DNA of 64,000 nt from Carcharhinus longimanus (Eukaryota), in the NCBI GenBank assembly GCA_030264375.1, contig JASCQW010000061.1, positions 96,309,518 through 96,373,517 on the forward strand, in the 5' to 3' direction. Positions within the stretch are counted from its first letter, which is position 1. Each line of letters opens with the position of its first letter. Both the position numbers and the translations under genes were made by a program. Shown here piece by piece: positions 1 to 64,000 of this stretch. Below the pieces are notes generated by a model. It was not told where the DNA came from. It was given only the letters and a program-made list of their open reading frames with translations, and searched no databases.

Positions 1-2003
1 GGCTTCTGTTCACCTTTGGAAGGAAGACTCACCCATGAGGGCTGTCAGCCAATCAGATTGGCCAACTGCTTTCCAACCCAGCTAGGCATAGCGCTGCAGT
101 GGCCTGAAATGGTATTTCATGCTCTGTCTGGAACTGAGTCCCAAGACATTTCTCACTTCCCAGGGGTGGGAGGGTAGGGGATGACCTGGGATGATGTGAG
201 TGGAGTAGGGAGGCCCAGAGCTCCAAGGTCCTGGAGGTGCCCCTCCTTTCTCCCTGCACCCGCCCCGCCGCCCCCCACCCCCCACCTTCCCTAGCTCCCT
301 GCCAAGATGGAGAAATGTTTATTTCTCTGTTTCCCACCCTACTCACACCCGCTCCTCCAGCCTAAAAATTGAGGCTGGGCAGGAAAAGACCCTTAAGGAC
401 ATTAATAGGTTTCCCACCTCAGGTCCTGACCGCCCAATTATGAAATTGCATCTGGGTTGGGGCAGATGGGATTCTGGGTGGAATCCCACCCACGCAATCC
501 CTCCCATCCCCTCAGAACCCGCCCTGAGGAAAGCATAAAATTCCGCCCTTGATTATAAAGTGTGATTGGTGATAGTCATGAGACGTTTGCCCAAAGGCAA
601 ATTAAGAGATGTCAAAAGAAACACATTGTCAGGTAACACTTTAATATTTAACTATCATAGACTTCATTGTGCACACATTCCAACTTTCACAAAAACTCAA
701 CAGATCTTTGGTGCATTTGAACTTCAGTGTAGACTTCTAACAGGAAAGATGATAAACTCTGTGGAGACAGCCAATGGCAAAACAACCGAGAAAGGCAACA
801 AAACTAAGGCTTACTTTCCCAACTGCCAAGAAAACATCTTGTAGCTTTGCTGTCAGGAGGCACCAGAGACCACATTGGGAAGGATTTCTTTTCTGACTGC
901 ATGCAACTGGATTACATCATTAATCTATCGTCTTGACCACTTGCTCAATGCAGCTGCAGACAGTAACGGTGAAATGCAGGACTTGAACATTCATCCAAGC
1001 ATACTATGGCAGAGAATATTTACCGATTTACAGCGCTGCCCCAATACACAAACCAACTAAGAGGAACAATTTTTATACCTGCCATGTTGCGCCAACGTGT
1101 GCAAATCATTGCAACCATTTTTGGCAGGCAGAAGTAGCAGCATCCTTTGTCAAAAATTCACATATTTGAAAGGGGCGATTGAGAGAGCCAGGGTTTGTTA
1201 ATAATATGTACCTGACAAACTTTCTTCCTGCAGTAACCTTTCAAGTCAGTTCAACTATGACTGTATCCTAGCAACATGAAATGTCATAGTAAGTTTAATT
1301 GTAACCCTTAGTCCTGCAGACAATTCGTGTCTGGAGTGGTAGAGTGGAGGCTTAAAAGCTAAGCCACATTTCAAGAACAGGATTTAAATATTCTTGTTTC
1401 GTTTCACTAAATCGATAATTTAATTTGGGACAGCTACAGTCTCGTAGCCAACAATGATTGTTGCAAAACCATTTTTGCATAAGCCTTGTCGAGAAGTTTA
1501 AAGTCATAAGAGATAACACAGCCTATCCATTTACCAGAGGAATGCTCAGTNNNNNNNNNNATGGCAGTCATTCAACACTATCAAAACACAACCTTTCTCT
1601 TAATGGCCTAAATAGCAGACAACACAAGAGGAATGGGGGGATGTTAACAATAGGGAAGTCTGCCAAGAGTCGACAGCTCTGCTTAATCAAAATGTCCAAC
1701 TGGGGTTTTCACCAGACCCTACACGTGTCACTTCAGCTCTGCATTCTAGCTTAGTGGAAAGAGTGGTGGGTTTAAACCACTGATTTAAAACTTCAGAGTC
1801 TCCCTTCCACTCTCCTGTCAACTACAGATCTTAGTCTTTTTGTGAAAATTCAGACTATGTCTGTTCTGCAAATGGGCACAGTCAGATACTCAAGTCTGAT
1901 GGGGCAAAAACCAGCAGATTATTCTGGAATGTATGTACCTTTCCTTAAAAAGGGTCAAACATAAGACACCCACNNNNNNNNNNNNNNNNNNNNNNNNNNN
2001 NNN

Positions 2004-2513
2004 AGTAAGGATGCTTTTGCTATGGAGGGAGTGCAGCAAATGTTTACCAAACTTATTCCTGGGATGGCGGGACTGACTTATGAAGAGAGATTGAATCAGT
2101 TAGGATTATATTCGCTGCAAGTTTAGAAGAATAAGAGGGGAATCTGGGAAACCCATAAAATTCTACCAAGACAGGACAGGGTAGGTGCAGGCAGGATGTT
2201 CCCTGTGGCAGAACTAGAGGTCACAAACAAAGGATATAAGGTAAACCACATATGACTGAGATCAGGAGAAATTTCTCTACCCAGAGAGTGGTAAGCCTGT
2301 GGAATTCTCTACCACAGAAAACAGTTAAGACCAAATCATCATATGTTTTCAAGGAGTTAATTATGGTTCTTGAGGTTAAAGACATCAAAGGATATGGGGG
2401 AAAAGCAAGAACAGCTTACTGAGTTGAATGATCAGCTATGATCATAACAAATGGCGGAGCAGGCTCAAAGAGCCAAATGACCAACTCCTGCTCCTATTTC
2501 AATGTTCCTATGA
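2004..2513 (+). mobile_element. CR1 LINE 3' fragment
   Basis: Degenerate EGVQ..FTKLIPGMAGLTYEERL and RNFSTQRVV coding remnants. Tail ctcctgctcctattt..atgttcctatg. Confidence 0.85.
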
Positions 2514-3519
2514 AATATTTTTGTTTCTCTCTAAGCATGAGGTAAGTTTATGAATTATTCCTAATCAATGGATTTCCAATACTGGCTATTTCATTATGTG
2601 CATTTAAGGAAGTAGTTTTGGATTTTCTGGCAGAGAGTACTGGTGGCACTCTTTCAGCCCAGTAGGCCCAGCTAGAATCATGGTTTCTGTTCACCCACCA
2701 ACTTCTCCCTTCCTATCATCCTGAATGGGATCACATTTCCTGACCAGCTTAATTGGTTCCTTGTCAAATGTTAAACTAACAGAATAGTAATCAATCAGTC
2801 CTGCTTAAAAGGGAGAACTCCCGAACTCTACTTCAAGTTTACCCCCTCTCTATTTACGATGAACTTCTCAATCACAGCCATTGAATACCTGACAGCACTA
2901 ATGTATTGATAGCTTACATTTCGGTTCAAGATTAATGACTTTCCGTGTAGTTTATTCTGATTGGAGTGCAAATATTGAAAAACAACACACAAAGTTAAAA
3001 ACACTCTTAAATACAATGATTTCCTCTGAGCTTGTCCCATTCTGTTGAAACTTTGCGAAGTGCAGAGGAAATTCCATACATACATGCAGACCAGGGTCTC
3101 TGCATTTCTGACTTGGGCAGATCCAAGAGAATTCCCAGGTAATAGAATGTTGTGTTTCCATTTGAAGATTTGCTGCTGTGATGACCAAATGACCTCACCT
3201 GTCAATAGCAGACACACACTGACCAATTCCTCTTCAGCCAAGACAACTGAAAGAAAACGAGGCTATACATTGGCCAGGACACCGGGGTCAATTCCCCTGG
3301 TCTTCTTCAACATCCCATCAAGGGATTTTTTTTAGCCTGGACAAGAGGGCAGGAAGGGTCTCAGCTTAATAGCTCACCCTATCTGACCGGTCCCTCAGCT
3401 CTCTACTGGAGACATGACCAAGATTGTTTGTGGGTTCTAGAGTGGAACTTGAACTCACAACCTTCTGATTCAAATGACTGAGTTACAGGATCAACAAAGA
3501 CCATTCATTATAAAAATCA

Positions 3520-3762
<243 letters not shown>

Positions 3763-4534
3763 CTAAAGGTAATAACCACCTGGCAACAACTAGACTCAAG
3801 GGCATAGAATGGCCATCATGAACTGGAGACTGGCTAGCTCTCCAAGCAGTGTACAAGAAAAGCCATGAGATTGTTGTAAAAACATGACTGGTGCCATAAT
3901 GTTCATCAGGGAAGGGAACCTGTCATTGCTATCTGATCCAGTACTACACATGACACAAGTCTCATAATATATACTATCTTAATGCCCTCTCAAATGGCCC
4001 AAACACCTTTCCAGAGCAACTAATGATGTTTTAGGACACTTAATTTTAAAGTAGAATGTCCACAATGATAGCCCATGTCATTTACCAAGTTATAAGGAAA
4101 GTTGGAAAGTATAATTTGTATTTAAAATAATTGAATGGATGAGCATGGATGAAGATCCTAAAGCTCAAGTTTAATAATGACAGGTACTCTTTTGTTCTGA
4201 GTATTGCAGATTAGATGGCAACATCCCAGTTNNNNNNNNNNCTGAAACAGCAAATTATGTTACTTTTCACTGCACTTTACCTACACCATCATCCGATACC
4301 ATATTTCAACAGTAGCAGTATTTAGCTATGCAAACCACAGAACTGCAAAAGCTGCAGATCAATATTCAGACAAAAAGGGTTCTGTATGTATTACAAGATT
4401 GCAAGATAAATACAAAGGAGGAAGGTTATTTTCAAGGAACAAGTTAAGTTGCCAACCTCCAATCAAGTTTCTTAAATGACTCCAGGGCATTGGCCCCCAC
4501 TCCTCTATCCGGAAGTCCATTCAATATATGAGAA

Positions 4535-5345
4535 ACATAGCACCCGCAGTAGCCTATTTAGCTCTTTGAGCCTATTCCACAATTCAGTGAGATCATTGCT
4601 GATTTGCGACCTAACTCCAAACACCCAACTTTGCCCATTACCCCTCAATAACTTTAGTTAACCAAAATCTATCAATCTCAGGTTTGAAATGAACAACTGA
4701 CCAATTGCTGTTTGCGGAAGAGAATTCCAAACCTCTCCCAGCCTGTGTGTGTGGATGTTTCCAAATTTAATTCCTGAAAGGTCTAGCTCTCATTTTTAGA
4801 CCACACTTCCTAGTCCCAGACTCCCTGGCAGCAAATGTAGATTTTCCCTATTGACTCTGCATCCTTCAATAATCTTACAGCAAGTCAGATCTGAACCTTC
4901 TAACTTCCAGGGAGTATGGCCCTGGTTTGTGTAATCTCTCCTTGTAAGTTGGAGCTGGAGTCCGAGTGTTGTGTTGCTAAATCTACACTTTACTCCTTCC
5001 AAAGTCAAAATATCCTTCCTAAGATGTACTGCCCAGAATTGCTCCCAGTTCAATCAGGGATTTATATAGCTCAAGGATGATTTCTGCCCTCTTGCAAGCT
5101 AGTCTTCGAGATAAAAGACTGGCATTCTATTCACATTTCTGAATATTAATTCAGCCTGTCCATGGTATCTTCATGATTTATGTACATGGACACCTATGTA
5201 TTCAGACCTCCGATTTTTCTAGCTTTTCACCATTTAGAAATTATTCTATCTATTTTAGTCCAAGGTGGGCAATCTCAATTTGCCAACATTAAAATCCATA
5301 CGCCATAGTTTTTTCCAATTCACTTAAACTGTCATTATCGTTTCA
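4535..5345 (-). mobile_element. Degenerate CR1 LINE 3' fragment
   Basis: QFWAVHLRKDILTLEGVKCRF remnant and CR1 tail. Confidence 0.75.
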
Positions 5346-5696
5346 TATCTTGATAGTCAGGCCACATGACTATCAACCAAGGTTGCTGGATAGTACATCA
5401 ACAACAATGACTCAGGCCAGTTTGTCTGCCCCAGAGCACAGGCTCCCTAAATTCATCCTTGATGGCCGTACCACTGACCTGGATAAAATCAAGTCAGGAC
5501 AAAGCAGAGATCATATACAAGGCCTTGCTGGTTATGCATTACTCCATTACTTACTGGGATAAACTCACTGAGCAAATGTACTGAGACGTCAAGGAAACGA
5601 TTCTCCAGCACCACCACCACACTTCCCACTCTGGCACGCTTTCTGCCAGTGGGATCTTCCAGCCCCGCTGAAGTCGATGGTGATTTACAAAACATA

Positions 5697-6125
5697 CAAA
5701 AAGGAACAGAAGTAGACCATTTGTCCCCTTAAGCCTGCTTCACCATTCAATAAGATCATGGCTGATCTGTTTGTGTCGAGTTCCACATTCCCCATCTATC
5801 CCTGAGATCTTTGATTCCCTTGCCTTCTTTTACCTTAAATATATTCAACAACCCCACTTACCCCGCCTTCTGAGGTAGACTTCCAAAGTCACACAACCCT
5901 CAGACAAAAAAATTCTCCTCTTCTCTGTCCTATCAGGGTGACACCCAATATCAAATCAGTGCCCCCTAGTACTGGACTCACCCACAAAGAGAAAACATCC
6001 TTTCAATGCCCACCATTCAGAATCTTATAGCCTTCAAACAATTCACCTCTCATCCCCCGAAATTCCAGTGGAAACAGACCCAGTCTTTCCAAACTTCTCT
6101 CAAGGCAACCTGCTCATTCCAGGTA
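5697..6125 (-). mobile_element. CR1 LINE 3' fragment
   Basis: CR1 tail (ccattcaataagatcatggctgatc) plus the adjacent body. Confidence 0.75.
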
Positions 6126-6443
6126 TCATGGAATTCTACAGTACAGAAGGAGGCCATTTGGCCCATCGAGTCTGCACTGGCCAGAATGCCACCCAGGTTC
6201 TATCCCCATAACTACATGCATTTACCCTGGCTAATCCCCTGAAAATAAGGGGCAGTTTAGCATGGCCAATCCACATAACCCACGCATCTTTGGATTGTGG
6301 GAGGAAACCAGAGCACTTGGAGGAAACCCACACAGACATGGGGAGAATGTGCAAACCCCACACAGACAGTGACCCAAGCCGGGAATTGAACCCGGGTCCC
6401 TGGCGCTGAGAGACAATAGCGCTAATCACTGTGTCACCGTGTC
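6126..6443 (-). mobile_element. HE1-type V-SINE, full length
   Basis: tRNA-like head, ctgtctgtgtgg..tttgcacattctcccc core and CR1-like tail ggcctccttctgtactgtag. Confidence 0.88.
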
Positions 6444-6499
6444 CCCCATAACTGTGCTCTCTTGGTTGTGAAGTTGTGACTCTTGTCGTTGACAGACGT

Positions 6500-6995
6500 C
6501 AGAATCCCTGCAGTGTAGAAGGAGGCTGTTTGGCCCATTCAATCTGCAACGACAAAAATCCCACCTTGGCCCTAACCCCCAACCCCACATATTTACCCTG
6601 CGAATCCTTTAAACTCACACATCCCGGGACACTAAGGGGCAATTTAGCATGGCCAGTGCACCTAACCCGCACACCTTTGGACTGTGGGGGGAAACTGAAG
6701 CACCTGGAGTAAACCCACGCTGACATGGGGAAAATGTGCAAACTCCACACAGACAGTGGCCCAAGCCAGGAATCGAACACAGGTCCCTGGCACTGTGCTN
6801 NNNNNNNNNNNNNNNNNNNNNNNNNNNNNNNNNNNNNNNNNNNNNNNNNNNNNNNNNNNNNNNNNNNNNNNNNNNNNNNNNNNNNNNNNNNNNNNNNNNA
6901 AAATGTGCAAACTCCACACAGACAGTGGCCCAAGCCAGGAATCGAACCTGGGTCCCTGGAGCTGTGAACGATCAATGCTAACCACTGTCCCACCT
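6500..6995 (-). mobile_element. HE1-type SINE spanning a gap
   Basis: Same SINE consensus. The core is repeated on both sides of the Ns. Confidence 0.8.
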
Positions 6996-9900
6996 GTAAC
7001 AATCTAATAAACTTCCTCTGACCCACTTCCAAGGTATTTGCATCCTTCCTTGACCATGCTGTTGTCAGGGATTGTATTCCCAGATATGCTGAATTGCTTC
7101 ACAGCGAATACGTAGCGTTTTTGAAGTCTAGTCGCTTGTTATGTAGGAAAATGCAATAGTCAATTTATGCACAACAAGATTCCACCAACAGCAAAAAGAT
7201 CATGACCACTGGGTTCCAAGGTAACTGCCAACAATGCTGTGAAATCTCGCTCCCCTGCTTTGTTTCAAATAATGCCATTAGAGGCTTTTCTTTAAGCAGC
7301 CACACGAGTAGTTTAATTTCCCATCAAAAAATAAACAATGTTCCACCACTGCATTGATTTATTAGCCAAGTTTAAGTGCTGGAATGAATTTTATGTCCCA
7401 CACCTTCTCATTCATAAATGGATGTGCTAACATTGAGCCAAGTTTGCACTGCAGAACGTGATGCTGCTCAGAAAAGCATACCTTTTATTCCTTACATGTT
7501 GATCTGCTGTAGAAACCAAATTTGCAAGAGTTTAACATTTTTACAGAGAATGGCCATATCACAGAGCTTCAAGGCTCTTCCTGGAATCACAGAAAGTTGC
7601 AACATGGAAGGTGGCCTTCCGACCATTGTGTCTATGCCAACTGACAAGTAGTCATCCGGCCTAATCCCACTTCCCAACCTTTTGTCATCTGTTTAAAAAA
7701 GTGAAAGTCCAACAGAGTGAGGCCTCAGCCCAGAGTTGTACAATTTGTATTGCAATTCCATTTAAAGACACCCTGGACACTGACTAGATGACATAGAATC
7801 TAAAAGGTAGGACCATCATATTTACCGACACAAGTTGCTCTGCTCATCCCACCCAATAATTTGACATGCTGATAGCAATAGCCAGCTTAATATACGTAGA
7901 GCCACAAAATCTAAGTCAATGATTAAGAAACCCTGCTTAAGCATTGCATTTAATATTATTAAATACCAAGGAGCCAGGGATAAACATCGCTTCATAAAAG
8001 CATGAAGTCAGAACCTTAAAACAAAACATAAAACAGAAACCTCCACCCCAGTGGCCCATATCAAATGAGCTGTGGCTGAATGAGCCCATGATCAAACAAA
8101 GCAGCCTGCTCCTGGCTGACAGTATGTTAACTGATTGTATCAGGAAAGGTCCCGTTAACCTTGAACAAAGCCAAGCAAATCTAGTTAACAATTCCCGAGG
8201 ACCACAACTTCCTGAATACATTTGCTTTGATGCTTGATCAGTGCAAGGTAAACACGATCAAGTATATGACTATCAGAAGCACTGTTTGCACTACTGTGGA
8301 AAGCAGATTGCCCACCTCAACCTGCTCCAGGATACAACCCCCATTTCTACTCTGCAACGTCCTGCTATATTTTTTCCCAGCAGGGTTTTCTGCTCAGGGG
8401 CTGAAATGTGTGGTCACAAATATCTCCACAGCCTTTTCTGGTTAGCCTGTAGATGATGCATGTAGAATTCTCGCCACCTCTAGGCTACAGTACTTCATAC
8501 TGACACGCATTTCAGGTCAGGTTATCCACAAACTAAGGTGTCAGTTTATTAAAAGTCAGCATGTACCCAGTCAGTGATACACTCTGTACCCAGTAGCTAA
8601 AACTCAGCACTGATTTTCCTGAAAGCTCAGTTGAATAAGGATATGTGTATTGGAGTCATGGAGACCAGGATGGTTGTGCTTTCACCTCTGGCCTGTGGTA
8701 AATAAGTTGAACTCAGCGAGGGCGTCAATAGGGCTCCCTAAATTGCCTTCACATCCTTTGGTTATGGAGGAGAAATTAAAAGGGCACAGTTCACTGCTTC
8801 AACTTCCTACCAAGCAGTCCATGCCAGAAGAATCCACAAATGGCCTCCTGGGGGATGCCTGACACCATAAGCCAGAGCCCAGCAAGGCACCAACATCTTC
8901 AGAAGAGATGGAGGAAAGACAGGGAATAGAAACAGGAGTAAAACCTGGCGAGGCTGAGATTCCCTTCAAGGTTCAGTTGGAAAGTGAAGTATCCAACATG
9001 CAACTGAACAGAGAACCCCCACAGTCAATCCAGGCTCAGGTTGTGTTAAACCTCAGCAATGGTACAAATGCTACGAGCAGCCTCAGCATAAAGGGGGTAA
9101 GAGTGCAAGTATAATGTAAACTGTCAGGGATGCAAAAGATAGACTAAGAAATAAATATAGCTGTTGGAATGAAATAAAGCTAATAAGTCCTTTGTATAAT
9201 TTCAGCAATAAGATAGCAGATGGAAGAGCTGGGAGCCACAAAGGTACAAACAGGCTTGTCACACTGATCGAATGCTTAGTCAAAGATTTGGTTTAAAGGA
9301 GGGCACTGAAGTAGGAAAGGGAAGTATAGAGGCCAAAGTGTTTGGGGTGGAAATCTCAGAACATCCGGTCTAATGGCAGGAGACACATTTGCCAATGGTG
9401 GGACATAGGGGAGGATATACAGGAAGCCCAGAATCTCTGAGACTTCTGGACGACATGATTGTAGAATTGAAGAATATTACAGAGAAAGAGAAGGGCAAAG
9501 CCTCAGAGAGATATAAATATGAAAATGACCATTTTAAAGTGGAGGTCAGATGGGCGAGTAATGACTTACTTCCTCCAAGTATCCATAAAGAAAGGCATGA
9601 ACAACATTCCCTTCATAAACACAGATAGCCCACACAAAATTAGTCATCAATATAGTTGAGACAGAAATCCTGGGCAGCAAACATGGTTCAAAACAGAAAA
9701 ATCTTCAGGCATAAGTGACAATGTCATGTAAAATAACACAAAATTAATGGCAAATACTGTGCAAGAATGAGAAGCGGCTAAATGTCGGAGGAACTGCACT
9801 AGACTGGGAGGCCCCAGGGAGCACTATTTGGAATTTACATCAATGATTTGGAGTTAGAAGCTCAATGCAAACTGGTCAAATTTGGAGATAATACCAAATT

Positions 9901-11814
9901 GGTGGAGGATTCAGAAATCACAAAATATCCAAGTTGCAAAGCAATGGAAAGTCAGACTTAATTTTAGACAACTGTAAAGAATTGCACAGAGGAGAAAAGA
10001 AATAACAATTACTTTGTGAATGGTATTAAAGAGTCAGGCAAGGACCTTGCTGGACTCAATTCTCAACCAGTACAAGAAATCAATCAGTAATGTATGCCAA
10101 ACTGTACAGCCAAACAGTAAAACACAAGTTGACATTGGCCTGATACTGGCTCCCAAGAAAGTAATTGCAGACTGCCTGGATTAAAAAGTACCCCCACTCA
10201 TGGGACTTTTGCTCCATGAGGGCAGGAGTGGCTGCGGGATGGAAGCGGATCTGCCAAACCCAGAAGTACATCAGTTCTCTGGAACTTCAGCTCAGTTATT
10301 TAGACCGTCTGTCCCTTATCCATCACACTCCCTACTCACCTCCAAACACCCCTCATACACTCCATGCCATCTCCATTGCCACTCATCCAATATCCACCAT
10401 AGGCAGACCTCAGGAGACATGTGGAGATGAAAAAATAAGCTTTTAATAATCTAATACAACTCTCACTCCTATGAGCTTGATAGTGAGAAAAGCCCCTTCT
10501 TATAAAACCCAAAGTTTCAAAATCTGAACTGGTTGATCATTTATAAAAACAAACTTCTTACATATCCCATACAAAAGACAGTTAATTCTTCAACAAACTC
10601 TTAACTGTCAGTCAAACTGTGAATTCAGAACCACCGCTGAGGCAATTTCAGTTTTTGAAACTAGGCCAAGCATTCGTAATGACATAATGATAGACCTTAG
10701 GAAAATGTCAACAAGGAGCTCCACTGAAACATCACAAACTGGTGCTAATGTTTTTTTTTCTAACCTATACCTGTCAATCAAAGCAGTCCAGCACAGGTGT
10801 CTTATTAAGTTGATGGACAGCTGCATCTTCTCCTTTCCTTCTCCCCAGGTTTTAACAGAGAGCTATGGAGGCCAAGTCATTGAGTGTCTTTAAGACCGAG
10901 ATAGATAGGTTCTTGATCAATAAAGGGATCAAGGGTTATGAGGAGAAGGCAGGAGAATGGGAATGAGAATCAAAACAGCCACGATTGAATGGCAGAGCAG
11001 ACTCGATGGGCCAAATGGCCTAATTATGCTCCTATATCTTATGTACTCTGTGAATGGTATGCTTTGGCTGTACAGTGCATAAGAAGCTATACTTTTCACT
11101 GTATACCAATACACGCAACAATAATATGCAGCTTGTTTTTTTATTACATCATTAAAGAGTGGAGCATTTAAAAATCCTCAGGTTATGAGTTATACAGATT
11201 TTACCTATCCTGCAAGAGTACTTACATACATCTACCTCATCAATTCATGACTCCCACACTTAGTCAAGGCTCTTGAAACAGTTAAGATGGCCCTTGAACT
11301 TAGTACTGAATTCAAATGGCTTGCTCAGTTCCAGTTTCCCTCCTCAGTGAATCACGTCCTGCCCCTTTTCCCCAAATTGAAAATTTGGATTTTCCCGGAA
11401 AGAGAAACTTCTGCACCTGGGTGCAGCCCACCAGTTTTTTTTTAAAGACCTGTGAAGTCTTCCCAACTGTGGAAATCTGGCCCTGATGTCTCATCAAACT
11501 ACAATTGTGGCCAGTCCTTGTTACTGAGACGTGATGGGCACACCCAAGCATCAAAGACCAAAGAAAAGCCCCAGAGGCCTGGTTTATAGGACAGGGTCTA
11601 AAGAAACCTGGGTGTTTCATCCTGGAAAACAAGCCTTCAAGAGGTACTCTTACAGCGGTAAATAGATACTTCATGGAATGGAAAAGCTGAGTCCAGAAAG
11701 TGACTTTAAATCACTTGGGAGAGTGGGTCAAAGGGATATGTTCAAAATGGAAGTAGGCAAATTTAAGACTGACATCAATAAGAATGATTAATACATGGAA
11801 TGGATATCCAAATG

Positions 11815-12122
11815 GAATCATAGAATCCCTACAGTGCAGAAGGAGGCCATTCAGACTAACGAGCCTGTTCTGACAACAATCTCACCTGGGCCCTATCCCC
11901 ATAATCCCACATATCTTTCACGCTAATCTCCCTGTTACTAATTTATCATGGCCAATCCACCTAACCCACACATCCTTGGACTGTGGGAGAAAACCAGAGC
12001 ATGTGGAGGAAACCCACGTAGACATGGGGAGAATATGCAAACTCCACACAGTCACCTAAGGCTGGAATTGAACACAGGTCCCTGGCGCTGTGAGGCAGTA
12101 GTGCTAACCACTGTGCCACCCA
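11815..12122 (-). mobile_element. HE1-type SINE
   Basis: Head, core and tail match the other copies. Confidence 0.85.
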
Positions 12123-13688
12123 CATGGTGGCGTGGTGGAATTGAATAAGAAAGAATTGGATAGTACAATGTGAAAGAATTTGGATGAATTCAGATGTGCT
12201 GAATGGCCTTTCTGCTCTGTAATGAACTTGCGATCAATGTATAAGTGAGTCATAGTTTCCAGAGTGGCACAAGGTACAATTTAACTTCTGCTGTCATTCT
12301 TGGTTCAGTAGAGGCATTTTCAACTCAACAGGGTCATGAATTCAAGCACTACAGCACATCAGGCTCACATTTCAGCAGAGTAACATCTTTCAAATGGAAC
12401 TTTAAACATCACCCTCAAGTGGATATTAAAGATGCTGTAGCATTTTGAAGAAGAATAGGCAAGTATTCCAGCACAATTTTTATCCTTCAAAAACATCACT
12501 AACCCAAATTATCTGGCCATTTGCCTGATCTCACTGCATGTAAGTTGTTTGCTGTGTTCTCTAATATTACATCAGTGATTGCACTGGGCAATACATTGGG
12601 TGTGAAATGCTTTGAGAATTTCGGGGCTTGGGAAAGGTGCTATATTTCATGTTATTTCATGTATTTCTCATGCTGCCCCTTAATATTATCTGAAAACACA
12701 ATGGGTGGAATCTTCTTCACAACTGCCTGAGGCAGAACTGACTGTGAGAAATCTTGGTGTTGTAACTGTCTCCAAGGTAACCATCTCACCAACGCCAAGA
12801 CTGCTAGCTTCCACCCCTGTAACATTACCCAACTAACCTCAAATCCCAGTTAAAGTGCTGCTGAAACCCTCATGTTATCTCTAGGCTTGACTGCTACAAC
12901 ACACAACTGGCCAGTCACCCATCTACCACCTGTTTCCCTTAACTTAACATAATTGACATCACCAAACCATAACAACGTCATTGAAAGGACATTGGCATCA
13001 TGCCCATTGGCCTAATTTTTCAGGTAGTGGCCAATTTATAGTTCCACTCTGCATTCCCCATCAAAATAGTTACGGTGGGTGGCATAATGTTATGGGAGAG
13101 TCTATCGGAGAGGCTGAAGGGAGGGCTGACCATCCACTCCATTTAGAGAGGGGAGTGCTGCTCAGACAGAGTGAGAGGGCACCACAAGATGGAGGCACTC
13201 ACCTAATGATGGATACAGTATCCTTTAAGTATTGGGAAATAACATCTTGGAGGTTAGTCTGTAATGGCATGATCTTCAAATGACTGCATTTTCCTGCACA
13301 GGTGCTGCATAAAATCTTCTTTAAACAGGAACATCCAAACTCAAATTATGGTCTCAGACCTCCTGCTTTGTTCTAATGAGGAGGAGAGTTGCAAACATGG
13401 TAGGGGTAGAATTCACCTCCAGCAAATTGCCATTGTGCTATGAAAATGCTGGTTACATGCTATCTCATTGGCTTTCACTGGCATTCCACTGCTGCCAGGC
13501 CTGTCCAACGTCTTTGATTGGCTTAATAAACCAGTACCTGCGACACCAAACCCAACCTTGGGAAAAGTGGCCAGAGACAGGAACACATCGGGGAGCCAGT
13601 CTGATGCTTCTATTTCAGAATCTCCGGGCCCCCTTCTGATTCCATGAGAAAATTCCTGCCTTTGTTTCCTGTAACCCTACAGCAGATC

Positions 13689-13823
13689 TGTAATGACTTC
13701 AATCAGACCAACAGATTAGCCTATTGGAATATGAACTCCCTGACTGGCCCATCAATTGGATCCTTAATCAGAGAGTTCATACTGCAATAGGCCAACTTCA
13801 ATGGCCTGACTGAAGTCATTACA
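13689..13823. mobile_element. 135-bp palindromic element (TGTAATG...CATTACA)
   Basis: About 55-bp imperfect inverted arms. Flanks agatc / agttc. Homologous to the element starting at 63884. Confidence 0.7.
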
Positions 13824-14299
13824 AGTTCACGCCTTCAAACTGTGGAAACTGGTAAAGAAACAAAGCTAACGCCGTAACGTTTAATTGATAACAATGATAC
13901 ATTTAAAGGATAGCCAAGGCTTGTAAGCGTTCCATAATTCCATATCCTTGGAATTAACTGTGAGATTTATGTACAGCCACAGAATTGCTATCCTAACGTG
14001 TACCTTGTTCGAAGAATGTCTTCTCTTAGGGTTAGGGATTCTCACTATACGAAATTGAGCAATTGGCTTAGCATGATTGCCTGGTATTAGACACGAAAGC
14101 ATGATATCTCACCATACTGAGTTCCTGCCCGAGTCCAAGACTACAGACATCTTCTTCGTAAGCGGCAGACATAGATGCACCTCATAAAAAAGAATTTGGA
14201 AATATCCGAAAATGATAGGGGGACCCCATGGAAAATTTCAGGCACAGTAAGAAGTCTGACAACACCAGGTTCAAGTCCAACCGATTTATCTGGTAGTAA

Positions 14300-14339
14300 A
14301 CTCACAAGCTTTCGAGGTTTACCTCTTCGTCAGGTGAAT
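14300..14339 (-). ncRNA. Minimal type I hammerhead ribozyme motif (Penelope type)
   Basis: Minus strand reads AUUCAC-CUGACGA-A-GAGG(UAAA)CCUC-GAAA-GC-UU-GUGAGU: stem I, core boxes, stem II and a self-complementary AGCU stem III. Activity is untested. Confidence 0.65.
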
Positions 14340-14463
14340 GAATGAATGAGTCATTCACCTGACAAAGAGGTAAACCTCGAAAGCTTGTGAATTTACTACC
14401 AAATAAATCGGTTGGACTTAAACCTGGTGTTGTCAGACTTCTTACTGTGTTTACCCCAGTCCA

Positions 14464-14707
14464 GCTCGACAGACTGGTGGGACTGATTGTGGACAAGTCC
14501 CCAGGACTGGATGGAATGCATCCGAGGGTTCTGAAAGAAANNNNNNNNNNNNNNNNNNNNNNNNNNNNNNNNNNNNNNNNNNNNNNNNNNNNNNNNNNNN
14601 NNNNNNNNNNNNNNNNNNNNNNNNNNNNNNNNNNNNNNNNCCATGATCTTATTGAATGGCAGGGCAGGCTTGAAGGGCTAGATGGCCTACTCCTGCTCCT
14701 ATTTCTT
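14464..14707 (+). mobile_element. CR1 LINE (gapped) nested in the Penelope-like tail
   Basis: Encodes DKSPGLDGMHPRVLKE (CR1 ORF2) before the N-gap. CR1 3' end gatggcctactcctgctcctatttctt follows the gap. Confidence 0.85.
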
Positions 14708-16449
14708 AACGCGGCATCTCCACATCAGAATTTCAGGCATGCAGGACAGAGCTCCTCAGATATAGCTACACTGACTCGGAGGGCTCGATAACTTGAAGGG
14801 GTGTCTTACGGCTACCTAATGCTGCCCTGTCAAAAGTTTTATTTAAAGTTAGGTTTTAATGGCAGTTTAATCTGTGGAAAAGCATTATGTTGCATCTAAT
14901 AGCATTTTCTGAATCAAATTTAGTTTTAAACTTTGCTTTCCTCTGTAAGGAAGTTTGTGGCAAAAGTGCTTTTCTTTATAAAATATAACATATATTTATG
15001 TACACACAATAATGGCCAGTTATGCTTAACTTTAATTATAGTTGAGTAAACCTTTATTTTTATAATGCATTTTTCAATAAAGAGCCATTAAATTTTCTAA
15101 ACATAAAAATAAGTTTATTAATGTGATTCAGAAATTGGGTAGAGATTGACCCCAAGATTCTACTGTATTCTAGAGGCCCTGATGAAGGCAACTCAGTAAG
15201 TAACTGGCAAGCACTACTGGAAGGGCAAACCGGCCCTGCACCTGGACTGTACCTCAGCCCTTCAGTGTTTGTGGTGCTGGGCTATGCACAAACACAGGTG
15301 CTCCCTCGGTGCTCAAGCTCATTTGAAAAGGCGTCACAAAGAATGGGCAGGGTGTTGCCAGCCGAAGAACCACACTTCCCAGGCAATTGTACCATAGAGT
15401 TGAATGCAAAAAAAACCTCACATGACTGCGTTCCTTCTGCTCAATCAACAAACCTGCAGATGGCATTTTCTAAAACTGGCCACAAGGAAGAACACTCAAC
15501 CGCAAGGTTTTGGGAAATGAAATCCCCACCTCAGGAAGCAATAAGTGTCCATGCCTTTGATTGGCTTAATAAACTAATACCTGAGGCAACCAGGCCCACA
15601 GGACTCCACAGCAGTGGTGATGACAGAACAATGGCAGAGTGCTTTTATATGAGCCAGACACCAGTACTCATGCTCAAATCCCACCATGGCGGAATTTAAA
15701 TTTAATGAATAAATCTCAAATAAGAAGCAAGCCTCAGGAATAATGATCATAAAAAAACTATTGATTCTCATTAAAAACTTGTCTGGTTCACTCATATTTC
15801 AGGGATGGAGATGCCTTTACCCAGTCTAGTCCAGGCATGACTCCAGACTCACAACAATGTGCTTAATTCTCAATTACCCTCTGAAAACATCTCAGTTATA
15901 TTAATCCGTTGAGCAAAGTTGAGTGAGGATCATCTCGCATCGACTAAGGCACTGGAAAGGACCAAAGTACACCTGTCTAATTGACCTTGCAATGTGCTAA
16001 TATCAGGGAACTTGCTTCAAAAACAGGACAGCTGACCCACAGAAAAATCACTCAACAGTCTAACATAGTCTCCTACTCAACAATTCATATGTCATGGCCA
16101 ATGTCCTAGACTTCATTCATCACCATCCCCATCACTATCCTGTCCCATTGGCAACCCACCAGAAGTGGGCACAGAGGCACATAATTAGAAGGGAGTTGCC
16201 CTGGGAGTTTTCAACATTGGCTTTGGACCCCATGATATCTCATGGCATCAGAACAAAAATGGGCAAGGAATCCTGCTGATCAACTATAACCACCCTCAAC
16301 TGGTGAATCAGGGTTCCTCCATGTTGAACACAGCTTAGACAAAACAAGAGTACAGAATGTCGTTGAGATGGGAAACCTCAACATCCATCAGCAAGATTGC
16401 TTGGGCAGCATCACCACTGCATAACACGTGCTGTGGGGTGCATGATGGC

Positions 16450-17943
16450 AACTGTCTGTGAGGAGTTTGCATGTTCTCCCCACGTTTGCATGGGTTTCCC
16501 CTGGGTGCTCCAGTTTTCTCCCACAATCCAAAGATGTATTTTAAGTGGATTGGTCATGCTCAATTACCTCTTAGCGTCCAAAGATGTGCAATTAGGTGGA
16601 TTAGCTATGATAAACGTGTGGAATTACAGGGATAGGGTAGTGGAGAGGGCCTGAGTCTTTTAAAAGACTTTTTCTGGATGAGTATATGGGATCTAATGGC
16701 ATTGCAAGTTACAGATAGTTCTATGGCTTGGTAGGTATAGATGTGATCAGAGCAACTTGTGGGCCGAAGGGCCTGTTTGTGCTGTAGTGTTCTATGTTCT
16801 ATATCACAGGAGAGCTGTTACAATAAATAACTTGTCACATCACAGGGAGCAAATCACCTTTCCATCCCTTCTAAACTTGAAAACCTTTTCCTAATATTGA
16901 AAAGATTTTATTTAATAGTTTCATCTAGATAGCAGCATAAAATATTGTTAAACAGGTTGTATCTTTATCATACCACTAAATGATGGATGTTGTTTCTATA
17001 ACTGAAGTTAAAATGGGATTCCTCCTCATCTTGAAGCTTCAAAGACTCATCATCTAATATAAAAACATGAAATAAATTAGTGGAATTCTTAACATGAAGG
17101 CATCTCGAGTTACAATTGTCTTAATTGCGAATGGCTCGCTAACTGGTTATTTTTCCTCCATTCCTAACTCTATATTTGCCTTTGCTGCTGAGCTGGCATG
17201 CAGGGAATTCTGAAAGTATAATGTATGGAATTTCCATCACTAACATTAGGAGACTATTTAACATTAAGAGACTCTCTTTTTGGACAGCACAGTAGGTTAG
17301 CACTGCTGCCTCACAGTGCCACAGACCCAGGTTCAATTCCAGCCTTGGGGGACTGTCTGCATGGAGTCTGCACGTTGTCACCATGTCTTCTTGGGTTTCC
17401 TCCAGGTGCTCCGGGGATTTCCCCAAACAATCCAACAGTATTTAAATATTAAACATTTCAATTATGTTGCAAGCCTGTTCTTGTTTCCATAGATATGTTG
17501 CAATTTCAGTAATAATCCTTCTCGCTGTTCATACGGGGCAGCATGGAGACACAATGGTTAGCACTGCTGCCTCACAGTGCCAGGGGCCTGGGTTCAATTC
17601 CTGGCTTGGGTCACTGTCTGATTGGAGTTTGCATGTTCTCACCATGTCTGCTTGGGTTTCCCCTGAGCACTCCAATTTCCCCCCCAGATCGNNNNNNNNN
17701 NNNNNNNNNNNNNNNNNNNNNNNNNNNNNNNNNNNNNNNNNNNNNNNNNNNNNNNNNNNNNNNNNNNNNNNNNNNNNNNNNNNNNNNNNNNGGTAGGTAT
17801 AGATGTGATCGGCGCAACTTGTGGGCCGAAGGGCCTGTTTGTGCTGTAGTGTTCTATGTTCTATGAGTAAGGTGCTCTGTCAGAGAGTCGATGCAGATTC
17901 AATGGGCTGAATGGACTCCTTCTGCACTGTAGGGATTCTATGA
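16450..17943 (+). mobile_element. Cluster of HE1-type SINE pieces (16450-16656, 17283-17420, 17517-17690, 17865-17943) with two CR1 tails
   Basis: SINE core motifs. Near-identical CR1 tails at 16730-16802 and 17792-17864. Confidence 0.75.
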
Positions 17944-18634
17944 AATATGCACCTTAGCTCTCTAAATTAAGGTGTTCTGGAGTCTGATGTATGGATTAAA
18001 TATCCATTTATCCAAAGTTAACTTTTTTTTAAATTTGGAAAATGGTTACCAAATATACATTAATCAAACACGTGGGACACCTGACTGGGCCTGCACTATC
18101 AGCAATAGGAAATAAATAACCAATAAAAGATATTTAAAACATATTTAGCTATCTAGTACATGATTGATTGGTTAGTGATTGTGTAAATAAACAAAGATCT
18201 AATTAATGGAAGTTAACAGTCACAGGGGTTCAATAGGGTTCCTAAATAAGAAAAGGAACAAACATTGTTAAACAAATCAAGTGAACTTTAAACCCTTTCA
18301 GATAAACTCAATGTGATCTGAAAACTAAGTAGGGCAGAAATCTTCCTTTAAATACACAATCCAGCGAGTATTCTAATTAATTCACCTTTCTGAGAAATAA
18401 AATGAGATGCTTTCTCTCCTGTTCGTTACCACTATAATTCCTATGTTCTTATTTAGCTTTGGAATATGACAGGTTTTTTTTGTTTTTAAAAGTCTGTTGG
18501 TAAGCTGCCAAGACAGACTTTCATTGTCATCACGGACTCCCGCAAATGATAATGCATTGAAAATATGATTTTCGCATGAATTAATGATACTGGATGATGA
18601 TTCGTCCTCTCACAAATTTTAAAAATATTCTGTC

Positions 18635-19265
18635 CTCATCAACGTCCTGGGGGTTGCCATTGACCAGAAACTGACCTGGACTAGCCACATATATACTGTG
18701 GCCACCACAGCAGATCAAAGGCTAGGAATCCTGCAGCAGGTAACTCATCTCCTGACTCCCCAAAGCCTGTCCACCAATTACAAAGCACAAATCAGGAGTG
18801 TAATGGAATACTTTCTACTTGCCTGGATGACTGCAGCTCCAACAACACTCAAGAAGCTTAACACGATTCAGGACAAAGCAGCCTGCACAATCATTCACTC
18901 CCTCCACCACTGACAAACAGAAACAGCCATGTGCACCATCTACAAGATGCAATGCAGGTTCCTGAGGCAGCACCTTCCAAACCCATGACTACAAACATTT
19001 AGATGAACAAGAGCAGCAGGTACCTGAGAACACCACTACCTCCAAGTCACTCACCATCCTGACTTGGAAATATTTTGCCATTCCTTCACTGTCGCTAGAT
19101 CAAAACCCTGGAGCTCCCTCTCTAACAGCACTGTGGGTGCAGCTACACCTAAGGGACTGCAGCAGTTCAAGAACGCAGCTCACTATCACCTTCTCAATGG
19201 CAATTAGGGATGGGCAATAAATGCTGGCCGAGCCAGCAACATCTATATTCCATAAATGAATTTGA
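18635..19265 (+). mobile_element. Same second LINE family, 3' fragment
   Basis: YKAQIRSVMEY..AWMTAAPTTLKKLNTIQDKAA. Tail gggcaataaatgctggcc. Confidence 0.85.
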
Positions 19266-20319
19266 AAAATTACATTCCCATGATTGTGTTGTTATCAACA
19301 TCATTTGTTTTTACACAAGATGTTGGGAATGCTCATTACATAGCACAACATTGTCACATTTTTTCTAGAACTAAGGCCAGAAATGTCCTGGCTTTCAGCA
19401 TTTCCAAGTAATAAAGATATTGAAACTTTTTCTCCTACTCCCACATCCCAAACAATGAGAGATTCAATTAATTTCAAAGTGCTACACACAGGAAGGGGAA
19501 ATGAGCATTGCAAATACTTCCCAGATGGCATCAGAACTAGTTTAGCATAGAAATGAATGAGATTCAAGAATCTTAATTCATTCAATATGAAATGTCTACA
19601 ACCCATGCAAAGCGGCAATCAATGAAGCTAATGGAATATTGAACTGCATGGGCGAGGAATAGAATATAACGTGAGGAAATCATAATCAAACTATGCAGCA
19701 CTCTGGGCAGACCACAGCTCGAGTACTTTGCTCAGGTCTGGTCACCGAGAGTCAAGCTCAAAGCTCAGCAGCTGGAAGCAGCACACAGAAAGCGCGCATC
19801 GCTGATGGTCACTATCATAGAAATGTTTGCCATTTTCTTGCATATTAAACACATGGCAATGTGTTTAATATGGCAATCTACCAGAAGATACAAAGAACAA
19901 AGAACAAAAACAGCCCGGGAAACAGGCCCTTCAGCCCAATGAGCCCGCGCCACCATCTTAACACCACCAGTCCCCCCCTCCACCCATGACCCTTNNNNNN
20001 NNNNNNNNNNNNNNNNNNNNNNNNNNNNNNNNNNNNNNNNNNNNNNNNNNNNNNNNNNNNNNNNNNNNNNNNNNNNNNNNNNNNNNNNNNNNNNACACAC
20101 TAACGACATGAAGCACTAGGCCAATCTCGAACAACCAAGAGCAGCCCAAGTACGACCCATCGCGTGTATGCGATGAACAAGTATAAGATGTAAAGAACAA
20201 AATACACTTGCCTTTCTCAACATTTCACAATGTTCCGCAGCTAATGAAGCACATATGAAGTGTGGTCATTTTTCCAATGCTGAGAATTGTAATTCACACC
20301 TAGAAAGGTTATAGAATCT

Positions 20320-21112
20320 GAAAAACTTACAGCACACAAGGAGGTCATTTAACCCCCTCTGTACCTGTGATGGCTGACGCACAGCCAACCAGCCTAATCC
20401 CACTTTCCAGCTCCTGACCTGCAGCCCTGCAGGTTACAGCACTTCAAGTGCACAACCAACACATTTTCTGAGGATTTCTGACTCTTTTCAAGCAGTGAGT
20501 TCCAGGTCTCCATCACCCTTTGGGTGAAAATTTTCCTCTCTAAACCCTCTAGCCAAAATTGATATCCTCTGGTTTTGGACCCTCAGCCAAGGGTCCTCCT
20601 ATCCACTCTATCTAGGCCACTCATAATTTTACAAACTTCATTGAGCTCTCCTCTCAATCTCCGTGGTTCCAAAGAAAACAACACTAATCTATCCAATCTT
20701 TCCTTAAACAGCAACGAGATATATGACAAGAAAATGTTTTACCAATATTGGTTGATGGAATAACATTGGCTGAACAAGAGAACACTCCTGGACTTCTCCA
20801 AGTAGTTCCATGTCCTATTGGAGAGGTAGACTGTGGTAAATTGGTTAGTGCAGACCTCTCTGCGATCCACACCCATCAGACCACTTACATGTTCCTCCAA
20901 ATCGTTTTTATATATTACAAACAACAGAGATCCCAGCATTGATCTTTGTGGAACAGACCTCCAGTCAGAAAAGTACCCTTCCACTGCTACCCTCTGCTTT
21001 CTGTGCCCAAGCCAGTTTTGTATCTATCTTACCAGGTCTCGTCGGATCCCACATGACTTCAGCCTCTGTATCATGAGGAACCTTATCGAAGGTTTTACTC
21101 AAGTCCACATCA
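20320..21112 (-). mobile_element. CR1 LINE fragments
   Basis: DLSKTFDKVPH and VPQRSMLGSLLFVIYKNDLEE reverse transcriptase motifs, plus tail. Confidence 0.8.
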
Positions 21113-21277
21113 ACACGTATGCACGCACCCACTCGCACACTATTTTTATTACTTACTCTTTTTAAACTTAACAATTTATTGCTATGACATTGCTGTACTT
21201 TTGCTCAGCAATTGTTTCTTTCTCCAAAAACTCAACTCTTTTTAAAAAAAATTCAGTTAATTTTTGTCCCAAACTGC

Positions 21278-22140
21278 GAGTGCGATTCTTCCAGGCTGCT
21301 ACGCTCCACTGTCAGGAGATTCAAGCAGAGGCCATGTTGCAGGCTTCTCAGAGTCTCCGGCCATCGGATTTACGGCACCGTCAGCTCCACGCCAGAAATA
21401 GGCACGGAGCTGTATAATGTATTCAAATACTGAAGTCTCAGGCCTACTGGAATCCCCTCTCCCACCAGGAGTGGTTCCCTTCAGTGGGTTTACAATAGCT
21501 TCCCACTAGTGGGGAGTTGACAGCCCGACCCCGCTGGAGTGATGGTGGGGCCATGGAGGACCCTCAGGAGGTTGGGGTAAGGGATCCCCTGGGCATTGCT
21601 AGCATGGCAGTGCTAGCCTGGCCCCCGGCACTGCATAAGGCACAAGGTGGCACTGCCTACTGGGCAATCGGTAAGTGTGGGGGTCCCACTGCCATTCTGC
21701 ATGTAGCAGTGACAGAGAGGGGCCAGCGACCAGGGTTGCTGATTTGAGAGGGTTGGGAGGCTGGGAGGGTTGGGAGATTTGAGAGGCTGATTTGAGGGGG
21801 GCATCGAGGTTGGCCCATGATCGGCGCCTTGGGGGTGTCTGCGTGCCAGCAATATCAAGGGTCATGGAGCTGGCCAGCCATCGAGCTGGCCAGCGATCGG
21901 GATGTCAGCAGTGCGGGGCAGTGCTGATTTCAGTGCAGGCGCAGTGGCCTGCTCGGCTGCCAGCCTCTCCAGCAGGAATAGACCCTGCTCACAGATTTTA
22001 AATTAGATTTACACTAGTGCACTCTGCAGTGCAGAGTATGGGAGATTCATTTTGAAAATCTCACTGAAAGAAACCAGTAGGATTTACTACAGTTCTTATG
22101 TGAGTTTGACACTTGGAATTTTTTGGGAGAATCCCACCCC
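21278..22140. mobile_element. GC-rich non-autonomous DNA-transposon-like element
   Basis: Ends gagtgcgattcttcca / tgggagaatcccaccc form imperfect terminal inverted repeats. GC-rich interior with no credible ORF. Confidence 0.55.
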
Positions 22141-23152
22141 TCGTGTTTCTGAAATTTGCTCATTTGGTCCCTGGAATGACAAACATATGCAAATATCAAC
22201 CTCACCACCCCCTCCCCCCAATTGAGCCTCGTTTTGTGCCCCTCTCAATAGATGGCACCTGACTTAGTGCTGAATGCTCCCAGCTGAGGCATGAGATTGC
22301 AGTGAGCCCCAATAATGGATCAGCGGAACAGTCAGTGCAGAGAACCTCAGGTAACTGTTGACGGGAGTTGAAGCAGCGCCCACTTTTTCTAGGCCCTGTG
22401 TTTTTTCACAAATCAAAATGCCCATCTTATGCATGCCACAAATGGGATGATGCAAAACTAAAAATGTACTAGAGGCTACACAGAACGCCCAGCTCCTATG
22501 TCATTCCTTGAACAATTATATTTAGATTAATATCCAAAACCAAATTTCCATCACCTGCCTCATCACAGATCAAAGACTCTGCCTACATTCTTGTCAGCAG
22601 TAGGACTACATCCTATAGCACGATAAAGCAGTTGCAATTGCTAAAACAGACTGAGCAAATATATAAAAATTACTGATGGAAGAAAGAAAACCGTAATTGA
22701 CAGAACCCCAAGAAGGAAATTTGCTCTGCAACATCTGTCTGGTCTCTGCGCACTCCTGTCCGGAATGAATGTTGACAAGGATTAATTCAAAACCCAAAAC
22801 TTAATGAAGAATTTACCACCAAGCAAGAACTCATCAACAGTGGAACAGGAGAAAATCTCCATAGATATTTTGTTCTGAGAATAAGTCGGCACCTTAGTCA
22901 CTGTTCCTCCTGAGCAATAAGCATGGGCCTTCCAATACAATAGTTTAACAAGATGTTATGTTGGAGCATTAGGAACAGCATTTACATACAATTCAAAAAT
23001 GCTGCTCAGAGCAAATAAACTTCACTGCAACTGGACAATTTAATCAGATCCACTAAAAAAAATTGGCTATTAGCATAACTGGATTTTCACAGTAACTTCA
23101 TTGCAGTGTTAATGTAAGCCTACCTGTAACTAATAAATAAACTTTACTGTAT

Positions 23153-24039
23153 TGTTCTGCCTCTGAAATTGTTTCAGTTTCATTTAGGCTTTGTTTATGA
23201 ATTTTGGCTCCTGGGTGGGGGTGGTGGGGGTCTTTTGGGTAATTTTGGCTCCTGGGTGCCTGAATGGATTTGTGATTGAAAGGTTTCGGGTCTTTTGGAT
23301 TTGTTTGTGTATATTAATTTTTAATGAGGTTTTACAACCCTGAAGTTAAAGAGATAGGTTAAAATGGGTTGAATGTTCAGTGAACAGAAAAGGGAATAAA
23401 TAGAAAAGTTTCTTTGTTACCGAGTGACAGTGGTCCAGTGACATAGACACACAAAGAATGATAGCTGTAAAAAGGGAGTGTTCAGTGTGTGCCAGAAAGA
23501 GAAGACAGGGATTTGAAGAAAAACTGTAATGCTGGTGGGATAGTAGTTAATCAGCTGTGGAACTCAGTAAAGTGACCAGGTTAGTGGAGAGGCTACTGGA
23601 GGACTAACTTTAGGAAACTCATTTGTTAACTTTGCGAAGAAACAGTGAATTTCGAGTAAGGTTTTTAGGTCTCTCGGGGAAGATGCGAGGTGGGTGAGAA
23701 GCATTCAGTGCATGCTCCAGAATTCACTGGGATAAAACCTGTGCTAGCCCCGAGCAAGAAGCATTTGTGCCAAGCTAGTGGTAACTCTTCACTTGTTTTC
23801 ATGCATGTAAAAATATTTCTGGGGGTGAAGGAGTAAAGCGAATTTGGATCATCTTCTTATAAAGAGCTCTTTCCAATCTATCTGGTGTGATACAGTCAAC
23901 TTTTCTTGATTAATAAATATTGAATTGTTCATCAAAAAATCAAGAGCAAACTCTTGTGAATTTGAACAGTAACTTTCCTCAATGGTTTCTCATAATAAAA
24001 GTTAGGATCTATTAAGGCAGGTCAGCTGGGATCATAACA
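23153..24039 (+). mobile_element. Probable solo LTR (~887 bp)
   Basis: TGTT...AACA termini, flanks ctgtat / ctgtac, AATAAA at 23912 and 23994, internal 18-bp duplication (23200, 23241), no coding sequence. Confidence 0.6.
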
Positions 24040-24463
24040 CTGTACATCTAATAGATCATCTATCTGTAAATTTCATCTGTGAAGCTTAATAGAAGATTGA
24101 AATCATCATCAGCATTGTACTGACATGCATCTAGCTCGCAAAATACTTTTCATCTGACTTTATTTTGCTGAGGAGGTGACAAATGCCAAGCTCGTACCTT
24201 GTATTCCCTTTGGTAACGATGTAATCCACGATCGGATATTCAATTCTTTTTTTCCACTGGCTGTAATGTCCAGGTTCAGAAAACATCAGTGGGCAATCAT
24301 AAAGTGACAATTTGTTTTACATCCATTCAGTTTTCTTTGGGCAGTGTATAAAAGAGGCTGTTGGTTTATTGTAAGCCCTCTTGTTCTACCACCTGAGATG
24401 AATTTCCTACCCTCTTATTTGAATCTTGACTGAAACATCTATTTGAATAGGTTTACCATCACA

Positions 24464-24918
24464 GGGAGAATTTTCCCAGCCCGCCCAGCACGGGAATCGT
24501 AGCGGGCATGGGGCTGGGCCATGCATAGGTCTGTTGACCTCGGGCAGGATTTTACAGTTTTGGGGCAAGTGCGGCCAGAGAATTCTGCCTCACGTCTTTG
24601 CTTTCGCTCCCTTCCTGCTCTCTTTTTAAAGAACACGGCTGTACCAGCTTGCTCTGCCATTCTTAAAAATTTCTACATCTGTAAGAACATTAAAATCTGA
24701 CAACAAATATACTTAGAAATATTTCTATTGCACACATGTCCCCATATTGGCTCTCAGTGAAGCGACAGTCTGGGTGGGATTTTCCATCCGCGCTCATCCC
24801 AAAACTGGAAAACCCTGCCCAAGGCCAATAGACTTTTGCATAGTGCAATCCCCACCGACTTCTACACCACCACCCCGCCATAATTCCCTTGGAGGATGGA
24901 ATAGGAAAATCCCCCTCC
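24464..24918. mobile_element. Two MITE-like copies in inverted orientation (24464-24590, 24772-24918)
   Basis: GGG..(G/A)ATTTTCC-type termini. The second copy is the reverse complement of the first. Confidence 0.65.
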
Positions 24919-25139
24919 CACTTCAGTTCACATCCTTGTGTTCAAATCCTTCCTTTCCTAGGGTATCCTTCTCTATTTCTGTAATCTCCACCAGCCCTAC
25001 AACCTGCATTCCTCTAATTCTACTCTTTTGCACTTTATAACTGCTCCACCGTCGGTGTCTGGACTTTCAGTTGTCTCAGTCCCAAGCCTTGGAATATCCT
25101 CCCTACTCTCTCTACTTCACTGCGAGTTCCAGCCATTGA

Positions 25140-25686
25140 ATCAGACAGCACAGAAAAGCCTCTTCGTCCCCTTGAACCTGCACTGACAATAACTACCACT
25201 AAAGTCATGCAATCCCATTTTCCTGCACTTGTCCCATATCATTGAATGTTATGATATTTCAAGTACTCATCCAAATACTTTTTAAAGATTGTAAGGTTTC
25301 CAGTCTTCACAAATAGTACATTCCAGGTTCCCACCACCTTCTGAGTGATTTTCTTTTCTCAGTACCTCTGAATCTCCTGCCCCTCACCCTAAAAGTATGA
25401 TTGACCCCTCAACCAAGGGAGAATAGCTGTTTCTTTTTCACCCTGTCCATACCCCTCATAACCTTATACACCTCAATCGTGTCCCCCTTTAGCCTTATCT
25501 GCTCTATAGAAAATAATTCAAGCCTAACCAGTCTTTTCTTATAGCTCAAATGCTCCAGATCAGGCAACATCCTGGTGGAATCTCCTCTGTATCCCCTTTG
25601 GTGCAATCACATCCTTCCTAGAGTGAAGGAACCAGAACTGCACACAATACTCCAACATTCTGTAAAACCCCAATATAACCTCCTTG
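25140..25686 (-). mobile_element. CR1 LINE 3' fragment
   Basis: TRMLPDLEHLSYKKRLVRLELFSIEQIRLKGDTIEVYKVMRGMDRV. Confidence 0.85.
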
Positions 25687-25972
25687 NNNNNNNNNNNNNN
25701 NNNNNNNNNNNNNNNNNNNNNNNNNNNNNNNNNNNNNNNNNNNNNNNNNNNNNNNNNNNNNNNNNNNNNNNNNNNNNNNNNNNNNNNNNNNNNNNNNNNN
25801 NNNNNNNNNNNNNNNNNNNNNNNNNNNNNNNNNNNNNNNNNNNNNNNNNNNNNNNNNNNNNNNNNNNNNNNNNNNNNNNNNNNNNNNNNNNNNNNNNNNN
25901 NNNNNNNNNNNNNNNNNNNNNNNNNNNNNNNNNNNNNNNNNNNNNNNNNNNNNNNNNNNNNNNNNNNNNNNN

Positions 25973-26019
25973 GTGGGGGGGGGGGGGGGGGGGGGGGTGG
26001 GGGGGGGGCGGGGGGGGGG
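25973..26019 (+). repeat. Poly-G tract at a gap edge
   Basis: Seen directly. May be a sequencing artefact. Confidence 0.5.
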
Positions 26020-26794
26020 TGAAATCACAATTAAAGCCCCTAAGAATAATATCTGCATTATACTGGAGCCTATGTTGACATATCTTAAACCCAAGGTTAA
26101 CTAACAGTACATATCAGAGGTCAAAGGGATACTGTTCCAACCTGTATGACAAATTACTTCTCTGGTAATTCTGTGGTACAAAGTCGGTCTTTAAAACAGG
26201 CAACATAACACTAAGAGCGTAAAAACCAATTAAAATTAAAACAGCAGAGAAAGAAAAAGACATGGTATGGGAAGTGGGCAGTAGATTTCCAGAATATCGT
26301 ATAAATTATTATTCAGCCATTAAGCTGTCCAACACTTGAAATCAAGCACTAATTATCATTCAACTCTCGAGAATGAAGATGAAGTAATTTCTCAAAATTA
26401 GGACACAGTTGAAAGGTTTTTACTTTTACTGCCACAGATTGTACTCTCTGATCGTTACAAATCCACAACAATAAGCTGCTCTGCTGCTCTCAGAGTAAAT
26501 TAACTGCGAGGTGGGGCATGTGCCATAAAGATCAAGCTTCCTTTCAACCTTCCGCTAACCACCCTCCTCCAGTTTCTGACAATTTGTGCGCCTGAACTGT
26601 TAGCATTCCCAATTGTAAAGGAATAACTTACTGTCTATTAGAGTGACAACAAGGTGGATTTTATAGTGGATAAAAGTATTAAAAACAGCATCAAGACATT
26701 TAAATTGGAAAGTGGGGAGTAGAGCAGGTATGAGGCTAAGAATCCTGCAGTTGTTAGCCACCTCCAGATTCTCCAAAGATCTGTCCACTATCTC

Positions 26795-27308
26795 CAAGAC
26801 AAAAGTCAGGAGTCTGATGGAAAATACTCAATTTGCTTGGAGTACAGCTCTAACAGCACTCAAGAAGCTCAACACTATCTAGGATAGAGCAGCCTGCTTG
26901 ATTGGCACCCCTTCTACAAATATTTACTACCTTCACTACCAATGAACAATGGCAGCAGTGTGTACCATCGACAAGATGCACTATAGGAGCTCTCGGAGGC
27001 TCCTGAGATAGCACTTTCCAAACTCACAACCACTACCATCAATAAGGACAAAGGCAGCAGGTACATGGGAACACACCACGTGGAAATGCGCCTCGAAGTC
27101 ACACCTTCCTGACTTGGAAATATATTGCTGTTTCTTCACTGTCGCTGGGTCAAAATTCTAGAACTCTCTCCTTCGCAGCACTGTGGGCATAGCTACACCA
27201 CATGGCCTGTAGCCGATCAGGAAGGCACCATCACCTTCTCAAAGGCAATAAGCAATGGGCAATAAATCCTTGTCTAGCCAGCGATGCCCTCACCAAGAAT
27301 GAATTTAA
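26795..27308 (+). mobile_element. Same second LINE family, 3' fragment
   Basis: Collinear similarity to 18780-19260. Confidence 0.8.
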
Positions 27309-28292
27309 ATGAACAGTAACACTGCTTCCTCTACCTTTGTTCGTGTCTGGACTGCTATCAACAACAGCAATCCAAGTGACAGCAATGCGAGTAGATAATA
27401 GCACAGGACCTATCTACCCTGCCTCATCCATCCACAGAACTGGCTTACCTTTGTTTCAAGTCTGAAATTAAAGTTCTATTCATTTAAAGTGACAAGAGGG
27501 TTGATTCTGGGGAAAAAAACCTGATCAACATTTGATACTATGTGTGACATGCGAGGGTCTACTCTATGCCATACGTCCTGTGGACAAGTCCTGATAGTAA
27601 TAATGCACCTTCTCAGTGTGAGAAAAATGTATGAGCATTTATTCTGCTCATTATAATGCGCCAATCATCACTTGGTAAAACTCATGAAGAAACCTTGTGT
27701 TGCGATGTAAGAGTCCTATAGCATCAGTCAGTCATACATTCATTTATGAATAGCATGAGATCCCACACTTTTCTGAATGTTTAAACTTGGCGCAGACTTC
27801 TTTTAAAGGACAGATGGAACATTTTTTGGAAATCTTTGATTGAAAATGAAGTGTTACTGGTTGATCGCTCATGCTGTTCCACTAGATGAGTTTCAGTATA
27901 TGTCCATTCACTTACATCTTCGTAGTGCTGATTTTACGAACATAATTGGGAATAGGAGGCGGCCAATCTGCCCCTCAGGCCTGCTCCGTCATTCAATAAT
28001 TTCATGGCACATCTGATTGTTATCTTAGCCATGCCCTGTATGAAGTCTGATGGTCGGCCCCTACCAGCCACACCCCTCTCCACTGAAATTAGGCCTTCTC
28101 CACATCGCATGACCAAACTGCTGTCTGCATATGCATGGCAGCTGACTCCATTGGCCCAAATTTAACCCATTCAAAACCCATTCACTCACATCAAGCACCA
28201 TGAATGTGGCTAACACCATCTGACAGCATCTAGATCAGAAACAGCACACAACCAACTATAGATCCTTGCGGAGTTCAAAGGTACTGACACAA

Positions 28293-28615
28293 TGGGCACG
28301 GTGGTTGGCACTGCTGCCTCACAGTGCCAGGAATCCAGGGTCAATACTAGCCTTGGGTCACTGTCTGTGTGGAGTTTGCACGTTCTCCAAGTCTGCGTGG
28401 GTTTCCCCTGCATGTGCCACGGTTTCCTCCCACAGTCCAAAAGATGTGCAGGTTAGGTTGATTGGCCACGCTGAAATTGCCCTTTAGTTTCAGATGGATA
28501 AGCAGGGTAAATAAGTGGGGTTACGGGGATAGAGCCTGGGTGGGATTGTTGCTGCTGCAGGTTTGATGGGATGAATGCCTCCTTCTGCACTATAGGGATT
28601 TGATTCTATGATTCT
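28293..28615 (+). mobile_element. HE1-type SINE, full length
   Basis: ggcacggtggttggcactgctgcctcacag head through gattctatgattcta tail. Confidence 0.88.
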
Positions 28616-30199
28616 AAACATGGCCATACCAAAATGATCAACATCTCCAGAATAATTTATTTTAATGTATTGATTGTAATCATGTTTTTCAGTAGAATTC
28701 ATGAATCTGATGCAGTGGCAGAGCGTAGCTGTAATGCTAACTAACAGTCAAATTCTTGATGGAGGAACTTATTTACTAAGATTCAATCAAATTAATCCCA
28801 ATAAAGCAACATCAAACTTACACAAGAGGAGATCAAGTGAGGCCCTTTCTGCTTGCTTAGATGAAATGAGAAGGTTCTTTTAACACCAAAAAAATTGAAG
28901 AAAGGTAAAAAATCATCCAGATAAAAAGCAGAACCTGCTCCCAAAACTATAAACAATAAGCAATTTATTAGCCTGTTTTGGAATCAACAAACATCTCACA
29001 CCCATCACATTGGAAAGTCCCCAATAATTCTCTGGCCATGAGAAGATCAGAGAAAGGTAAAATACAGAAACATCAGCAGCTGGAAACAGAAGGCAACAAA
29101 GTCATCAGAATCAGCTTATAAAAACATACACTGCGTTGGATTTTATTGGCTGGTCACCACTCCAGTTAAAATGGCAGAAGAAGAGCCAGCTCATGATCCT
29201 GATGGCATTTCCATAGCTTTGTAATACTGGGAGTAGCATTAACTGCTTTAAGGCAAGACTTCCACCCCTTTCTCAGGAGGAAATCCCACCGTTAAAAAGC
29301 TGCCATCAGTCAATCAGATGGCTGGTGGCTCTTATCCCCGGCAGCATCAGCCAGGAGCTATGGCCACCATTGGAAATGCTGAGGAGCTCTGCTAGTACAG
29401 GCTTGGGGGTCTTAGTGAGGGTTGTAAGCAGGACCTAGAGGCAGTGGGCTTCACTCTGTTGGGACCAGGGGACCTGCAAAGGAGGTCCCATCATTATTCC
29501 TCTGCCTGACAGTAGCACTCATAGCTAAAGCTGTCATGATTCCCAATGGCCTCAGGTAAAATACCAGTGGGAGTAGGATGAAGCCTTAAGCGGCCATTGC
29601 TTGGCCATTTATGAGCCTCAACTGGCCCAAGGATGAGCCAGGTGCCTATCCTGATCATTCTGCAAAATTTCAGTCAGGTCAGAGGAACGGGCAGATGGGT
29701 GGTGGAAAGACATTTTTGTATTTTAGGTGTGAAGTAATGCACTTTATTTAGTCACACGTGGTCTCACTTCATCAAGTGCTTTCTCAGCCTTCAAAGAAAT
29801 TGGAGAAGCACGCGTGAGAAAGGCACAAATATACAATTCAGTTTACACAGTTATACAACTGTCATATCTTCGGTAATCCTACTGTAGTTAAGATTTTAGA
29901 CAGAATGGGAACATCCTTAAACAGAAGCCCCTCAGACCATTAACGGAGTGACAAGCAAAGTTGCACCTCAGGAAACATGTAATGTAAGACTCCAAATTCG
30001 CAAAACCTACATATTTATTTTTTTCCCTCTACTGACTTGGAAGCAACTCATTATGTTCAGATGTATAGAACAATAAATTGTGATATTTTGTGGATTAGGT
30101 GCCATGGAAATTATGTCAAGCAAATAATTCGAAGAACATAAAAATTTTTGAAAAATGACCCCACTAGGGCTCTTCTGGATAATTATACTTCCCAGTGTG

Positions 30200-30595
30200 A
30201 TGATTTGATTTGATTTATTATTGTCATATGTATTAGTATACAGTGAAAAGTATTGTTTCTTGCTTGCTATGCAGACAAAGCATACCATTCATAGAGAAGG
30301 AAAGAAGGGAGTGTAGTATCACAGTCATAGCTAGGGTGTTGAGAAAGATCAAATTAGTGCGAGGTGGGCCCATTCAAAAGTCTGACAGCAGCAGGGAATA
30401 ATCTGTTCTTGAGTTGGTTGGCACATAATCTCTGACTTTTGTATCTTTTTCCTGATGGAAGAAAGTGGAAGAGAGTATGTCCAGGGTGTGTGGGGTCCTT
30501 AATTATGTTGGCTGTTTTTCCAAGGCAGCAGGAAATGTAGACAAAGTCAACGGACGGTAGGCTGGTTTGCATGCTGGATTGTGCTACATTCACAC
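30200..30595 (-). mobile_element. Rex1/Babar-like LINE 3' fragment
   Basis: IIKDPTHPGHTLFHFLPSGKRYKS..NQLKNRLFPAAVRLLN. (tcaaa)n tail. Confidence 0.8.
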
Positions 30596-31307
30596 AGCTA
30601 AGCCGCTTAGAAGTTCAAGTTCAGTCCTGCATTTGACTAATATTTGGTCCGAACCAGAATAGATATTGGCTGACATCTAGCTGCAGAATTCTTAGGAAGG
30701 ACTGTGGGAGAATCTCAGCTAACATAATCACCTTGACTTGATACCTCATAATTCCTGGCAGGAAGTACATAAGGGGTGTTGGGTGAGAACAATATTGCAC
30801 TTGACTGATGTACACTCCAATGTTGAGCTACCCAGCAGTACACAGTCTAAGCTTACTTATGAAGCTTGCCACTGGACAACTACTCATTCACACCCAAAAG
30901 GAGTTCACTGCCTTACTGAGCAAAAGAGAGAATACTGGCCAAAAAAATTAAATCAAACACAAAGAGATTAAAATTCATCTCAAGTGGTGGCAAACAGGTG
31001 GTATCAAACTGGATACTGATTAAGTATGATATTTTATGTCATTCCAGTCAATGGAATTAAATAATAGATGCCGCATGTAATGGGCGGCCAATCCAATACT
31101 CCTTATTTGGTGCCACTGTCCAAGACAAATTTCTACCCCAAATACATTGCAAAATTAATAAAAATTCCCCGCAAGACCAGCACAGATTAAAAACTTCTCT
31201 TTTAAAATATCAAAATTTTTGCATAGTAATTAACTGGTATCATTACAATTACAGAATCTTTTGCTTTAATTGTGATAATAACTCTGTGGTAGGCACAGGC
31301 TCCATTT

Positions 31308-31560
31308 GAACATAAGAACATAAGAAATAGGAGCAGGAGTAGGCCATCTGGCCCTTCGAGCCTGCCCCGCCATTCAATANNNNNNNNNNNNNNNNNNNNN
31401 NNNNNNNNNNNNNNNNNNNNNNNNNNNNNNNNNNNNNNNNNNNNNNNNNNNNNNNNNNNNNNNNNNNNNNNNNNNNNNNTCCGCAAATTTCGACACCCTA
31501 CACTCGGTTCCCACCTCCAGATCATCTATATAAATGGTAAAAAGCTGAGGCCCCTGGGGC
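31308..31560 (-). mobile_element. Young 5'-truncated CR1 LINE (collapsed by gap) next to the exon 7 donor
   Basis: GPQLFTIYIDDLEVGTECRVSKFA reverse transcriptase motif, and (ttcttatg)n tail. Confidence 0.88.
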
Positions 31561-31578
31561 ACTCGGACAGTCACTTAC

Positions 31579-31690
31579 CAATATCGAGGACTCTCTGTTT
31601 GGCAGTGTGCTGTCGAGAATGCCAGTATTTCCAATATCTCAGTTGCTCATCACGGTTCTTATCTTCACTGAATACCACCATTATTACACT
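31579..31690 (-). CDS. GRHL2: GRHL2 coding exon (equivalent to exon 7), 112 nt
   Basis: ccccag|AGT...ATTG|gtaagt. Translates [37 protein letters not shown](A). Confidence 0.97.
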
Positions 31691-32689
31691 CTGGGGAAGA
31701 GGATTATTCAGGTTATATTCTTAATATCTCGCAATAAATTACAAAGCATTCAGATTTATCATTTTTCAATCCTTATAGCCTTTTGATATTTTCTCCACCA
31801 GAGCATAATTACTCCATAACTGGCTGCAGTTCCTTACCATTACCAGGGAATACACCAGAGATTTTATTCCACAATAAAACTTTCCAAAAGAAAGAAAATG
31901 TATTGCAAGAAATGAACTCACATCTTTGGACTATGGAAGGAAACCAGAGCAGCCAGAGGAAACCCATGCAAACACAGCGAGAACGTGCAAACTCCACAGT
32001 CACACAAGGCCGGAATTGAATGCGGATCCCTGGTGCTGTGAGGCAGCACTGCTAACCATTTGCACATTCCTTCCATTCACATTTGTTTGTACTCGGTAGT
32101 TTAAGCTCTCATTATTCATATTGTAGTCCCTCAAAAAGAACCTATACCCTATCTTCAAAGTCATGTTTTGCAAACAAGCTGCCTTTTTCCTCATCACTTA
32201 CAATTTGTACAGACCCTACACCCAGTTCCACTGAAACAGAGCAAGCTGTAGTTCTTACAGAAAAGAGATATAACACTGTCCTTACCATCTCATACAATCT
32301 TCAGCTAAACTCTGTGAGATGCAAGCTGAGACCTAATGTATGCTTCTGCTATTAGAGCAGCATTTAGTGTAATTAATTGTTTAGAACCATCATATCAGCA
32401 AAAAGACCATTTTCATGCAAAGCTATGTATTTATTTCAGTAAATAGCCAATAGCAGTAGGTAGGCACTTTAACAAATTTTTAACTTCTGTTATGAAGCAG
32501 AAACAAAACAAAGTGATTTCAATTCCCGTTGAATCAATCATAGAATTGCTACAATGCAGAAAGAGGCTATTCAGCCCATCAAATCTGCACCAACTCAGCA
32601 TTTACTCAAGCCCACAACCCACCCACACTATCCCCTATACTCTGCACATTTACCATGGCTAATCCACCTAATCTGCATTTTGGAAAGTC

Positions 32690-33455
32690 TAATACAGATA
32701 GAAATATACAGTAAATGGCAGAACCCTTAAAAGTATTGATAGGCAAAGGGATCTGGCTGTACATGTACATAGGTCACTGAAAGTGGCAATACAGGTAGAG
32801 AAGGTAGTCAAGAAGGCATATGGCATGCTTGCTTTCATCGACCAGGGCATCGAGTTTAAAAATTGGCAAGTCATGTTGCAGCTTTATAGAACCTTAGTTA
32901 GGCCGCACTTGGAAGGTAGTGTTCAATTCTGGTCGCCACACTACCAGAAGGATGTGGAGGCTTTGGAGACGGTACAGAAAAGACTTACCAGGATATTACC
33001 TCATATGGAGGGCAATAGCTATGAGGAGAGGTTGGAGAAACTTGGTTTGTTCTCACTGGAGCGTCGAAGGTTGAGAAGCGACCTGATAGGAGTCAACAAG
33101 ATTATGAGAGGCATGGACAGAGTGGATAGTCAGAAGATTTTTCCCAGGGTGGAAGAGTCAATTACTAGAGGGCACAGATTTAAGATGCGAGGGGCAAGGT
33201 TTAAAGGAGATGTATGAGGCAGATTTTTTTACACAGAGAGTAGAGGATGCTTGGAGCTCGTTGCCAGGTGAGGTAATGGAAGCGGGTACGGTAGTGGCTT
33301 TTAAGGTGCGTCTTGACAAATACACGAATAGAATGGGAAGAGAGAGATATGGTCCCTGGAACGATAGGGGGTTTTTGTTCAGTTGGGCGGCACGGTCAGT
33401 GCAGGCTTGGAGGGCTGAAGGGCCCGTTCCTGTGCTGTAATTTTCTTTGTTCTTT
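32690..33455 (+). mobile_element. CR1 (HER1-like) LINE 3' fragment
   Basis: ORF 32783-33217 LYRTLVRPHLEGSVQFWSPHYQKDVEALETVQKRLTR is the CR1 ORF2 C-terminus. Tail gggctgaagggcccgttcctgtgctgta. Confidence 0.92.
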
Positions 33456-33648
33456 GAAAAGCAACATGTCATTTAGGCATGACTGCAGCTACTCTTCAGT
33501 TTCACTGCTGGAAGGCTTCCCAGCTTATCGGTTTCACTGACGAAGCACTCCCTGCCTTGTTCTCACCTAGCTGACCCCACACTGATCAGGAAATCCATGC
33601 ACAGGCTGTAAATATCAGCCGGCCAGCTTAAATCCTCAGGTAATTGGA

Positions 33649-33974
33649 TACAGTAGGAAGTCTTATAACACCAGGTTAAAGTTCAACAGGGTTATTTGGA
33701 ATCACGAGCTTTCGGAGTGCTGTTCGTTCATCAGGTGAGTCACTCTCTGGGTGTGACAGTTCCACAACAACAGGGTGAAAACTAGAATTTCAAGGTTGTA
33801 CCTTTGTCTCACACACAAGCACAATTTTACCTATTGCCCCCAAGAGTGACTCACCTGATGAAGGAGCAGTGCTCCAAAAGCTCATAATTCCAAATAAATT
33901 TGTTGAACTTTAATCTGGTGTTGTGAGATTTCTCACTGCGTCCACCCTAGTCCAACACCAGCATTTCCACATTA
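33649..33974 (+). mobile_element. Fold-back Penelope-like element with a ~100-bp foreign spacer
   Basis: Arms 33651-33746 and 33843-33938 (16 mismatches in 96), decayed CTGATGA...GAAA motifs, tail tccaacaccagcatttccacat, and 12-bp TSD caggtaattgga at 33637-33648 and 33975-33986. Confidence 0.82.
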
Positions 33975-33994
33975 CAGGTAATTGGAGATATACA

Positions 33995-34248
33995 TGTTTT
34001 AGTCACTGAGGGTTGTGAATCTGTGGAATTCACTGCCCCATACTGCAGTGGAGGCAGGATCAATCAAAAGATTCAAGAAAGAGTTAGATATGTTTCTAAT
34101 GAAAAGCGGGATAAGAGGCAATGGGGAGCAGACAGGAAAGTAGAGTAGAGACCAGGATATGATCAGCCATGATCATGTTAAATGATGGAGCAGGCTCAAA
34201 GGGCTGAATTGCTTACTCCCACTCCTAATTCCTATGTTCCTATGTTCT
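33995..34248 (+). mobile_element. CR1 3' fragment
   Basis: gagggttgtgaatctgtggaattc...cctatgttcctatgttc. Confidence 0.8.
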
Positions 34249-35379
34249 TCCTCCAGATCTGCAGGAGCCTCCTATTCATCCGAAAATCTACCCAGATTAA
34301 ATTCAGAAGACAGGATCGATGTCATGATCCAATGCCACTTTTCAAGGCATTAGCCCCCTACACCCGCAATCCCCCACTCCTTTGGCAATTAAAATTCTGC
34401 CTTGGTTGTCACGGATAGAAAATCTTCCACTTTTACATTCATCACAAAACATTCAGCCTGTTAAACAGAATAATGAATCTGCTATTGCAAATGTAAAGGA
34501 GAGAGATTAAATGTTTTCCAAAACTATCTGTGTGTACTTCGGAGGGTTTAGGCTCTCTTTAACCACATTTAGAGAATTATGAGCCAATTACTCAAAAAAT
34601 AATTCCCACAGGAAACCTGGGGCTTTTGGAGAGAAGAATAATTGTGAATATGACCTTTGCATTCAAGAGGGCAGAATGTTATACGGCAGGTAACTAAACA
34701 GATTCCAGAAATTCTAGACACTAAATATAATTGGAATAAATTGGAAATGTTGCCACTGGAGAAAAGGCAATTGCTGACATTTTTCACAATTCTAAAGAAT
34801 ATAGATAAGCCCTGCTTCATAAACCGTGTAACTGAAGCTAGGAAGGAAGAGAGGAGGAGAGGGGAAAGGTGAACAGTTTAGACTGAACATAGATGATAAG
34901 TGTGTGAAAAGGACTCCAGGGAAAGATAAATGGATCAATCAGTACATTCGAGAGTAAGGCTGATCATTTTTTAAGCAAGAGAAGCAACTGAGCAGTAGAA
35001 CGATGAGCAATGGTATTTTTTAAACTGTAAAATGACCCCAGACGGACCAGTTCTATGCAGTCCTCAGCTCCAGAAATGGGCTCTTCTGCCTGGTGTTATA
35101 TTCTATGGGCCTTGCTGATATGTACAGAGCTGAAGACAGAATTCCATGCCAGTGGATTTTATAGTCCCACCAAAGTCGTTAGACTTTTGAACAGCTTGTT
35201 ACATTTTACAGCCCACCCCATCACTATAGGGCCATAAAATTTTGTCTCTAGTTATTATGGATGCAGGTCTCCCTCTCAATGCTGTTGAGTCTGTCAATTG
35301 AATTATTTTTCTTCCTCCTCCTGCATATAACGTCAAATATCAGAGGCATAGCTCTGACAATGGGTAAATGAGACACACT

Positions 35380-35585
35380 GGATGGCATTTCCCCCTTCCT
35401 GCCAGCAGGATCTTCCGCTCCTGCCAAAGGCTCCCCCACACACCCCACTCCAAGGCAGGTTCCCTAATGGCATATTGGACGAGCCACACAAATTGCAGGA
35501 TCAGAAGATTTCGCCAGTGGCCAATGGCAAGCTGCCTCCCCCAACAGAAAACATGCCGCAGGGTGGGGACTGGAAAATCCTGCCC
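35380..35585. mobile_element. MITE-like element
   Basis: Ends ggaaaatcctgccc. Related fragment at about 5592-5682. A similar terminus aaaattccgccc closes a GC-rich element at 1-548. Confidence 0.55.
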
Positions 35586-36389
35586 TTTATCTGTCAAAGC
35601 CATTTGGTGTCTGTTAAAAACAGCTTCTGCATTAGGCAGTGCTTTTGTTTTTCAAGGTTCTGCTTAACAAGTGGAAATGAATGTCTCTTGGAATTACACT
35701 TAATTTAAATGGAAACAGTTATATATTAAATTTTTCAATTTTTTCCTAACTACTAAATTGAAAAATTATTTCACAGGCTTTAATCAAATTGTCATGAAGA
35801 GAAAAAGAGACTTTCATTTGAATTGTGGCTCTCAACCTTAGGACTCTCCAAACTGCTTTCAGAAATGTAGGAACTATGGACAGCCAACATCTACATAGCA
35901 AGGACCCATAAACATCAATAAAATCCTGACCAAGTCATTTGTTTACTGATGTTACTTGAGAGAAAAATATTAGTCAGAACACCAGGAATACCTATTCTTC
36001 AAAACAGTACAATGAGAATGCACTGCCTGGGAGGGTGGCGGAACAGGATGCCTCACATCCTTTAAGAATTACCTGGATGAGTACTTGGCATGCCTAACGT
36101 TCAAGGCTATGGGCCAAGTGCTGGCAAGTGAGATTAGGTGAGGTCAGGGCCATTCGTGTGATGCTGTAGATTCGATGGGCCAAAGGGCCTATTCTGCACT
36201 GTAGTACTTTGCGATTCTGAGATCTTTCTAAATTCAGCTGAGAAGACAGACAGAGCTTCAGTTTGACCTTTCATCAGACACTGTGGCTCAGACTTCTTCC
36301 TTACACTTGTCATGTCAGTCTAGATTCTGAGTGGGGCTCGAGTCCACAACCAGTGAAACCACTAAATTCATGTCAGCATTTAACACAAG

Positions 36390-36682
36390 CAGCACATTGG
36401 TTAGCACTGCTACCTCACAGCGCCAGGAACCCAGGTTCAATTCCCAGCTTGGGTGACTGTCTGTGCGGTGTCTGCACGTTCTCCCCATGTCTGTGGGTTT
36501 CCTACGGATGCTCTGCTTTCCTCCAAGTCCGAAGGATGTGCTGATTAGGTGCATTGGCCATGCTAAATTCTCCATCAGTGTACCCGAACAGATGATGGAG
36601 TGTGGCAACTAGGGATTTTCACAGTAACTTCATTACAGTGTTAATGTAAGCCTACTTGTGACTAATAAATAAACTAAACTAA
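36390..36682 (+). mobile_element. V-SINE with an alternative 3' tail
   Basis: HE1-like head and core, but ends ggattttcacagtaacttcattacagtgttaatgtaagcctacttgtgactaataaataaact. The same tail occurs alone at 23081-23146. Confidence 0.8.
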
Positions 36683-36954
36683 TCATTGGCTGCATCACTT
36701 AAGTATTGCTGTCCAAAATGGTATTGGAGTTATGCTGCTTTGGTTCGATGCTTTTATGCAAATCACAAGCACAACCTTCTCACACAGGAACACTTATGCA
36801 AAGTTTGAAACTACAAAACAGCCATCTGGATTGGACATTCGCGGTTTAAAACCAAATTGTGCAATAATAGTAAATACCCCCTTACCTTAGTATTTACTGC
36901 CAGCACCTCTTCCCCCCAACACTCTGCAGTTTTCTCCCCTCACCTGAAAGTCTT

Positions 36955-37045
36955 GTAGTTCTGAAGAAGTTATTTTCAACTCAAAACATTAACTCTGCTT
37001 CTCTCTCTGTAGGCGCTGCCAGTGTTCCCAGTATTTTCTGATTGT
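36955..37045 (+). mobile_element. Penelope-like terminal fragment
   Basis: agttctgaagaag...actcaaaacattaactctgcttctctctc..gctgccag, similar to 49777-49845. Confidence 0.55.
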
Positions 37046-37225
37046 ATCACAAATACTAATCAATTTTAACCCTCCCTAACCCAAGTGTGCAAAGATCCAT
37101 TTTGCAATTTCCTTCAAATGCATGAAAATTGCATTGTATCTATTGACTGGTGGTAAAAGACACAGTGACTACATGCAGGCTACCTGCAAATCAACATAAT
37201 TCCACTCAGAAACACAACAGCTTAC

Positions 37226-37382
37226 CCTAACTTTGCTGATCGGATGGCGAAGGCATTTGTTGGCTCCTGTTTCCCTGAGTGTTATAGAATAAAACTGTCC
37301 TTTGTTCAGATAGGTCATCGGCCCTTCCCCCTGCTTTTGACGTAAAGACTTTGTGGCTTCCAACATGTACTGGAACGAATCT
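37226..37382 (-). CDS. GRHL2: GRHL2 coding exon (equivalent to exon 6), 157 nt, start of CP2/Grh DNA-binding domain
   Basis: ctccag|A...AGG|gtaagc. Translates [52 protein letters not shown]. Confidence 0.97.
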
Positions 37383-37861
37383 CTGGAGTAAAGGAAGAAT
37401 TAATGATGGGAGAATGCACAGTTCAAGGAAACATGCTAAGGGTCTGGTAAGTGTCAATGTTCATACTTTGGAGGTAGACTTAAAAATTTGCACAAATACT
37501 GGTTGGATCTAATGTCTGTTCAGAAGGTGTGGCACTGCAGTTGCTTATCACAGAGATCTTCTTTACACTCTCCTAAATGACATGAATAATTTTATTTTCT
37601 ATAAAATGCAGTACATTAAATTAGCAGCACCAATCTAAAACAAACCAGCTTCATAAAATACCATGATTGGTTAAGACATACCAACAGCAGCAAAACTAGT
37701 TGAAGGGCCTGGGAGGGCTGAAGCTTTGTGTCCAACTGATTGTCTCAATTGCAATGGAACAGTTTTGAGAAGCCAGGAGGGCTCCTGGAAAGGTGTCCAG
37801 ATATTCCTCCCTCGGTTAAGGAGTCGAGAGACTGGTTAAAAACAGCAAACAGCCATAGCAC

Positions 37862-38070
37862 ATGGATTTCCTCCAGGTGCTCTGGTTTCCTCCCATTGTC
37901 CAAAGATGTGCGGGTTAGGTGGATCCGCCACGCTAAATTGTCCCTTAGTTTCAGGAGGACTATCTAGGGTAAATGCATTGGGTTATGGGGGATAGGGCCT
38001 GGGTGGGGTTGTGTTCAGTGCAGACTCGATGGGCCAAATAGCTTCCTTCTGCACTGTAGAGATTCTATGA
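37862..38070 (+). mobile_element. HE1-type SINE, 5'-truncated
   Basis: Core and tail motifs. Confidence 0.8.
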
Positions 38071-38576
38071 TCTATCTGGTGAAGGCAGTTGGCATTTCAG
38101 ATGCTCAACCATCATCAGAATCTTTCTGACAAACCTGCATCAACTCCACCCGGAGAACATGCAAAGAAAGGAAGGGAGAAAATAGCCAGGAGAACAGAAA
38201 AATATCTCCAAGAGAACAGAAAACTGTTCAACACTGATAGTCTTTAATTTATTTCATCTTAAATTCGTTTTTCCTGAGGCCATTAACTCCTTGCTGGGAT
38301 ATTGTTTGTTCAGTACTGGGCACCTATCAGTACTTCACCCACACATTCATTCAAGAGTCTTGGCAACAAGTTCAGTGGGTTAGTTTATCTCAGGGGACAT
38401 TACCTCAGACTCACATAGGGTCGAACACAGAAACCATTCAACTCACATAAAAGACTGAGCCAAGAAATTAGTGAATAGGGTCTATCACACATTGTGCTTG
38501 ACCAGGGCATCTGGCTGCTTCTCATAATATGGAGTTTCCAAATACATAGATCTCTCCAGAGATTCTAATGCCTTAC

Positions 38577-38632
38577 CCTCCTGAATGCTCATAGATGAAT
38601 TCTTCATCCCCTAATGAAGAGCTGCGGTATTT
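38577..38632 (-). CDS. GRHL2: GRHL2 coding exon (equivalent to exon 5), 56 nt
   Basis: ctgcag|AAA...GAGG|gtaagg. Translates KYRSSSLGDEEFIYEHSG(G), compared with recalled human KFRSASVGAEEYMYDQTSS. Not in the ORF track. Phase fits both neighbours. Confidence 0.93.
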
Positions 38633-41600
38633 CTGCAGTTAAAGGAAGCAAAAGGCATGGGATTAGTAGTATATTCAGTAAGTGGTTGTAGATGACAGAG
38701 CTAAAGATTTTAAAAGTGAATCATTAGGAACGTTTAGGCTGCCCCTTTCCCCAGTTGCCAAATGAACTTACAGCTCAGCAACCCAACTTGTGATGGAAAG
38801 TACAAAATGACAAAGAAAAATTCTCTGTCATACATTGTATCTCGCCATCATATTCCAGTCACAATAAAACAGAGACATATTGCAGTGGCTGCAGGTTCAG
38901 TTGGAAGGAATTGTGTAGCACCTTATTTATGTCGGGTAATCTGTTACAGACCCCTATCATTTTGACTTTTCTGATGTGAAAAGGATCTTGTACACACAAG
39001 GATTTGCAGCACAGTTTCTGATGTTTAGCTGTTGGTCTGACTTCAGCCTAACAGTTCACCCATTAGTAAACTATAGATTTACTCTAGGGTGACACAAGGT
39101 GAAAATATTACACGTTACCAATACTGAACGATACTTACAGACGTACATATAATACTTGTAATGCTATTTTCCAATGACTTTAAAAAACTTGTTTAAGATG
39201 TGAGCAATTTATGTTGCTCCCTCTCCATGACCTCTGATTCACAGCTTAAAAAATTGTGCTCTGCTTCCCTGATTGTTGTTCAATATTTGTTCAAGATGCA
39301 AGTATTTTTAAAATCTTCCTTCCTTCCTTCCAAAAGTGTCTTATTTATACGATCATGAGAATTCCCCTCCCACACACACACTTACTTCCCACAGCTATGT
39401 AGTCCCTGTATAAGAAATTACAGGCTTGGCAACCCAAAATAGTGATCCCCAACTGTTGGGTTCCAACCCAATGTCACGTAAGTGAGTGATTATTCATCAC
39501 AATCCAAGCCTAGCTGATTGATGCTGGCTGAAGTTTGCAAGATCAGCATCAAAGCACTTCATTAACATCACCTCTCTGTCCCTGGTGCAAACATCCATAC
39601 ATGTCCGAAACAAAGTAAGACACATCCCAAAGAAAAATCCATCATCTTCAAATGTTTTAACTTATTGATCCAAGACATTGAAAAAAGTTAAGTTTTCATT
39701 TTTGATTATTTTCTCATGCATCACATTGTCATTTTTTAAAAAAATGGATGGAATAGCACTCTCTGGGTGTGACAGTTCTGCAACAACAGGATGAAAGCTG
39801 GAATTCCCAGGGTGAATCTTTGTCTCCCACACAAGTACAATTTCCCCTGTTGCCCCCTCGAGTATCTGGGCAACTCTCTAATACACAATATGTAGGAACA
39901 ACTTCGAGCCTTACTTCCCACACAACGTGGACCCAAGTGAAGCTTTCAGAAGCAGGAAATGAGGTGGCTGGGGACACTTAATTGTGTTGGGGGGGGGTGG
40001 GGGGTCAAATGTCAGCTTCTTAATGGTGGGATGGAAGATGGGGCATGAAGTTAGAAGCAGATTAAATCCCAGAACACGGCTACCAAACAGCAAGTGACAG
40101 GAACCTATTTGTAATGTGTTAGCATGTCAGGCATACACATTAAAACACAGTCTCCAGATTAAATTGCATCTTTGCAAGTTGAATCTACTATCGCAAACAT
40201 GTGCCTTCAGATTTCAACTAGTTAACGGTGATGGGCAGCAGGCAAAAAAGTCTTCCTAATAGATTTGAAGTTCATCAAAGCCACATTTCTAATTTTGTTG
40301 GGCCAGGGGAGAGGAGGCAGAGCTCAGGTAATGTTGTCCAGGGAAGTCAGGGGATGACTGCCTGTGTCAGGGACAGTGGTGGCTATCCAGGGAGATCAGG
40401 GTGTGGCTGTCAGTGGCAAGGAGGGTGAGGTCACAGCAACTTAAGGGGGATCATGGGGGACAGAGGGAGGTATCTGGAGGATAAAGGGAAGGTAATCTGT
40501 GGCCAAGACAGCTCAAGTATGATAGAGTGAGATCAAGGTGATGGAGTTGAGGTTGGGTGAGGACAGGTGAAGGGTAGAGAGAGGGCCTGGATACTGGGAA
40601 CAGCTTAATGTTGATAGTGGGGGCCAGCTTTAGGTTGATCAAGAGTGATCGAGGGTCATGGAAGGCAGTGCCTGGGTGATATGGGAGGTTGCAGGGTGAT
40701 GCCATACTGCTCCAGGGATCCAAAGGTGCCAGGTGGGGAGGGGTTCAATTCTAATTCTTCCTCTCAGACTGGCAGAACAATGCTGTTGGCTTTACAGAGA
40801 GTGGATGCCTGTCCGAGTGCTCTTCAATCATAGCGCCCGTACCTTTGACCCCTGAGGTAAAAGCGGTGTTAGTGTTTTCCGGCCCCACCACACAATTGGC
40901 TGTGCCCCTGGAATGTACATTGCTAATTGGCTGGTCACTGCATGTGACCAGCTGACTGGCCTGAGTCCCCTTCTTTTCAGGAATACTCAACATTGGAAAA
41001 AGGTTCTGCCAACATCAGCGGAGGTGGCCTGTGTGTCAGGGAGAAAGCTCCTTTCAGCTAGGATTAACATTAAATGACTAACTTTGTGCACATGCTTATT
41101 GACCATTACAGAATTTAGTAACTTCCTTCAGCTCATGCCAGAAGTATAATTTTTAATGCCACTTTTGGATCGAATTGACTAAACAAAGAGGTTATTTCAC
41201 TGATTCCATGGGTTGGTTTGGGGGATCCTTGCTGATCCCATTATTTTCAGGCTCTACCACCCTGTTGTCATCCAACCATGCCAGTGAAAAGCTGCCCCAA
41301 AGAGCAGATTCCCCTCCTCCCTTCCCCAAAGCTGTACGGTCATGTCATTATTACAAGCCATACACATCCTGATGGTTAACTGAGGTTTCCTGACACTCTG
41401 ACCCATAAATAAAGAACTGGTAGACTCCTCCATGAGAGGAGAGTAAGAAATGAGAGCCACGCCTGACCTGATTAACTGGGTGGAATTGACAGGTGAGAGT
41501 TATTCACGTCACTTCCTGGAGTCCAAAGCTGTCACTCAGAGTTTGTATTTCCTGAGGCTTGCTCATCAATCCCTCCACTCGCTGCTTCCCTCACACTCAT

Positions 41601-44204
41601 CACTTCCCTCCCGTTTGCCGGTCATCCCTTTTGCTGCTTCCCTCCCCAACCCTCTCGCTCACTATCTCTGTCTCTGATTTGCTGCTTCCCTTTCCACTTG
41701 CTCATTCTTTTTCTGGCCCTTCCGCTTGCCGCCACTCACGTGTTCGCCACTTCTCTTCCTGAGCCCTTGTTCACATCGACGGTTGGGGAGAAGGGATCAG
41801 CAAGCAGATAGGAGGTGGCAAGTGGGAGGGTCAGGGAGGGAGACAGCGAGCAAGAAGGAAGCAGCAAGCAGAAGGAGGGCTGTGAGCAGGAGGGTCAGGG
41901 AGGGAGACAGCGAACAGGAGAGTCGGAGAGAGAAATGACAAGTTGAGAGATGCAGCGATCTAGGGGTGGGAAGCAGTGATCAGGAAGCTGAGTGAAATAT
42001 TTAATAAGTTAAGGGTTAACCAAGTAAAGAGATACATTATTAAAAGTTAGCAAGAGGATTTTTATGGCCAATTTATACCACTGATCTGACCATTTTGCTC
42101 TTGTCGGTTTTGCTGAATTATTAAAGGAAGATTATTCCAAAGACATTCAACACATTTGAAAAAGGCATTTCTGTGAAATGTTTTAGATTCCTAGCCCAGA
42201 TCTCCAAATATCGATGGAAAACTTTGTGTGAGACTTTCGAATCTGTGTAGACTTCCAAATACTATCTCTCCCCAATTTACTTTTCTAAGCACTGTGAGAA
42301 ATATCATTTTAAAAATAGCGACCCATTTTATTCATTCAAATTTCATTGATTTTTCATCTAAAAAAACTGTAGGTGGAATAAATGCCACTACTTCCCCAAA
42401 AATTACCTAGACAGGTAATCTCTCACCTTAAGACCAGTCAGCATGACATTGGCCATCTTAATTTCTCTGCTTCCCTTACCCCTTACTCCGTTCTGTGACG
42501 TTGTTATTGAGCCTGCTGACAAGCACAGGGCTTGTTGTCTGGCTTACCAACCTCCATCTTGCAGCGACAGAGTGCCAAATCTCAGACGCTTCTCCCTACC
42601 TTCCCCTGGAATTTACTAAGAGTTCTAGGATACTGACTGGTGTAGACCAATACAGCATAGTTCTCTAAAGACATTTTCTGTTATCTTGGGTAAGATTAAA
42701 GTTGCAATAGTCCCAGATGACCATAGGCTGCTCTCCTCTTTGAGTGAGGAGAGCTGACTGGTCGTGATTTAACCTGAGAGTCACCACACCTCAGGTATGG
42801 GGCAAAGTTGAGAAGGCAATACCTTCATGAATAACCTCTGCCGCACTGCTGACATCACTCTACATCACTAACCAAGTGTCCAGCCAACTGAGCTAAACCN
42901 NNNNNNNNNNNNNNNNNNNNNNNNNNNNNNNNNNNNNNNNNNNNNNNNNNNNNNNNNNNNNNNNNNNNNNNNNNNNNNNNNNNNNNNNNNNNNNNNNNNA
43001 GGGTAATATCATGCTCAATATGTTTCAAGAATACTTCTTTGGCCGTGAAGTGCTTTGATGCATCCTGAGGTTGGGAAAGGTGCTACATAAATGCAAGGTT
43101 ACTTTCATGATGGCTGCAGCTAACACATCAAACCTCATGATGGCTGTAATACCGTGACTAGTTGTTTCCTTCCATCTAACCATACTATAAATTAATCTCT
43201 TTACCTATTGGGAGTCCCTGTGCCTTGCATCATCCATAATCAAAAAGGTGAGAGACTGCTTACTCCTCCATGATCAACACTTAGACATTTCACAAACATG
43301 GTATGAAGTCAAACATGTGCTTAATAACCAATACAGGTATATAGTACTTTGAGGATGCCTTGTTGCAAATAAGGTGGGGGTACATCTGCTTCACTGTTCT
43401 AATCCAGATCAAAGCACCACAGCAGCAGGGTATCACTTGTGTTTTGTATGGGCTGACCTTCCATTGAGGGAACTGGATGGGGTAGGCAGGTTGACTTCTC
43501 AATGGCCTGCTTCCCCACACTATACATGTCTTTGGATGGAGCTGTACAATTGAGGATGAATCCTCTACATCCACAATTTTTGATTGGTTTTGATCTTGCT
43601 GCAAGATTGTGTCTTGGATAGGAGTTTGCTTAGATTTCTGCCAGTCTCAGTTGCACACAAAGCAAGCCTTGGGAACTGGTCATTGGGTCTAATCTGGATC
43701 CAACATTCCTATTGTTAGAAGTCAGCTACTAAAAATGGAAATAACAACAGATGTAGAGAAATGTGGAGACTGTTTCAAGGGATGTGGAGTGTTGCTAACT
43801 CAAGACCCTGAATCTCTTGTGATACTGCTCAAATAGCAGGGGAGCATGTTCATTTAAAGATTATTTTTAAATAAACTCTCCTGTCAATTTTTTCTTGGGG
43901 CAAGAAAAGGAAAACCCGCATTTATAAAGTGCATATCACAACTCCAGATATTCCAAAGTGCTTTACTAGTTATGAAATACTTTTTTCAAAAGTGGTCTTG
44001 GTTGTAAAGTAGGAAACACTGCAGCTGGTTTGTACATTGCAAGATCCCAATGTGAAAATAACCGGATAATCTGCTATGATTATGTTGGCTGAAGGATAAA
44101 CATTGATGCCTATGGCAATAATCCCCTGCTCTTTGTCTAATAAAGTTATGGGATTTTTTTGCTTCCAACTGAATTGTCATTGAATATTTTTAAGATGGAG
44201 GTAC

Positions 44205-46890
44205 AAGACCACAAGAAATAGAAGCAGGAGTGGACCATCAGGCCTTTCAAGCCTACCCAATCATTCAATACGATCATGGCTGATTGATGCTGGCCTCAGC
44301 TCTTTTTCTGCACTATTTCTACACTGCCCCCGATTCCCTGATATATCAAATATTTATCCACTTCACTTTGAATACTTCTAATGATCCAGGCTCCACTACC
44401 CTTTGGGGCAGTGATTTCCAGAAATTCACCATCTCCTGTGAGAAGAAATTTCTACTCACCTCAGTTTTATATGATTTGCCCTTTATCTTGTAGCTATGTC
44501 CTCTTGTTCGAGACTCTGCCACTAGTGAAAACATCTCACCGTCCACCCTGTCAAGTCCCCTCGGGAACTTGTATGTTTGAATAACCCCTCACTCTTCTGA
44601 ACTCCAAGGGATACAGACCCAGACTATTTAGTCTCCCTTGATGGGACAACCCTCTCATCCCAGGAATTAGCCTGGTTAATTTCTTTTGGATTGCCTCCAA
44701 TGTTACTATGTTCTTTTTTGGGTCAGGGGATTAAACTGTATATAGTATTCCAGGTGAGACCTTACAAACATCCTATAAAATTGAAATGAAACCTCCCTAT
44801 TTTTAAACTTCAACCACTTTACAATAAAGGCCAAAATGTAGTTTGCCTTCTGAATTACTTGTTGGATTTGTCTGCTAGCTTTTTGTGATTCATGCACCTC
44901 TGTACTTCACTCACCTGCAGTCTCTCTCCATCTAGATAATAATCTGTCTTTTGATTCTTCCTACAGAGTGCATGACTTCAACTTCCCCACATTAAACTCC
45001 ATTTGTCAGGTTTTTGCTCAGTCACCCAATCGATCTATATTCCAATGTCCTCATCACAACATGCTCCTCCATCTATCTTTGTATCATCAGCAAATTTGAA
45101 AACCTTACACTCTGTTCCTTTCTCCAGGACATTAATGTAAATAGTAAACAATTGCAAGCCAAAAGCTGTGGTACTCCACTAGTTACATCTTTCCACTCTG
45201 AAAAGGACCAATTTATTTCAACTCTCTGTTTTCTATGCGACAGCCAGTTTCAGTCCGTGCGAATACACTTTCCCCAATTCTATGGGCATTTACTTTATGC
45301 ACTAGCCTCTTATGCAGAATCTTGTCAAATGCCTTTTGGAAATCTAAATACACTGCATCTACAGATTCCCCTCTATCTACTCACCCTGTTACATCAGAAG
45401 ACAGAAGATAGGAACAGGTGGAGGCCATTTTGGCCTCAAAGAATTTGAGCAAATTTGTCAAACATGATTTACCTTTCCTAAAACCCATGATTCTAAGGAG
45501 AATCCCACTCATGAAAGATTTGGAGTGAGGCGACTTTAAGCAATTGGTTAAAGAAAAGCAATGAGGCGAATTTAAAAAAGGGCAGCACGGTGGCACAGTA
45601 GTTTGCATTGTTGCCTCACAGCATCAAGGACCCGGGTTCAATTCCAACCTTGGGTCACTGTGTATGTGGAGTTTGCAGATTCTCCCCATGTCTGTGTGGG
45701 CTTCCTCTGGCTGCTCCAGTTTCTTCCCACAGTCCAAAGATGTGTGGGTTAGGTTGACTGACCATGCTAAATTAACCCTGTGTCAGGTGATTAACAGGGT
45801 AAATATGTGGGGTTACGGGAATAGGGTCTGGGTAGGATTGTGATTGGTGCAGACTCGATGAGCCGAATGGCCTCCTTCCGCACTGTAGGATTCTATGATT
45901 CTTAAGGAGAAAACTAAGTTGATTAGTTTTGATTATACTCAGCTTTCCTAAATGATTAGCTATTTCCTCTTTAATTATTACTCCAGCATCTTGCCAATAA
46001 TAGATGTTAAACTAACTATAGCTCCCTGCCTTTGCCATTCGCTTTTTTTGAACAAGGGCATCACACTGGCTGTTTTCAATTTCTGGTACCCTGCTGGAAT
46101 TTACCAAGTTACGAAAAATTTCAACCAATGGGTCCACTATCTCTACAGCCACTTCCATTAAAACCCTAGTATGCAGTTCATTGGGTCCTGGTGACTTGTT
46201 TGCTCTAAGCACATTGGGTTTCTCTAATAGTCTATCCGTGTAATTGGGTAAGTTCAACCATGTTATTTGAAAGAAGCCCATTTGATAACGACGAAGATTG
46301 GTGCAAAAAATTTATTTAGCATAGCCGCCATTTCTTTGTTTGCTATTATCAATTCACCAGCCTCATTCAGTCGAGGTCCCAGATTTACCTTAGCCGTCCA
46401 CTTCCTATTTATATGTCCATAGAAACTGTTCCTGTTTGTTTTAATGCTGCATGCAAGTTTTCTCTCAAAATCCATTTTCTCCCTTTTTATGAGCTTTTTA
46501 GTCTTTGCTGCTGGAGCCTATAAACTTTTCAGTCCTCTGGTCCATCACTATCCCTTGCCACTTTGTATATCCTGCTTTTCAATTTAAGATTATCCTTGAC
46601 CTCCTTTGTTAACCATGGATCTTGCCTCTTTCTCGTGGAATCCCTCTTTTTGATTGGGATAAAGTCCCGCTAAGCATTTTGGACCAGCTGTTTGAATATC
46701 TGCCACTGCCCATCTGCTGACTTGTATCTTACCTTGTTTACCCAGTTCACCTTAGACAACTCCTCCCTCCCATTATAATTGCCCTTATTTAAGTTGAAGA
46801 CACTGGTTAAGGACCTATGGCATTCACCCTCAAACTCTATCTGGGATTCTATCATATTGTGGCCACTACCCCCAAGGGATCCTTAGGACA
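44205..46890 (-). mobile_element. Long degenerate CR1 LINE with nested SINE
   Basis: NKSPGPNELHTRVLME, GFRKGKSCLTNLLKFFE, VRSHLEYYIQF and RNFFSQEMVNFW remnants in collinear order. Confidence 0.9.
45581..45900 (+). mobile_element. HE1-type SINE, full length, nested in CR1
   Basis: ggcagcacggtggcacagtagt head to ggattctatgatt tail. Confidence 0.88.
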
Positions 46891-47077
46891 GATTGATTAA
46901 GATAGATTGATTCCTTGCCTAACAAGAATCTAAGGTTATAAAGGGTAGATGGGAATATGGAATCTGAATTACAACAGATTGGTCAAGATCTTAAGGAGTA
47001 GGCTCGAGCAGTCCAATGACCTTCTTCTGCTTCTATTTTGTATCATATACTTAAATATTTGCGAGTAACTGCAGAGT

Positions 47078-47395
47078 GAAATCACAGAATCCCTACAGTG
47101 CAGAAGGAGGCCATTCAGCCCATCAAGACTGCACTGACCACAATCCGACCCAGGTCCTATCCCCATAACCCCACGCATTTACCCTTGCTAGTCCCCGACA
47201 GTAAGGGGCAATTTAGAATGGCCAATCCACCTAACCTGCACATCTTTGGGCCTGTGGGAGGGAACCGGGGCACCCAAAGAAAACCCATGTAGACATGGGG
47301 AGAATGTGCAAACTCCATACAGAGAGTGACCCAAGGCCAGAACTGAACCCGGGTCCCTGGCTCTGTGATGCAGCAGTGCTAACCACTGTGCCGCC
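47078..47395 (-). mobile_element. HE1-type SINE, full length
   Basis: Matches the consensus of the other copies. Confidence 0.88.
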
Positions 47396-48174
47396 CCCAA
47401 ATTTTAACTGTTGCTAGAACGACACACTTAATGCATGAAGGAATAATTGTTTTGGGAAGAAAAAGAATAAATAATTACATTCTATTACAATTCCTGGTAT
47501 ATAGAAGATTTTCAGTTTTTGACTATGCAAATAAATTCTCTCAGAATAACCAAATTGATGCAATTTTGAGCATCTTTGGGTCAATTTCCCTACTGCACCC
47601 AAAATGGAAACTCCAAACCACAAGGTCTAAAGCCCCTGCTTGTTGGGAAGACAGTGCATCACTAAAACAAAATGCAATGGAGACTCTACAGCACTGTAGT
47701 GACAGTAGCTGGATTCAGCAACTGATGCTGATGTCATTATAAATCATATGGGAGCAACGTGACTGCTTCAGCTATTGGCGATGGTTGCGATGTCTGTTGC
47801 GCAAGTCAATTACTCAACTGACTATGAAAGGTGAACACCCAAGGAAGGTAAGCTTAAGAGGGCAGTAGTTCCTAGAATGTGAAAAAACAGAACAATTTAT
47901 CAGAGTATTTCTAGGAGTTCCTTCTGAAAATCTAATTTCTCATAGTAGTACACAATACTAAGCTGTGCAATCTCAGATTCAATCTTCAGTCTGTATACCA
48001 AGTTTGGAAATTTGAATAATTTGGGGCGGAGATATTAAATTTGACTGAGGCGAGGTGAAGTCAGACAGAATACCGCCTCCAGCTACCCAATGAGGTCTGC
48101 TCTGAAAAATGTGATCATTTGGGCTAAAACCAGAAATGGCTAGACATGTGGCAAAATTCCCAATAATTGTTAGC

Positions 48175-49705
48175 CAGCAATGGATGATTCATCTCAGTCT
48201 GCTCCAGAAGTCCCCAGCATCACGGATCCCTATCTTCATCAAATTCAATTCACTCCAGGTGAAACCAAGAAACAGCTGAAGGCACTGGATACTGCAAAGT
48301 CAATGAGTCCTGACAATATTCTGGCAATGGTAGTGAAGACTTGTGCTCCAGAACATGCTGCACCCCTAACTAAGCTGTTCCAGTACAGCTATAACACATC
48401 TACCCGGCAATGTGGAAAATTGCCCAGATTGCCCAAGAAACAGGACAAATCCTCTCAAATATCAGCAAAGTGATGCAAGAGGTCATCAACAGTGCTATCA
48501 AGCAGCTCTTACTGTTCACTGATGGTCAGTTTGAGTCCACCAAGGCCAAAAGCTCCTGACCCCATTACAGCCTCGGTTAAAACATGAACCAAAGAGATGA
48601 ATGTCAGAGGTGAGGTGAGATTGACTGCCCTTGACATCAAGGCAACATTTGGCTAAGCATGGCATCAAGGAGCCTTGGCAAAACTGGTGTCAATGGGAAT
48701 TGGGGAAAACTCTCAGCTAGTTGGATCACACCTGGCACAAAGGAAGTTGGTCGTAGTGGTTGGATGTCAATTATTTCAGCTCCAGAACTCCACTGTAGGT
48801 GTGTTCTAGGCCCAACCATCTTCCACTGTTTCATCAATGACCTTCCTTCCAAGTAACTGCACAATATTCAGTGCTATTTGTGACTCCTCAGATACTGAAG
48901 CAGTCCGTGTCCAAACACAGTAGGATCTGGAAAATATCCAGGCTGAAAAGTGGTAAGTAACATTTGTGCCACATACATGCCTGGCAATGACAATCTCCAA
49001 AGAGAAGATCTAACAATCACCCCTTGACATTCAAAATCATTACTATTGCTGAATCCCCCATCAACATCCGAGGGGTTACCACTGACAATAAACTGAACTC
49101 GACTAGTCATATAAATACTGTGGTTACCACAGCAGGTCAGAGGGTAGGAATCCTGTTGCAAGTAACTCACCTCCTGACACCACAAGCCTGTCCAATCTCT
49201 TCAAGACACAAGTTAGGCGTGTAATAGAACTCTACTTGCCAGGATGAGTGCAGCTCCAACAATGCTCAAAAGGCTTGATACAATCCAGTATAGAGCAGCC
49301 TACTTGACTGCTCCCCCTTCCACAAACATTCACTCCCTCCACTACCAATGGACAATGCCAGCAGTGTGTACCATTTACAAGATGCACTGCAGGAGCTTAC
49401 CAAGGCTCCTTAGGCAACATCTTCCAAACCCACGACTGCTATCATCTAGAAGGACAAGAGCAGCTGATACCTGGGAACATCACCATCTGGAGGTTCGCCT
49501 CTAAAGCACTCACCATCCTGACTTTGAAATATATTGCTGTCCCTTCATGTCACTGGCTTAAAATCCTGGAGCTCTCTTCTTAACAGCACCTACACCACAT
49601 GGGCTGCAACAGCTCAAGAAGGCTACTCATAACAACATTTTCAAGATGTATATAAGGATGGGAAATAAATTCTGGTCTAGCGAGCATTGCCCGCATTCCC
49701 TAAAT
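48175..49705 (+). mobile_element. Second LINE family (CR1/L2 group), long fragment
   Basis: LDTAKSMSPDNI, LGPTIFHCFINDLPS and AAPTMLKRLDTIQ remnants. Tail ggatgggaaataaat. Confidence 0.85.
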
Positions 49706-49724
49706 TAATTCTAAAAAATTAAAA

Positions 49725-49890
49725 ATCTGTGGAGAGAGAAACAGTTAACATTTTGGGTCCAATGTGACTTGTCTTCAGTTCTGAAGAAGAGTCACATTGG
49801 ACTCAAAACATTAACTGTTTCTCTCTCCACAGATGCTGCCAGTCCTGCTGAATTTACACCAATTGCTGTTTTTAGTTCAGATTTCCAGTT
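49725..49890 (+). mobile_element. Second Penelope-like fold-back terminus with a decayed hammerhead motif
   Basis: Inverted arms 49725-49778 and 49781-49834. AGTT-CTGAAGA-A-GAGTC..GACTC-AAAA-CA-TT-AACT is followed by the ctctctccacagatgctgcc tail. Confidence 0.7.
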
Positions 49891-50659
49891 TCTATACAAG
49901 TTTGCTTTAATTTTAGCAATTGCATGGGAAGTAGTTAAGGTCAGATTCAGACTCAGCTGTGAGCAGTCCTGTTGAGAGTCAATTATTGTCTTCATGCATG
50001 AAATTGGAAGGGGAGGTTCCACAGCTGTGGAAACTGCACCCTAGTAAAAGTCAGAACTTCTAGAGCAGGACGCGTGTAAACGAAGGAGGTGGAGGTTGAA
50101 GAGAGGGAACAGAAACCAAAATAAAGGTTTTAGTACAATGTAGCAGCTGCTTCATACTTCCCCATGGCCTTTCCTCAAACTATCAAAAACCATTAACTCA
50201 CTTCCATTCCCCCTGTGCAACAACTCTGGCTTTAATTCCAATCTCAGTTAAACACACTTTTCATCAACTGTGTACAAAACAGTTAAGACAAATAAAACTT
50301 TGCTGAGGGTAATGCTAGCAGATTTAGTTACGCTCGAGGAATTAGAAACACACCACACTTTTAACAGCATAGTAAGAATGGTCAGGTTAATTGTGTCCCA
50401 AGGTAGACTGCATTTAAACAAAAAGATTCTGTCTAGTGGTGATCCATGACTTTGTGAACATACCTTCAAGGGGAATTTGAGCTCATTTAAAAAAAAATCA
50501 TCAGCTGCAAAGGCTTACTCAGAAGCCACTCATCCGCAGTGCCCCAACCCCCCAATCCTGCAATCTATTGCAGCTCTATTGTGGAGAAACCCATCTCATT
50601 ACATTGCAATTTTTTTCACCCTACCTAAGTAATGACACTTTCTCTTCCTGGTCACATGC

Positions 50660-51175
50660 TGATTCCATTGCAAGTGGAGGGGACACAATACCTGCCCTTC
50701 TACCCCCTCCCTTCTCACCATGAAGCTGAGCATAAGCACCTCATGTTACAACTTATCGCACCATCGCTACTGGACTTATCATGGAGTTGAACTCTGTTAT
50801 AAGTCAGTGCCCCGCCTCCATTTTGTTTATTTCATTGCTGATTCTATTTTTTTCTCTGGTTACTTTCTTTATTCCTTTCCTTCGCATTTGGACAGCTGCT
50901 ACCCAGCCATTCACACCTCATCCAGGCACATCTTTTGTTTCTTTATTCACTACCATTCCATTTGGCTTTTGTACCACAAAATCTTTTGTCATTTAATCTT
51001 TATGTCCAATCACAGGCCTTCCTTTTACTATTTCTTCTCCGCCCTCACCCCTTTCACTTACTCAAAACCTGTTCTAGTTCCATTTTTCCTTGGTTGTGAT
51101 GAAAGGTCATTAACTCTGTCTATCTCCTCAGATGCTGCCTGACCTGCAGAGTGTTTCCAACATTATTTTTGATTT
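50660..51175 (+). mobile_element. Internally deleted Penelope-like remnant
   Basis: Degenerate Cys-linker and HL.F.L...GL..E-like coding remnant, T-rich 3' region, and terminal ttaactctgtctatctcctcagatgctgcctgacctgc related to the 49781 motif. Confidence 0.55.
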
Positions 51176-52774
51176 AATTGGCAATGGGTTTTGCAGTCAA
51201 GGAGCTTTGAGATGGGATGCACCATGCAATGAAATATAATTTCACATCCATTACTTGTATCAATGATTTCCACCATTTTTTAATGGCCATAATTTTTCAA
51301 AAGTCACCCTACATGCAAGAAGGTAATCATACTGAGAACGAAACCAAAAGGAATGTTGCATTAGGCACACTTAAAGAGATATTTTAAATGCATAAGGCAG
51401 AAAGGAAGAGAAGAATATGTTGATATAGTGAGGTAATGTAAAGAGCGGGAGAAGGCTCAAGTGGAAAATAAACACTGGCCAAGTGGTCTGTTTCTCTGCT
51501 GAATAACTCAAGGCAACGTTTAGTAGAACCCTCAATGGTGGAATACAGAACTTTAACAATCCAAAGGGTGGGGGGGAGGGGGGAGTTCAGGCTTATTATC
51601 TGTTTCATATGGAGTAAATTAATCCAACAATCACATCACAGGTATTCGTCAAATGAGGGAAAGGACAACAAAAAGATGAAGACTGAAGAAGCAGAAATAT
51701 TCACCCTACCTCCTTTTATTCTTTCATGGGCTTCACTGGCAGGCTGAACATTTCAGAGGACAGTTAAGAGTCAATCATATTGCCATGTAGGCCACACAGG
51801 GCAAGGATGGCAGATTCCCTTCTTTAAAAGGACACTAGTGAACCAGACAGGTCCTCAGAACAGTGATCACCATCACCAAAGCAAGCTTTATATTCCAGAT
51901 TTATTAACTGAATTTAAATTCAATGTCATGGTGGCACTTGAACCTGTGTCCTCAGAGGCCTGGGCCTCTCAATTACTATTCCAATGACATTACCTCTGTT
52001 CCACCAGCTTTCCTTTCATGATCACAGGGCATCCCAAAGCATTTTGCAGCCAATTGATTCCAAGAACCAAAGAACCTCTACAGTACAAAAGGGGGCCATT
52101 CAACCCATCGAGTTTGCATCAATTCTCTAACAGGGCATTGGTTAGGCAGGGAGCTGGCTAGCAACAGGTATGCTTCTGTCAGGGATGGTGGGAAGAGGTT
52201 GACCAATGTCTCAGCTTGAAGAAAGGTGGGAATGGGGAAGGTCAATCTGGTGGGCAGCCAATGCAGGGCTGGGGGGTAGGTTGGAGGGTGGGGGTGTGGC
52301 TCAGTGAAGGGGAGGTCAATGGCCTGGTGATGTGGATAAAATGGCAGGCCTGAGAAAAGAGGTTCTGGAAGTCACCCGAACGTGGAGATTTCTCTGGAAG
52401 ACAACTGGATTCTGGAGGTAGTAGTGAAGACATTTAACTCCTGAATGTACCATGACCATGCCAGTGCCTGGGCAAGCTGGCTGACAGTTGGAAACCTGCA
52501 CGATAATGAGGCTCACAGCTTCCTTGCAGGAGATTAGCTGCCCACTTAACTTCTGGCTTCAGTTAAAACTGGAAATGGACAGATTGGAGGCAGGTTTAGG
52601 TCACAAAAGAAATTTCATGCACTTTAATCCCCCACTGATATAAACTCAGGTTCTTTTTAGGTTAAAATTCAGCCTATTGGAACAGGAGTAGACTACTCAA
52701 TCCCTCGAACCAGTTCCGACAATTATTAGATCATTGTTGATCTGTGCCTGGACCTCATTCAGGCTGAGGTTCAG

Positions 52775-53142
52775 TGGCTAGCAGCACTCTCACTCACGAG
52801 CCATGAGATTGTGATTTCATGTCCCATTCCAGGACTTAAGTACAAATCTCAAGTCTGACAACTCCAGCGGTGCGCTGAGGGAACACTGTGCTGTCAGAGA
52901 TACCTCTCCTGGTTGGAGGTCCTGATTGTTATCTCAGATGGACGTAAAAGATCCCATGGAACTATTTTACAGAAGCATAGGGAAGTTACCCCTGGTGTTT
53001 TTGATCAATATTTGTCCATCAGTCAACATCATAAAAATATCATTTGGCCATTACTGAATCACTGCAGATGGGAGCTTGCTATCCACAAATTGGCTGCCAC
53101 ATTTCCCGCGATATAACAGCGAGGAGACTTCAAAATTCATTC
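52775..53142 (+). mobile_element. Deu-domain SINE (SacSINE1/AmnSINE1-like)
   Basis: ctcagatggacgtaaaagatcccatgg...gggagcttgct..caaattggctgccacatttcc, recognised as the Deu domain. More decayed copies occur at about 12340-12650 (+) and 3250-3480, 7090-7400, 35840-36350, 43915-44170 (-). Confidence 0.7.
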
Positions 53143-54161
53143 NNNNNNNNNNNNNNNNNNNNNNNNNNNNNNNNNNNNNNNNNNNNNNNNNNNNNNNNNN
53201 NNNNNNNNNNNNNNNNNNNNNNNNNNNNNNNNNNNNNNNNNNGCTGAGAGATTATAATTTAAATGGATCAAAATTTAAGTCTGGGAAGACAAACAACCCA
53301 ACCAGGGTTTTGATGCTCAATCTGAGTGAGTAGAGGTTAGAGGTTAAAGCAAAAACACGAGTGAGCCCAGCTGTAATGTCAGTGTTCAGACTCAGAGAGA
53401 TTTGATGACATGCTGTGAGCTCAGAGTGAATCAGTGCCCTTAGGGGAAGGCAGGGGAAGAGGAAAGGAACCAAATCATCTCCTGCCTGAGCAGAACATTT
53501 TCATTTTGCTGCCCCAAGATAGATCAAGTCAATCTCTCTTTGCCTGCAAAAAAGCAAATTCATTGTACTGAATGTGTCAATATCAGTCCTACTTCCTTTA
53601 TAGGGAATAAAGATGGACATTCCTTGTAGTCCAGGATGCTAATCCTAGTGGAGAAATATCCTGAGTACCATCAGTCAGTACCAGAACTGCTGCGTCTCCA
53701 TTGAGCAAAGGGATACAAAATGTACAAGAGGTATAGATTACTAATCCTCATTGGAGTCCTTCTCCTCAAATCTCTAGCTCATTCACTCAAACCTTTGGTA
53801 GACAAATGAGGATAAGCTGGCTTTACATTTATTGTGGGTTGACCATTTTTGTCATGATACATTGTTGAGAATAAATCTCTTGTTTCTGCTGCACTCTTAA
53901 TTATTTAAGAACTCCTGGGCTTTGATCTTGGAATAGGTCAACGATGACCTATGGTGAACTAGCCAGAATCTTCACATGGGTGGACACACACCGCTTGTAA
54001 TGTTTTGCACGATTGTAACATACGAAAGAGAGTTGAGAAAATGTGCCACTGTGCAAGTAAAGCTGCACGTTATTATCTATCACACCTACAGACAGAATCA
54101 TTTCTTACTGGTTTTCAGTTATTGCTAGGCGGGGTGCTATTGCTAGGTGTTATTACTAGGA

Positions 54162-54705
54162 GGGCAGCACAGTGGCACAGTGGTCAACACTGCTGCCTCA
54201 CAGCACCGGGGTTCAATTCCAGGCTTGGATAAGAACATAAGAACATAAGAAATAGGAGCAGGAGTAGGCCATCTGGCCCTTCGAGCCTGCCCCGCCATTC
54301 ANNNNNNNNNNNNNNNNNNNNNNNNNNNNNNNNNNNNNNNNNNNNNNNNNNNNNNNNNNNNNNNNNNNNNNNNNNNNNNNNNNNNNNNNNNNNNNNNNNN
54401 NCCTTTGAGTGAAGAAGTTCCTCCTCAACTCCGTTCTAAAACGCCCCCCCTTTATCTTGAGGCTGTGCCCCCTAGTCAGATTCCCCCCATATCTGTGTGG
54501 GTTTCCTCCAGGTGTTACAATTTCCTCCTACAGTCCAAAGATGTGCAGATTAAGTGGATTGGCCATCCCCCTTAGTGTCCCAAGGTATGTAGGGGGATTA
54601 GCGGGGTAAATTTGTGAGATTTTGGGGTTAGGGCTTAGGTGGAATGCTCTGTCGGAGAGTTGGTGCAGACTCAATGGGCTGGATGACCTCCTGCACTGTA
54701 GGATT
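54162..54705 (+). mobile_element. HE1-type SINE interrupted by a young minus-strand CR1 (about 54229-54478)
   Basis: SINE head, then a CR1 tail identical to 31308-31378, an N-gap, then SINE core and tail. Confidence 0.8.
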
Positions 54706-55129
54706 TATATTGCAACAACTGGAGATTTACTGGTACTCAATGTGATTTGAAAGCAATGACATTGAGACATATTTCACTAAACAATATGGGAATACCCTTG
54801 TTTATGGATATGATGGTGGAATGTTTTATAGGTTGTTATGAAGGTCTCCAGCACCTCTACAATTCTGAAGAACTCCACAGTTATGTTCAGGCTTAAAATA
54901 CCTTGAATTAATAACACAACAGAAGATTACCCACACTTTGACTTTTAAAGATGAATTCAATTTTCAATAGTTAGGAAAAATTTCTCCTCATCACCGGTCT
55001 CCTGGACTATCCCATCAATAAACTATTTACTGTACAGCTATCACTCTGAGATCAGTAGCTGCAGATTCCAGTCCCTGGATAGTAGAACGCTGTCCAGTAC
55101 GGGGTGCTCTGTACATGCTGAACACACAC

Positions 55130-55432
55130 ATCACAGAATATCAACAGTGCAGAAAGAGGCCATTCGGCCCATCAAGCCTGCACTGACAACACCGTCACAC
55201 AGGCCCTATCGCCGGAACTCTATGTATTTACCCTGCTACTCCCCCTGACACTAAGGGGACAATGAGCATGGCCAATCAACCCAACCCACACATCTTTGGA
55301 CTGTGGGAGCAAACAGGAGCACCCAGAGGAAACCCACACAGACATGGGGAGAACGTGCAAACTCTACACAGACAGTCACCTGAGGTCAGGTCCCTGGTGC
55401 TGAGAGACAGCAGTGCTAACCACTGTGCCACC
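55130..55432 (-). mobile_element. HE1-type SINE
   Basis: Consensus match. Confidence 0.85.
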
Positions 55433-56284
55433 CTGAAAGTCATTAATTTAGTTGCTTTATAGAGTGGGAAGAGGAGAACTTCTGCTCTCCGAGTAATTAA
55501 TGGAACAACTGGTAAGTCTACAAATGTGATCGTCCTTTTAGAAAAACAAATATGATCCACATTCTGAAAATTTTTTTGAATGCACTTTGGATTTGATCAC
55601 CATGCAAAGTCAAAATGAAGCTTGAGGAGCTGTTCCCTTCACAGGGTCACATATTTAGACATTGATGTGAAGTTGAAATCATTTTCCACTGACACTAAAA
55701 CCATTGCATAAATTCACCTTTGGAATGTTTCTCATATTCCTAAATAATCCAAATAAATTATTGTTCCACAATTGGGAATAAACTCCCAACTAAAAAGAAA
55801 ATAATAACATACATACTACTCCATTATATATTCAAAGAGCTATTGCTACATTGGAATGAAAATATTCCTCTCATCATAAAATTATTCATCTGAAACAGTC
55901 CTTTAGAATTTCTAAATATTAAAATGGGATTTAAACTCAGTTGGGTTCAGAGTATAGTGTACATCAAATAAATTGCTAAATACTGAAAATTGAGGTTATC
56001 ATAAAATGGTCACAACATACAAGATGTCATCTGGCCAATCATGTCAATGCCAGGTCTCTGCAATGGCAACCCAACCAGTCCTATTTTTCTGTCTTTTCTG
56101 CCCAAACCCAGTAAATCATTTTCTCTTCAGATAATTATCCAATTCCCTTTTGAAAGTCATTGTTGAATCAGCCTTCAACACACTCTCAGGTAGATCTAAA
56201 TCCTAATGATTTGTCATCTTTGGTTCTTTTGCCATTCTCCTTAAATTGGTGTCCTCTGTTTCTTAACCCTTCCTTCAGTGGGAA

Positions 56285-56500
56285 CATAGAATCCCTACAG
56301 AGCAGAACGAGGCTATTTGGCCCATCAAGTCTACATCAACAATGATCCCACCCACGGCTTATCCCCTTAATCCTAAGTATTTATCCTGTTAATCCCTAAC
56401 ACTAAGGGGCAATTTACCACAGCTAATCAACCTAACCTGCACATCTTTGGACTGTGGAAGGAAACCGGAATGCCCAGAGGAAACTCACACAGACATGGGG
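56285..56500 (-). mobile_element. HE1-type SINE, truncated
   Basis: Tail and core present. Confidence 0.8.
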
Positions 56501-57666
56501 AAAACCTGTTCATTTGCTCCCTAAATGTTAATAGTTTATATCTATGTGCGGCAGTTTTCCGCACATGCCTTTCACTGACTTGTTCTGGGATTGGAAAGCA
56601 TCAGGTTAAGCTAATGAAATCACTGAGTGTACACAAATAACTGTGTATATGTCCACAGAGGTGTGGTCATTTTTGCTTTTAAAATTTAACCTTTATTTTC
56701 CAAGCTTCTCATTTCTTCAGACAGGTTTTGCAACAACCCAGATAAGGCAGGAGGATTCTTTGTTCAGAATAGGAAGAACTATTGTAAAACCAACACCAAA
56801 TATCACGTTGGCAGTTTTCAGAGGCAAATAGTGAAAAGAGCAAAGAATTGAAAGCAAACCCAATCCTGATTTAACGTTAACTGAAGTGCAGGTGTCAAAG
56901 GCAATCACAAAGAACTCATTCCCCAGCCTGACCAATGAAATAAGTGTGGTGTAGATAGGGGTTAGGAGAGCAGAACATTAATGTACAGTGGCAGCTTTTG
57001 GGTCGGGCATTGAGGCAGGGTCAGCCTGGAAGGTTCAGACCAGGTCAGCTGAATCTGAGTTGGGAGGGGGTCAAGGGTCACTGGGACAACGCAAAGTGCA
57101 GGAAAAATCCAATGAGCAAAGCCAGTATCTGGTCCGGCACACCACCGCACCAATGCAGTACCAAGCCAGATAAGCAGCCAAGTTATTTTACAATTTACTA
57201 AAAATTAAAATTCACGCATGGCAGCTTATAAAAATGCCCAGTTTTGGACATCTTTTGTTTTCAGACAACTGGGTCTGAGATATTGTACCTGTATCATATA
57301 TGGTTAGTTCAGTCATTTAATGCCAAAAGCCATCTCAACATGACCTAGATATGCCCTTTCATTGACAACAGAAGATAGGGCTGATGATTATTCAGCCCCT
57401 CCAGCCTGTTCTATCTTTCAGTTGTGTCACGGCTAACGTGTACCTCAGTTCCATTTCACCATCTTTGCTACATACCCCAATGCAACAAAAATGCATCAAC
57501 TATACCCTTGAAACTTTCGATTAACCCAGCGTCCAACCACAGCCCTGGCATGGAGAAAGTGACCCTTAATGTATCTAATGTACAAATCCTTGGTGGAACG
57601 AAGCATATTTTCATAAGTATAACATAACATAGGTTCATATCGGTTTAGTTTGAAACCACAACTTAC

Positions 57667-58084
57667 TTCCACTGTTCCATCCTTAAATGTTTCACTGTAG
57701 CTGCTGTCAGGTGAGCTGCGCTGGTCATCTTTGAGGTAGTTGGTGTGTGTGACAGTGAACACTTCATACTGGCTGCTGCCAAGGTTCGGTTCAAAGATCA
57801 CCCCTCGCTGTTCATCGCTCTCAGCTCTGCTATAGTGCACAGTGGGAGTCATTGTCCCCGAGTAGCTGGTGGGGTATCCTTCCGTTTTGATGCTCACCAC
57901 CGCCACCCCAGCCACCGACACAGGTGTGTTCTCAGCTGGATTCGTGCCATAAGGCTCTCCCCGCTTTGAAGTGTCCAAATGCTCCGGGTGCAAGGACAGG
58001 TTCACTGGGAGGGACTTGAGAACTTGCACTCGATTGTCATGGACTTCTAGATCGTTCTGATTATCAGATGATGTGAGGCAATTT
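57667..58084 (-). CDS. GRHL2: GRHL2 coding exon (equivalent to human exon 4), 418 nt
   Basis: Acceptor tatcag|AAAT and donor GAA|gtaagt. Translates (R)NCLTSSDNQNDLEVHDNRVQVLKSLPVNLSL...[24 protein letters not shown], matching recalled GRHL2 motifs NRVQVLKTVPVNLSL and [20 protein letters not shown]. Phase joins the next exon. Confidence 0.96.
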
Positions 58085-58212
58085 CTGATAAATCAAGGCA
58101 CAGGAAAAAATGGGAGAATAAGAGCTTTTGAAATGGGATTCAAAGAAAACAACATTACTTATACTTAGCAGGAGACACTAGGACACAAGGGCACAGCTTC
58201 AGAGTAAAGGGA

Positions 58213-58540
58213 CATAGAATCTATAGGATCCCTACAGTACAGAAGGAGGCCATTCGGCCCATCAAGCCTACATTGTCAACAATCTGACCCAGGTCCTATC
58301 CCCATAACCCCATGTTTTTACCCTGCTAAGCCTCCCCATAAACACTAAGGGGCAATTTAGCATGGCAAATGAACTTACGCAGCATATCTTTGGAGTGTGG
58401 GAGAAAACCGGAGCACCCGAAGGAAACCTGCGTTGACACAGGGAGAACGAACAAACTCCACACAGACAGTGACCCAAGACCGGAATCGAACCCAGGTCCT
58501 TGGCGCTGTGAGGCAGCTGTGCTAACCTCTATACCACCCA
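58213..58540 (-). mobile_element. HE1-type SINE nested in a CR1 3' fragment
   Basis: Consensus match. CR1 sequence lies on both sides (about 58170-58820). Confidence 0.85.
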
Positions 58541-58949
58541 CGGACTTTGTGGGTGACTCTTTAGAACTGAGACGAGGAGGAATTTTTTCAGCCAAAAGAT
58601 GGTGAACCTATGGAATTCATTGCCACAAAAGGATGTGAAGGTTAAGTCATTACATGCGTTTAAGACAGAGATAGATAGGTTCTAGATTGGTAAAGGGATC
58701 AAGGGTTACGGGGAAAAAGCAGGAGAATGGGGTTGAGAAACTTATCAACCATGATTGAATTGCAGAGCAGACTCAACAGGCCAAATGGCCTAATTCTGCT
58801 CTTGTATTTTACGGTCTTATGGGCTTATACTTAACATGAAGTGGCAATGACATAATAGGGTTGTATTCTCCATCATTTCTTTCACTTCTTTTAGAATTTA
58901 TGAACATGAACAGACGTTTTGTTCCTTTTCCCCCAAGCTTGTCAGCTTC

Positions 58950-59202
58950 TTGTCAGTGGATGAACTTGCAGCGTGGATCAGTACCTGGGACTTTGATGTT
59001 GTGGCCATTTCAGAGACATGGATAGAGCAGGNNNNNNNNNNNNNNNNNNNNNNNNNNNNNNNNNNNNNNNNNNNNNNNNNNNNNNNNNNNNNNNNNNNNN
59101 NNNNNNNNNNNNNNNNNNNNNNNNNNNNNNNTTTGTAACTGGTCGGCGCAACATCGTGGGCCGAAGGGCCTGTTCTGCGCTGTAATGTTCTATGTTCTAT
59201 GT
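58950..59202 (+). mobile_element. Near-full-length CR1 collapsed by a gap
   Basis: Endonuclease N-terminus DELAAWISTWDFDVVAISETW before the Ns, CR1 tail after. Confidence 0.8.
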
Positions 59203-60084
59203 TGTTCTTCCCTCCCTTTGGTCAATGATTTAATTAGCTGAGTCATGCATCGGAAAGGTCCCAGGCTCAATCCGTGTTGAGTTGGAAAAGTGGCTCTTGC
59301 CACCCATGGGTGAGGGAGGAAAACAAAAATGAAAGATGGCCAGAGTTCTCTTGCTTGATGGCCATCTAATGACTACCAGTCAGAATTGCATGCATATGGT
59401 TGGATGAAGCTTGACAGGGGCTTATCTGTAATACTGACCCAAGATCTCCCAAACAGTCCAGCAACATGCGCTGTCAGTTCAAACAAATGATGGTGACTTG
59501 CATCATGGAACCAGAGACTAGACAATACTCAATGAAGCAATAAACACCATCAGAAAAGAATATGAAAAGAAAATCACATCAACAATAAAAGAAATAAATA
59601 GATTTTGACAATATGATAAATAAAAATGCTTCTCCTTAACTAAAAACAGTTCCATGAGCAATAGGGTCAGTTCCAATTCCTGGCTCAAGTAATAATTCTT
59701 TATATTGTATTGTACCAATATAGACTTTCAAAGAGGGTTCACCATGCACCAATTGGGTCAAAAGCTGAAACTTTGGCTGATTTTGCCCAAAAAACCATAA
59801 CTAACTGCAAAGCCCAGTTGTTGCCCCAGCAGAGATCAGCCAATTCAGGCCCAAAAATCAGTTTTACACTAGTGTGAATTTACAGCTGGATCTTCTACTG
59901 CGCCCCATCACAGTGGATTGATAAATCCACTGAAGGTCAGCATCCAACTCAACTGCAGCCCATTAATGGAATGCAGATGAAGGCCTGACCATCCATGACC
60001 AATTCTCTGTAGCACAAGCAGGAAAACACGCTGGTGCAAAACACATCTGGAATGAAGTGGGGTGCAGAATTTGGGACTCACCTG

Positions 60085-60520
60085 AACAATGCCTGTGACT
60101 GCCTCTGGCAAGAAACTACAAAGGGTTGTGAATGAAGCCCAGTCCATCACTCAAACCAGCCTTCCATCCATTGACACTGTTTACATTTCCGCTGCCTTGG
60201 AAAAGCAGCCAGTATAATTAAGGACCCCACGCACCCCAGACATACTCTCTTCCACCTTCTTCCATTGGAAAAAAGATACAAAAGTCTGAGGTCATGTACC
60301 AACCGACTCAAGAACAGCTTCTTTCTTGCTGCTGTCAGACTTTTGAATGGACTGACCTCGGATTAAGTTAATCTTTCTCTATGCCCTAGCCATGACTGTA
60401 ATGCTACGGTCTGCATGCTCTCCTTTCCTTCTCTATGAACAGTATGCTTTGTCTGTAGCATGCAAAAACAATACTTTTCACTCTGTACCAAAACACATGA
60501 CAACAATAAACCAAATCAAA
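60085..60520 (+). mobile_element. Rex1/Babar-like LINE 3' fragment
   Basis: Same family as 30200-30595, opposite strand. Confidence 0.8.
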
Positions 60521-60644
60521 GCAGTTCAGGATAGAGGCTGCCAGTAACCTTGGACCCCAGAACACCACAGTGATGGAGTTCAAGTAATAATTCTATATGC
60601 GTGAGCCTCATTATTGTACCAGTAGTGACTTTCAAAGAGAGTTC

Positions 60645-60870
60645 ATAGAATCACAGATTCACAGTATATCATAGAATCCCACAGTGCAGGAGGCCATTTG
60701 GCCCATCGAGCCTGCACCAACCACAATCCCACCCAGGCTCTATCCCTATAACCCAATGCATTTGCTCTAACTAGTCCACTGACACCAAGGGACAATTTAG
60801 CATGGCCAATACACCTAACCCGCACATCTTTGGACTGTGGGAAGAAACCAAAGCACTGGAAACCCACGCA
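60645..60870 (-). mobile_element. HE1-type SINE, truncated
   Basis: Tail and core present. Confidence 0.8.
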
Positions 60871-60871
60871 G

Positions 60872-62410
60872 CAACTTTAGCCATATCTTTTATCATCTTG
60901 TATTCCTCAATTTGATCTTCTATCAGTCTTCTAACTTCCAGAGAGTATGGGCCTAAACTGTTCAATCCCTCTTCATATGACAAACCTCTCATCTCTGGAA
61001 TCAATCTACTGAACCTCCTCTGAACTGCCTCCAATGCCACATCTTTCCTCAAATAAGGGGACCAAAACTGTGCACAGTACTCCAGGTATGACCTCACCAT
61101 TGCCTTGTATAGTTGTAACAATACTTCCTTAGCTTTATATTCTATTCCTTTAGCTATAAATGCTGATATTACATTCACTTTCTTTATTATCTGCTGTACC
61201 TGCATGCTAGTTTTCTATAAGTCATATACTTAGGACACCCAGATCCTTCTACACCGTAGCACCCCGAAGTCTCTCCTCATTTAGATAATAAGTTGCCTTC
61301 CCATTTTTACGACCAAAATGCATGACCTCACAATTATCCATGTTAAACTGCCATATTTTGGCCCACTCTCCTAACCTATGTATACCCAATTGTAGGGCTC
61401 TTATTTCCTCATTGCAACTTACTGTCCTGCCTATTTTTGTGTCATCTGCAAATTTTGCTATAGAGTCTTTTATTCCTGCATCCAAGTCATTCGTATAGAC
61501 TATAAATAGCTGGGGCCAAAAATCAAACCCTCTGGCACCCCATTAACTACTTCTTGTCATCCAGACAAAAAACATTNNNNNNNNNNNNNNNNNNNNNNNN
61601 NNNNNNNNNNNNNNNNNNNNNNNNNNNNNNNNNNNNNNNNNNNNNNNNNNNNNNNNNNNNNNNNNNNNNNNNNNNNAAATTTCGACACCATACACTCGGT
61701 TCCCTCCTCCAGATCATCTATATAAATGGTAAATAGCTGAGCCTTATGCATGAATCCCAGAAAGTTAATATGCAGGTGCAACAGGTAATAAGGAAGGTAA
61801 ACAGCATTTTGGCATTCATTACTAATGGGATAGGATTGCAGTAGTGCTGTTGCAACTGTACAGGGCATTGGAGAGACTGCATTTGAAGCACTGCGCAGTT
61901 TTGGAACCCTTACTTAAGGAAGGCCACAAATGCATGAAAGGCGTTTCAGAAAAGGTTTACTAGATTGATCCCAGGGATGGTGGATTTGCCTTATGAAGAG
62001 AAATTGAGCAGTTTAGGCCTATACTCACTGGAGTTTACAAGAATGAGATCTAATGAAGGTATACAAGATGCTGAGGGAGATTGACAGGGGAGACGTGGAG
62101 TGGATATTTCCCCTTGTTGGATATTCTAAAATGAGAGGCTGTAGTTTTATGCCAAGGGGTAGCAGGTTTAAAACAGAAATAAGGAGGAATGACTTCACTC
62201 AAACGATCATGAATCGTGAGTGCAGAACACATGAGCCCTAGAGCGCAGAACACAAAAACAAATTTAAGGAGAGAGATGAATAATAGCGGGATGAAGGCTT
62301 ATGGGAAGTGGGCAGGAAGATGGAGATGATGCTCGAGATGAGGTCAGCCAAGATCGTATTGATTGGCGGAGCAGGTTCGAGGGGCTCAACTGCCTACACC
62401 TGCTCCTAGT
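60872..62410. mobile_element. CR1 cluster: minus 60872-61576, minus 61677-61743, plus 61745-62410
   Basis: IAKFADDTKIG, VRSYLEYCAQFWSPYLRKD and QLFTIYIDDLEEGTEC motifs. Confidence 0.85.
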
Positions 62411-62411
62411 T

Positions 62412-62706
62412 CATAGAAAAATCAGAATCCCTACAATGTAGAAGATGGCCATTCAGCCCATCGAGTCTGCACTGACAACAATCCCAACTATCCTCATAAC
62501 CCTTGATACTCACCTTGCTAATCTCTCTGACACTAAGGGGCAATTTAGCATGGCCAATCAATCTAACACACACATTGCAGAACTGTGGGAGGAAATGGGA
62601 GCACCCGGAGAAAACTCTGCAAACTCCACCCAGACCGTGACCCAAGCCGGAAATTGAACCCAGGTCCCTGGCGGTGAGGTACCAGTGTTAACCACTATGC
62701 CACCAT
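62412..62706 (-). mobile_element. HE1-type SINE
   Basis: Consensus match. Confidence 0.85.
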
Positions 62707-62932
62707 GATATCCCTTATTCTCTTATCAACAGGTGGGCCTTCCAGATTCAGTGTCCAGAAGGTGGTCCATCTTCTAGCCTCAAAACGTTCCTGGAGTACC
62801 ATCTTCATTCTTGGGGGATCCCGGAGATCCGATTTCATTTTCAGGATGTCCACCTTCTTTCTTCAATAGTGGGTCAGTGATGTTGGGCATCTTTTCAATG
62901 CTGTGCCCAGATAGGAGGGTAGAGTTTGTCAT

Positions 62933-63344
62933 GATGTGGAGATGCTGGTGTTGGACTGGGGAATCACAGTAAGAAGTCAACCAGGTTAAAGTCCAACAGG
63001 TTTATCTGGTTGCACATGCTTCCAGAGTGTTGGTCCTTCTTCAGGTGAGTGAGGATTTGTGTTCACAAACAGACACGAACTCAATTTACAAGATAACGTT
63101 TGGAATGCGAGTCTTAACAGGTAATCAAAACAGGTTAAAGAGATGTGTATTGTCTCCAGCCAGGACAATTAGTGACGGCCTCAACCGGGATTTTGGGTTC
63201 ATGTCACACTATCTGTAACCCCTACAACTTGCCTGGGTTTGCAAAATCTCTGACAGCCTGTGCTACCAAATCTCCGACAGTCTGAAAGCTTGTGCTACCA
63301 AATAAACCTGTTGGACTTTTACCTAGTGTTGTGAGACTTCTCAC
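62933..63344 (-). mobile_element. Penelope-like element with inverted ends and an ORF C-terminal remnant
   Basis: Same arms as the 14245 and 33649 copies, with the tail on the left. 63174-63218 (+) encodes DGLNRDFGFMSHYL*, resembling the C-terminus of Penelope GIY-YIG proteins. Imperfect TSD agagtttgtcat / agagtttgtgtcat. Confidence 0.75.
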
Positions 63345-63883
63345 AGAGTTTGTGTCATCAGGCCTGCCCCATCATTGAACTGGGCAAACTCACTCAGTTG
63401 CATAATTAATGAGGTTGGGGCAAGAATTCTTCCCCTTTTCCATCAGCCTTTGTAGCAGGAAACACTCCATATTCCTGGCCTTCCCAGGGAATTGTTCCCT
63501 AGAAGCAAAGGTCACCGATGAAGCAGCTAAGGATGGCTACAAAAACCTTAGCCTTACCTTTTACACTGATGTGCTGGGCTCCACCATCATTGAGGATGGG
63601 GATGTTTGAAGAACCTCGTGCTCTTATTAGATGTTTAATTATCACCTTGATTCACAACTGGTCGTGGAGGACAACAGAACTTTGATTTGATCTTCTGATT
63701 GCAGTGTCACTTAACTCTGACTATGGCATGCTAGTTCTGCTGTTTCACACTTATACAACTCTGTGTTGTAGCTTCAGCAAGCACCTCATTTTTAGGTATA
63801 TCAGGTGCTACTCCATTCATTATTTCCTGCAATTCTCATTGAATCTGGTTGTACCCCCTAACTCGATGGTAATAGTGCGAGGT

Positions 63884-64000
63884 TGTAATGACTTCAATCA
63901 GGCCATTGAGGTTGGCCTACTGGAATATGAACTTCCTGATTAAGGAGGCAATTGATTGGCCAATCAGGGAGTCTCTTCCTGGTATTCAACCGGAAGTGTC
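63884..64000 (+). mobile_element. Start of an LTR-like element running off the window
   Basis: Begins TGTAATG, interrupts an older LINE, contains CCAAT motifs, and shares ~88 nt with the 13689 palindrome. LTR identity is inferred only. Confidence 0.45.

Follow-up and report, generated by a model that had tools for sequence, protein, structure and literature searches.

Insertions of EN+ Penelope-like elements carry a one-sided tail of 30-40 bp (PMC8557442, PMC11167929). In vitro, an anole Penelope-like protein cuts and extends both strands of the target, and reverse transcription starts at two positions that bound the tail (PMC11167929). How these elements complete insertion has not yet been validated, according to the same study. 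In Adineta vaga, 'a few' unrelated sequences lie between solo pLTRs with target-site duplications (TSDs), and the Pen1 spacers are ascribed to capture of host DNA (PMC3846280). Templated insertions are also described for L1, where they are below 250 bp and typically come from within 15 bp of the site (22 cases; bioRxiv 10.1101/2024.08.27.596794). Three further L1 cases have a nearby template (PMC11702581). At double-strand breaks, one third of the associated insertions have their source at most 2 kb from the break, and the insertions shift with resection (bioRxiv 2022.09.30.509517). Additional background is found in PMC13174262 and PMC4209133.

The window analyzed here is a stretch of 64,000 nt from Carcharhinus longimanus (GCA_030264375.1, contig JASCQW010000061.1, positions 96,309,518-96,373,517). 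Its features are listed in Table 1. Sequence comparison indicates that the unit at 33649-33974 is composed of two Penelope-like 3' ends, arranged head to head within one 12-bp target duplication. As predicted, a single 12-bp TSD brackets the whole unit. Between the two arms there are 17 differences in 91 ungapped positions, or 16 in 90 when they are aligned locally. The unit resembles EN+ Penelope-like insertions in having an inverted 5'-truncated copy beside a pLTR, a one-sided tail of 34 nt, within the described 30-40 bp, and a TSD round the entire unit. It had been called ribozyme-bearing. The hammerhead motif is indeed recognizable by eye, but it is decayed in both arms, and an Rfam scan gave no match at the gathering score. 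The unit is not a new mobile unit and has not been mobilized again, and no function is indicated for the copy at 33649.

Table 1. Positions of the insertion, its donor, neighboring host exons and sibling copies in the 64,000-nt window.
Feature	Position	Strand	Evidence or remark
TSD, left copy, 12 bp	33637..33648	+	Read from sequence
Inverted Penelope-like pLTR arm, tail-less	33649..33740	-	Stops at 5' edge of hammerhead motif; stem II broken
Host DNA copied from 39757-39857, orientation unchanged	33741..33841	+	Alignment; genome search; runs X10, X13
Junction bases aagagtg	33842..33848	+	4 of 7 match donor; 6 mirror first captured bases
Sense pLTR arm with decayed minimal hammerhead	33849..33940	+	CTGATGA, stem II, GAAA changed to AAAA; read by eye against PMC4209133
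One-sided tail, 34 nt	33941..33974	+	Missing from left arm
TSD, right copy	33975..33986	+	Read from sequence
Donor, single-copy intronic host DNA	39757..39863	+	No element remnant; continuous with flanks in related organisms
CP2-domain exon between element and donor	37229..37384	-	Pfam PF04516, E 1e-17
Next CP2-domain exon, downstream of element in transcription	31574..31690	-	Pfam PF04516, E 4e-12
Sibling two-arm copy, younger	14243..14464	.	9-nt loop; hammerhead fold intact-looking (z -2.2)
Sibling two-arm copy, middle of element sequence	62934..63344	-	Alignment

The spacer between the arms was predicted to be a copy of host DNA about 6 kb away. BLASTN within the window aligned 33741-33847 to 39757-39863 over 107 nt, ungapped and on the same strand (84.1% identity, E 4e-28). 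Ten of the 17 differences are transitions. The firm match stops at 33841, giving a captured copy of 101-107 bp. No Penelope remnant is present at the donor site, where the best matches across 38.5-41 kb reach 19 bits. In runs from related organisms, the donor is crossed by long orthologous contigs (X6, X9 and X14) or by two overlapping pieces (X13), and its flanks are present as loose ends in X10, X13, X14 and X18. Run X10 contains the whole insertion with its spacer (2 differences in 141), and X13 contains the left joint. Runs X14 and X18 showed the donor only. An empty orthologous site was absent from the 15 joints listed of 4,792 in these runs. Since the donor is free of element remnants and continuous with its flanks, and the spacer stops exactly at the arms, 39757 is almost certainly the source and the spacer the copy.

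It is extremely unlikely that the spacer is instead a dispersed or low-copy repeat, or that the copy at 39757 is the younger one. Repeats do account for 16 of the 82 middles in the family set described below, one of which maps to three unlinked copies, and the genome search passes over very common words. Yet the same search returned at least 40 matches for each of two other, repeat-derived middles, and exactly two loci for the spacer at 33741. The donor also has unique continuous flanks in related organisms. Of the outcomes that the original prediction had set against itself, neither a dispersed repeat nor a younger copy at 39757 was borne out. Donor orthologues differ from the spacer at 9 of 99 positions in X13 and 8 of 100 in X18, and the donors of this genome and of X10 at 15 of 101. 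These counts point to uneven substitution rates among lineages at 39757-39857.

The host gene is of the CP2/grainyhead type, as identified by its Pfam CP2 domain, and lies on the minus strand; it is probably GRHL2, as named in the original prediction. Element and donor were correctly placed in different introns of one gene, with one CP2 exon separating them. A search with short peptide motifs for further exons found just the two CP2 exons. Other short inverted repeats in the window are located at 13689-13823 (74% self-match), which also matches 63883-63972, and at 49725-49834 (89% self-match).

Related loci elsewhere in the genome place the arms in an element family. On one strand of locus L194, an RT frame is followed by sequence of the 63050 type and then by an arm, and the frame in L195 matches Pfam RVT_1 (E 7e-8). 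This order and this match identify the arms as the pLTR of an RT-bearing Penelope-like element. A GIY-YIG-like stretch, with YIGET and a Cys/His pattern, was seen by eye in the broken frames of L192, L193 and L195, and Pfam gave no match for it. L192 has a CX4CxxC linker ahead of this putative endonuclease, which fits the CX2-5CxxC motif of the Neptune/Nematis type (defined in PMC8557442). The family is probably Neptune-type. One apparent long-ORF copy was discarded as mostly N.

Two sibling copies in the window conform to the original prediction. The one at 14342 has its 9-nt loop at about 14341-14349, and the middle of the one at 63050 derives from the element itself. Genome-wide, strict two-arm places number 564 with a gap of 0-49 and 292 with a gap of 50-200, and reversed-pattern controls gave none. 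Plain centers often read GTGAGTCAC; most fall close to where hammerhead stem I begins on its 5' side, a region favored by the search patterns. The middles of L073, L075, L018 and L022 come from the element, either from its RT coding region or from sequence just past the tail; these would represent jumps within the element RNA. Two other classes were considered for the unit. A non-LTR retrozyme (as defined in bioRxiv 10.64898/2026.07.22.740005) was rejected on the basis that the arms are inverted and decayed, whereas retrozyme units are direct tandem repeats whose type I hammerheads are intact. A mobile MITE-like fold-back cassette was rejected because the spacer is at two loci only and because the distant sites from which L032, L036 and L057 drew their middles have no arm.

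The original prediction proposed that such capture is general. We picked by hand 100 places with foreign-looking middles from lists of exact-match patterns (60 and 40), and took 10 kb for each. Requiring two arms removed 6 of the 60 and 12 of the 40, leaving 82 loci, which are biased to copies breaking near the hammerhead. L074 failed the automatic arm test through Ns and was retained by eye. A uniform test divided the 82 middles into 59 that are non-repeat and at least 30 nt long, 16 that are repeat-derived, and 7 that are short or element-derived. A donor of at least 40 bits was found in the locus's own 10 kb, within 5 kb, for 27 of the 59 non-repeat middles, compared to 3 of 4,779 cross-locus comparisons. 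Capture of local DNA is therefore borne out as a recurrent feature of the family. For middles of at least 50 nt, a donor lies in the own 10 kb in 25 of 45. Among repeat-derived middles, the own locus gave the best match of the 82 in 7 of 16. The aligned captured pieces in the family are 22-232 nt long. Foreign middles of at least 50 nt occupy 6 of the first 50 places in one of the pattern lists (two local, two distant, two unassigned), and a rough hand estimate puts such middles at about 4% of the 856 strict places.

For the other 32 of these 59 middles, the 5 kb on either side yielded no donor. Extending 20 loci without an assigned donor to 15 kb on each side yielded none at 5-15 kb. The weak best matches of L035, L077, L078, L082 and L084 all fall within 1.6 kb. 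Seven such middles were searched for genome-wide. Two have single distant donors, one is a low-copy repeat, two are dispersed repeats, one has a partial match and one has no match. The two single distant donors are on other contigs, and one of these donors falls within a long open frame. L032:4957-5043 copies 68 nt of L091:1501-1568 (C1 compared to C154), which lies in a long GC-rich open frame; a Pfam search with the 220-aa frame of L091 gave no match. The captured sense in L032 is that expected of an mRNA template. The 260-nt middle at L079:4871-5130 is an inverted repeat (75% self-match) with 79% identity to two other loci, and is possibly a small DNA transposon inside the junction. The 278-nt middle at L063:4862-5139 lies between two tail-bearing arms and is the one of the seven for which the genome search gave no second match. 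The automatic TSD finder was too noisy for TSD counts across loci.

The donors are close to the insertion sites. For 37 events including the window copy, the gap between site and donor has a median of 1,031 bp, with 10-90% of the values at 318-2,118 bp; L175, L153, L179 and L078 were too weak for this set. The enrichment of donors predicted within about 50 kb was thus found at a far tighter range. Gaps below 300 bp are seen in just 2 of the 37 events, and the closest firm donor lies at 87 bp. When the near flanks of the 82 loci were checked for exact matches, no firm donor was found adjoining the site, and the match near L173 is ambiguous, in a low-complexity repeat. A log-uniform distribution of gaps between 20 bp and 15 kb was rejected (p 1e-4), and an exponential one was not (p 0.24). 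The gap of the window copy, 5,781 bp, is the largest of the 37 and an outlier beyond the usual range. Counted in non-repeat bases, the median gap is 637 for the first 24 events, which indicates that later insertions inflate the gaps. In the window, only 18% of the gap is repeat-masked, so later insertions explain little of its 5.8 kb.

The donors show no preferred side or orientation. In the first 24 events, they are divided 12/12 by side and 14/10 by orientation, and donor polarity has no link to the side of the tail (12 compared to 11). The middles of L050, L053, L074 and L181 are pieces from two or three places, and those of L074 come from both sides of the site. Pieces of both orientations occur in two middles. 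In the three informative two-donor middles, L050, L074 and L181, each piece reads towards the break from the adjacent arm.

Divergence was used to date the capture. Pooled over 35 events, the arms differ from each other at 310 of 2843 positions (10.9%) and the spacers from their donors at 340 of 3230 (10.5%; Wilcoxon p 0.64). L031 and L054 were left out, as their arms are too short. The two divergences are correlated in rank (Spearman 0.47, p 0.004), a correlation that is gone when CpG-prone sites are removed (rho 0.12, p 0.49), the pooled values remaining close at 9.5% and 9.2%. In the window copy, spacer and donor differ by 15.9% and the arms by 17.8%. One exception was found, L076, whose spacer is more diverged than its arms (p 0.007). 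Because the two divergences agree, capture likely dates to the time of insertion, as originally suggested.

The same values bear on the idea of late patching, in which the tip of the palindrome broke well after the insertion event and was repaired from nearby DNA. Perfect palindromes are fragile, which speaks for this idea, and single-locus divergences are noisy at 30-250 sites. The pooled agreement, however, speaks against it. None of the 35 loci has a significantly younger patch, and the youngest patches sit in the youngest arms (arm-arm 1.5% and spacer-donor 2.5% in L074, 4.4% and 4.0% in L180). These comparisons already largely refute late patching for the family, and we consider it very unlikely.

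The next question is whether the template was RNA or DNA. The reverse transcriptase could have jumped from the element RNA to host RNA, which would be nascent pre-mRNA for local donors, as the original prediction had suggested, and other transcripts for distant ones. Several observations agree with this. The middles derived from the element trace to other portions of its RNA, and joints with filler suit template jumping as described for R2 (PMC11371274). The orientation of the window copy fits, with the gene on the minus strand. One distant donor lies in a long open frame, oriented as if the tail-less arm had copied an mRNA; the distant donors would be well explained by an RNA template. The window and L032 led to the prediction that host RNA is copied by the tail-less arm, with base skew standing in for the transcript strand. 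In the central 10 kb, the skew of the first set, window included, leaned towards the prediction (15 of 23 signs, t about 2.2 by hand), as did that of the new set (9 of 13). The pre-registered skew test was nevertheless null, with p 0.35 for the 10 firm new events and p 0.15 for all 13. A second pre-registered test on new flanks was also null (13 of 27 signs, p 0.23); it was planned with 10 kb on both sides, which 10 of the 27 events had, the other 17 having 7 kb on one side. The nascent pre-mRNA template is thus unsupported by both tests, in which the proxy itself is weak (flank compared to center, r 0.25, p 0.2). A model with the donor upstream in transcription was rejected, side agreeing with skew in 14 of 24 and 2 of 13 events.

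The distribution of donors also argues against host RNA. Donors are equally frequent to either side of the site and become sparse beyond 2-3 kb, though introns here are longer. The two middles of mixed orientation would require jumps by both arms. The even, short-range spread suits DNA near the break better than RNA, and we regard copying from host RNA as unlikely.

The joints between arms and spacers were scored at 52 places. Filler is present in 35 (median 4 nt), and 5 have 0-1 shared bases. At least two shared bases are found in the other 12, some of which are alignment artefacts; the scoring is noisy at 10% divergence. The side of microhomology showed no pattern with donor class.

The junction bases of the window copy had been read as a sign of fold-back synthesis into the captured piece. 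In such a scheme, one cDNA copies the element and then the donor, and folds back so that the first arm serves as template for the second. Snap-back synthesis is known for R2 (PMC11371274), and self-priming has been proposed for Penelope (PMC3846280). The window copy mirrors six non-element bases, the ends of its spacer form a 10-of-11 inverted repeat, and donor orthologues in four runs are without the junction bases. Mirroring of foreign bases is, however, seen in just 2 of 29 other captures (5 and 2 nt). In addition, GAGTCACTC is also present at the center of uncaptured copies (C1:36214006), so that five of the six mirrored bases can be element-made. The arm lengths provide further evidence. 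A copy cannot outrun its template, yet among 15 unselected loci, L004, L010, L011 and L016 have a tail-less arm that clearly extends further at the center, and L003 and L006 a tail arm that does. The tail-less arm also cannot supply the tail. Rare mirroring, GAGTCACTC at uncaptured centers and the arm lengths rule out snap-back as a general route, and synthesis of the window copy from a single folded cDNA is quite improbable. A local fold-back in the window copy alone is possible, since the junction bases are missing from the four donor orthologues. The bases 33842-33848 may accordingly be filler plus element-made bases, or the product of such a local fold-back.

The structure of the unit and of its relatives suggests how the patch arose. 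The 101-107-bp patch, whose donor lies at a distance of 5.8 kb, was probably templated by DNA where two cDNAs met, and likely arose during the sealing of the insertion. The protein would first cut both strands and prime a cDNA at each end, starting at two RNA positions on either side of the tail. Two separately primed cDNAs are favored by the both-strand cleavage and the two RT starts of the anole protein. Synthesis of both cDNAs would then stop prematurely, in many cases at the edge of the hammerhead, so that a double-strand break with two single-stranded cDNA ends remains. In a few percent of copies, this join contains 30-280 nt of DNA that can come from both sides and both strands, mostly from 0.3-2 kb away, and the captured middle is occasionally made of two or three pieces. 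In the window copy, one of the cDNA ends likely copied a short stretch of nearby chromosomal DNA and only then met the other cDNA. The donor range would correspond to the range of end resection, and copying would start with little or no homology. End joining would then close the gap and leave a few filler bases.

The polymerase that copied the donor may be the element's own reverse transcriptase or a host repair polymerase. We lean slightly to the former, as most joints are without microhomology. We infer the break, its resection and the polymerase from the products of insertion. A more specific version is that insertion proceeds via a long-lived resected break, and that a telomerase-like RT jumps without homology onto single strands released by resection. 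Reading towards the break in three of three two-donor middles has a chance of 1 in 8, compared to the opposite order, and fits released strands, not the 3' overhang, as template. This version is unlikely. If it is true, the thousands of two-arm copies are a fossil ruler of germline resection, at about 1 kb.

The feature found here is real and recurrent, with its template and polymerase inferred. The capture had been put forward as not described. We found no paper mapping junction spacers of Penelope-like elements to local donors in a literature search whose reach left most subscription journals outside, and this part of the claim stands. Host sequence between solo pLTRs with TSDs is, however, known from A. 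vaga (PMC3846280). The unit shares with EN+ Penelope-like insertions the inverted 5'-truncated copy, the one-sided tail and the TSD (PMC8557442, PMC3846280, PMC11167929), and it has a decayed motif that resembles their minimal hammerhead. The A. vaga captures differ in that their source is unmapped in the part of that report considered here, which also says nothing about local bias, distance range, frequency or timing. Gene capture in A. vaga is also different, as DNA is moved to a new chromosomal place between direct pLTRs. At the R2 5' junction (PMC11371274), the 3' end of the cDNA similarly primes on itself, nearby DNA or other RNA before joining. However, R2 has one cDNA and a fixed site, its extra templates are mostly U6 RNA, and it lacks a two-arm structure with a donor at kilobase range.

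L1 twin priming and class 1 double-strand-break insertions are further parallels for the patch. In L1 twin priming, two cDNAs are made from both cut ends and end-joined, and host DNA of <250 bp is copied in. The window patch, at 101-107 bp, is within this size. Unlike the L1 templates, typically within 15 bp, the nearest firm donor in the family is at 87 bp, the median is at 1 kb and the window donor is at 5.8 kb. Furthermore, the two arms here are copies of one and the same element end, with the patch located at the inversion junction. The class 1 insertions (Min et al., bioRxiv 10.1101/2022.09.30.509517) are similar in having donors within about 2 kb, several donors in one insertion and many joints without microhomology. 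Donors in the family are likewise concentrated within about 2 kb of the presumed break (10-90% at 318-2,118 bp), with the window copy as an outlier. Dependence on MRE11/BLM, RAD51 and DNA-PK is a further trait of the class 1 insertions. They differ in that the breaks were engineered, in human cell lines, and in that their donors lie close to another break and favor the transcribed side. In the shark family, donor and acceptor belong to the same natural germline site, and a transcription bias was not detected.

A frequent and datable patch at the junction of the arms points to two cDNA ends waiting at an open break. It provides figures that can be tested: a reach of about 1 kb, both strands, little homology and a few percent of copies. 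Capture of this kind is also a steady supply of short local duplications in such genomes. What the analysis adds to the known systems is the family-level picture, with its reach of about 1 kb on both sides and strands, its insertion-time age, its filler joints and its multi-donor cases.
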